From Octopus vulgaris (Eukaryota): a stretch of 64,000 nt of DNA. The stretch is from NCBI GenBank assembly GCA_951406725.2, contig OX597822.1, positions 74,338,001 to 74,402,000 of the forward strand, read 5' to 3'. Under the pieces are notes generated by a model, which worked only from the letters and a program-made list of their open reading frames with translations, did no database searches and had not been told where the DNA came from. This document shows positions 1-64,000 of this stretch, one piece after another. The translations under genes were made by a program, and so were the position numbers. How positions within the stretch are numbered: position 1 is the first letter of the stretch; the number at the start of each line of letters is the position of its first letter.

Positions 1-178
1 AGGCAAACGGATTAAGTCGATTACTTCGACCCCAGTGCGTAACTGGTACTTATTTAATCGACCCCGAAAGGATGAAAGGCAAAGTCGACCTCAGCGGAAT
101 TTGAACTCAGAACGTAACGGCAGCCGAAATACCGCTAAGCCTTTCGCCCGGCGTGCTAACGTTGTTACCAGTTCGCTG
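1..178 (-). mobile_element. tRNA-derived SINE family A (partial, cut by the window edge)
   Basis: Reverse complement of the copy at 19879-20103, with a B-box-like GAGTTCAAATTCC and the core GCCTTTCATCCTTTCGGGGTCGAT...GTACCAG. Confidence 0.8.
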
Positions 179-807
179 CTTTTGTCAGCTCGTCGCCTTC
201 ACCCGCATATTACGGAGGAACATCATGTTGATTAGCCAGGATTTATAGCATGATGCAGCTTATCGTCAAATGGATCAATTGCACCATTCTTTTTTACGGT
301 ACTGTAACTAATCTCATTTACTTTATCTTGCTGTGACAACCTTTCCTGCTAAAAGGATTTTAAAGATGTGGATTTTAATTTCCAGACCACCATATTAATG
401 TAAGGACCTACCTTGATGATTTTTTGCCAAACAGGTGGATTGGCCGAAGAGGTTCAATGGAATACTCCTCGTGTTCACCGGACCACAAACCGTTGGATAA
501 TTTTATGGGAATGCTTTATCTTTTAAGTTTGCCGTACAAAAACTGACGACAGTCGACGAATTGAGCCATTGAACAAGAATGCGTACACATACCAAACGAA
601 ATGTTTCTTGGTGTTTTTGATTCCATTGCTTCGCGTTATCAACAGTGCTTGAAACAGAATAGTCAACAGTTTGAAAGCAGGCGTTCATAAACAAATTAAA
701 TTCTGTCTGGAGATTCTATCAAATTTTGAATATGAAATGTATTTTAATAAGCACTGACTTTAAAATCATTCAATGTATGCATATTTCTTTGGGACACTCT
801 CTATGTC

Positions 808-849
808 CTGTGAGTGGATTTGGTTGACGGAAACTGAAAGAAGACCGTC

Positions 850-901
<52 letters not shown>

Positions 902-1115
902 TTGTGTTTGTTCGTGTCTGTGTTTGTCCAACCACTACCACTTTATAACCGGTGGTAATGTGTTTACGTCCCCATAACTTAGCAGTTCGACAAAACAGTA
1001 CGAAACAATAAGCACCTGTCTCAAAATAGAAAGTACCGGGCTCGATTCGTTCGACTAAGATTCTTCAAGGCGGTGCACCGGCATGGCCGCAGCCTAATGA
1101 CTGAAACAAGTAAAA
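808..1115 (+). mobile_element. SINE family B, 5'-truncated, with internal (TG)n
   Basis: Matches the body and tail of copies at 5832-6237 and 53651-54000 (GTGAGTGGATTTGG...GAAAGAAG...GCATGGCCGCAG...GACTGAAACAAG). Confidence 0.8.
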
Positions 1116-1171
1116 CACAAAACATAGAACATATATTTGTGCGTCTGTGCTTTTCTTACTGAAAACGTTAT

Positions 1172-1261
1172 GGGCATATGGCATAGTGGTTAAGAGCACA
1201 GGCTACTAGCACCAAGATTCCGAGTTCGATTCCAGGCAGTGACCTGAATAATAATAATAAC

Positions 1262-1338
<77 letters not shown>

Positions 1339-1505
1339 CAACAACAACATCGAAAATTACCTTATGAATGAGAACCCAGGTTCGAAATTTCCCCAAGGCA
1401 CCTGATGAAGGCTGGAGGGTATATCAGCCGAAACGTTGTAACAACAAACAAGACGAGGACAAATATCTGTCAAATGTAAATCGTGTAAATAATGTAAATA
1501 ATGTA
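1172..1505 (+). mobile_element. SINE-like family D: tRNA-like head + (AAT)n + hammerhead-like tail
   Basis: A-box TGGCATAGTGG 1179-1189, B-box GAGTTCGATTCC 1222-1233, (AAT)n 1247-1335 and a hammerhead core at 1402-1440. The tail ACAAGACGAGGACAAATATC recurs near 51604. Confidence 0.7.
1397..1440 (+). ncRNA. Minimal hammerhead ribozyme motif (stem I partly decayed)
   Basis: CTGATGA 1402-1408, an extra A, stem II GGCTG/CAGCC, GAAA 1430-1433 and a palindromic AACGTT stem III. Only about 2 bp of stem I are left. Confidence 0.55.
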
Positions 1506-1546
1506 CGTCACACATTGTTACAGAGCAAGAGAGAAAAAAGAAATCT

Positions 1547-1768
1547 TACGAGAGGTTGCTGAAAAGTTACTGGCTTTAAGGGTGTCACGAAAGGCCTAGT
1601 TGGTGGCCCAACCTTCCGAGTTCTTTTACAAGTCTTAGAAAAATTGAAAGACCGCTGCAATAGGTGTGAATCTAAGAGCGGAATATGTTGAATAACTAAA
1701 ATCATAATTAACTGATCCACCTGCATTTTCTTTTACCCAGAGCCAGGAATTTTTCAGGACCCCCTCAT
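1547..1768 (+). mobile_element. Tc1/mariner-derived MITE; a second partial right end at 1903-2007
   Basis: Imperfect TIRs TACGAGAGGTTGCTGAAAAGTTACTGGCT / AGCCAGGAATTTTTCAGGACCCCCTCA. An internal frameshifted remnant reads LEKLKDRCNRC..NLRAEYVE*, like a mariner transposase C-terminus. Confidence 0.7.
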
Positions 1769-2071
1769 TCACACACAGAGACACATATGTATATATATAT
1801 ATATATGAGACTAAGAGCACCATTGTCCAAATGAGTGCTCAATGCGCGTTACGGGTGATTGGATATATTTATAAGTAATCGATTCTATCGTTATATAATC
1901 CACGTGAATCTGAGAGGGAAACATGTTGAATACACAAAATCATAATTAACAGATCCTCCTGTATTTCCTTTTACCCAAAGCCAGGAACTTTTCGGCACTC
2001 CCTCGTAGATATCCATTCATGATTTAAGACATTACCGAAGCAACTGAGTATTAGGAATAACGAATTACAAA

Positions 2072-2607
2072 CATATTAATAGTTATCGCCAAGCTAACAT
2101 GGCAGTCGAGAAAAACAGAACGAATGCTGCCGTTATCTCCAAGAGAACATCGCATCTAGCTAGCTAAGGGACACACAAACCTGTGTCCAATATAACCTTC
2201 GAACAGGGGAGGTCAGCAGCTTCCCCTTGCTGGTCTGGCAGCCACAGACTAGTTTCGATGTGGTTGCCCTTTATCAATGTGGAGTAGCCAGACTCAGCAG
2301 GTGTCCGTGCTGATCGACTGTTCGAATTATTTACCTAAATTCAGTGGAATACATCCACTGGTTTTCTAAAATAGAAATATCATTATTTCTAATTCTCTCT
2401 AAAAGGAGACTACGGCAGCGGTACTGGATATTAATAGTTATTGCCAAGCTAACATGGCAGTCCAGAAAAATAGGAAGAATGCTGCCGTTGATTTGCTCCA
2501 AGAGGCCATCGCCTCTAGCTAGCTATGTGACACACAAACCTGTGTCCATTATAACATTTGAACAGGGGAGGTCAACAGCTTCTCCGTGCTGGTATGGCAT
2601 CCACAGT
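2072..2607. repeat. Diverged direct repeat of ~175 bp (2072-2247 and 2429-2607)
   Basis: Both copies run from ATATTAATAGTTAT(C/T)GCCAAGCTAACATGGCAGTC to GGCA(G/T)CCACAG. Confidence 0.75.
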
Positions 2608-3010
2608 AGGAATCGAAACTGAATCCTGTAGCAGTGGAGTTGGTAAACTTATGGCTACCATTATACAGAACACAACGCATTAATGCTCTCAGCAATGGCA
2701 TTTGCTTTAAACAAAAGACAAATGACAGGAGCCAACAAAAAATATATGTTGTTGGGCCAACATTTGGTTTAGAGTGGCGAAGGTTCTGACAGGTTTTCAT
2801 TGTTTACAACATTCGATGGTTCTGTTCGTGCAGTTAATAGTTCTTAGATGCTTTGTTCTAAAAACTGTTTAGTCTACGGCACTTGACTGATTTACTTCCT
2901 TGAATAAATAACTTTTCGACGCATTTTGATATCGCTTATATATGATGTGTCTATACATGCACACATAACTATCTGAAAATATACACACATACACACATAT
3001 TATGTGCGTG

Positions 3011-3159
<149 letters not shown>

Positions 3160-3211
3160 TATATATTTACATATACACATACACATATATATATGTACAT
3201 ATATATAATTC

Positions 3212-3243
<32 letters not shown>

Positions 3244-3373
3244 ACACACATATAAATATATATACATATACATATATATATGTATATACATACATATACG
3301 CATATATATATATATATATAATTAAATTAGAGATAAAACCACTATTAGGCATATATGTATATATATATATTTA

Positions 3374-3461
<88 letters not shown>

Positions 3462-3487
3462 TTACATATGTATGTATATACATATAC

Positions 3488-3540
<53 letters not shown>

Positions 3541-3945
3541 TAGGAATTACTATAATTGAAGGAGTGAATATATGCGCGTATGCCAGTGCATTTCTGCGTG
3601 TGCTAATGTGTATATGTGTATTTCTGCCTATGTTGTGCGTTGTGTGAGATGTGAGTGTGTCTGCGTGTGCCTGCGTGTGTGTGTGGGGAGGGTGTTATGT
3701 GTGTATGTATTTACGTCCGTTTATATTGCCGCTTTCGCATTGTTTTGCAGGCTTCTAATTTCTTTGTTTTCTACTGATTTATGCCCATACACCTACCGCT
3801 GTACACAGCCTCACACACACTCTCTCTCTCACACACACACACACATACACACACACAAACACATACATTTATGTTTGTATATATATGAATGTGTATATAT
3901 ATATATCTGTTGATATGCATATACATATTAATGCATGCATATCCA

Positions 3946-3977
<32 letters not shown>

Positions 3978-4044
3978 CATATATTGTGTGTGTATGTGTA
4001 CCTTTATATATCTTCATACACACATTTGCACACTCACACACATA

Positions 4045-4098
<54 letters not shown>

Positions 4099-4351
4099 CG
4101 TGTGTATATGTAATCAGTCGAAAATTCGCCCGTCTAATCGCACATCTCAAAACACACATACGCCATTGTATCATCCATCAAGTTAACCACAATCCAACAC
4201 ATTTCAAGTGCTGCCACGGACAACTACCAGAGATACTGTTTACTTAAATATCTCCATACTTATGTGTGTGTGCGCGCGCACGCACACACATACACACACA
4301 CACATACACATGCACGCAGACACACACTCACATCAGAATAATTAGATATGC

Positions 4352-4389
<38 letters not shown>

Positions 4390-4405
4390 GTTCTATTTAA
4401 GTATA

Positions 4406-4515
<110 letters not shown>

Positions 4516-4538
4516 GTGTGTGTGTGTGTGTGTGTAGA

Positions 4539-5463
4539 TTAGAAAAAAACCCACCTTTTATCAATTCAAAATTAAATTACACCATCTAGAAAATTTCTTA
4601 ATTTCTTTCTTTAATTTATGGGGCTTAAATGTTTCTTACATTCCATTAGTAAATAATTTTCGCCATTATATCATTTTTATATATATTGATAGTTATAAGT
4701 TACGATAGATATTAATTATATCTATTTATTTAGAATGATTTATTATTTTTTTATAAAGTGATGTTACGTATTACATTTAATTTAATTTGAGAATTAATTT
4801 TGTTAGACAATATATAATTTAATAATTATGTAGTATTAGATTTAAGATAATTAGGTATTATATTAATTGATATTTAGTCAATTATATTATTGAGTGATAT
4901 ATTAAATCTATAGATAATACACATATGTATTAATTATATAGTTAGCTTTTTTAATGAGTTTGTCTATATTTGAGCCATTTCATATTTTGATTACAATATT
5001 AATGGCTTGTACTAGCATTGTGTATATTAATTAATTTTAAAGTATTGTATAATTTAAGTATTGTTTTTTGTTTTCACTTTATGTACATTTAGTATCTTAT
5101 ATATATATATATATATAAAATAAAGAACATATATATATATATATTAAAATATTTTTTACGTATATTTATTAATTAATTATTTTCTTATTCTAGTTTATTT
5201 CTAACCTGATGAGTGGCTATATTTAAATCGAAGTGATATTACTACTACTATTAATTTTTTTACTATAATCATTTCTTAAATATAGCCTCGAAACACGTGT
5301 CGTTATTCTATCAAATATATACGTTTGTATCATTATTTTGCAACTTACTTAATCATAGATATATTATTGTTATTTTATTTTTAATATTTCTATTGTATGT
5401 AATTTTCTAGAAGGTGTAATTTAATTGTTCATTTTGAATTCATAAAAGGTGGGTTTTTTCTAA
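4539..5463 (+). mobile_element. AT-rich non-autonomous element bounded by ~60-bp inverted repeats and carrying a hammerhead (Penelope-LTR-like)
   Basis: TTAGAAAAAAACCCACCTTTTA...ACACCATCTAGAAAATT (4539-4595) is the reverse complement, with an indel, of 5401-5463. It has no ORF. Confidence 0.65.
5202..5305 (+). ncRNA. Type I hammerhead ribozyme (minimal, palindromic stem III)
   Basis: Stem I TAAC/GTTA; CTGATGA 5206-5212; G5213-C5289 plus a 12-bp stem II GGCTATATTTAA/TTAAATATAGCC; GAAA 5290-5293; stem III ACACGTGT; GTC cleavage triplet ending at 5301. Confidence 0.85.
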
Positions 5464-5582
5464 TTTTTATATATATATTATATTTTGTGAAATTTGATTT
5501 AGTATTTCTAAATTGAATTTTTCCCTGTAAGTTAGGAATAATATTCCCTCAAATAATTATATATATATATATCTATATCTAC

Positions 5583-5640
<58 letters not shown>

Positions 5641-5762
5641 ATTTTGTGATCTAGTTATATGTTTTATAATATAGTTTTTCTTTATGATTTGGTTTATGTC
5701 TATCATTGTTTGAATTACATAATAGTGGTTTTTCTCTAATTTTTATATATATTATATATATA

Positions 5763-5811
<49 letters not shown>

Positions 5812-5831
5812 CATACATATATATATATATT

Positions 5832-6237
5832 GGCGCAAGCTTGGCTGCGTGGTAACTAGATTTCCTCCCAACCATACGGTTCCGGGTTCAGTCCCACTGT
5901 GTGGCACCTTGGACAAGTGTCTTCTACTATAGCCTCGGGCAGATTAAAGCCTTGGAAGTGGATTTGGTAGAAGGAAATTGAAAGAAGCCCGTCGTGAATA
6001 TATACATGTATATATATATGGATTTATGTGTGTATGCCTTTGTGTCTGTGTTTGTCCCCTCACCAACGCTTGACAACCGATGCTGGTGTGTTTATGACCC
6101 CGAAGCCTAGCGGTTCGGCAAAATTGACCGATAGAATAAGTACTAGGCTTACAAAGAATAAGTCCTGGTGTCGATTTGTTCGACTAAAGGTAGTGCTCCA
6201 GCACGGCCGTTGTCAAATGACTTAAACGCGTAAAAGA
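5832..6237 (+). mobile_element. SINE family B, full length (tRNA-like head, CORE-like segment, internal microsatellite, LINE-like tail)
   Basis: TGGCTGCGTGG A-box-like, GGGTTCAGTCCC B-box-like and CCTTGGACAAGTGTCTT CORE-like segments. More than 10 related copies occur in the window. Confidence 0.85.
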
Positions 6238-6239
6238 GT

Positions 6240-6298
<59 letters not shown>

Positions 6299-6342
6299 TA
6301 CTTACACACACGTGTGTGTATCTATATATATATATATATATA

Positions 6343-6523
6343 GGGAGAGTTTACGAAAAAACAAAAGACAAAGACAGGTGGTGTACAAAACAAGCAGATG
6401 TATTAGTATAACGCTCAGGAATAGAAAAAGTCTTTTCCCTTTCGAGCCTACGCTCTTCTGCAGAAAGGGACACAGAAAAAACAAGGAGAGAAAAAAAGAG
6501 AAAAATGTGTGTAGTGGCTAACG

Positions 6524-6524
<1 letters not shown>
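6343..6524 (-). mobile_element. Solo Penelope pseudo-LTR fragment
   Basis: Diverged reverse complement of 45149-45340, including GAAGAGCGTAGGCTCGAAA; flanked by (TA)n. Confidence 0.75.
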
Positions 6525-6565
<41 letters not shown>

Positions 6566-6625
6566 TAGGTCCGAGTTGAGTGGGTTAACCACAGTAAATA
6601 AGGTACTCAATATCAGAGTAAATTA

Positions 6626-6671
<46 letters not shown>

Positions 6672-7202
6672 AACTCTTCTATAAAATAAATAAATATATA
6701 TATATACTTACATATATATATATATATATATGTATGTGTGCATGTATGTATGTATGTATGTATGTATGTATGTACGTATGTATGTATGTATGTATGTATG
6801 TATGTATGTATAGGTATGTGTGTGTGTATCACAGAGCTTCTGCTGACAGTGTACAAGACTGGGCGAAGCAGCTTCACCCCATCGTTTGATCTTCCTAGCA
6901 ATGGACGATCTTCCGCGTGAGCAAGTGTCCAATGAGCAGATAGCGTTGTGTTTGCGAGCGTATTCATGAACGTATATGCATAAGTGTGTTAGTGCTCGTG
7001 CGCGTGTGAGCGTCTACATGCGTGCGTGCGTGCGCGTGATGCGGAGGGTGTAAAATAATGTTGTGCCGTAATGTGGATGTTTATCCCGTTAGATAAACAT
7101 TTTTGATAAATACAATTAACTTCCTCTGAAACAGGTTCATCGTCAGTATTTTACCGCGAAAAGTCTTGGAGCCAGATATGTATGCAAGTGTGTGTATATG
7201 TG

Positions 7203-7247
<45 letters not shown>

Positions 7248-7278
7248 TTATACATATATATACATAATACATATATAT

Positions 7279-7321
<43 letters not shown>

Positions 7322-7591
7322 TATAGGTGTGTTTATATATATATATATATATATATAAGTGTGTGTGTATATATACATATATATATATGTATGCATATAT
7401 GTATATATATATACACGTACGGACACAGATATACATAAATATACATATATATGTTTATATACATATATATGTGTGTGTTTTAAGATTAATGTGTACATGT
7501 ATACAAATATGTATGTATATATGTATATAATATATATATGTATATGTGTGTACGTATGTGTGTGAGCATACATTCACTGTAATATATATAC

Positions 7592-7663
<72 letters not shown>

Positions 7664-7727
7664 GTGTATATATATGTATGTTTGTATATATATATATGTA
7701 TGTGTGTATATATTTATGTATGTCACT

Positions 7728-7767
<40 letters not shown>

Positions 7768-7771
<4 letters not shown>

Positions 7772-8300
7772 TCACTTGGAAAGTTTCCAGAAGATATAGA
7801 AACCCTTGATTCGGATGGAGTTGGATAGCGAACAAAGGTGTGGAGTGGAGTGAAATCATTTGAAGTGGCCAGGATAACGCAAGTAAGACTCAAATGAGAT
7901 CTAAGGAAGAATGTAACGATCGAGAAGGTGAATGACAATGACCTTTTTGCGTGCACAGTCTGCGACAGATTATGCCTGTCTTTTGCTGGCCTCAAGTCTC
8001 ATCTACGAAAGCATGGAAAACGAACAACCACCAACGGTTCTGCTTATATGTATGTGCACACCTTTGAATGCAGTGCATTCCAGAAGGCTTGCAAATCCAA
8101 CGGAGGCCTCAAAAGACAATTGAAGAGCCACAAAGCGCAGAACTTATCTGCAGCTCTTGGTGGTCCAAATCGGATTTGCAATCTATTTGAGTGTATTTTC
8201 AGAACATTGTCTGGTTTAAAAAGCTACATCTGATGCCTTGTTGGTGCTAAGGTGTAGGTACAGGAAGTGGTCAAACTGTATAAGGAATAGACAAGCACGA
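7768..8300 (+). pseudogene. 3' end of an RTE-type LINE ORF with three C2H2-like fingers (decayed)
   Basis: ORF 7928-8233 reads CTVCDRLCLSFAGLKSHLRKH, CSAFQKACKSNGGLKRQLKSH and CNLFECIFRTLSGLKSY. An upstream W..IA....W..II motif has stops. No TGEKP linkers are present. Confidence 0.55.
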
Positions 8301-8309
8301 TGTATATAT

Positions 8310-8400
<91 letters not shown>

Positions 8401-8798
8401 GGGAATAAATCCAAACTTACAGGGAAAAATGAGATTTAGGATTAAATCCAATTTTATAGTATAAATATATTATATTATATTATATTAAATTAGAGATATA
8501 ACCACTATTAGGCAAATCAAACAGTGAAAAACAAGCCAATACATAAAATTAATTTGATATATAAAAGTTAAAAATAAAAAATTATTTAAATAATTTAAAC
8601 TTATAAATTTTACATATATATACAAATATATATATATGTGTATGAAATAAATATAAGAGAGTGGTCACTATATGGCTCACTCTAGCACCAGTTAATCCAA
8701 AAGGTTTCAACCACAAAAATACATGTTTCCCATGAAAGACAGTACGATTGTTAGCTCACACGGACAGGGCAAATAAAAAATAACAAAAATACAGATTA

Positions 8799-8880
8799 TT
8801 TTGGGACAATTGTTTCGCTATTAATGAATTAAATGTAATTTTACTTACAAAAAAATCCACTTGTAGCTCGTCAGCCAAAA
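8799..8880 (-). ncRNA. Type I hammerhead ribozyme, tandem copy 1
   Basis: Minus strand: TTTTGG-CTGACGA-GCTA...TAGC-GAAA-CAATTGTC-CCAAAA. Stem I has 6 bp, stem III is the palindrome ACAATTGT, and cleavage falls between 8805 and 8804. Confidence 0.88.
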
Positions 8881-9333
8881 CTATCTGGATGAAATCCACT
8901 CAATCACACGCCAGATTTTACCATAACGATAAATACGCGTGTGGTTCAATTGATTACATCCGACGTTATAATTCAAATGCCCCAACTAACAGCGCGCCAA
9001 ACTTTCACGGAAAACAAATACAGTATTTAGAAATAAATGCAGCATAATTATAATTAATTAATAAGGGTGAGAGAATTAGATACTAACTTAATAGTATATC
9101 TATTCAACACCAAGTGGCCTAGTGCTCCGAGAAACCTGGATTATTATAATATTTTATAATATATTATAATATTTTTACAAAATAAATATAAGAGAGTGGT
9201 CACTATATGGCTCACTCTAGCACCAGTTAATCCAAAAGGTTTCAACCACAAAAATACATGTTTCCCATGAAAGACAGTACGATTGTTAGCTCACACGGAC
9301 AGGGCAAATAAAAAATAACAAAAATACAGATTA

Positions 9334-9415
9334 TTTTGGGACAATTGTTTCGCTATTAATGAATTAAATGTAATTTTACTTACAAAAAAATCCACTTGTA
9401 GCTCGTCAGCCAAAA
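9334..9415 (-). ncRNA. Type I hammerhead ribozyme, tandem copy 2
   Basis: Identical to 8799-8880, offset by 535 nt; cleavage falls between 9340 and 9339. Confidence 0.88.
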
Positions 9416-9678
9416 CTATCTGGATGAAATCCACTCAATCACACGCCAGATTTTACCATAACGATAAATACGCGTGTGGTTCAATTGATTACATCCGACG
9501 TTATAATTCAAATGCCCCAACTAACAGCGCGCCAAACTTTCACGGAAAACAAATACAGCATTTAGAAATAAATGCAGCATAATTATAATTAATTAATAAG
9601 GGTGAGAGAATTAGATACTAACTTAATAGTATATCTATGTATGTATATTTTTATATTTATATATTATTTTATCAATTA

Positions 9679-9709
<31 letters not shown>

Positions 9710-10038
9710 TTTATTTATTTTTATTTATTTATTTATTTTTTATATATATATCAAAAGTATTAAAAGTTTAATAAAAAATTTTAAAAATTAAAAAAATAAA
9801 TAAATTAATTAAATAAATTAATTAATTAATTAATAAAATAATATATAAATATAAAAATATACATACATACATACATATATATATATTTGTATATATATAT
9901 AAAATTTATAAGTTTAAATTATTTAAATAATTTTTTTATTTTTAACTTTTATATTTTAAATTAATTTTATGTATTGGCTTATGTTTTTCACTGTTTGATT
10001 TGCCTAATAGTGGTTTTATCTCTAATTTAATATAAATG

Positions 10039-10115
<77 letters not shown>

Positions 10116-11088
10116 CCATGTGTTCTCTAAATTTAAGTGACATCACGAGGAACATAACTGAATCCTTTGAGGATGATAAAAGGATATGAACTAGCTGTGT
10201 TTGAGAATTGGTATTCTTATATTTCATTCGCTACCCGATTATGTTTTCTGTTGCTTGTTATGGTCTTGTTAGTCATAGCTCACGAAGAAAGGCAGCTATA
10301 TCTGTTTTATCTCTCAAAAGAGAGATAACTACATGAAGTCATGGATTAGTGTTGCTGCTAAGGACAAGTGTGCTTTCCCAGTTTCCTAGCCTACATGCAA
10401 TTTCTCTTTGTACATCTTTTCACCCGGACCATGCATTTTTCTGCAACTTCACCCCCATTTTCTACTTTCACGCTTCTCATCAGTCATTTCAATCTTGTCC
10501 CCCATTATATCTCTTTCACCTTACCCACCAGACAGAGGAAAGCTGTTTTCCCTTCCTAGCCAAATGTGGCTGGCACACTGACCTTCACGACGAATTCGGA
10601 GAATAACCGGGTCCGTCTTACATGCAAACAACGACTGTTCGACATAACTTCACCAGTTAGCAAGGTCCGGACACTGAACGAATGCTTGAAGAACAAACTC
10701 GTTGCTCTGCATGCATCTCAGAAAAATATGTTCGGTTAACTTTCGTCGACACTTAGAGTTACTTAGAGTCTGTCTGAGACCGGGTATGAAACGTTTCGGC
10801 ACAGCTATTTTGGCGCAGCTTATTTGGCATCGATGATTCGACGCTGACTGTTTTGTCATCAGTTGTTTTAATATTTCTCTTGTTCTCTCCCTCCTGTTCT
10901 CTCCCTCCCTCACTCGTTCACTCTCTCACTCACTCACTCACTCAATCGGTCAATCTATCAAATCAACCAACCATTCTCTCAATAACAAACACACTGTGTC
11001 TGAGTGTGTGTGTGTGTATGTATGTATTTGAGGAGAAGCAAAGAGTTTAAATCATTTGTGGTCAATTAATAAATTGTAATTTCCACCC

Positions 11089-11120
<32 letters not shown>

Positions 11121-12676
11121 GTCCCACTTTATCTGTTGTGCTTTCCTTCTGCGTCAAAAGTGCTGTTGCCAAATGAAGCTGACTGTCTGATCAATTGCGC
11201 CAAATAGTCTGCGCCCAAACAGCCGCGCCCAACTGTCTCATTGATCCCGAAAACACCATCGATCTGCCACTTAATTTCCTATAAAATGCATGGATTAAGG
11301 AATCACTGGCCTTATTGTCCGAGAGGTACACAACACTAAGTGCTTCACAATTTACCAAATGCCAGGCGCTCAATCTTGATGTTCAACGAGGACTGCACAG
11401 TTCTCTGCAAGAGACGAGCTGTATGAGACGCCTGACAAACGGCATACCGCTCCCTTTGTGCAGAAAGGTTTCTTAGCAGACTAACCTTCTGACCAGTGGA
11501 ACTTGTCTCTTCTATAAGAAGTGAAACATCAAACGTACCAATCTAACCAGTTGAAAATTGGGTCAATGTACGGTTGTCACGTGGGAGTTAATATGCGTGC
11601 GGCACCTCTGGCAGATAGCTCTAGTACTGAATACTGGCAGTCTTTTTTGGTTGAGATTGGCCCCCTTGCTCGTTGTCTTTTATCAATATCTATCCACTCA
11701 GAGATCTGACACCAGACTAGATTCCAATCATTTTAAATAAGACCTTTGATTCAGTGTCTAACGACACTGGGCAGTTTTCACTTACCTTTTCAAGTACCGA
11801 GTTGCAAGCCCACTTCCCATTCGATATCTATGGTAGCCATCACCACTTTGGTACCCCCAACGACAGCTTCCACAGCAATGGCTCAAGAGCCAAAATGGAC
11901 AAAATAGTTAAGAGAGGACGTTTCTGCTGAATCGAGTTTGTGATTCGAAACGGCTCGTCTAAGTACTTAGTCCAGACACCGAGCAGACGCTGTTATACAT
12001 TGAAACGATCGAACCGTTGAATCTATGGTTGAAACTGGTTGCACTGAATACAACCACCAGTTACCGGTACTCAACTTCATCGGAAACCGTATATTGATCA
12101 GAGATAAAAGCCACATCGAAGCCAGGTTTGTGATATACACACTATCTACGATGCATTGCATGAGGTGGAGATTGACGTTTTTCCGACCTGCAAGGAATCA
12201 CAAAGGTCTGTACGTGCCACATAATGTTACGTACGAAAGCGCCGTCTATCCGAGAGCATGTTAGTCAAACTCTAAGTGTCCGTGTTCAGCAATGTTACGG
12301 GTCGAAATTGTCAGTGATGGCTACTTTGTCCGCAACTTTTCTCAACAGCAAATGCAACTAACTGCCTTGTTAGCTGCTGGTTACATTACATGTCTGCCAA
12401 GAGAAGGACGAAGTCTAACATGTATCCATAAACCGCACATATATTCCCTACTATGTCCCACAAACTCCTAGATATGGCTTCGTTACTATGTCCCATTTCT
12501 ACCATCATTATTGAATGCTTTTCGCTCCCTCCTACACAAGTTCAGATAACGCATAATAATAATACTCATTTAATTCATAATGGTTCATACAGCAGAATAT
12601 ATATTTTATTTTGCCTATACCGCCTCGGAATACTCACACACACATTTATGTGTGTGTGTATCTATGTTTATGTATG

Positions 12677-12708
<32 letters not shown>

Positions 12709-13246
12709 TGTATGTATGTATGTATGTATGTATGTATGTATACATGAATGAATGTATGTATGCATGTATGTATGCATGTATGTATGTATGTTTGTGTATG
12801 TTTGTATGTATGCATGTATGTATGTATGTATGTATGTATGTATATATGAATGAATGTATGTATGCATGTATGTATGCATGTATGTATGTATGTTTGTGTA
12901 TGTATGTATGTATGTATATATGAATGAATGTATGTATGCATGTATGTATGCATGTAGGTATGTATGTTTGTGTATGTATGTATGTATGTATGTATGTATG
13001 TATGTATGTATGAATGAATGAATGAATGTATGTATGCATCTATGTATGCATGTAGGTAGTAGGTAGTAGGTAGGTAGGTAGGTAGGTATGTGTGTATGTA
13101 TGTATGCATGTATGTATGTATGTATGTTTGTGTATGTTTGTATGTATGTTGTCGAACTAACTAACTATTATGGATTAAATATTTATTCACTCTCAGACTT
13201 ACCTAAGTGGCCGGACATTGCTTCTTTGAACTTGTCACCCCCTGGA

Positions 13247-13260
13247 ATGATGATGACGAA

Positions 13261-13335
<75 letters not shown>

Positions 13336-13660
13336 GACGACGACGACAGTGGTGGTGGTGGTGGTGGTTTTGACGTCGGCGGTAGCGGCGGCGGTGGCGA
13401 TGGCAGCGGTGGCAGCGACGACGATGATGATGATGCGAGGAAGAAGAAGAAGAAGAAGAAGAAGAAGAAGAAGAAGAAGAAGAAGAAGAAGAAGAAGAAG
13501 AAGAAGAAGGGTGGTAGCGATGGCGATGGCGGTGGCGACGGCGGTGGCGACGGCGGTGGCGACGGCGGTGGCGACGGTGGTGGCGACAGCGGTGGCGACA
13601 GCGGTGGCGACAGCGGTGGTGGCGACGGCGGTGGTAACGACGGCAAAGGAGGCGAGTGAT
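13247..13660. repeat. Compound trinucleotide microsatellite (GAT)n/(GGT)n/(AAG)n/(GGTGGCGACGGC)n
   Basis: Seen directly; it explains the spurious ORFs in all frames. Confidence 0.9.
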
Positions 13661-13963
13661 GACGGCTTCTTTCACCAATTCTCTTAAACCTAAGTGAATC
13701 CCCATCAATTGTTTGATATTAGCTACTTTGGCAGAAATTTCATTGCCGCCAGGTCGCCGTTTCCGTTCTTCTGTTAGGCATCTGTTCTTCACACAAGATC
13801 ATTTACAGTTCCATATGCCTGTTTACATTGAAGATGTTCACAAAGCATTCAAGAAATGAAAAGTTCTTCAGACATCCTCTCTCTCTCTCTCTCTCTCTCT
13901 AGCATTCTCTCTATCTCATCCACTCTGTCTCTCTTTTTTCTATCTGTCAATCAGTCATTCAAT

Positions 13964-14065
<102 letters not shown>

Positions 14066-14427
14066 GCCTGTCTGTCTGTCTATCTGTCTATCTGTCTAAT
14101 AATGGGGTAGAAAGGGCTCCATAGCCGTAGTTAAGGCAATCTGTCTAGGGAGATAACCTTACAATAAATCACTGGGTCCGTAGCTTAGAAATACTGGGTT
14201 GACGTCCAGCGGGAACAGCTTTGTTTCATGGAGGAGGAAAGATCTTCTTTAGTACTTGGTTGTACAATGCTTTCCAATGTGTGTAGTAGTGGCGCGCGCA
14301 CACATTATTAGCCATTTGAAAAGACTATGAGTCTCGACCACGGTCGAACAATGATGATGATGATCTGTCTATCGATCTATCTAACGATCTATTTGTTTAT
14401 CTATCTGTCCGTTTGTCCATCTATCTG

Positions 14428-14494
<67 letters not shown>

Positions 14495-14836
14495 GTCTGT
14501 CTGTCTGTCTGTCAATCAATCTCTTTGTTTGTCTTTCTGTTCATTTGTCCATTTGTCTGTCTATCTATCTATCTATCTATTTATCTGTCTGTCTGTCTGT
14601 CTATCTGTCTATCGATCTATTTGTTTGACTCTCTGTCCGTTTGTCCATCTATCTGTCTGTCTATCTATCTATCTATATATATTTATCTGTCTATCTATCT
14701 ATTTATCTGTCTGTCTGTCTATCTATCTGTCTATCGATCTATTTGTTTGTCTCTCTGTCCGTTTGTCCATCTATCTGTCTATCTATCTATATATCTATCT
14801 AGCCATCTATTTATTTGTCTGTCTGTCCATCTATCT

Positions 14837-15708
14837 ATTTCAGGGCCCATGGACAACTTCCAGAGATCCCTGGCGTTGCAGTGGTACCGAGAAGCGCTAC
14901 TCGTTCGGGATAAGCTCTACAGACACGGCTCGAGAAACACGAGGCCGACCTGCTCGAGATGCGGTCAGAGCGACGAAACCGTTCTGCACGCACTCGTGCA
15001 GTGTCCAACAATTTCGACCTGTGGGCTAATGTCGAACAACTGCTGTCACGTGTGGGGCGAGTCGGTTTATCAGCCGAGTCTATCATCAATATTGTCACGC
15101 CTCATTCCTTCAAACGGGAAGGAAGAGCTATTTTCATTATTCTTGTGGCTATGGTGAAAGAATGTATCTGGTGGATGCGTCTGAAAGGATTGGAGACAAA
15201 CACTTTCCTCTCTGGTCAATCTCTCATCAACTTCTTCAAGTATCACTTGAAAAGGAAAGTGTGAGTAGAGAGGCAAGTTTTGTCTAGTGGATGTTTCAAA
15301 AAAAAGATGGGTGAATGTAGCAAGGATGGCACGTATGAATGACGAAGCTACCTTGAGCATAATCCTATGAACGTGGAAAAATTTAAAACAGAGGGTTACC
15401 TGCTTGCAAACAAATGTGGTAACATGTAACATTATTGACCGAGGTTACCATGGTCTTTTCCGTAGGCTTTTCTTTCCACGGATAAACCTTATCTGCTTCC
15501 CCCTTTACACTTTACATCATGGCATTTCTGTGATACACGATCCCTATTGATCGTTTTTTCTTCTTTTTTTCTTTCCCATTTTTTCTTTCCCTTTTACGAT
15601 CCTTTTTGGTCGAAAACCTACCCCACTTTTTTTTCTCCCCCAAAAGAAAAGCTCTACTTTGTAATCTGTCCCGTCTGTGTGCAGCCCTGTACGGCTAATA
15701 AAGAAACA
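14837..15708 (+). mobile_element. 5'-truncated Tx1/L1-group LINE 3' end (zf-RVT region + 3' UTR)
   Basis: Frameshifted peptide PTCSRCGQSDETVLHALVQCPT..LWANVEQLL...KECIWWMR (CCHC knuckle). A T-rich 3' UTR ends AATAAAGAAA, and the element is embedded in (TCTA/TCTG)n. Confidence 0.75.
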
Positions 15709-16807
15709 TATCTATCTATTTGTCTGTCTGTCTCTCTGCCTGTCTGTCTGTTTCTATAGCTGTCTATCACTGTCTGCTAGCTAGCTATCAATACAGTATA
15801 CTCTCTAACCGTTTCCTTCTTTCTGTTCATTTTCCTTCGCTCGCGCGTGTGTATACGTGAGTATTATGTATGTACTATGTATGTGTGCATGTGTGGAGAC
15901 TCTCCCAAACACATACACACACAGTGAAAATAATAAGTATTACAATAAAACCATGTTCCAGCCAAACCATGTTCCAACAAAAAGGAACTCAAGAACTTTG
16001 CATACATACATACATACATACATACATACATACATACATACATACATACATACATACATACATACATACATACATACATAGGAAACATTAGGTTTCTCAA
16101 AACCAGAGAAGAGAAAGCTAATTCGAAGGCTACAGACCCAATCCGTTACTGAAACTGTAGAAGTCTATAAAACTTTCCAGAAGTTTATCATTCTAATATA
16201 TATGAGCATGTCGAGATATGCAGGTATATGCATGAGAACACATACATAAAGCATTCAAATCTGCACAAACATGCATACATACATACAATGCTGCACGTGC
16301 ACTGACTCCAAATACTGCACATATACACACATACATGCATAAATACCCAGTTGTTGATGTTGACATTCCAATGAAGGAACCTTGGATCTAGGTTAGAAAC
16401 CGGCTCCTTCTCTATTGGCAAGAAATTTTTAAATAAAACTGAATAATGACATAATAATGACATACATACATAAATGCATACATACGTACATACATACATA
16501 CGCATGCATACATACATACATACATACATGCACAAATGCATACAAACAGACATGCATGAGCACACACTGACCAGCCCACATTTTAATGTAGAATTTGTTT
16601 CAGTCACGTGAACGAAGTCAAAAGTAAAATGGCGGAGCAAGATCAGCAAATATTTCACAGTGAAACAAAATCATAATATAAAAGGTGATAGAAATCCACA
16701 CGTGTTAGTCAGGAACACGTTAATTCGTATTCAAGCTAGGCAAATCTATATGAAAGTGTCCTGCAGCATATTTAATGATTCCAAAGCTTGATCAAGACAC
16801 TTTATAC

Positions 16808-17187
16808 GTGGAGGCGCAATGGTCCAGTGGTTAGGGCAGCGGTCTCGCGGTCGTAGGAATCGCAGTTTCGATTCCGAGACCGGGCGTTGTGAGTGTTTAT
16901 TGAGCGAAAACACCTAAAGCTCCACGAGGCTCCGGCAGGGATGGTGGCGATCCCTGCTGTACTCTTTCACCACAACTTTCTCTCACTCTTACTTCCTGTT
17001 TCTGTTGTACCTGTATTTCAAAGGGCCGGCCTTGTCACTCTCTGTGTCACGCTGAATATCCCCGAGAACTACGTTAAGGGTACACGTGTCTGTGGAGTGC
17101 TCAGCCACTTACACGTTAATTTCACGAGCAGGCTGTTCCGTTGATCGGATCAACCGGAACCCTCATCGTCGTAACCGACGGAGTGCT
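16808..17187 (+). mobile_element. SINE family C (head C1), full length; a partial copy follows at 17200-17437
   Basis: A-box TGGTCCAGTGG, B-box GTTTCGATTCC, and tail GTGGAGTGCTCAGCCACTT...GTAACCGACGGAGTGC shared with other copies. Confidence 0.85.
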
Positions 17188-17734
17188 TCCATCACCATCA
17201 AGACACTTTATTTCACTTTGCTCCAACTGACTCAACTGACAAAAATGAGTTGTACCTGTAATTCAAAAGGGGCCAGCCTCCTTATCACACTGTGTCACAT
17301 TGATTCTCCTTGAGATCTACTGTTAAGCGTACGCGTGTCGGTTGAGTGCTCAGCCAATTACACGTTTGTTTCACGACCACGCTCTTCCGTTGATCGGATC
17401 AAATGGAACCCTCGTCGTCGTAACCGACGTAGTGCCAGTTGAGCTTATACATTATATGAAACAGTTCGAGTCTGCACTTAGGCTGGTAACACACATAACT
17501 GTTATAAAAGAAGCTGGTCCGTCTACAGCCAGTAAGTTTATTAGGACGTCGCTTGATGTGTTTTAAGCGACTGAGAATACAAGACAAAACTTCAGACGGA
17601 ACACCAATTGTTTGCAAAGTTACTCCCCCGCCCCACTTACTACTGGTACTTATTTTCAGCTAACTGGAACCCTCATCGTCCTAACTGACGGAATGTCAGT
17701 TAACCAACATACGTCATTGCAACCACTCTCGTGG

Positions 17735-18088
17735 CAATTCGTCGGTTGCGACGACAAGAGTTCCAGTTGATCAGATTATCGGAACAGCCTGCTCGTGAAA
17801 TTAAAGTGCAAGTGGCTGAGCATTCCACAGACGCGTGTACCCTTAACATAGTTCTCGGGGAGATTCCGCGTGACAGATTGTGTGACAAAGGTGGCCCTTT
17901 GAAATACAGGTACAACAGAAAGATTGAGAGGAGGTTGTAGTGAAGGAGTACAGCAGGGTTCGCCACCACCCCCCGCCGGAGCCTCGTGGAGCTTTAATTA
18001 TTTTCGCTCAATAAAAACTCTGGGAATCGAAACCGCGATCCTACGACCGCGAGTCCGCAGCCCCAACCACTGGGCCATTGCGCCTCCA
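17735..18088 (-). mobile_element. SINE family C (head C1), inverted relative to 16808-17187
   Basis: Reverse complement match over both head and tail. Confidence 0.85.
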
Positions 18089-18527
18089 CACAACCACTCT
18101 ACCTCACCGAGATATACCAGTACTATATGACACCACCAACCAGCTAACCAACTGACAAACATCATCAATACATGTTAACCTTTGACTAATACAGAATATT
18201 ATCTTCAATGTTAAGGATCACAACTGGGCCCGGCACTCGTTGTTACGTCACCTCTTACATAATCTACACTTAACTATTCTTTGTTGTTTTGCGTTCTTGC
18301 ATTTCTACTTCCAGTTGACTCTCCCATAAGCCTTGAGTTCTTCACCCGAAGTACTTGATACATTCTGTCAGATCTGTTTGGAATTTTTCTTTATATACAA
18401 ACATACACATACGCACACCACATGTATAAAACATATATATATGTACACACATTGATACACGTGAATGTTCGTGCATGCATATACGTATGTATATGTAGAC
18501 GCACACTGACCCATGTATGCATGTGTG

Positions 18528-18597
<70 letters not shown>

Positions 18598-18885
18598 CAT
18601 ATACATACATGCATATGCATACAAATACATTTACACACATGCATATACATACAAATACATATACACACACACATATACATATATATACATATATACATAT
18701 GGGTCTGTGTGTGCATGCATGTATTCATATGTATGTTTCTCCGGGGGTTTTTATATACATGTATATGTAGCTGTATACACTCACAGGCAGACACACACAT
18801 AACTATATATACACGCATACTTGCATATATAAGATATATAGTACATTCATCATATAACTCATACTAAAAGACATATGTGTACGTG

Positions 18886-19016
18886 TTGCTTACCAACCAC
18901 ATGGTTCTGGGTTCAGTCCCACTGCGTGGTACCTCGGGCAAATGTCTTCTACTATAGCCTCGGGCCAACCAAAGCCTTGTGAGTGGATTTGGTAGATGGA
19001 AACTGAAAGAAGCCCG

Positions 19017-19065
<49 letters not shown>

Positions 19066-19097
19066 CATACATATCTGAAAGAAACTCGTCATAAATT

Positions 19098-19137
<40 letters not shown>

Positions 19138-19834
19138 TAATAATTTGTAATTTTACTAAGTAGTCAGTACACTTAAAAAAACCTTTTAGGTGGATTATAC
19201 AAAATATTCTATAATTATCTCTTTACTCTTTTACTTGCTTCAGTCATTTGACTGCGGCCATGCTGGAGCACCGCCTTTAATCGAGCAACTCGACGCCGGG
19301 ACTTATTCTTTTGTAAGCCCAGTACGTATTCTATCGGTCTCTTTTGCCGAACCGCTAAGTAACGGGGACATAAACACACCAGCATCGGTTGTCAAGCAAT
19401 GCTAGGGGGACAAACAGACACGCAAACACACACACGCGTATATATATATATATATATATACGACGGGCTTCTTTTCAGTTTCCGTCTACCAAATCCACTC
19501 ACAAGACTTTGGTCGGCCCGAGGCTATAGTAGAAAACACTTGCCCAAAGTGCCACGCAGTGGGACTGAACCCGGAACCATGTGGTTGGTAAACAAGCTAC
19601 TTACCACACAGCCACATATATGCATGCATGTTTGTTTGTCAGTTTTTGTCCCCCACCCCACCATCGCTTGAATGCCGATGCTGGTGTGTTTACATCCCCG
19701 TAAGGCAGCGGTTCGGCAAAAGAAAACGATAGACTAAGTACCACGCTTGCAAAGAATAAGTCCTGGGGTCGATTCGTTCGACTAAAGGTGGCGCTCCAGC
19801 ATGGCCGCAGTCAAATGACTGAAACAAGTAAAAG

Positions 19835-19835
<1 letters not shown>
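18886..19835. mobile_element. Cluster of SINE B pieces: head + (18886-19017), full copy - (19213-19614), tail + (19630-19835)
   Basis: Sequence identity to the 5832-6237 copy in alternating orientation. Confidence 0.85.
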
Positions 19836-19878
<43 letters not shown>

Positions 19879-19881
<3 letters not shown>

Positions 19882-20099
19882 CTGGCAGAAACGTTAGAAT
19901 GCCGGGCGAAATGCGTAGCCATATTTCGTCTGACGTTACGTTCCAAGTTCAAATTCCGCCGAGGTCGACTTTGCCTTTCATCCTTTAGGGGTCGATAAAT
20001 TAAGTACCAGTTACGCACTGGGGTCGATGTAATCGACTTAATCCCTTTGTCTGTCCTTTGTTTGTCCCCTCTATGTTTAGCCCCTTCTGGGTAGTAAAG

Positions 20100-20103
<4 letters not shown>
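19879..20103 (+). mobile_element. SINE family A, near full length
   Basis: GAGCTGGCAGAAACGTTAG...AAGTTCAAATTCC...GCCTTTCATCCTTTAGGGGTCGATAAATTAAGTACCAG...GGTAGTAAAGAAATA. The central segment resembles a conserved SINE domain (Meta-like; family name unverified). Confidence 0.85.
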
Positions 20104-20154
<51 letters not shown>

Positions 20155-20996
20155 CATATACGTATGAGTTTGTGTCCGTCTGTGTACTTCTATATGTATG
20201 TATGAATGGCGTATATATTATGTGTGTATACATGAGCGTTTACATTTATGTATGTATGTACTGATGTATACGTTCGTTTGTTTGTTTGTTTGTTTGTTTT
20301 TGGTTTTGTTGTTTTGTCATTTACTTATGGCGTATATATTTTTCCTCCTGACCTTTACAGAGAAGCTTCTTCGCGGCCTACATATGCCATTTCTACCTAC
20401 CTTGACTCTCTATCCACCAACTAGCGGGTATTGTTGTGATTGTTGCTACTGTTGTTGTTGCCATTGTTGTTGTTATTGTTGTTGTTGTTGTTGAATCTGG
20501 GTTAACCAGCCAGTACGGCAGTTTATTGTTGAGTCGAAGCTTTTTTTTTTTTTTTTTTATTTCTTCTCTTCACTTGCACTCGCTCGCCTTCTCACTAGCC
20601 AACCCGCCTCGGTACAGCAGTACACCGCTCATTACGTCTTTCCTTAATCTCTTGTTTTAAATTGTTCATCTATTCCCTCATCCTTACACTCTCCTCACCC
20701 TCCACCTCTTCCTTTCTCTCTCTCTCTCTCTCTCCTCATCTCCTTCTCTCTTTCTCCTCTCTTTCTATCTGTCTCCCTAACGTCTGTCTCTATCGCTCCA
20801 TCCTTTTATAAATAATATCCTATAGTATTTAGTTAATTATTCAATTATTTATGCAGCCTGTTCTTCCGATAGAATACATCTCGTCCATGGCTTTGTTTGG
20901 TAGAGTTGCTTTCATTTTTTTTTGTTTTCCCATTTTGTCTATTTCTACTTATTTCCTTTCTTTTTATTTCCTTTCTTTTTATTATTATTATTATTA

Positions 20997-21076
<80 letters not shown>

Positions 21077-21407
21077 GTTGTTGTTGTTGTTTCTGTTTTC
21101 TGCTTCTTCGTTTTCTTTCTTTCTGTCTGACTTACTACCATCATTTTTCTCTTTCTTTACTCTTTCATTTTTCCGTCTCTAACTTTCTTTCTTTTTTTTT
21201 TCCTAACAGTCTTTCGAACTTCCTTATCTTTTTCTTCTTTCTTTCTTTCTTACTTTCTTTCATTCAAATTCTCTTTCGCTCCATCTTTCATTCTATTTAA
21301 CTTTCTCTTTGTCTCAAACATCTTTTCTTTCGTTCATGCATTGTCTTTCTGTCATTTTCCCTCCTTTCTTCCTTTCATTCTTTCCTTCGTTCATTGGTTC
21401 ATTTCAT

Positions 21408-21517
<110 letters not shown>

Positions 21518-23179
21518 CTGAAACATTTTTCTTAAGTTCATTCATTGACCTTCCTTCATTTTATTTCACTCTCTTCCTTTCAATAATTCTGCTTAGATGT
21601 CTCTCTCTTTCTTTCTCTCTTTCTCTCTCTTTTCTCTCTCTCTCTTTCTCTCTGTCTCTCTCTTTCTCTCTCTTTCTCTCTCTTTCTCTCTTTCTCTCTA
21701 ATATCTTTCTTTGTCCGTTCGCTCTTTCTTTTCTTCATTCTATTTCACTCTTTCCTTCTCACTGACTTTCTTTCTCTTAATTTTCTTTTCTTTTCTTTAT
21801 GCATTCTTCCACACTTTCTTTTTAAATCCCATTCCAACTTTCTTTCATTCCCTCAATCTTCTTCTCTTTCATGCTTTCAAACCTCCTTTTTGCTCTTCCA
21901 CTCTTTCCGTCTTCCTGTCTATCTCCTATCTATCTTCTATCCTTCTTCTGTCTATCTCCTATCTACCTTCTATCCTTCTTCTGTCTATCTTCTGTCTGCC
22001 TATCTATATTCCATATTCCCCCACTTCCACATTTTACATGAGTGTTTTATATATGACTTCGTTACTATGTTTATTTACCCATCAAATTCAGGATCTGCCC
22101 ATAATAAACTCGTATATTCAAACTGAAGATGGTTCAAATTTATTAAATGCTGAATCAGATTGAATCCTACTGATTATCATTTTTTTCTTTTCCTTTTTCT
22201 TTTATTTTATTATTCTTTTTGTACGAGCTCTCTCTCTCTTTTCTCAATCTCTCACTTATTCTTGTTCTTTCTTTCTCTCTTTCCCCGCTCACTTCTTTTC
22301 TCTTTATCTTTATCTCTTCTCTCTTTTCTTTTCTCTTTGTCTCTTTCTTTTCCTTTCCTTTGTTCTGCTCTTTCATTTTCCTTTATCTCTTTTCTTTCTT
22401 TTTTCCTTTCTCCTTCTTTTCTCTCTCACTCTCTCTCTCTCTCTCTCTCTCTTTATCTGATCACATCATCTCTCTCTTTTTCTCTCTGTCAGCCTGTCTC
22501 TCTCTCTTTCTCTCTCTCCCACATTTCATTCTCTCCCACTTTTCTCTCTCTCTCTCTTCTTTTCCCAGATCACATCATCTCTCTCTCTTTCTCTCTTTTC
22601 TTTTTCTTTCTCACACACTCTCTCTCTCTCTCTCTTTCTCTATCCTTGTCTATCTATCTCTCTCTCTTTCTCTCTCATTCTGACCCTATCTCTCTCTCTC
22701 TCTCAGTCACTCTCATTCTCTCTCTCTCTCACTCTCTCTTTCTCTGTCCCTCTCTCATTCTCTTACTCTCTTTGTCCCTGTCTCTGTCTGTCCCTCTCTC
22801 ATTCTCTCTCTCATGCTGTTTCTTTCTCTCACTCTCTCTCTCTCTCATTCTGTCTCTCACTCCCTCATTCTCTCCCTCTCCCTGCCTCTCTCCCTCCCTC
22901 TCTCTCCATCTCTTCCTCTCTCTTTGTTTCTTTCTGCATCGATTGTTCGTCCTTCAAAGGCCCGCTTTGTTTGCCTTACCATCAATCCCCTTTCTCAGTC
23001 TTTTGTCTCCTTACACCAAACTGTCACTCTCACTGTCAGACGCTTGTTGCATATCAAACAACAACAACAACAACAACAACAAAAGCAAAGAACAGCGGTT
23101 AAAAGCATAACGCAGCTGGTTTTAATATCCAATCAGTTCTTCTTACTGTTGATGTCGATGATGTTGTCACTGTCATTTG

Positions 23180-23720
23180 TGTGGTGGTAGTGGTGGTGGT
23201 CGTCGTCGTGGTAGTGGTGGTGGTCGTTGTCGTCCTCATCATGGAGGCGACGGTGGTGGTGGTAGTGGTCGTCGTCATCGTGGAGACAACGGTGGTGGTA
23301 GTGGTGGTAGTGGTGGTGGTCGTCGTCGTCGTCATCGTGGAGGCGACGCTGGTGGGGGTGGGGGTGGGGGTGGTCGTCGTCGTCGTCATCGTGGTGTTGA
23401 TGGCGGCAGTGGTAGCGGTGGTCGTCGTCGTCGTCCTCATCATGGAGGCGACGGTGGTGGTGGTAGTGGTCGTCGTCATCGTGGAGACAACGGTGGGGGT
23501 TGTGGTGGTGGTGGTGGTGGTGATGGTCGTCGTGGTGGTGGTGGTAGTGGTCGTCGTCATCGTGGAGGCGACGCTGGTGGTGGTGGTGGTCGTCGTCGTC
23601 GTCATCGTGGAGGTGATGGCGGCAGTGGTAGTGGTGGCGGTGGTGGTGGTGGTGGTGGTGGTGGTGGTGGAAGAGGCGGAAAAGGCAGTGGTGCAGGTTA
23701 AGGAGATGGTGGTGGTGATG
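23180..23720. repeat. (GTG/GTC)n trinucleotide array with a ~200-bp internal duplication
   Basis: CCTCATCATGGAGGCGACGG...GGAGACAACGG occurs near 23234 and 23435. Confidence 0.8.
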
Positions 23721-24602
23721 TCTTTCTTTGCGGGATACATTTTATGTTATTTTGTTTGTTTCTGCTGTTTGTTTGTTGTTTTTTTTTTGCTTTTTTTTTT
23801 TCAAGCTTTACGAAAGATAAAGAATTTCGTTATCTTTGACATCCTGATAAAATCTAAAATACTTCTTTAATTTTTTTCCCTTTGGCAAGTAAAGATGCAT
23901 TAGTCTCAATTAAACCGCACGAGCCTTTAATTTAATTTTTTGCATTTGTTTACAAGAGATATGATATATAATAAATTAGCAAAGTTGTCTGCACCGAATA
24001 TATTTTTATCAAAAATGCTTCTAAACTACCCCAGGTACCCTACAAGAGTTTCAAAAGAACCCAGCCTCAGACTTAGATATAAGACTTACTCTCTTACTTT
24101 GTTTCGTTGCAGAATGGGTCTCTAAGATGCATGCTGTGTGCAAATGTGCAAATGTGCAAATACGGATATTTACAATGTCATAGATTACAATGTCCGTTCA
24201 GCTTTAAGTAAATAAGTATTTTACTCTGAATTATGTCAGTTGTAACAGCTTCCGTCAGTGTCAAGATCTTTTGACCAAGATAGAAATACAGAAGAGTCAG
24301 GTTGGATTCTATTCTTCCTCAAGGACAAAATTCCAGAAGTAAAAACAGCGGAGTAACCAAGAATAAATACTTATAAAACTTATATATATACACACACAGG
24401 CACATACACACACACACAGTAGATTCTACTAGAGTAGATGCAAGCGCTAGCATATGATTTATAAAAACATGTGACATATTAATAAAAATCTGCAAATGTA
24501 AAATCATCCAGATTTCTGAGTACCTTATTTTTTCTAATATATAATACCTGTACATCACCTCCAAACCGTCTAATATATACATACATACATACATATACAT
24601 AT

Positions 24603-24652
<50 letters not shown>

Positions 24653-24802
24653 TCCATATAAATTAGTGTACATTGAAGCACAAAAGAAGCGACCTTTAAC
24701 AGGCAGTCTTGCACGTTAGAAGGAGCAGTCAAAACAACCAAAACCACATTTAAGAGCAATTTCGAAGGGAATGGTAAATAAAATCTTTTATCTTGTTTTT
24801 TA

Positions 24803-24875
24803 CAGCCATACCTAGGTTTCAAACTCTAACTAGCAAATAAAATAATTTGCTAGGCGAAGTTCTCATCAGTGGCTA
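24803..24875 (-). ncRNA. Type I hammerhead ribozyme
   Basis: Minus strand: TAGCCA-CTGATGA-GAACT...CTAGCAAAT/ATTTGCTAG...AGTTT-GAAA-CCTAGGTA-TGGCTG. Stem III is the palindrome ACCTAGGT, with GTA cleavage between 24809 and 24808. The 10.1-11.1 pair is G-U instead of G-C. Confidence 0.8.
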
Positions 24876-25057
24876 CGCCAAAACATTAACATATAATTTA
24901 GAGACAGAATAACACGTGTTTCATCATTATATATTATAATTTTTCAAATTCACCGCGCAAGCGCATTGATTTAATTACTTTAAATTTGATTGATTTTATA
25001 CTATAAGCGATGACCTGAAACAATTGTAGGTCTTGCCAATGTATTATTCTTTTTTCT

Positions 25058-25255
25058 TTTATTCTTTTATTTGTTTCAGTGCTGGAACACTGCCTTTTAA
25101 TAGAATAAATCGATCCCAGGACTTATTCTTTGTAAGCCTGGTACTTATTCTATCGGTCATTTTTGCCGAACCACTAAGTTACTGGGACGTAAACACACCA
25201 ACATCGGTTGTCAAGCGATGGTGAAGAGACAAACTCAGACACACAAACATATACA

Positions 25256-25290
<35 letters not shown>

Positions 25291-25451
25291 CGGGCTTCTT
25301 TCAGTTTCCGTCTATCAAATCCACTCACAAGGCTTTGGTCAGCCCGAGGCTATAGTAGAAGACACTTGCTCAAGGTGCCACGAAGTGTGGCTGAACTCGG
25401 AACCATGTGGTAGGTAAGGAAGCTACTTATCACACATTCACTCCTGCGCCT
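25058..25451 (-). mobile_element. SINE family B
   Basis: Reverse complement of the family B consensus seen in this window, ending CTCCTGCGCC. Confidence 0.8.
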
Positions 25452-25521
25452 AATCAATTTCTATTAATCTTATCTCCATCTTCTCTCTTGGTTTTTATAA
25501 TAATATGTGTGTGTGTGTGAG

Positions 25522-25585
<64 letters not shown>

Positions 25586-26247
25586 CGTGTGTGTGTGTGC
25601 GCGTGTGTGTGTGTGTGTGTTGGTGTGTTTACATCCCCATAACTCTTCATGGCCACAGTTAAATGACTGAAACAAGTAAATGAATAAAAGGAAAGAATAA
25701 AAGAGTATTCTTTATATCCATGGATAAGGTAGCTATGTTGATGTGTACGAGAACGTAAACCCGTATAAAAAATACGCAGCCTCTCAGCACGGTCATGAAA
25801 AAACAAGCAACAATCAGAGCATTGTGGGTAGTCGTCGGGGTGATTTCTTACTGTGCAAGTAGAATCTTCGACTGATCGCAGACCTATGTTATCACAGATC
25901 AATCCGTGATAAGCGTAACATAGTCAACAACTGAGCGTACCGTGTTTTAATCCTGGATCAGTGATGAATGAACTAGAGCTAAACGAGGATATATCTAATA
26001 TATTCATGGTAGGACAGGTAAGACGAGATAAACTAAAATAGCGGGAGTAGAAGGTGGAGAAAGAGAACGTACGTCTGTAATAAGGAAAAAAAAGAAAGAA
26101 AAAGAAAGAGAAGAATGCATGAATGAAAGAGGGATGGATACATGGGGAGAGAAGGAGAGGAAGAAGGTTTTTTTTTCTTATTGAAAGCAGTATCTTAGTA
26201 TGAACAAGGTGTCTTTCTTGTTTGTTTGTCTCGCTTGTTTATATATG

Positions 26248-26287
<40 letters not shown>

Positions 26288-26352
26288 CACACACACACAC
26301 ATACACACACACAGATATACATATACATATGTATATGTATATACATATATAC

Positions 26353-26434
<82 letters not shown>

Positions 26435-26463
26435 TGTGTGTATATATACACATACATACATGC

Positions 26464-26547
<84 letters not shown>

Positions 26548-26919
26548 TCATATATATATATATATATATATATAAAGTCAGGTGCTCTCTATCTCGGACT
26601 TCAAGAGTATACAATCTCCGTTTCCAAAAGAAAATAAAAGCGAAAACGAAAGAAACTAGCAAACAAACAATGAAGGCTGGGAAAGATAAAATGGAAGATA
26701 AATTAAAAGTTGAAATGATATCTGGAGTAATCATTACTGTATTGCAATATATGCAGAAATCTTAGACTACATCCAGGGAAAACTTGGTTGATTGATATAA
26801 AGCCCACTCGCACACACACTGCAACCACCAGCCCACTGACCTGCTCTCTCTTCTTTTTTTTCTCCCTTCTAGTTTTTCCATCACTATAATAATAACGCGC
26901 TTCTGAGAATATGCTAGAG

Positions 26920-27467
26920 CAAGAGACTCCTAACTATGAATCACGGCCAGGCCAGGTCAGGCCCACGCGGTTAGTTCATCCAGCCCGTTGCCACCACGTT
27001 GTACCTTTTGTGTAAGTACCTGCAATGAAAATTCATTTGCCTCTGGTATGGCATCGGCGTTTGGAACAACTTATGTCTGTGAGCAAACATTTTCAGAAAT
27101 GAAGTATGTGATGTCAACACATCAAACGAGGCTGACTGATGAACGTTTGAAAGCAATTCTCTTGGTTGGATGCAGCAATTCCAAACCAAATATAGATGAT
27201 ATCTTAAAAGCTGAACACCAGCTTAACAAATCTCACAAACCTTTTTTGCTGCTTAGTTTCTGAGATTCAGATATGTGTGCATTGGGTCTGATATAACTAT
27301 CTTATTAATAACGTCGCCTTCTTTGATAACTTTTTGGTAAATAAATATGTTGGTTGTCTTTATTTTTTGTATTCACTGTATTGTATTGAACAAAATGGTT
27401 TATGCGGCCCGTGCTCGTCATTTTCTCAATTATCTGGCCCACCGTGAAAAGAGTTTCGTGACCCGCG
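26920..27467 (+). mobile_element. Internally deleted hAT (Buster/Charlie-like) transposon
   Basis: The peptide FGTTYVCEQTFSEMKYVMSTHQTRLTDERL matches the hAT C-terminal dimerisation domain. It has degenerate TIRs and an 8-bp TSD-like TGCTAGAG (26912-26919) / CGCTAGAG (27468-27475). Confidence 0.8.
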
Positions 27468-28866
27468 CGCTAGAGGGAAGCGGAGGACAGACATGGAGTT
27501 TTTACACCTTTTATCATCAGAGAGAATTCTTTTTTCTCCATGGTAAAAGCAGTGAATTTGCCTTTGGTAGTTGAACTACGTAACAAACATACTTTAACTA
27601 ACCAAAAGTTCGTTTATCCCTAATTACTGTTTGGTGCTAATGCTGCTATTTTTATCCCGACCAAGCGGTCCAATAGCGCAACTTAGTCACTGGTGTTGAC
27701 TGTTTTTCTGTTCCAAATAGAGACCTGGAGGAGAGAGAGCATGTCATTGATGAGGTCGCGAATGGCGATGAAAGGACTTCGACAGATAACTGATTCTTTA
27801 ACCGAACGATTAAACAGATGATCGATTATACTTGGTCGGTTAAATAACTAACCGATTAACTAATAATACATAGGTGAAATTAAACTATTGGCGCTATGAT
27901 CCTCCTAAGACGCGGCAAAATTTGTTTCAAGACACGCGTTCACTTCAAGAATCTTGCAAACCAAATACAAAAGCGAAAGAATTTTGTAAAAGTTGACTCT
28001 TAGTTTCTTTAAATCATTTCCTCCTTTCTTCGACAGTTACTAACAATAACCGTTAGGCTTTTGTTTTCTTTCTCCGGTGAAGGAGAAATTTCAGTTCGTC
28101 CAAAATTTTTTTACTTCTGTAAATCATTGTGTGCATAAATTATTTAATTAAATTTATGCAATTGACCTGATTGGGTTATTTTCCTTACCACATTGCATGT
28201 TTATTTTTTTTATATTCATACACAGTTTCAGACGCACAAAGTTGTGACGTTCATGCACACACTAACATACACTCATATACACATACATACATACATACAT
28301 ACATACATACATACAGTCATGGACACACACAAAACAAATATACACTCTCAAACATACATTCACAAACACATACATTTATATGCAGATACAAAGATAGACA
28401 CACACACACAAACAGACAAAAGATATCACAAATACACAGATGCAAATACACTGCTTTAGAACACGCATATACACTGGGAGGTGTATAAATACAGATGCGT
28501 ATACAAGCGCACAATCATACACAATTGTGCACACACAAATGCACACACATGCATGCACACGTATATGTATACACACATGCGCACATTCATACACACATGC
28601 ATCAACATAAGATATGACCACTATGTGTAAAAAAGGGGTGGATACCTCACATCACTCTTTACTCACGCACATACACACACATGATGTACGCACACACTCA
28701 CACATACATACACCCACACACACACATATGTATATGTATATATATGCATGTATATATATATACACACACATGCATAAATATATCCATACATATATATATA
28801 TATCATACATATATATATGCATATATGTATATATACATATATATATATCATACATATATATATGCA

Positions 28867-28897
<31 letters not shown>

Positions 28898-28926
28898 CAT
28901 ACATATATATATGCATATATGTATAT

Positions 28927-29079
<153 letters not shown>

Positions 29080-29586
29080 CACACACTCTTAAGTACACAC
29101 AAAACACTACAGTCAGAGAGAAAGAAAGAGAGGAAGAAAGAAACCAATACTTAAACATACACACTAACACCTCTATCTTTGTTTCCCTTTCTTCCACTCT
29201 TTCGATCTTCCTCTCTCTCTTTCCCCCCCTCTCTCTCTCTTCTTTCTCCTTACTCTGTCTCTCTTCTCCTCTCCCCAGGGAGAGACGGACAGAGAGAAAG
29301 AGAAACAATATACATTACACTACCCAAGAATCTAAATTACAACATGCTCACGTCTGGATGGCATTTGAAATCTATTGAAAATAGCTACACTCTGTGTTAT
29401 AGGATAGTTAAAGACTATGAACTGTGTGTGTGCGTGTGTAGGGGTGAGTCGGTGTGCGCGCGTGCAGAGAGGCAGACAAGCTGACGGATGGACGACGGAT
29501 GGATAGACAAATACAAATAGAGAGATAGAGGGGGTGGGGGGAGACTGAGAAATAGACAGACAGACAGACAGGTAGATAGATAGATC

Positions 29587-29698
<112 letters not shown>

Positions 29699-29768
29699 CA
29701 GACGGACGGATGGACGGACAGACAGACGGATCGATAGATGGATGGATGGTCAGATGGATAGATAGATG

Positions 29769-29837
<69 letters not shown>

Positions 29838-29879
29838 GCAGGCAGGCAGGCAGACAGACAGACAGACCGACAGGCAGGC

Positions 29880-30003
<124 letters not shown>

Positions 30004-30133
30004 GTACATTCTAGTGCGGCGTGTTTATATGTATGCCAAATACAAATTTAAACAGAGGAGGAGAGGAAGAAAGAGAGAGAGATACAGGGTGGCTGAGCAA
30101 TGTTTGTTCCTGTGCATGTGTGTGTGTGTGTGT

Positions 30134-30310
30134 GGACAGATAAAGCGTTTCGAGGATGCACTCAAAACCACACTGAAGAGCTTTAGGCTCAAACCCGACA
30201 CCGCGGAAACGCAAGCGCAAGACCGCCCTGCCTGGCGAAACTTCACCCTCAAAGGCGTCATGTTCTTACGAACAGAACAGGTTTGCAGGGACACAAAGAA
30301 AATGCGAACT
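30134..30310 (+). pseudogene. RTE-type LINE C-terminal fragment
   Basis: [17 protein letters not shown]...AQDRPAWR motif, typical of RTE ORF ends. Confidence 0.7.
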
Positions 30311-30628
30311 GTATTACGTATTATTATGTGTATGTGTGTATAAATATATAAATATGTGTGTGTGTGTGTGCGTATGTATTTATATATATATATATAAATA
30401 CACATATATATACATATATATATATGTGTGTGTGTGTATATATACACACATAATATATATACATATATATATATGTTTGTATGTATACATATATATATAT
30501 GCATACAAATATGTATGTATTTATGTATGTATATATGTATATATGTATATATTTGTAATATATATATATGAGCATATATATACATATATCTACACACACA
30601 CACATATATACATATATATATATGTATG

Positions 30629-30660
<32 letters not shown>

Positions 30661-30851
30661 TATATATATATACATTTATATGTGTATGTACATATATATA
30701 TATATATAAATTAATAAATAAAATAAAACATATGCATATATACATACATATATGTACGTACCTACCTCTACATGTATATATACATGCATATATGAGTACA
30801 GGACACAAAAAGAACGTCGAACACACGCACTCACACACACACACACATATT

Positions 30852-30897
<46 letters not shown>

Positions 30898-31540
30898 TGT
30901 GTACATATGTATGTACACATGCATGTATGTATTCATATATAAAAGCAGAGGGGTAAGAACGAGATACTTTTTATCTGTCAATGTGAAACAGAACGCGTGC
31001 ATAGTTGTCTTCCTTACACACTGATGAAAAAATAACATCAGTTATCCAATAATATTATTTTTCTTTTACCGCATGCCTGAATATACTTTAGCATTTTAAT
31101 GTTTTACTCATTAAATATATTTCGCCTCAACACAACTGTCGTATTATCATTCCGATAACGTCACACGAAGATTTATTTTGTTACCATTTCTATTATTCTA
31201 CGTCAACAAATAAAAGATTCTGTAAGTTGACTTAGTGATTCGCTAACACAACAGCAAATTATGAGAAATGCTGCACTCCGCTGAAAAGCCCCAGAACAAA
31301 GGTGAAATGTCCTTGAGATTCTCTTTCGTATATGCCGATGGAAAATATATTGTCAACAAATTTTCCTTTTATTTATTTATTTATTTATTTATTTATTTTT
31401 GTTTCATTGTAGGGCATATATGAATGTCTGAAGTGATCTTCTTGTAGTTTATAATTAATAAGAGTTTATTATTAGCAGTAATTCATTATTTATTCTCGTA
31501 ATTCAATAGTTAGTGTGTGTGTATGTGTGTGTGTGTATGT

Positions 31541-31611
<71 letters not shown>

Positions 31612-31771
31612 TGTGTTTGTTGTAAGTGCCATAAAGGCCTAGCGCTTCGATTTCGTGCGAACGTACTTGTCCAACTTTAATTTGCCTATACAGACAGACG
31701 GACGGTCGGACAGACGGACGGACGGACAGACGGACAGACGGACAGACAGACAGAAAGACAGACTAACAGGC

Positions 31772-31855
<84 letters not shown>

Positions 31856-33199
31856 TGATAGATTTATAGATAGATAGATTGATAGATAGATATACATTAA
31901 ATTTACCCGGAACCGAAATCCCACTCTGCATAGTCATCACTCCATGTAGAATGATATTTTCTATTCATTTTCTTCTTTAGTATATCATGGAATCGATTTT
32001 GATATATTTTGTTTTTTCTTAAACATTTCAATTGTTTTATTTTTATCTAAATCACTTTTTTTTTCATTGTTGTTCCTCTTCATTTTGTACTTTATCATCT
32101 ACTTATGTAGAAAAACGAGTTTGTTTATGTGTATGTGAGTGCGTGAATGTGTGTGCGCGCGCGCGGTCGTATGCGATACAGAAGGCGGCGACTTGTTACG
32201 AGATTTCAGTCGCTTCTTCCGGTTTGTCAGCTGATAAAATTCTGGTATGACGATGAACTATATATGTGGTATTCATGTGGATGGAATACTATGTTGTAAT
32301 TACAGAGATATAATTTATTTTCATGACGTCTCTTAGATATTAGCTCAGTTTTTCTATTTAAAATATTTATTGTGTTTAAGTATGTAGGTATTATATGGGT
32401 GTGTGTGCTTATATATATATATATGATTATATGCGCATGTATCACTTTGGGGTCTGGAGACATTTAATCAGTACTATTATATGATAAATTATTGATGTGC
32501 ATATTAGTATTACTGGGAAAGTTAGAATCAGAGACGGATTAAGAAACAGATTAAGAAAAGGGGATAGATAAACATGGAAAACAGACAAACAGTCATAAAC
32601 CAAGCAGAATCGAGGAAGCAAGTAAATAGGCAGAGAAAGTGAATAAGGTAAAACAGCCAAAAAAGAGTAACCATTCTATTGACCTTATCAGAAACTAAAT
32701 TTTTGATAACAAGGTCGCCAAGTTTTATACTGCAACCATTTAAGCAAGCTTTCAAATTTCCAATGTTTCCTGCCACCCGATTTCTATAACATTGTAACAA
32801 TTATTTTGCAACGTCTGATTTCTGTAATTGACCGGAAACTCTTCAGATCCGTTTTGTTATGGATGGAACCGATTCAGACAACAGCATCTTAAATAGATCG
32901 AGGAGCCCAAGCTTAAGAGATAGAAGGTCCCAAACGGCAGGAGGTTGTTTCGTTTCTTTCTTTTTTATTTCTCATTTGGTTCATCTGCTGTTCGTGCCTG
33001 ATGGAGATTCACGTTCCTGGCAGGGGTTAAATAGTATGGAAGAGTTCTTCACTTGAGCGTTCTCGAATAAGATGAAGAAATAAAAGATTTAAATAAAAAA
33101 TAATAATAAACATATGCAAAAGGTGATATAATATTCTCATGATGCTTCGCTATAAAAGTTCGTATGATCTAACGTAAAAATCAGGAAATTCAACATACA

Positions 33200-33249
<50 letters not shown>

Positions 33250-33291
33250 CACATATGCACATGCAGACGCACGCAACCACACACACACATG

Positions 33292-33322
<31 letters not shown>

Positions 33323-33428
33323 GTATGTATATATATGTATATGTATATATATATATGTATATATATACATATATATATATATATAGACATATACATATAT
33401 ATATATATACATACATATAAATATATAC

Positions 33429-33472
<44 letters not shown>

Positions 33473-33538
33473 ACATGTATTCATACATATATACTACATA
33501 CATATATATTAACGCACACACAGATATATAAGTTTATG

Positions 33539-33644
<106 letters not shown>

Positions 33645-34042
33645 TATTATATGCATGTATGTATATATATATATATACATACACACACATATACATATAT
33701 ACAGATATGCAGAAGTGTGTGTGTATAGAGAGAGAGAGATAAAGGTAGCTATAGTGCAAATATTAAAAGCGAAGAAGATGAAAATTATTTCAACATATTA
33801 CAAATATATAACAATGAGAAACATGTGATAAGAAAACATGCCGAATGAATTCAGTTCTGGTACGACGGCCTGGAATGAAGAGGTTTTCGGGAAAATCTGA
33901 ATTTACCGATAACACCTCGTATCCATTATGTCCGCCTGTTGGAAAACATTTCCTACCCGAACCTCATGCCCATTTTCCCTCTCTCTCTCTCACCCTTTCC
34001 ATCTTTCTGTCATTTCTCCTCTTTTTCACTCTGTCTTCGTTG

Positions 34043-34108
<66 letters not shown>

Positions 34109-34180
34109 GCCTTTCTTCTTTTTCCTTCTGTATATATAGAGATGTATGTGTATACGTATGTATACACATTCATGTTTGTG

Positions 34181-34219
<39 letters not shown>

Positions 34220-34242
34220 ATATATTCTTTTATTGTTTTATT

Positions 34243-34463
34243 CTTTTATTTCTTTCAGTCATTTGACTGCGGCCATGCTGGAGCACCGCCTTTAGTCGAG
34301 CAAATCGACGCCAAGACTTATTCTTTTTAAGTCTAGTACTTATTCTCTTTTGCCCGAACCGCTCAGTTACGGGGACATAAACACACCAGCATCGGATGTC
34401 AGGTGACGTTGGGGGGACAAACACAGACACACAAACATATACATACATACATATATGTATGTG

Positions 34464-34551
<88 letters not shown>

Positions 34552-34697
34552 ACGGCTTTCTTTCATTTTCCGTCTGCCAAATCCACTCACAAGGCTTTGG
34601 TAGGCCCGAGACTACAGTTGAAGACACATGCCCAAGGTGCCATGCAGTGGGACTGAACCCAGGACCATGTGGTTGGTAAGCAAACTACTTACCACAC
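34243..34697 (-). mobile_element. SINE family B with an expanded internal (TA)n; an inverted tail fragment lies at 35105-35240
   Basis: Match to family B head and tail. Confidence 0.8.
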
Positions 34698-34713
34698 ACG
34701 TTTATGTATACAT

Positions 34714-34776
<63 letters not shown>

Positions 34777-35020
34777 CTAAAAGACAGGCAAACAGACACA
34801 GACAGGCAAACAGACACAGACAAACAGACAGACAGATTCAGATTGATAGATAAATTGATAGATAGAAAGATAGATATGGAAGGTTGGATGAATAAGCATT
34901 TATATGTCTGCATATCTGCGTGTAAGTGTTGTGCATATCTATATGCATATACAGATATTGATATACGCGTTTGTACACATAAAGTTGTGTGTATACGCAT
35001 ACACTATACACACGCACACA

Positions 35021-35080
<60 letters not shown>

Positions 35081-35314
35081 GACACTCAGATTAGAAAAAA
35101 AAAAGTTCGGCAAAGAGAACGAGAGAATGAGTACTAGGCTTTAAACTAAGTCCTGAGATCGAATTGTTCGACAAAAGCATTTCAAAGCGGTGTTCCAGCA
35201 TGACCGCAGTCAAATGACTAAAACAAGTAAACGAATAAAAGATTAAAAGAATGTGTGTGTGTGTGTGTGTGTGTGTGTGTCTATACTTACATGCATACAG
35301 ACAACAGGCAGGTA

Positions 35315-35398
<84 letters not shown>

Positions 35399-36022
35399 CA
35401 GCAGCAGCAGCAGTAACAGCCACATATTATGATTACCGTGGGGTCAAGTCTAATAACAAATCGAGCTAATAACAAAAGAATTTAGGACGCACAGACTGAT
35501 TACGTTCTCGTGATTATAATAAGCGGCTTCCTCTGAATATATGTATATATATGTACGAGTGCATGTATGTATGTATGTATGTATGTATATCTGTGTTTGT
35601 GCCTATGTGTGTGAGTATAAGTAAATACGTACGTAAACACACACACACATTTTAAACTCTGGCGAAATGAAGAACCAGATAAGAGTTCCATTGTATTGGA
35701 CATCATTATTGACTTTAAGAAAAAGTTTCCATATTTTATTAGCATTTTGGCGCCTCTAAAGATATATGGAATATCTTTGGTTGTTATTCTTGCTCCCTAT
35801 TCTTCGCAATAACATCACTCACTTCTCTCCACGCCGTCCTAACAGTATTTAGTTGGCTGCAGTAAAAACAAATCTATTATTTTTCAGTATAGATATGAAG
35901 AAGGCTTTGCGAATGAACAGTGTTAAATTTCTAATTGTATACACACTATAAGATTTCATTAATTAATTCCTATACATATATATTGACTCTCAGTACGAGA
36001 GTTTATATACGTGCGTATGAAG

Positions 36023-36200
36023 ATGGCGAACTGGCAGAAGCGTTAGCACGCTGAGAAAAATGCTTACCGGTATTTCGTCTGTCTTTATGCTGTGGTTCAA
36101 ATCCCACCATTGTCGACTTGGCATTTCGTGTTTTCAGGGTGGATAAAATAAGTACCAGTTTAGCACTGTTGCCGGTGTAATCGACTTACTCCTTTCCCTA
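36023..36200 (+). mobile_element. SINE family A, diverged
   Basis: GAACTGGCAGAAGCGTTAGCAC...GGTTCAAATCCC...AAGTACCAG. Confidence 0.7.
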
Positions 36201-36226
36201 AAGTTGTTATAGTAATGATAACAAAA

Positions 36227-36288
<62 letters not shown>

Positions 36289-36291
36289 CAA

Positions 36292-36878
36292 AATGCTCTG
36301 ATGCAGTACCAGACAGTGGCTTATGCCCTGATGCAGTACCAGTCAGTGGCTCTCGTGGCTTCTGATCTTAACTGATTGGAAGTGTTATCATGTACCTTGT
36401 TTTGTCTTGGTATAAAGGATGGGCTACAGCAAATATTCTGATCAATACCACAGATTTGCCTGTCAGTTGTTTGACCATAACCAGTTGAGCATGTTCCTTA
36501 GTGGCTGACGATATGTTCATCTCAGATCACGAGTAGATGTAGTAGAGGAGTATCATAGGCGTGTGTTGAGAAGGATTCTTTGGGGTTTGAATAATTCACC
36601 GCTGGAAACATGGGTATTTCGTTCAACATCCTTAAACAACCCTTATTCAGGGACCTTTTGAGCGGAATGGGTTACTCGACCAGCAGAAAATTCTAACAGG
36701 GCCCCACCTGCAAGGTCATATGCTGTTTATCTTGATATAAGCTCACCATGTCGCGCACATATGGTTGTGATGCATGTGCCTAGTGTACCCTTATCAGACG
36801 GGTAGTCATGATGGGTATACTGGAATTCGTATATTTTACCCCAGTGTCACTTTGATGGCATGCACTGCTCTCTCACTC
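36292..36878 (+). mobile_element. Non-coding repeat family E inserted in (TAA)n
   Basis: A second copy in the opposite orientation lies at 48444-48960. Both are bounded by (TAA)n/(TTA)n on each side. Confidence 0.8.
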
Positions 36879-36942
<64 letters not shown>

Positions 36943-37225
36943 TGACAGGTTAGCTTGGGAAATTAAGCAGTTGTAGTCGATGAAAAAGGTAGCAGTAGTA
37001 CCAATAATTGTCGGAGCCCTGGGAACAGTGAGCAAAAATCTCGAGAAGTACGTGGGATAAATAAGGGTTGCAATAAGGGTGGAGCACTTGCAGAAAACAG
37101 CACTGCTTGGAACCGCTCGAATATTCCGGAATGTGCTCGGATAATAAGAGGTGTTACTTTAGTTCACTGGTAGTGAACAGGTGACACCGTAGTATATCTC
37201 CAGCGTTAGAAGCTGTGCAAAGGTA
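36943..37225 (+). mobile_element. R4/Dong-like non-LTR retrotransposon 3' tip in (TAA)n
   Basis: Translates VVPIIVGALGTVSKNLEKY...LQKTALLGTARIFR (REL endonuclease C-terminus), with in-frame stops; TAA arrays flank it. Confidence 0.75.
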
Positions 37226-37511
37226 ATGATAATAATAATAATAAGAGGAAGAAGAATATTATTGCGGAGGTGGTAGAGAAAAAGGAAGCATTGGGGAAGA
37301 AGGCAGTGGATTGGGGGATATTATAGTATTGTATACAAATTATATAATGATATTAAATATCAAATGATTCATGGTATATATAAATTATATAAAATATTAT
37401 ATATTATAAATTATATAAAATACTTATTTATACATAAAAATAGTGGTGGGGTGCTGAGGGTATTATGTGGCCATGAGTGGGGCGGTGGCCCAAAATGTTT
37501 GAGAACCTCTG

Positions 37512-37818
37512 ACCTACAGCATCATCACCGTAAACTTCACAAATGTTTTTGCAAGTCTTTGCAGCGTTTTTTTCTCCTTTTTTAATAAAAAAATAAAGCA
37601 TTACAACGCGAATATGAAATTTTTGGTTATCCATTTCAAATGTCAATAAAGGATAATCGGAATGAAAGATAAATCTATTATTAGTCCCGAACAAATAAGA
37701 GATGCACTACCACTTCAAGCAACGCCGAAGTTTTAACTGTCTTACGTTTCAGGTATGTTCAATGAAGCGTTAAAATATTTAGCTTAAAAACGCTCAGAAC
37801 TTTCCGGACAACCTAATA
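37512..37818 (-). mobile_element. Mariner 5' fragment
   Basis: TIR-like TATTAGGTTGTCCGGAAAG and an HTH peptide HIRVVMLYFF..KNAAKTCKNICEVYGDDAV. Confidence 0.7.
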
Positions 37819-37929
37819 CATCTTACTCATAAACAGAACCCGAACGATCGCTTGGAGATATATGGCGAGATTTATTAATCTTTTAGCCCGAAACTATTCA
37901 TTTGTAGTTCTTTCGTAGCTGTGTATTAA

Positions 37930-38040
<111 letters not shown>

Positions 38041-38204
38041 TGTATGTATGTATGTATGTATGTATATACGGTTGCGGTCAAAATGTTCAGAACGGCATTG
38101 GCTTCGTCAGAAAAGTAGGTATATTTTTTTATCAAAGTTGTTTTATATTCTATAATTTTTACAGACCATAAATACAATATTATTTGTTATAATCATATGA
38201 CCGC

Positions 38205-38267
<63 letters not shown>

Positions 38268-38270
<3 letters not shown>

Positions 38271-38797
38271 CCTTAAAATCCTTTAAAATGTTTTAGCCCG
38301 GAGGCCGCGACCATGCTGGGGCACCACCGCCGAATAAGCTACACTAATATGTGAATCCACCTCTGATACGTGTCACTTAATCAACAAGGGAGTTCGACGC
38401 TGCTGCCCGCATCTGCGTCTCCTGTCGTGAGGTAGGTTCATCTGGGACTCCCGACAAGAAGAGATCCAGTTTAGTTTTAAAGAAACCCACATCCACACCA
38501 TGTAAGTCTCTCAGGCATTTAGGGAGGATGTTAAAGAGCTGTGGTCCTCTGAAACCCAAGCTGTTGCAGTATCTGGACCTGTATTTTGACGGTGATGTTG
38601 GAATCTTTGGCACCATGCAGTGGCGCCCCGTTCTGTGGTTGGGGTAACTTTGAATGCCAAAGTTTGGGACAAGACCCTCCAGGATTTTCCAGATGTATAT
38701 CACCGCATATCTCTCCCGCCTCCGCTCTAGGGAGAAGAGGTTTAATACCTTCAGTCTTTCCCAGTAGCTGATATTTTGCATTGAGACGATTTTCTTT
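38268..38797 (-). mobile_element. CR1/L2-group LINE 3' end with 3' UTR
   Basis: YWERLKVLNLFSLERRRERY...GPQLFNILP...FKTKLDLFLSGVPDEP...NSL. The short 3' UTR ends in TTTTAAAGGA-type repeats. Confidence 0.8.
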
Positions 38798-39055
38798 GTG
38801 TATATATATATCTTTGATATTATGTTAAACTGTCGTATATCTAAATTTGGCCAAATGCATTTTTTTTTTTCAATATTTATTTTTGCTTGCAATAACCGGT
38901 TCTCTTGGTCAAACAATTGTATCTCCAGCTGCCAAGATATCAAAAATTGTCCAAGTGTAGTACAACTGTTTTGCTATGGAATGGTGAAACTATTTTTTTC
39001 ATTTTCTGAAAAAGCCACGTTTTGGACTTGCGACGCTTTTGCATAATAGCAACGA

Positions 39056-39130
<75 letters not shown>

Positions 39131-39294
39131 GTGTGTGTGTGTGTGTGTGCTTACATATATGCATACATACATACATATATATGATTATTTAAGTTTCTGT
39201 AACTTAACGGCACAGGAAAAGAGGCCGATTGTGTATCTTTAAAAGTAAGTGCTGAATCTGTAAATTATATGACTGCAGTCCAATGATTGAAAAA

Positions 39295-39650
39295 GGTAAG
39301 TTTGCTTTAGAACCTCTTTGTTCCGGGTTCGGTTTCACTGCGTGGTACCTTGCACATGTGTTACTAAAGCTTCGGGCCTACCAAGACCTTGTGAGTAGAT
39401 TTGATAGACGGAGACTAAAAGAAGTCCGTTGTACATATATGTATGTGTGGCGTGTATTTTTGTCCTCCACCACCGCTTGACAGCCGGTGTCGGTGTTTAC
39501 ATCCCTGTAACCTAGCGGTTCGACAGAAGAGCCCGATAGAATATGTACCAGACATTAACAAGAAAAAATTAAATATACCGGGATCGACTCATTCGACTAA
39601 AATTTCTTGTGCCCCAGCATGGCCACAATCTAATAACTGAAACAAGTGAA
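39295..39650 (+). mobile_element. SINE family B, diverged
   Basis: Recognisable head, CORE-like and tail segments. Confidence 0.65.
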
Positions 39651-39955
39651 AAAAAAAAAAAAGATTACGTATGTGAAACTAAGACATTTTTCTGTACCTC
39701 ACTCCTCTCGAGAAGGGACGGGGCCATAGCTTATTGTGTTTTTATGCAAAAGAATTCAGAAGATGGATGTCTGTCTACTGCAAAGAAAGAGAAGAATACA
39801 TTTGGAGATATTCTCAGTAAATATATCATCACGCTGCTGGAAACACGTGTCATGGGAGATAGATTGTTCTGGATGACAGGGTTTGGAAGTTTTGGGTGTG
39901 TCTGTACTCACAGGGAATAATCGACTTGGTTCTGTTCTGTTCTATGCGTCCGCAT

Positions 39956-39986
<31 letters not shown>

Positions 39987-40169
39987 GCAGGGCATAGGGT
40001 GAGAGGAGAGGGGGAAGATGGCGGAGTGATAGGAGGGGGAGAAAATGAGAACTAGAGAGGGGGGTGAGTGTGTTTATGGTTGAGTATCTGCAGAGTATGA
40101 GAATGACGAGTGTCATAATGAATGTATTTGAATTTGTTGGTGTTTGTTCGTGCGTATGTATGTGTGTAT

Positions 40170-41301
40170 GAGTGCATGTGTGTGTGTGTGTGTTTGCACG
40201 TGTGTGCATGTGTGTGTGTCTGTGTGCATATGCATATAAAACGTGTGTCTGTGTGTATATGTCTATAGAAATGTGTGTTTATGTGTTAAATGTGTCTGTG
40301 TGTACGTGTGTGCATGTGTGTGTCTGTGTGCATTGTAGGAGGATGTGTGCGTGTGTGTGTGTGCATATGTATATGACACGTGTCTATAGACCTGTGTTTG
40401 TGTGTTTATGTGTGTGTGTACGTGTGTACATGTGTGTGCTTGTACATTTGTGCATATGTGTGTGTCTATGTGTGCATTGTAGGAGGATGTGTACGTGTGT
40501 GTGCATATGTATATGAAACGTGTGTCTGTATGTATATGTCTATAGACGTGTGTTTGTGTGTTTGTGTGTGTGGATGTACGTGTGTACATGTGTGTGTATG
40601 TGTATGCATCTGTGTATGTTTATGTGTGCTTTTTAGGAGGATGTGTGTGTGTGTGTGCAGATGTATATAAAACGTGTGTCTGTATGTATATGTCTATAGA
40701 CATGTGTGTGTTTGTGTGTTTATGTGTGTGTACGTGTGTGTCTATGTGTGCATTGTAGGAGGATGTGTGCGTGTGTGTGTGCATATGTATATGAAACGTG
40801 TGTCTGTATACATATGTATATAAACGTGTGTGTTTATGTGTGTTTATGTGTGTGTGCATGTGTGTGTGTCTATTTGTGCATTGTAGGAGAATGTGAGCGT
40901 GTGTGTGTGTGTGCATATACAAATGAAACATTTATCTGTATGTATATGTCTATAGACGTGTGTGTGTTTGTGTGTTTATGTGAGTGTGTGTACGTGTGTG
41001 CATTGTAGGAAGATGGTAATCATCATTATGAATGATTATGTAAACGTGTGTGCGTGTATGTGTGTTCATATGTATACGAACGTGTGTGTGTATATGAAAT
41101 ATGTGTCTGTATGTACGTCTACAGACGTGTGTATGTTTGTGTGTGCGTATTTTTGTGTGTTTGTGTGTGTTCGTGTGTGAATGTATAGTAAGAGAATGGT
41201 GACCAACATAATGTATGAATGTGTGAATGTGTGTGCGTGTGTGTGTGTATATGTGCACGTGCATGAGTGTGTGAATATGTGTGAATGTGTATATGTAGGT
41301 A

Positions 41302-41332
<31 letters not shown>

Positions 41333-41520
41333 TAGTGTGAGTGCATTGCAAGAGAATGGCGATCAAAATTATGCATATGTGAATGTGTGTGTATGAGCGT
41401 GTGCATGCGTGTGTGAATATGTGTGAATGTGTGTGCATGTGTGTATGTATTTGTGTGTGCATGATCGTGTGTGAATGTGTGTTTGTGCATTGCAAGAGAG
41501 GGGGGATCAAAATTATGTAT
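40170..41520. repeat. Degenerate (TG)-based minisatellite with ~120-160-bp units
   Basis: Recurrent GTGCATTGTAGGAGGATG and GTCTATAGAC anchors. Confidence 0.7.
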
Positions 41521-41564
41521 GAATATGTGAATGAGGATGTATGAGCATGTGTGAATATGTGTGA

Positions 41565-41647
<83 letters not shown>

Positions 41648-42239
41648 AGCGTGTGTCAGCGTGTGTGATGTGTCTGTAACCGACATGGGAACATTATTCT
41701 ACGAAATTCCCTCAAGTGGAATTCGTAAACGTAAACTGTTCACAAATTACAAATTTTTTCAAAAAAATATTGTTCTGATATTGTTGTTAGAGCAAAAAAA
41801 AAAAACCCCAAAAAAAGAAAATTAAAAAATAACAAAAAATAACAAACAAACAACAAACATGAGGCCTGATGACAAAAATTGACTACAAGCACAACAACAA
41901 CAACTAGAAACTATTACGTACGTGTGTGTGTGTGTGTGTTTTCGACAAGATAACAGCTATATTGACACAACTATTTCCATTCTCTATTCTACCCACCTCC
42001 CCTTTCTGATTTTTTTTTTTGCGGGAGGGGACATCTCTTGCTCTTTTCTTCTTCCTCCTCCTCTTCTTCCTCCTCCTCTTCTTCCCTTCTTCTTCCTTTC
42101 TTCTTCTTATTCTCCTTCTTCTTCCAGTTCTTTTCATCTTTTGCCTCTTTCTAATTATTCAGCAGGACCTGTCCCTTTATTTCTTTCTTTATACTGTTGT
42201 ATAATGTATATGCTTCCTTCCTTTTTTTATTGTAGACTG

Positions 42240-42390
42240 TGTGACTGTGTGGCATGTAGCTTGCTTACCAGCTACATGGTTCTGGGTTCCGTCCCACTGC
42301 GTGGCACCTTGCGCAAGTGTCTTCTACTATAGCCTCATGCCGACTAAAGCGTTGTGAGTCGATTTGGTAGACGGAAACTGAAAGAAGCTC

Positions 42391-42426
<36 letters not shown>

Positions 42427-42645
42427 GGGGTTGTGTGTGTGTGTTTGAGCGTCTGTGTTTGACCCCCACCATCCATCGCTTTACAACCGATGTTGATGTG
42501 ATTACGTCCCCGTATATTAGCGGTTCGGCAAAAACAAAAAGGTAGAATAAGTACTAGATTTACAAAGATTAAGTCTTGGGGTGATTTGTTCAACTAAAGG
42601 CGGTACTCCAGCATGGCCACAGTCAAATGACTGAAACAAATAAAA
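42240..42645 (+). mobile_element. SINE family B
   Basis: Full head-to-tail match to family B. Confidence 0.8.
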
Positions 42646-42671
42646 ACATATATATATATATATGCGTGTGT

Positions 42672-42711
<40 letters not shown>

Positions 42712-42796
42712 GTGTTCGTTTTAATGTTATGCAGACGTAAACACACCAAGATCGTTTGTCAAGCCGTGGTTGAGGTGGACAAACACTGATACACAA

Positions 42797-42883
<87 letters not shown>

Positions 42884-42996
42884 TATATGTACACGCACAC
42901 ATATATATACATATGTATATATGCATGTAAATATCTATCTATCTATCTATCTCTTTCACTCTCTCTCTCTCTATATATATATATATATGCCCCCTA

Positions 42997-44430
42997 GTGG
43001 CGTCTCTTCCCTCCCACATCCACGACACCAACCATGCTCTCCGGCTTTTCAACTCTTTCTCCTTTCCTCCCGGCTCCTCCAAAATCCTTTTTACAATGGA
43101 CATCAAGAGCCTCTATACCGTCATCCCTCACCACGAAAGACTGCGGGCACTTCAACACTTTCTCGACCTCCGCCCCAACCCCGAACCCGACACCTCCACA
43201 CTCATTCGTCTGGCCGAACTTGTCCTTTCTCTTAACTGCTTCTCGTTCGCGGGCGAGTTCTACCATCAGATCTCGGGAGTGGCCATGGGAACGCGAATGG
43301 GCCCCAACTATGCGAATCTGTTCGTTGGCTATGTTGAGGCCCAAATATTCTCTAGTTTCATTGGTCCCACTCCCGAACTATACGGTCGTTACATTGACGA
43401 CATTATCGGTGCCACCTCACTCTCCCGTGAACATCTAGATTCCTTCCTCTCTTTCGTTCAATCCTTCCATCCTGCCCTCTACTTCACCTCCACTATCTCT
43501 AACACCTCTGTCTCCTTCCTCGACATTTCGGTCAGCATTCATCAATTCACTCTTACCATCTCCATTTACTACAAACACACAGACTCACACTCATACCTAA
43601 ACTACTCTTCCTCCCACCCCAAACACACCAAGCTTTCCATCCCCTATTCCCAATTCCTCCGTCTACGTAGGCTCTGTAGTGACGGCCATGACTTTGAGAC
43701 TCAGTCTCAACTCATGGCTCGCCACTTCATCCTACGTGGATACCCCCTCACCACTATCCACACCGCCCTTGCCAGAGCACGTTCCGTAGACCGTGCATCT
43801 GCTCTCTCCCCTCGAACCCGCCCTGCAGTCTCCCGCCTCCCTTTTCCCCTCACTTACCACCCCACCACCCTACCTCTTCGAGCTTTCCGGCATCTCCAGT
43901 CCGACCCGTTCACTTCACACCTCTTCCCTAACCGACCCCTCCCCTCCTTCAAACGAGCCCATAACCTACGAGACCTCTTGGTTCACAGCTTCTTCCCTGA
44001 CCCTACCTCCCAACCTGGCTCGTTCCCCTGCTCCCGCCCACGTTGCCGTACTTGCCCTTACCTCTCTAACACCACCCTCCTCACCGGCACCCATCATCGA
44101 CACTATCGCATCATCGACTCCTTCACCTGCACCTCCAGCAAAATCATCTATTGCATCTCCTGCTCTCTCTGCCATTCCCTGTACATCGGACAAACGGGAC
44201 GCCGCTTGGCTGACCGGTTCGCGGAATACCTCCGAGACATCCGCCTTGCCAATGACACACCGGTCTCACGCCATTTCCGCTCCACTGGTCACTCCTTGGA
44301 ACACCTGTCTGTGTCGGATTGTTCTTGCACAGAGGCCATCCGGATTCCCGCTTGCACCGTGAACAGGGATTAATCATCTCTCTTCGCTCTTTTACGCCAT
44401 TTTGTCTCAACTCTCCCCGCCTTTTCATCT
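42997..44430 (+). pseudogene. Penelope-like reverse transcriptase + GIY-YIG endonuclease (5'-truncated, late frameshift)
   Basis: [42 protein letters not shown], a Cys-rich linker CSRPRCRTC and IIYCISC..C..LYIGQTGRRLADRF. After a frameshift near 44312 another frame gives RLHREQGLIISLRSFTPFCLN, the GIY-YIG end. Confidence 0.9.
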
Positions 44431-45209
44431 AACCTCCCCCCGACTCCTACTTCTCTTCAGTCCTTCATCTTTTCACCCCTACTCTCTGTCCCTCCTCTTC
44501 CCTTCTTTCCCATCTTCCCTCTTCTTTCTTCTTTCTTCTTCCCTCTTCCCCTTCTCTCTTTCTCTCTGCTCCCTCACTCCCCTTCTCTCCCCCTCCCTCT
44601 CTTCCTCTCCTTCCTTCTCCTCTCCCTCCACCTCCTCCCCTCTCCCCCTCATCTCCTTTATCCCCTCTCCCCCTCATCTCCATTCTCCCCTCCCCTCTCT
44701 CCCCTCCTCTCTCTTCTCTCCCCTCTCATTCTCCCCACAACCCCCACTCTACCCCAACCACCAGCCGAACCCACACCCCACATGGGCTTTCCCCACTCTC
44801 GCCCCCACCTCCCCACAACATCACACCACACTACACTACACCATACATCACACATCACATCACAACACACCACCCACAGCACACCGCCCACATTACACAT
44901 CACATCACAACACACCACCCACACAACCATCCCCATATCTCCACACCCACACATACACACGTCCAGACCACCAGCCCTCTTTCACACGCACATACATACT
45001 CTCTTATACACACACGCACCTTCATGTTGGGGCGAAGTCACTTGACCCTGTTATCTCCCCTACTATCCCTCTAGCGTCTAACGTCTGACCTCTGACGTCT
45101 GACGTCTGACCTCTGACTTCTGCCTGAAATCAGAACGCCATGATGGACCGTTAGCTCCTACACGCATTTTTTTCTCTCCTTGTTTCACTCCTTGTTTCTT
45201 TTCTGTGTA

Positions 45210-45247
45210 TCTTTCTGTCGAAGAGCGTAGGCTCGAAACGTTAAAGA
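45210..45247 (+). ncRNA. Degenerate hammerhead motif in the Penelope pLTR
   Basis: TCTTT-CTGTCGA-A-GAGC/GCTC-GAAA-CGTT-AAAGA. Stems I and II are intact, but the core has A6->U. Confidence 0.5.
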
Positions 45248-45339
45248 CTTGTTTTATTTCTATTCCTGAGCGCCATACTAATACAATTGTTTGTACTCCA
45301 CTTGCCTTCGTCTTTTGTTTATTTTCGTAAACCTTCCCG

Positions 45340-45385
<46 letters not shown>

Positions 45386-45472
45386 GTATAATTTTATTAT
45401 ATGTAAACCCTGACACTTTGCGACTGTCTTTGTTGTTTCCCCCTTTTTCACCCCTCTGACGAAAAACATCCC

Positions 45473-45542
<70 letters not shown>

Positions 45543-45545
<3 letters not shown>

Positions 45546-47663
45546 TAGTTTTATTTTTATAGCGTGCTTTCACTTCACTACCGAGCGCAGCTCTGTGTGC
45601 CTTGGGTATGTGCTGTGATTTGTTGTGATGCTCTGATGGTTATTGTATGGAAAGTGTTCTGCGTAGGATGTGTGCAGTGCCTAGTAGTGCAATTTTCTGT
45701 ATGTTATATGTGTTTGTAAGTCCTGGTGTTTTTGTTATGTATTTGTCTGAATATTTTTTTATCATGCCTAATGCACCTACTATGATAGGAATTGTTTCTG
45801 TTTTCAGATTCCACATTCTAGTTACCTCTATTTCCAGGTCTTTGTATTTTGAGAGTTTCTCCATTTCTTTTAGAGACACGTTGTCATCAGCCGGTATTGA
45901 TACATCAATTAGAAAGCATTTTTTTCTTCATGATCTCTGACAACTATATCTGGTCTGTTGGCCTTAATTTCTCTATCTGTGTGTATCGGCATATCCCAGA
46001 GTATGGTTGCTTTCTCGTTTTCTGTGACCTTTTCTGGTGTGTGCCTATACCATCTTTTTTCTGTTGTTATTCCATAATGTTGGCATAGCTTCCAATGTAT
46101 GTAGGTTCCAACTCTGTCATGTCTGTGAATATATTCCTTCTTAGCCAGGACTGGGCAGCTAGAGATAATATGATTTATTGTTTCTTGTCCATCTCCACAT
46201 ATTCTGCAGTTACTTGTAATATTTCTTTTCATTACATGTTTTTGGCAATTTCTGGTGGGGAGACTTTGGTCTTGTGCTGCAATTAAAAATCCCTCTGTTT
46301 CTGCTTTGAGTCCTGAGCTTCTCAACCATTGCTGGGATTTTTCTTTGTCTATTTCTTTTGCGTTTAGTTTAGTCCAGTATTTACCATGAAGGGGCTTTTC
46401 TTGCCATCGTTTTATCATGGTTCGTTGCTGTTCTATTTTTAGTTTGGATTTCACTTGTTTTATAGCTTTTGTTGTTTCTTCATCTTCTTCTTCTTCTTCA
46501 TGTTTATTAGGTGGTATGATTTCTTGTTTGTATTTGTCAGCTTCCTTAAATACTGAGAACAGTTTTTTGCTTTGCTCGTGTTTTGCCGCTATCTGGATCA
46601 GTTTTCCTTCCTTCTGAAGTAGATATTTTTGCAGTCCTATGGTGGTTATTTTATAGTAGCTTTCCAGCTGTATAAAGCCTCTACCACCTTCTATACATTG
46701 TATATATAGTCTTTCTATGTCAGATTTTGGGTGATGCATCCTAGATCCTGTCATTATTTTTCTTGTTTTCCTATCTATTTTGGTCAGTTCATTTCGTGTC
46801 CAGTTAAGGATATTATAGCTGTAACTTATAACTGGGACAGCTAAAGTGTTGATACCTATTATCTTGTTTTTAGCATTGAGCTCTGTGTTTAGTATTGATC
46901 TAACTCGTCTATAATATTCTTTTTTATTTTCTCTTTCATTTGTGTGTGTTGTGTCTTATCTAGTTCATGGATTCCTAAGTATTTGTAAGTTTGGCTTTGG
47001 TCTAATTCTTTTATTTCATTGGTTTTATCTAGTGTGATGTTGTTACTCTTAACTAGTTTTCCTCTTTTCATGGTTACTTTGGCGCATTTTTCTAATCCAA
47101 ATTTCATATCTATTTCTTTGGTAAATCCATGAACTGTCTTTAATAGTGTTTCCAGCTGTTTGTCATTTGCAGCGTATAGTTTTAGGTCATCCATATATAA
47201 AAGGTGGCTGATCGTTTTACCGTAACATTTATATCCGCATCCAGTTCTATTTAGCATATCAGATAGAGGTGACAGTGCCAAGCAGAAAAGGAGTGGAGAG
47301 AGCGTGTCTCCCTGGAATATTCCTCTTCTAATGGGGATGTCTTTGGTTTTCATGAGTCCCTCTTTTGTTTGGAGGTGTAGGACTGTTTGCCATTTATTCA
47401 TAGAGTGCTCTATGAATTTTATGATTGTTGGTGCTACTTTGTTAATGGCTAGTGTTTCGAGGATCCATGTGTGGGGGATGCTATCAAATGCCTTTTTGTA
47501 GTCAATCCAGGCCATACTGAGGCCTTTCTTCTTTCTGTGGCTGTCTTCAGTTATGGCTTTATTAATCATTAGTTGATCTTTACAGCCATATGAGCCTTTG
47601 CGGCATCCTTTCTGCTCTTCTGGGAACAGTTTGTTTTCGTCCAGGTGCTTGTTCAGCCTTTGT
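45543..47663 (-). mobile_element. R4/Dong-like REL non-LTR retrotransposon, 5'-truncated and frameshifted, in (TAA)n
   Basis: RT motifs IDYKKAFDS, GIFQGDTLSPLLF and HLLYMDDLKLY; CCHC CRICGDGQETINHIISSC; RHD; PDIVV; KLSKY; IIVGALG. (TTA)n at 45473-45542 and 47666-47752. Confidence 0.88.
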
Positions 47664-47665
47664 GA

Positions 47666-47749
<84 letters not shown>

Positions 47750-47753
<4 letters not shown>

Positions 47754-47996
47754 TATTATATATTTCGGCACCTAGCATGCCTTCCGCAGGTTCAAAAAAT
47801 AAACTTGTCAATCTACTTCATTTTTGCTAATATTTTATAGGATTGAGGTAACTCATCCAGTAGGTATATAAAAGCAAAAAAAAAAAAAAAAGATTTACCT
47901 CAAACCTTCCTATAAAATATAACCAAAAATGAAGTAGATTGACAAGTTTATTTTTTGAACCTACGGAAGGCACGCTAGGTGCCGAAATATATAATA

Positions 47997-48000
<4 letters not shown>
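47750..48000. repeat. Foldback palindrome (~100-bp arms); further copies of the arm at 48170-48290 and 48325-48380
   Basis: TATTTCGGCACCTAGC...TTTTATAGGA versus TCCTATAAAA...GCTAGGTGCCGAAATA. Confidence 0.85.
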
Positions 48001-48055
<55 letters not shown>

Positions 48056-48380
48056 TAATAGGGATGTTTTTCGTCAGAGGGGTGAAAAAAGGGGGAAACA
48101 ACAAAGACAGTCGCAAAGTGTCAGGGTTTACATATAATAAAATTATACAATTATATATATATATACCTACTTTTTTTGCTTTTATATACCTACTGGATGA
48201 GTTACCTCAATCCTATAAAATATTAGCAAAAATGAAGTAGATTGACAAGTTTACTTTTTGAACCTGTGGAAGGTACGATAGATGCCGAAATATCATTCAC
48301 TTGATAACGATGGCACTCTTTTTTTTTTTTTTTGCTTCTGTATACCTACCGGAGGAGTTACCTCAATCCTATAAAATATG

Positions 48381-48443
<63 letters not shown>

Positions 48444-49001
48444 GAGTGAGAGAGCAGTGCATGCCATCAAAGTGACACTGGGGTAAAATATACGAAGCCC
48501 AGTATACCCATCATGACTACCCGTCTGATAAGGGTACACCAGGCACATGCATCACAACCATATGTGCGCGACATGATGATCTCATATCAAGATAAACAGC
48601 ACATGACCTTGCAGGTGGGGCCCAGTTAGAATTTTCTTCTGGTTGAGTAGCCCAATCCGCTCAAACGGTCCCTGAATAAGGGTTGTTTAAGGATGTTGAA
48701 TGAAACACCCATGTTTCCAGAGGTGAATTATTCAAACCCCAAAGAATCCCTCTCAACATATGGCTATGATGCTCCCCTACTACTTCTGCTCGTGATCAGA
48801 GATGCACATATCGTCAGCCACTAAGAGACATGCTCAACTGGTTAAGGTCAAACAACTGACAAGCAAATCTGTGGTATTGAGCAGAATATTTGCTGTAGCC
48901 CATCTTTTATACCAAGACGAAACAATGTACATGATAACACTTCCAATCAGTTAAGATTGCCTGGTATTGCATCAGGGCATGGTGCTGTATCAGGGCATTT
49001 A

Positions 49002-49060
<59 letters not shown>

Positions 49061-49092
49061 TACTGCATCGGGGCATGGTACTGCATCAGGGC
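48444..49092 (-). mobile_element. Repeat family E copy with a duplicated 5' tip, in (TTA)n
   Basis: Reverse complement of 36292-36878; CATCAGGGCATGGTGCTGTATCAGGGCATTT is repeated near 48970 and 49084. Confidence 0.8.
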
Positions 49093-49110
49093 ATGGTGCT
49101 GTATCAGGGC

Positions 49111-49195
<85 letters not shown>

Positions 49196-49196
<1 letters not shown>

Positions 49197-50144
49197 TATG
49201 TTTGACTTTTGCTTTATATTTGTACAAGTTGGCTTCAAGTCTCACCCAGAGACCTCAAGAGACAACAGGTTGGAAGTTCATGTTGTTGTTATGCCTAGTG
49301 TGCCATATATTTGGGGGGTGTGGAGTTTTTGGTGTTGTACTAATGAATGTCTAAAAAAAGAAAGTTTTTTTTTTTTTAAACCGAAAATTATGTTTGTTTT
49401 AAACCTTGAGATTACATAGAAAGTATTTTGCGTAGGATATGAGCAGTTCCCATGAGCACTATCTTTTGAATTTCTGCCATTTTTGGGTTTCCTGGTATCT
49501 GAGTTAGGTAGCTATCAGCCCCTTTTGCTATCATTCCCAGGGCACCTATGACAACAGGTATTGTTTTAGTCTTCAGCTTCCACATTTTGCTGATTTCTAT
49601 TTTAAGATCTTTATATTTGCTCAGTTTTTGGTAGGTCTTGACAGATACGTTTATATCGATTGGGACAGTCATATCAATGAGGAGGCATGTTCTTTGTTTG
49701 AAGTCTTTCAATATGATGTCTGGCCTATTTGCATCTATCTTTCTGTCAGTTTGAATGGTGAAGTTCCAGAGGAGTGAGATGTGGTCATTTTCAAGCACTG
49801 GGAGTGGTTTGTGTTCCCACCAGTTTTTTTCATGGGGCAAATCCAGGTTTTTGCAGATTACCCAGTGAATATATTGTGCAGCTCTATCGTGTCCGTTGAG
49901 ATACTCTGTAGGCGCTAGAAGACTGCACTTGGAGACCACATGGTCAATGGTTTCATTTTGTTGCTGGCATACACGACACGTTGGACTGCTTCTGATCTTT
50001 AATATGTTGGCCTGGTAGTTTCTTGTTGGTAGGCATTGATATTGAGCTGCTATGATAAACTCCTCTGTTTCAGATTTTAAGCCAGAGGCCATTAGCCATT
50101 GATGGGTCAGGGCTTTGTCAACATCTTTGTCAGGGCTTTGTCAA

Positions 50145-50146
<2 letters not shown>
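49196..50146 (-). mobile_element. R4/Dong-like element 3' fragment (second subfamily) in (TAA)n
   Basis: ORF 49412-50092: CRVCQQQNETIDHVVSKC, HD, RPDIIL, KLSKY, VIGALG. Confidence 0.88.
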
Positions 50147-50234
<88 letters not shown>

Positions 50235-50236
<2 letters not shown>

Positions 50237-50962
50237 TATGTTTGACTTTTGCTTTATATTTGTACAAGTTGGCTCCAAGTCTCACCCAGAGACCTCAAGA
50301 GACAACAGGTTGGAACTTCACATTGTTGTTATGCCTAGTGTGCCATATATTTGGTTGTTTTTTGTGTTGAACTGGTGAATGTCTAAAAAAAAAAGAAAAG
50401 AAATGTTTGTTTTAAACCTTGAGATTACATAGAAAGTATTTTGCGTAGGATATGAGCAGTTCCCATGAGCACTATCTTTTGAATTTCTGCCATTTTTGGG
50501 TTTCCTGGTATCTGAGTTAGGTAGCTATCAGCCCCTTTTGCTATCATTCCCAGGGCACCTATGACAACAGGTATTATTTTAGTCTTCAGGTTCCACATTT
50601 TGCTGATTTCTATTTTAAGATCTTTATATTTGCTCAGTTTTTGGTAGGTCTTGACAGATACGTTTATATCGATTGGGACAGTCATATCAATGAGGAGGCA
50701 TGTTCTTTGTTTGAAGTCTTTCAATATGATGTCTGGCCTATTTGCATCTATCTTTCTGTCAGTTTGAATGGTGAAGTTCCAGAGGAGTGAGATGTGGTCA
50801 TTTTCACGCACTGGGGGTGGTTTGTGTTCCCACCAGTTTTTTTCATGGGGCAAATCCAGGTTTTTGCAGATTACCCAGTGAATATATTGTGCAGCTCTAT
50901 CGTGCCTGTTGAGATACTCTGTAGGCGCTAGAAGACTGCACTTGGAGACCACATGATCAATG

Positions 50963-50963
<1 letters not shown>
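50235..50963 (-). mobile_element. R4/Dong-like element 3' fragment, near-identical to 49196-50146
   Basis: Same 3' terminus (CTATGTTTGACTTTTGC on +) and the same REL peptide, with a shorter 5' truncation; (TTA)n on both sides. Confidence 0.88.
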
Positions 50964-51015
<52 letters not shown>

Positions 51016-51051
51016 CATTATTATTATTATTATTATTATTATAATCATTAT

Positions 51052-51123
<72 letters not shown>

Positions 51124-51475
51124 TATTTGTCCTTCTGCTCAAAGTCAAACGAAATGGAAATGAGGATGAAGTCGAAGAAAAAAATGGAAGAGAAAAAGAA
51201 GAAAAACAGAAGAAGAAAAAGAAGAAGAAGAAGAAAGAGGAAGAAAATGAGGGGGACGAGGGGGAGGTAAAAACCCAAGAGCAGTGGAAGAAGTCTTCAA
51301 GTCTGTAAAATTTAAATGGTCCTAGTGCCATATGTCTCATGTCTTCACAATACTCATTGCCACGTTCAACATAAGTGACGTTACAATTGCGCCACAAATA
51401 CATTTACACATAATACATTATTGGCGTCAATATTTAGAGCCGACATTACCATTAGCATATGTGACAGTTTCGGGA

Positions 51476-51686
51476 TTATTATTATTATTATTATTGTTCA
51501 AGTCACTGCTTGGAATCGAACTCGGAATCTTGGGGTTAGTAGCCCGCGCTCTTAACCGCTACGCTATATGCCCGTGTTAACATATGGCGTTTGTGCTAAT
51601 AACAAACAAGATGAGGACAAATATCCGTTGAATGTAAATAATGTAAATAATGCACATAATTCCTCATCTCTTAAATATAGAACTGC
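51476..51686. mobile_element. Family D rearranged copy: tRNA-like head on - (51496-51573) next to the tail on + (51588-51686)
   Basis: Head is the reverse complement of 1172-1250 (TAGCGTAGCGG, GAGTTCGATTCC). Tail matches 1441-1505. Confidence 0.7.
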
Positions 51687-52490
51687 AATAGGTGGGCTTC
51701 TCATATACCCAGAAAGGAAGTGCATTTATGATCTGGTCACACAAGCATGTCTGAGCTTGTCTCATCTGATTACACAAGATTTAGTGAAAAGAGTATGCAC
51801 GGTACCATATGTAAAGTGACAGTTCCTACATTGACTGTTTCCCTTCTGTAAACAGAGTAGTGGCCTTTGTATGTAATTGCTTATTTATGACGGTCTCTTT
51901 CTCCATAAAAGAACCGTCATCACTTTATTTTTCGACGACACTCTAAAATAATCTAGATATGGGACTCACAATAGCGATTTTCTGGACTATATCAAGATTG
52001 TATCAATACACGGGTTTTGCTTTACATCTGTATCGAGTACTCTTTCATTTTCTTTCTTTAATTTTGTCATTTTTGATTTACGTAAATTCTTTTTTATTAC
52101 ACTCACATATTTATAAACAAACGCATACATATGCACACACACAATATAGAGATAATGAGAGCGAGAAAGACAGACGTGATAGATAGAGATGGAGATATAT
52201 ATATATATATATATGTATATAAAGAGAAAGAAAGGTGGGTAATGAAATTGAAATCCAAGGAGAACACATGCATTTATTTGCTGAAAGAGATACCACAATA
52301 ACATTGACACCTCAGAAATTACCAAAACATTCCTGTGCTAATTGGAATTTTGAGTGGTTCGCGCGTGCGTCGAACAAATAAATAACGAAGAGAAACATAC
52401 AATATATGTAGAATATATCCATACACTCACATTTATATACATATACTAATAAACACATATACATATATATATATATATATATATGCATGT

Positions 52491-52589
<99 letters not shown>

Positions 52590-53650
52590 GTATGTATGTA
52601 TATATATATATATGTGTGTATGTATGTGTGTATGTATGTATAATGATTTGTTGGTACATGAGACAAGTTACAATTTTCCTGAACCAGTTGTAAAAGATTA
52701 AGTTGTTAAAGAGAACTATATACATACATATACATATATACATACATATATACATATATATTTATGTGTGTATATATATATATATGTATATATGTATATA
52801 TATATATATATATATGTTTATATGTATATATATATATATATGTCTATATATATATATATACACATATATATATACACATATATACATATATATACATATA
52901 AACATATATATTTACTATACATACACGTACTCACATACATGCATATACATACATATACAAACATAAATACATATATACACGGACACGTGTGAGTGTGTGT
53001 GTGTGTACGTGTGTGATTTGCCAGTAGAAAGAGACAGGCTAGAGTTTTCCTGAAAGAATTGAAAAAGATTAAGTTGTTAAAGGAGAGTAATTCAAGAATA
53101 ATGTTTCCCTAATCATTAACACCGACAGCTGTTGGGAAATAATCACAGCAGAACATTTCAATGTTGTGATAAATTTTTCACTGAAGCAGACGATAAGGAG
53201 ACTAAGTCGTCTGCAAAATAAATAAAACAAAATATACTAAAGATATTGAAAGAGCTACAAAATAAATGAATAATATAAAGAGAAGTGGGACAAACTAAAA
53301 ACTTCCTTCCTTATTTTCATTCCTATATAGTACTTCACTGGTATGTTATTTATCGATCTCTGAAGGTAGAAAAGCGAAGTTGACATCGAATACCGCCGAG
53401 ATCAGTTTTACTTTTCGTCGTTTTGTGATCAATAAAATAATGTACCAGTTAAATTTAGAAATAATGGTATTGTTTGACTCCTCCCCCATCCATCAAAATC
53501 GCTGTCTTTGTGCCGAAATTACAAACCACTGTCATCGTCATCATAACTAACAGAACAGTTCATATACATGACAAAATTTTATCAGCGACAATTAATTGAT
53601 ATAAAATATAATTTTTTAATATTGAAAATATGATTAGTTTAATAAAAATA

Positions 53651-54000
53651 GGCGCAGGAATGGCTGTGTGGTAAGTAGCTTGCTTAACAACCACATGGTT
53701 CTTGGGCAAGTGTCTTCTACTATAGCCTCGGGCTGACTAAAGCCTTATGGGTGGATTTGGCAGACGGAAACTGAAAGAAGCCCGTCGTATATGTATGTAT
53801 GTGTGTGTGTGTTTGTGTGTCCCTCCAACATTGCTTGACAACCGATGGTGGTGTGTTTACGTCCTAGTCACATAGCGGTTCGGCAAGAGAGACCGATAGA
53901 ATAAGTACTAGACTTACAAAGAATAAGTCCTGAGGTCGATTTGTTCGACTAAAGGCGGTGCTCCAGTATGGCCGCAGTCAAATGACTGAAACAAATAAAA
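53651..54000 (+). mobile_element. SINE family B (B-box segment deleted)
   Basis: Match to family B. Confidence 0.8.
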
Positions 54001-54039
54001 GAAAAAAAGAAAAGAAAACTTATATGTAATAATTATTTA

Positions 54040-54430
54040 TACTCTAGGCACAAGGCCGTGAAAATTATGAGGGTGGGGATTCAGTCGATGACATCAACCC
54101 CAGTGCGTAACTGGTACTTATTTCAACGAGCTCGACAGAGTGAAAGGCAAAGTCGACCTCAGCGGAATTTCAACTCAACGTTGTGACAGGCAAAATACCT
54201 ATTTCTTTACTACCCACAAGAGGTTAAACATAGAGGGGACAAACAAGGGCAGACAAACGAATTAAGTCGATTACATCGACCCCAGTGCGTAACTGGTACT
54301 TAATTTATCGACCCCGAAAGGCTGAAAGGCAAAGTCGACCTCAGCGGAATTTGAATTCACAACGTAACGGCAGACGAAATACCGCTAAGCATTTCGCCCG
54401 GCGCGCTAACGTTTCTGCCAACCCACCGCC
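54040..54430 (-). mobile_element. SINE family A, two adjacent or nested copies
   Basis: CCCAGTGCGTAACTGGTACTTA...AAAGTCGACCTCAGCGGAATTT occurs twice. Confidence 0.8.
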
Positions 54431-54466
54431 TTTTTATGGTATGTAATGATATATATATGTGTGTGC

Positions 54467-54516
<50 letters not shown>

Positions 54517-54547
54517 TCAAAATAAGCAACAGGATATCAAGTAGTAA

Positions 54548-54634
54548 TGCAGTACGACCGTTTCAAGCGGTTACATTTAATTAAAGAATGCAATCATTAC
54601 ATCAATTTAAATATACTGCCATCTTCAGCTGCAC
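54548..54634 (-). ncRNA. Probable degenerate hammerhead in a pLTR-like fragment next to (TA)n
   Basis: Minus strand: CTGAAGA-TGGCAGTATATTTAA...TTAAATGTAACCGCTT-GAAA-CGGTC. Stems I and II are imperfect. Confidence 0.45.
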
Positions 54635-54889
54635 GAATAAATAAATGGAATTTTAACAAGTAGGACACATTGATATAATTTTTCTCAAATATTTTAACTG
54701 ACCAAGAAGATGGAAGATATTCATGTTGTCTCTATTGTAGCTAAGAATAGACTACACTTCTAAGAATCGCATGGAGCATAGTAGGGTCATAGTGTTGTAA
54801 GGGATCGTAATTCATTTCTAATTCATTTGTCTCTTTATCAACTACTAAATTTAAGACTAGAAGACTGTGTCTATTTTGAATAAAAGACA

Positions 54890-55533
54890 AGAGTGAGTTG
54901 ACAGCTCATGACAGAATACTAAAAATGAACCCGATCGCTCTCAGAAATTAAGTAAAAAAAAAAACAGGAAAAATAAATTTGAATCCTTGCCCGGTACCGT
55001 ATCGATCCTAAAATCTAATCGGTTCGTGCTAATTACGAGGCTAAACACCGTCGAAAGTTTCATCCGAATCCATCCAGCAGTTCTTGAGATATTTTGTCCA
55101 CGGACAAACAAACACGACTGAATAACAAGAGCACTCAGAGAGCGCAAACCTCCACCAAGGCAACATTAACGTCCTCTCAACGATTAGCCAGAGAGGATTT
55201 TTAAAATGAGAATATCTGAAATAAACTCGACTGCTCTCACAAACGAAAATACTAAAAGTGAACCCGACCGCTCTCAAAAATTAAGTAAAAAAAAAAACAG
55301 GAAAGATAATCCAGAATCCTTGACCGGTACCGGATCGATCCCAAAATCTTATCAGTTCGTGCCGGTACCGGATCGATCCCAAAAGCTTATCAGTTCGTGC
55401 CAGTCCCGAGGCCAAACCCTGAAAGTTTCATCCGAATCCATCCAGCGGTTCTTGAGAGATCTAGTCCACGGATAAACAAACAAACAAACACCACTGAAAA
55501 ACAATACCCCCGCCTTCGCTAAGGCGGGGGTAA
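54890..55533. mobile_element. Tandem non-autonomous Helitron/Helentron-like (HINE/DINE-type) repeat
   Basis: Two related units (54890-55120 and 55123-55533) and a terminal GC hairpin ACCCCCGCCTT-CGCT-AAGGCGGGGGT at ~55507-55532. Confidence 0.55.
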
Positions 55534-56108
55534 TAAAGATGCCGATTGTCTGAGAGTTTCTCGTCGGTGACATGTTCCAAGGGAAGGATTAGAAAAACGT
55601 GGAATTACTGTAAAAAAATATATAAAGTTGTGTTACACAAAATTTTGCTTTCTGTTTCATTGTGTGTGTGCGTGTTTCCGAGTGTATGGCGTGTTTGTGT
55701 GTACATGTGTGTGTATGTGTGTTTTATGTGTGTACGTGTGCGAGCGTGCGCTATGTGTCGCGTGTGTGCGTGTGTGTTTCGTGCGCCTGTTGTGCGTTGC
55801 GTGTTTGTATGCGCGTGTGTGTGTGTATACGTGTTGTATGCGTGTGTGTGTGTATACATGTTGTATGCGTGTTTCTGTATATGTGTGCGTATCCGTGTTG
55901 TATGCGTGTGTGTGCTCGTGTGTTTGCGTGCGTGTGTATGGTGTGCTGATGTGTGTGCGTGTTGTTTGTGTATGTATGTTATGTGTGTGTGTGTGTGCGA
56001 GCGCATGTGTACGTGTATTTTATGTGTGTGTGTGCGTGCGTTATGTGTTGCCTGTATGTATGCGTGTATGCGTGTATGTGTATCTATGAATGTATGTATG
56101 TATGTATC

Positions 56109-56142
<34 letters not shown>

Positions 56143-56687
56143 TGTATGTATGTATGCAGGTGTGTGTATACGTGTTGTATGCGTGTTGGTAAATGTTTGA
56201 CAATACTTGTTGTGAGCGTGTGGTTGTATGTGAGTGCGCACGTGTGTTTGCGTGTGTATGTATGATGCATTGATGCGTGTGCATGTTGTTTGCGTATGCG
56301 CGTTGTTTGTGTGTGTGTGTGTGTGTATATGTATGAGTGTGTACGCGTGTGTGTACATGTGCGGTCGTGTGTTTTGTGTGTGTGCGTGTATGTGTGTGCG
56401 TGTTGACATGTCAGAGGAATTTGAGAAATATAATCGTTCTCGTCGTAATTATTTATATCTTGTCTTTTTTTTTCTCTTCGCTGATTCAATTGGCGTTGTC
56501 TTTGTTGATCCGTTTTGATTTGTACAATGGTTTTAATGATATGTCCCAACATAAATACAACACCACAGACAGTTTTAAGAAGACGAGATTGGAGGTTATA
56601 CTTGTTTGACAACGAATATGATGCGAGATCCATTACTGAAGCTGAAACAATGATATCGCTATAAAATCACGGCAGTAATTTAAAATA

Positions 56688-57190
56688 CCATAAATCCTCG
56701 AGTATAATCCGCATTTTTTTCTCAAAATTTAAAGGTCAAAATCCTTAGTGCGTACTATATACGAGGTTTAAAATGAAAATTATTTTCTAAGCAATGTCTA
56801 TTTACTGTCTGGCTATGTTTATTCAGACGCATTTTGTGATGTCGGGCGCGAAAATACCTTAAGCTAAGCTTGAAAGCAATGAAGTCATAAAAGAATCATC
56901 CATAACTAGCAGTAAGCAACATTTATTAAATATTATTACTGTTATTTCTTTATTTTCTGGAAACAAAATGTACAAAAAAGCTACACGTTTGCATTATGTA
57001 ATATATACAATAATAATAAAGGACGTTACCGTATACATTTTTACAAACCAAGGACGTTATATAGACCTCTTTGACTCAAGTTAGAGAAGGGGTGCGTATT
57101 ATACACAAGGTTTAGGTTTTTCAGAGGTACAGCTCCTAACAATCCCCTGCGTATTATACTCAAGGGCGGACTATACTCGAGAATTTACGG
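56688..57190. mobile_element. pogo/Tc2-like MITE with TA target duplication
   Basis: TIRs TA-CCATAAATCCTCGAGTATAATCCGC / GCGGACTATACTCGAGAATTTACGG-TA. Confidence 0.85.
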
Positions 57191-57324
57191 TACACAAATA
57201 CAGTTACACTTTCTTTGTGATAGATATCAAAGTCTTCCGCCATTCATTACGACTCGGTCACTGATAACAGAGCCATTTCTGCGTGACGTATGTAACAGCC
57301 AAATGAACAAATTATGGACAACCG

Positions 57325-57641
57325 GTACTCTGTCGGTTACGTCGAAGGTTCCAGTTGATCCGATCAACGGAACAGCCTGCTCGTGAAATTAACATGCAAG
57401 TGGCTGAGTACTCCACAGACATGCGTACCCTTAACGTTGTTCTGAAGGAGATTCAGTGTGACACAGAATGTGACAAGGCTGGCCCTTTGAAATAAAGGTA
57501 CTACTCAGTTTTGCCAGGTGAGTGGACTGGAGCAATGGGAAATAAAGTGTCTTGCTCAAGGACACAACGCGTCGCCGTGAATTGAACTCACGACCTTACG
57601 ATCGTGAGCCGGATGCCCTAACCACTAAGCCAGTCGCCTTC
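57325..57641 (-). mobile_element. SINE family C tail with an alternative head (C2)
   Basis: Head TGGCTTAGTGG / GAGTTCAATT plus GTTGTGTCCTTGAGCAAGACAC; tail shared with 16808-17187. A sibling copy lies at 62234-62515 (+). Confidence 0.8.
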
Positions 57642-58211
57642 ACACAAATTGTGAACTATTTATACGAGTGGTTCCCAACTTGAGATCCGCAGGCCCCTGG
57701 TGGTTCGCAAAGATAGTACTGGGGGTCCATAGACTAATTTCATGTGTGTGTGCGTGTGTGTGGGTGTGTGTGTGTGTGTACGTGTGTGTGTGTGTGTGTG
57801 TACGTGTGTGTGTGTGTACGTGTGTGTGTGTGTGTGTCAAAGAAAATATTTCTCCAGCGTTCGCTATTTTACCATCGTTCTGGTCTAACGACCCTTCATG
57901 GTTGTTTTCGTTCGGTTTCCTTGTATGTCTGCACTGTCATGTTTTTGTTCCCAACTTTGACCCTCCATAAATTCCAAATTTTATTTTGGTACTTATGGGA
58001 GCAACTGTCTTCGAAGACTCATCTTGTCGTTCAATGCTTGAAATGAGGAGTAGATAGACAGGCGACAACTGACGAAAGGTCGTTCTTTATGTTACTTGTC
58101 CTGTTTTCCATTTGTATCCCTCGTTGTTTGCGAATTGAACACACTTGTTTTCGAACTTCATGTTGTTTACTGTTGGTGACGCCTTGTACCCATATATGCA
58201 TGTGGGTATCT

Positions 58212-58313
<102 letters not shown>

Positions 58314-58319
58314 GTTCTT

Positions 58320-58615
58320 TTATTCTTTTACTTGTTTCAGTCATTTGATTGCGGCCATGCCTGAGCACCGCCTTAAAGAGTTGTAGTCGAAGAAATCGAT
58401 CCCAGGACTTATCCATTGTAAGTCTGCTACTTATTCTATCAGTATCTGTTGCTGAACCGCTAAGTTATGGTGATATAAACATACCAGCATCAGTTGTCAA
58501 GCGATATATATATATATACATATAAATACGACGGGCTTCCACACAATTTCTATTCGCCAAATTCGTTCACGGGGCATTGGTCGGCTCGGACTATAGTCGA
58601 AATATCGGTCCATTG
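58320..58615 (-). mobile_element. SINE family B, diverged and partial
   Basis: Match to the family B tail. Confidence 0.7.
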
Positions 58616-58678
58616 CCGGTGAGTCTCTCTATCTGTCCGTGTCTCCTCTCCCTTTTGCTCTCTCTTTCTCTCTCTCTC

Positions 58679-58731
<53 letters not shown>

Positions 58732-59740
58732 ATGTGACAGAAAGAAAGAGAGAATATTCCGCTGTGTGAAAGGGTATGAGAGCCAAGAAAGTGCCTTGTT
58801 TTGCTCTCAACTACACAGTTCAATAGACCCCTAAGACAATTAGCCAAAGCTAATTTATAAGTCATACTCATTTGCGAGCGACGGATACAATTGTGGGTGT
58901 TGTGGTGGAGCTGCTGTATCGGGTGGGAGCTAGTAATGAGAAGTTGACAATGGAAGTAAACAATGTTATTTGCTCAATAATTGAAAATACAGACAGAAAT
59001 GTTAAACATGCGGAGAGGACAGACAAAAGGGAAGGAGGAAGAGGAGGAGAAGTAGGATGAGGGAATGAGAGAGGAGGAAGAGGCGGGGGAGGAGGGGGAA
59101 TGAGAGAGGAGGAGGAGGAGAGGAATGAGATAGTGGGAGGAGGGGGAGGAGGGGAAGAGGGGAGGGGGAGGAGGAGGATACTCTAAGAAATACGGGAGGA
59201 AAGGTAGAAGATACGCTTGAAGACACTGAAAGTGACTTTTCAAGAGTTCGTGTGTGTGTGTTTGTATGTGCATGTGTGTGTATACTTGTGTGTGCCTTTG
59301 TGTGTGTATGTATATGTGTGTGGATGTGTGTATGTGTTTGTCTGTTTGTATGTGTATGTGTGTGCGTTTGTGTGCATGGGTGTATGTGTGTGTGTGTTTG
59401 TGTGTATGTGTGTGTTTGTGTGTATGTGTGTGCGTGCTTGTGTGTGTTTCTGTGTGTTTCTGTGTATGTATGTGTCTGTGTCTGTGTATGTGGGTGTGTT
59501 GTATGTGTATGTATGTGTGTTTGCATGTTTGTGTGTTTATGGGTGTGTAAGTGTGTATTTGTGCGTGTTTCTGTGTGTGTGTGTTTGTGTGTGTTTGTGT
59601 GTGAATGTGTGTGTGTATGTGTGTGTATGTGCTTGTACGTGTATGTGTATGTGTTTGTGCGTGTATGTGTGTATGCGTATGTGTTTGTGTGTATGTGTGT
59701 AGGTTTGTGTGTTTGTGTGTTTGTCTGTTTGGGTGTGTAT

Positions 59741-59843
<103 letters not shown>

Positions 59844-60439
59844 GGATCCCGAGCAAAAATTTGAAGCTGTAACACGTCGTTGAGAAATCTTCATTGAAAT
59901 CTTTGACAAACAGAAAGACGAAGTTTCCAGATTAAGGACTGATATCATCAAAGGTTTAGACAGAATACTTTCGGCAGAATAGTTAAAGGATCTAAAGTCT
60001 GAAAATGTAACGCGATTTTAAGAAATCTTCAAGAGAAGAACTGAACACCAGGTATCTGTTATAAAACTCGCCATTTTCTATTACTTAGTGGTGGTGAAGG
60101 TGGTGGCTGCGGTGCTTCTTCTTCTTCTTCTTCTTCTTCTTCTTCTTCTTCTTCTTCTTCTTCTTCTTCTTCTTCTTCTTCTTCTTCTTCTTCTTCTTCT
60201 TGTCTTCTTCTTCTTCTTTTTCTTCTTCTTCTTCTTCTTCTTCTTCTTCTTCTTCTTCTTCTTCTTCTTCTTCTTCTTCTTCTTCTTCTTCTTCTTCTTC
60301 TTCTTCTTCTTCTTCTTCTTCTTCTTCTTCCAGTCAGGACTCAAGCCATTAGCCACAAAGAATAATCTCTAATTCGAGCCTACTCTAAGCTATTAAGAAT
60401 GCGTGTGGCAACTTGAAGATCCACCCACCACACGCGCTA

Positions 60440-60806
60440 GACTGGCGGTGGCACGGGCGAGAAAGCTACGTTGTTATCCTCATATCCGTAAACGGTGGCT
60501 TTTAATGGGTGGAGTACTGAACCATCCTGGGGTACAGAGGATTCGCAATATAGACTAGAGCCTGAAAGTTTATCACACCATAGTGGGTTACACCATGGTT
60601 CCTCTGCTTTGTGGCAGAAGTAGGAAGAAAGAGAGAAATTTGTGGTAAAAGAGTACTGCGGAGTCCCTCCCACCTCCCCGCCGGAGCCTCGTGGAGCTTA
60701 GGTGTTCTTGCTCAATAAACACTCACAATTCCCGGGCTGGGAATCGAAACCGCGTTCTTACGACCGCGAGTCCGCTGCCCTAACCACTGGGCCATTGCGC
60801 CTCCAC
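60440..60806 (-). mobile_element. SINE with head C1 and an unrelated tail
   Basis: 60625-60806 matches the head of 16808-16990. Sequence beyond it does not match the family C tail. Confidence 0.65.
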
Positions 60807-61896
60807 TGCTGTTGCTGCTGCTGGTGGCGGCGGCGGTGTTGGAGGAGGAGATGGTGGTAACGGTGATGGTGATAGTGATGGTGGCGATGAGGATGGTGAG
60901 GAAGAGGAAGATGTTGGTGATGATGATTTTGACGCAGATAATAATGAAGACGTTGATGATGCTGTTAATTATATTGAGAACGGTGTTGACGTGTTAGTGA
61001 TGAGAAGAAGGATGAGAGTGGTGGTGAGAGATGGCGGCGATAGCGAAGGTGACGACATGGATTGAGATCAGCACTTTATTCCTTAAAACTCAGAAATAAT
61101 CAGAGCAGGGTGATGACGATGATGATGATGATGGCGATAATGATGACGACGAGGATCGTGGTGGTGGTGGTGGTGGTGGTGACGATGACGATGTCGATAA
61201 TAACGGACAAAATGAGGACGGCGACGAACGCCGACGACCAACGATCTTAACAGTGGTGGTGGTGGTGGTGGGTGCTGGTGGTGGCGGTGGTGGTAGTAGT
61301 GGTGGTAGTGGCGGAGGTTGTAGTGCAGGTGGTGGTGGCGGTGATGGCGATGGTTGTGGTGGAGGTGGTGGTAGCGGTGGAGATGTAAGAAGTGGAGGTA
61401 GTGTTGGTGTTTAGTTATGGTGATGATGGTGGTGGTGTTTAGATATGGTAGTGGTGACGATGGCGGCGGTGGTCGTCGTCGTGGTCGTGGTCGTGGTCGT
61501 GGTCGTCGTTGTGGTGGTCGTGGTCGTGGTCGTGGTAGTGGTGGTGATGGTGGTGGTGGTGGTGGTGGTGGTCGTCGTCGTCGTCGTGGTGATTGGGAAC
61601 CGGAGCAAAACGAAAATAAAAAGAGAATGCTGGGGTTCTGATTCATGTTGTTGCTTATTCAACCATCTCGTTTTTCTTTGTTTTCTTGTGTGTGTGTGTG
61701 TGTGTGTGTGTACCCCGAGGTTCTCCGGTTCTCCGGCCGGCTGGGTCGATGACTGGAACAATCTACCTTACGATCCTCCATTATAAAAGAAGAATACAAC
61801 ACAATTCTCTGTTTCTGAGATAAGGAATTTATATCAATTTATGTCATGCATATTGTTTATACCAGTCGAATTCCTGTCCTCATCTTTATTTTTACT

Positions 61897-61942
61897 ATCA
61901 CTATGTTTCGGCTGTTGTACTCTCCAGCCTTCTTCAGGTGTC
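61897..61942 (-). ncRNA. Hammerhead-like motif of the family D tail (element ~61800-61960)
   Basis: Minus strand: GACAC-CTGAAGA-A-GGCTG/CAGCC-GAAA-CATA-GTG, followed by GATGAGGAC as in other D tails. Confidence 0.55.
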
Positions 61943-61997
61943 TTGTGTTGAACTCACATGTTGTATCGGGACCCTTATTCCGCCCACTGCGCTTTCT

Positions 61998-62857
61998 TTT
62001 ACTCTTTTACTAGTTTCAGGCATTTGACTGCTGCCATGCTGGAGCACCGCCTTGAAGGGTTATAGCCGAAGAAATCAGCCCCAGAACTTATTCTTTGTAA
62101 ACATAGTACTTATTCTATCGGGGTCTTTTTGCCGAAACGCTAAGTCACGGGGATATAGAGACACCGGTATCGGTTGTCAAGCAATGGCAGAAGTGGGGTG
62201 GGGGGCGAAACACACACACATATCTATATATATGAAGGCGCGTGGCTTAGTGGTTAAGGCATTTGGCTCACGATCATAAGATCGTAAGTTCAGTTCCCGG
62301 CGACGCGTTGTGTCCTTGAGCAAGACACTTTATTTTATGCTGCTCCAGACCACTCACCTGGCGAAAATGAGTAGTACCTGCATTTCAAAGGGACAGCCTT
62401 GTCATACTATGTTAAGGGTACGCGTGTCTGTGGAGTGCTCAGCCACTTGCACGTTAATTTTAAGAGCAGGCTGTTCCGTCAACTGGAACCCTCGTCGTTG
62501 GGACTAACGGAGTACCAGTATACACTACAGGCTTTTTTCGGTTTCCGTCTACCAAATCCATCCACAAGGTTTTGGTTGGCCTGACGTTCTAGTAGAAGAC
62601 ACTTACTCACGGTGCCATGCAATGGAACTGAACCCGGAACCATGTGGTTAGGAAGCAAGCTTCTTACCACACAGCCACGCCTACGGCTATTTATGTATAT
62701 ATACGAGGGGCTTTTTTTCAGTTTCCGTCGACCAAATCCACTCACAAGGCTTTGATTAGCCTGAGGCTCTTAGTAGAAGACACTTGCCCACAGTACCATG
62801 TAATAGAACTGAACCCGGAACCATATAGTTGGAAAGCAAGCTTCTTACCGCTCAGCC
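61998..62857. mobile_element. SINE cluster: B tail (-), C2 (+, 62234-62515) and two B heads (-)
   Basis: Matches to families B and C2. Confidence 0.75.
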
Positions 62858-62923
62858 GTATGTTTTTACTTCGGTTGAGGTTTTATGAATTTACCTTAGT
62901 GCCTTGCCTGGGGTTCAACTACA

Positions 62924-63215
62924 GCTATAGCGTAGCGGATAAAGGCGTTGGTTAATGTGCTGCAGTCACCTAAAGGCTTTGAGTTCAATTCCAGACAATT
63001 CGCAAAAAATCAACTGAAGCAAAAACTGTCACGAAAAGCAGTAAACGAAATAAGAACAGTGTATCCTCGTCGATGAAACAAAAGGTTAGGTTCGAAATTC
63101 CGATAAAACAATTGAGTTCAATAGAAGACACCTGAAGAAGGCCGGAGAGCACAACAGCCGAAACATAGTAAATGCAACAATCAACATGAGGAACACCAGT
63201 CTGACCAATATAAAG
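62924..63215 (+). mobile_element. Family D-related copy: tRNA-like head + A-rich spacer + hammerhead-like tail
   Basis: A-box TAGCGTAGCGG 62928-62938, B-box GAGTTCAATTCC 62981-62992, AGGTTCGAAATT as at 1378, and GACAC-CTGAAGA-A-GGC/GCC-GAAA-CATA at 63127-63167. Confidence 0.6.
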
Positions 63216-64000
63216 AGTATACAAAAATACATTTCAACGCCATTTAATTCTATTTCCACCGTTACGGAAAGAAAAACCCGACAAAATGTTTCAAATTGCC
63301 CCAAACGAGGATATTATTGAGTACTCAGACACCGTTATATCTGTAGATGCGGACTGTCTACAACCCGGTGAGATCTCTGTAATAATATGCGTACAACATT
63401 TAGTCTGCGACATTTGACAGTGATGTTAATTGTCTGGAAATGCCTTGTTTTAATAGGGTGTACCCTATTGCTGCTTATATATATATATAAAATCTCTGAA
63501 TAGCCCAGTCCCAATGAAGAGGTTACAAAAGCATTCACCAGAAACATAAATCGGAGACCTTAACTACTGAGAATGCCTCTTTGCATTACAACCCTGTTCT
63601 TTGGAACACTGAATTATTATGACATCATATTTATCTATCTATATATATATGTATGTGTGTTGGGGGAGGTGTGATAGACAAGACGCAGTTTATATCATTT
63701 GTTCCCTACGTACGTTTCATCATTGTGTTTATTTGCATCACCTGCAGTAAATATTCAAAGTGCAACTGGCTGCTGAACCACAACAGTTCTTCAAGGAAAC
63801 ACTTTGTTGCTTTATTTTTTTCCCAGATCAAGTACTTACACAAGTAATACTATATACATACATATACACATGTATATATATGTTGGGTGGGGTGTATGTA
63901 TATACTGAAAGAGAGAGGAGAGAAATATATAGATAGGTAGGCAGACAGATAGATAGATAGATAGACAGACAGATAGATAGATAGATAGATAGATAGATAG

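Follow-up and report, generated by a model that had tools for sequence, protein, structure and literature searches.

The 535-nt hammerhead-bearing repeat described here, from Octopus vulgaris, is very probably an animal non-LTR retrozyme, likely copied in trans by a Penelope-like reverse transcriptase (RT)–endonuclease and nested in the (TATG)/(TA) tract of a fold-back repeat. It was found in a 64,000-nt stretch of contig OX597822.1, hereafter the window, and its features are collected in Table 1. Going by its sequence and the available text of 10.64898/2026.07.22.740005, the family fits the operational definition of a non-LTR retrozyme given there, with at least two consecutive tandem units, a type I hammerhead, no coding sequence, a low GC content (32% in the unit), dispersed loci, and a size in the published range. 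The same source gives consensus lengths of 51-972 bp and derives the class from the pseudo-LTRs (pLTRs) of Penelope elements. An earlier note on this DNA had regarded the long unit as unusual, but 535 nt falls inside that range. Its broader description, a young, non-autonomous, hammerhead-bearing tandem retroelement, agrees with what we find: a multicopy element of the non-LTR retrozyme kind with Penelope-type insertion marks. Plant-type LTR retrozymes carry a type III hammerhead in LTRs that flank a unique core (10.64898/2026.07.22.740005), and this class was ruled out by the type I hammerhead in head-to-tail units.

The 535-nt family is new as a family, whereas the kind of element is already known. 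We found it undescribed in the literature on octopus or cephalopod hammerheads, Penelope elements, and circular RNA; supplements, Repbase, or Dfam may hold it. In the giant squid genome, 235 Rfam hammerheads are listed without analysis in the part of the report available (PMC6962438).

Structure of the locus

Self-comparison at an offset of 535 resolves the array at 8645-9638 (minus strand) into 1.86 tandem units of 535 nt. The match spans 8645 to 9103 with a single mismatch in 459 positions, at 9024/9559, which bears out the two near-identical units and single substitution of the earlier note. The 5' junction of the second unit shares a 2-nt microhomology with the host sequence. The predicted cleavage sites lie 535 nt apart, 9339 to 8805, so that as sequence geometry the proposed release of a 535-nt product holds. 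No ORF of at least 100 aa occurs in the region, again as noted earlier, and stop-free runs in the circularised unit extend to at most 48 aa on the strand of the hammerhead and 87 aa on its complement.

Table 1. Coordinates of the retrozyme array, its hammerheads, and the surrounding repeat in the window
Feature	Position	Strand	Details
(TA)n tract, left flank of W insertion	8303..8398	.	
Family W left arm, outer part	8392..8644	-	W's long 3' end, with 63-nt extension absent from right arm
Full 535-nt retrozyme unit, 3' copy	8645..9179	-	3' end 8645 = end site A, unit position 535
Type I hammerhead 1	8793..8886	-	core CUGACGA 8874-8868; predicted cleavage after C 8805
Conserved structured domain across unit junction	9045..9226	-	site A (9180/9179), site B (about 9049, unit position 131)
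Second unit, 5'-truncated	9180..9638	-	unit positions 77-535, first 76 nt absent; one mismatch vs first unit
Type I hammerhead 2, identical to hammerhead 1	9328..9421	-	core starts 9409; predicted cleavage after C 9340
Family W left arm, inner part	9639..9776	-	resumes from 8644 past array
Family W right (inverted) arm	9777..10035	+	ends at W's short 3' end
(TA)n tract, right flank of W insertion	10030..10113	.	

The array is flanked by arms of a second repeat family, here called W. The inverted repeat pairs 9873-10035 with 8480-8639 (96% over 163 nt) and continues on the far side of the array, where 9639-9776 matches 9777-9873. The ~155-bp inverted repeats described in the earlier note are thus real, though their length was understated and they belong to a separate family rather than to the retrozyme. 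In the window the W arm stops at 8644 and resumes exactly at 9639, its inner part being 5'-truncated just short of W's own hammerhead-like motif. The outer 206 nt of the wrapper has 403 candidate places in the genome, 40 of which were scored, and the W arm is continuous and unit-free at 19/19 other fetched loci, one of which (L043) folds back before the point of unit insertion. Conversely, none of 29 other unit loci has W arms around the unit; one has an 87% fragment nearby. The array is therefore inserted into the internal (TATG)/(TA) tract of a fold-back W copy, and the wrapper, once listed as an unusual feature, is a different repeat family split by the array. Because the insertion lies within this tract, a target-site duplication is unreadable at the window locus. 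The W arms differ from each other by 3 substitutions in 133 non-repetitive columns and the units by 1 in 459, an order in line with W being older than the array.

These data also bear on two alternative accounts of the locus. That the whole 8480-10035 block is one terminal-inverted-repeat element, fold-back or MITE-like, with the hammerhead pair as cargo, draws on arms that are real and do flank the pair. We give it almost no credence, as the other unit loci lack the wrapper, the arm family lacks the unit and resumes where it stopped, and L044/L048 hold a similar fold-back with no insert. It is only marginally less remote that the tandem duplication is an assembly artefact, a concern raised by the microsatellite flanks and by our use of the assembly without reads. 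The unit copies differ at one base yet have two locus-private variants in common, the array ends on site A with host sequence intact on both sides, and the same architecture recurs at dozens of loci.

W itself (window 8392-8644 and 9639-10035; L035, L036, L041, L160-L174) is very AT-rich, non-coding over more than 1 kb, and frequent as fold-backs in (TA)n. Its two ends are separated by 63 nt, and further upstream it has a hammerhead-like motif (CUGAAGA ... GAAA, with the palindrome ACGAUCGU and a long stem II) that is missing from the window copy; folding gave this motif no support (z = -0.9, tested without the 5' strand of stem I). No ORF was seen upstream of W in 5 translated loci, within which the W 5' end was not reached. 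W may be a second, larger non-autonomous family of Penelope type. Older relics of W or a relative, 75-97% similar, lie at 5468-5780 and 3302-3351 of the window.

The family across the genome

An exact 20-nt core occurs 218 times in the 2.8 Gb genome searched (control, 0). A relaxed core pattern yields 2,139 (reversed control, 21), with other families contributing a few of the 100 matches listed, and a second motif, taken from the unit junction, has 2,187 against 0. We thus count about 2,100 hammerhead motifs, including relatives down to about 60% identity. The copy number and array length that the earlier note had asked for come to 218 exact cores and, at the loci inspected, arrays of under 1 to about 13 units. 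For detailed inspection, 60 loci were retrieved (58 grouped from 100 listed exact-core matches, plus two more), together with 37 further loci picked from the looser-pattern matches, five of which were other families. The same compact layout recurs in subfamilies with identities of 93-98%, about 77%, about 71%, and 60-66%. Loci are dispersed over many contigs as monomers to multimers, and no ORF continuous with the unit was seen in the 37 loci scanned.

Several loci show peculiarities of their own. L142 has a Penelope fragment beyond its 3' end, past a microsatellite tract. L072:6183-6609 is a scrambled, TA-invaded copy (84-86%) located 2.6 kb from a clean copy and resembling a poorly assembled duplicate. 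L126, L127, L128, and L129 represent other small families without BLAST similarity to the unit that have the ACAAUUGU hammerhead palindrome and a long stem II in common with it; L127 also forms a fold-back.

Conservation of the hammerhead

Each unit carries a hammerhead on the minus strand, as the earlier note had recognised, with CUGACGA cores starting at 8874 and 9409. Stem I comprises 11 bp with one mismatch, and stem II has 4 bp extended by a 43-nt hairpin insertion, followed by GAAA. The Rfam models, under gathering and E-value thresholds, left the motif undetected, probably because of this insertion. The palindromic helix III, ACAAUUGU, precedes the cleavage base, C17, which falls at 8805 in the first hammerhead; the helix is self-complementary, with a predicted 8-bp duplex of -6.4 kcal/mol, consistent with the earlier suggestion that two copies could pair. 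Hammerheads whose helix III has 2 bp and a palindromic loop reportedly require a dimer (PMC4209133).

Across 18 sequences, 90% of the cells in the drawn structure are paired, compared with 31-42% in slid controls. Two-sided changes affect 10/22 pairs, including 6/11 in stem I and 4/4 in basal stem II, counts that are inflated by kinship among the 18 sequences; the core and helix III were set by the search pattern. Taken alone, the count of pairs with two-sided change is no better than in shuffles (47/500), and the first stem II pair is non-standard in 9/18 sequences. The pattern left free the position following GU, which in 18/18 sequences holds C, U, or A and in none G. The compensatory changes, across about 40% divergence, indicate at the level of sequence that the hammerhead is under selection.

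The 535-nt RNA folds better than its shuffles (z = -5.5; 0/100 as good). In the predicted minimum-energy fold of the monomer, the core is caught in an inactive pairing that lies 8 kcal/mol below the active fold as drawn, and cofolding two copies likewise fails to recover the active dimer. From motif and conservation we infer that the hammerhead would self-cleave; in Xenopus, 1/9 predicted retrozyme dimers cleaved in vitro (10.64898/2026.07.22.740005).

Insertion ends and the junction domain

The 3' ends fall at two places in the unit. Among 100 ends in 60 loci, a count that leaves out one degraded L072 copy and one stray L083 piece, 46 coincide with unit positions 533-535 (site A) and 50 with 129-137 (site B), leaving 4 elsewhere. 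The two sites, 131 nt apart, thus account for 96/100, and 95/100 ends run into TA. Head-to-head inversions are present at 40/60 loci, 37 of which pair one A with one B end and none of which pairs two alike; the remaining 3 are one duplicated locus with a cut arm. By our own arithmetic, assuming independent 50:50 ends, the chance of 37 mixed pairs is near 2^-37. The one-of-each rule extends to 11/11 inverted loci of the 93-98% subfamilies, where B ends are loosely mapped. The A and B motifs are separated by 132 nt here and by 107-110 nt in the older subfamilies.

Both sites belong to the conserved domain that spans the unit junction (Table 1). Its helix 9226-9220 with 9125-9119 shows compensatory changes in 3/6 pairs (9 sequences), and the window sequence of the domain folds with z = -2.1. 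From these features we infer that it is a domain at which reverse transcriptase would start.

By analogy with described Penelope insertions, the two-site ends, one-sided tail, head-to-head arms, and TA targets form a Penelope insertion signature. Such insertions have an inverted copy and a one-sided tail of 30-40 bp (PMC8557442, PMC3846280). [quoted passage not shown] In the titles and abstract openings of the literature searched, we found no report of two-site ends for a retrozyme.

The RNA template

From a cleaved linear monomer, cDNA could extend at most 160 nt from site A or 291 nt from site B. In 88 arms, a set without 8 irregular or duplicated loci, 77 cross the cleavage site and 27 cross two or more. 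Read-through of the cleavage site by most arms excludes the cleaved linear monomer as the usual template. The 5' ends do not pile up there, with 7/88 within 366-390 against 4.1 expected (p = 0.12) and 0 at 373-379.

The two arms of an insertion carry matching alleles. Linked site tests between arms gave 0 discordant results in 129, against about 39 expected, and among 35 testable loci a minor allele occurred in both arms of 13 and in one arm only of 0. Divergence is 0.51% within a locus compared with 1.06% between loci (202 pieces, 59 loci), and of the private variants, 15 occur in every copy of their locus, 8 in some of the copies, and 90 in a single one. Units within a long array are mostly near-identical. 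The arrays L076 and L141 have variants common to subsets of units, which a pure monomer circle cannot give. In L076 (G000:C3:179746950-179753718; about 12.7 units), intact units alternate roughly with units that carry two core changes, one of them at G8, and an array of this type would release a dimer-length RNA; a clean dimer-circle reading of it was rejected, as the alternation is imperfect.

The arm and allele data fit rolling round one circle and also copying of a homogeneous read-through multimer. We lean slightly towards a circular template. A rolling-circle copying model was proposed, and circles documented for coral and axolotl retrozymes, in PMC7229834; by analogy, a circular RNA from the 535-nt unit is plausible. 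Of 21 sequencing-run entries listed for the sequence, from 7 studies, 19 contain at least half of its words and none is recorded as RNA, a result that counts neither for nor against expression. The 8805/9339 junction is also present in tandem genomic DNA and in uncleaved read-through RNA.

Candidate helper elements

No sequence shared with the unit was found in three Penelope families, namely that at 43-45 kb of the window, a GIY-YIG family (25 loci), and a family with a 781-aa ORF (6 loci). The earlier suggestion that the RT family at 43-45 kb copies the unit is without sequence support, the best BLAST match having E = 4, though that family could still be the helper. The window element (42,931-45,340, plus strand) is a 5'-truncated, Penelope-like element with an RVT_1 match and a GIY-YIG-like end. 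It has a pyrimidine-rich 3' region and, near 45215-45243, a hammerhead-like motif, a short form that differs from the unit's hammerhead, and it ends in (TA)n. Fragments of another non-LTR retrotransposon family, with an RVT_1 match, lie between (AAT)n tracts at 45909-47752 and 49412-51138 (minus strand). The old GIY-YIG family mostly ends near (AAT)n and has no BLAST match to the unit across its 25 loci.

The 781-aa family (L200-L205) is a candidate helper. It retains intact ORFs in many copies and inserts into (TA)n, and about 35 nt separate its two ends. At one end, a hairpin is followed by CUUAU, like the ends of the unit, a resemblance too weak for a claim. The family is young; its 3' region consists of repeated TGATGACGT-containing blocks and includes a variant hammerhead-like motif with palindromic ACAUGU.

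Comparison with known systems

Like animal non-LTR retrozymes, for which Penelope-like mobilisation has been proposed, the octopus family has tandem non-coding units with a type I hammerhead each, low GC, and dispersed monomers to multimers (PMC7229834; 10.64898/2026.07.22.740005). Its unit is longer than the 220-390 bp units studied experimentally, its stem II carries the hairpin insertion that Rfam misses, and a related Penelope pLTR was not found among the three families. Fixed two-site ends and head-to-head insertions are not described in the available text of the same two sources.

With Penelope-like insertions the family shares partial tandems, head-to-head copies, two 3' end sites, a one-sided tail, and AT-rich microsatellite targets (PMC8557442, PMC3846280, PMC11167929), as well as a hammerhead with a palindromic helix III (PMC4209133). 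In contrast, the octopus tail of 107-132 nt is three to four times the published 30-40 bp, the unit has no ORF, and its hammerhead is canonical-like with a long stem I, whereas theirs is of the minimal form. Chlamys elements such as MRC1 are likewise non-autonomous and form multicopy head-to-tail insertions via Penelope-type machinery, but they resemble an autonomous partner at the 3' end and most are without canonical hammerheads (PMC8557442). The octopus hammerhead is conserved, and no partner was found among the three families. The pDo500 satellite of Dolichopoda crickets, whose unit is about 500 bp, as its name implies, also combines a tandem unit with a hammerhead; as far as the accounts available go, it is satellite DNA, whereas the octopus arrays are short, dispersed, and bear retrotransposition marks.

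Proposed mechanism and alternatives

In the mechanism we propose, arrays would be transcribed on the hammerhead strand, neighbouring hammerheads would pair through ACAAUUGU and cut, and part of the monomer would close into a circle. A Penelope-like protein, probably a dimer, would bind the structured junction domain and nick (TA)n. cDNA would then start at site A or B, or at both, one per DNA strand, yielding head-to-head insertions. With a circle or an uncleaved multimer as template, cDNA would run through the cleavage sites and produce ready-made arrays of under 1 to about 13 units.

Two rival readings we regard as improbable. The unit could be the pLTR of a Penelope-like element that is itself autonomous and whose copies with an ORF escaped notice, the arrays being its 5'-truncated ends. 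The end pattern is exactly that of Penelope pLTRs, the 97 inspected loci sample roughly 2,100 motifs, and 21 Penelope matches are reported among Xenopus retrozyme families (10.64898/2026.07.22.740005). Yet what lies upstream of each unit is the previous unit, in arrays of up to about 13, and neither the 37 ORF-scanned loci nor the flanks of 60 loci contain an RT or GIY-YIG ORF continuous with the unit. Moreover, of the 20 5' ends in the young subfamily that are not inverted, 11 adjoin TA tracts and 9 adjoin flanks that differ from one another, and the compact layout is kept in subfamilies down to 60% identity. Marginally less probable still is a satellite origin, in which monomers were inserted one at a time and unequal crossing-over then expanded them on the spot. 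Amplification at the site once a copy has inserted is what Li et al. favour (10.64898/2026.07.22.740005), and homogeneity within arrays and the subset-shared variants of L076 and L141 would suit it. Unequal crossing-over does not account for arrays that start at scattered phases and end at two fixed sites, for inverted insertions in which both arms are multi-unit and obey the one-of-each rule, or for the dispersal of loci over many contigs.

A closer competitor retains the retrozyme assignment and differs in the RNA that is copied. Here, Penelope machinery would copy uncleaved read-through multimers, with the hammerhead cutting rarely or late and no circle being formed. We consider this possible, though somewhat doubtful. 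Hammerhead cleavage is dispensable for anole Penelope insertion in vitro, where hammerhead mutants still insert and unprocessed RNA is the main substrate (PMC11167929). The mixed arrays L076 and L141, with the rough alternation of core-dead and intact units in L076, point the same way, and a homogeneous source array also accounts for alleles common to both arms. Weighing against it are the retention of the hammerhead with compensatory changes across about 40% divergence, the fifteen locus-private variants present in every copy of their locus, and the circles documented in coral and axolotl (PMC7229834). Repeated truncated copying of linear RNA would also be expected to shorten arrays, which are not shortening over the history of the family.

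A bolder form of the retrozyme reading, which we advance tentatively and hold a little short of an even chance, is that the family is a viroid-like lineage of circular RNA, gene-less through about 40% divergence. A dimeric Penelope RT would start simultaneously at two fixed sites on one circle, one per nicked strand, and roll round it. If so, each head-to-head array would preserve in the genome a direct trace of target-primed reverse transcription by rolling circle, and the RNA signal recruiting the enzyme would be the junction domain, 180 nt long and covarying.

Implications

How retrozymes are mobilised is still to be worked out (10.64898/2026.07.22.740005), and Penelope mobilisation of animal retrozymes is a standing hypothesis based on co-occurrence and sequence kinship. 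In the octopus family, an ORF-free unit bears the enzymatic fingerprint of Penelope, and linear monomers released by cleavage can be set aside as its usual template. That head-to-head insertions so strictly combine one A with one B end, in arms with matching alleles, suggests a single use of each RT start per integration, a point relevant to the way Penelope elements form inverted ends. What is new in the octopus family is the insertion record, the long tail, and the template constraint; the kind of element being known, it is a good model case rather than a new class. With a compact unit, a covarying junction domain, and intact 781-aa Penelope ORFs in one genome, it offers a small, testable system.
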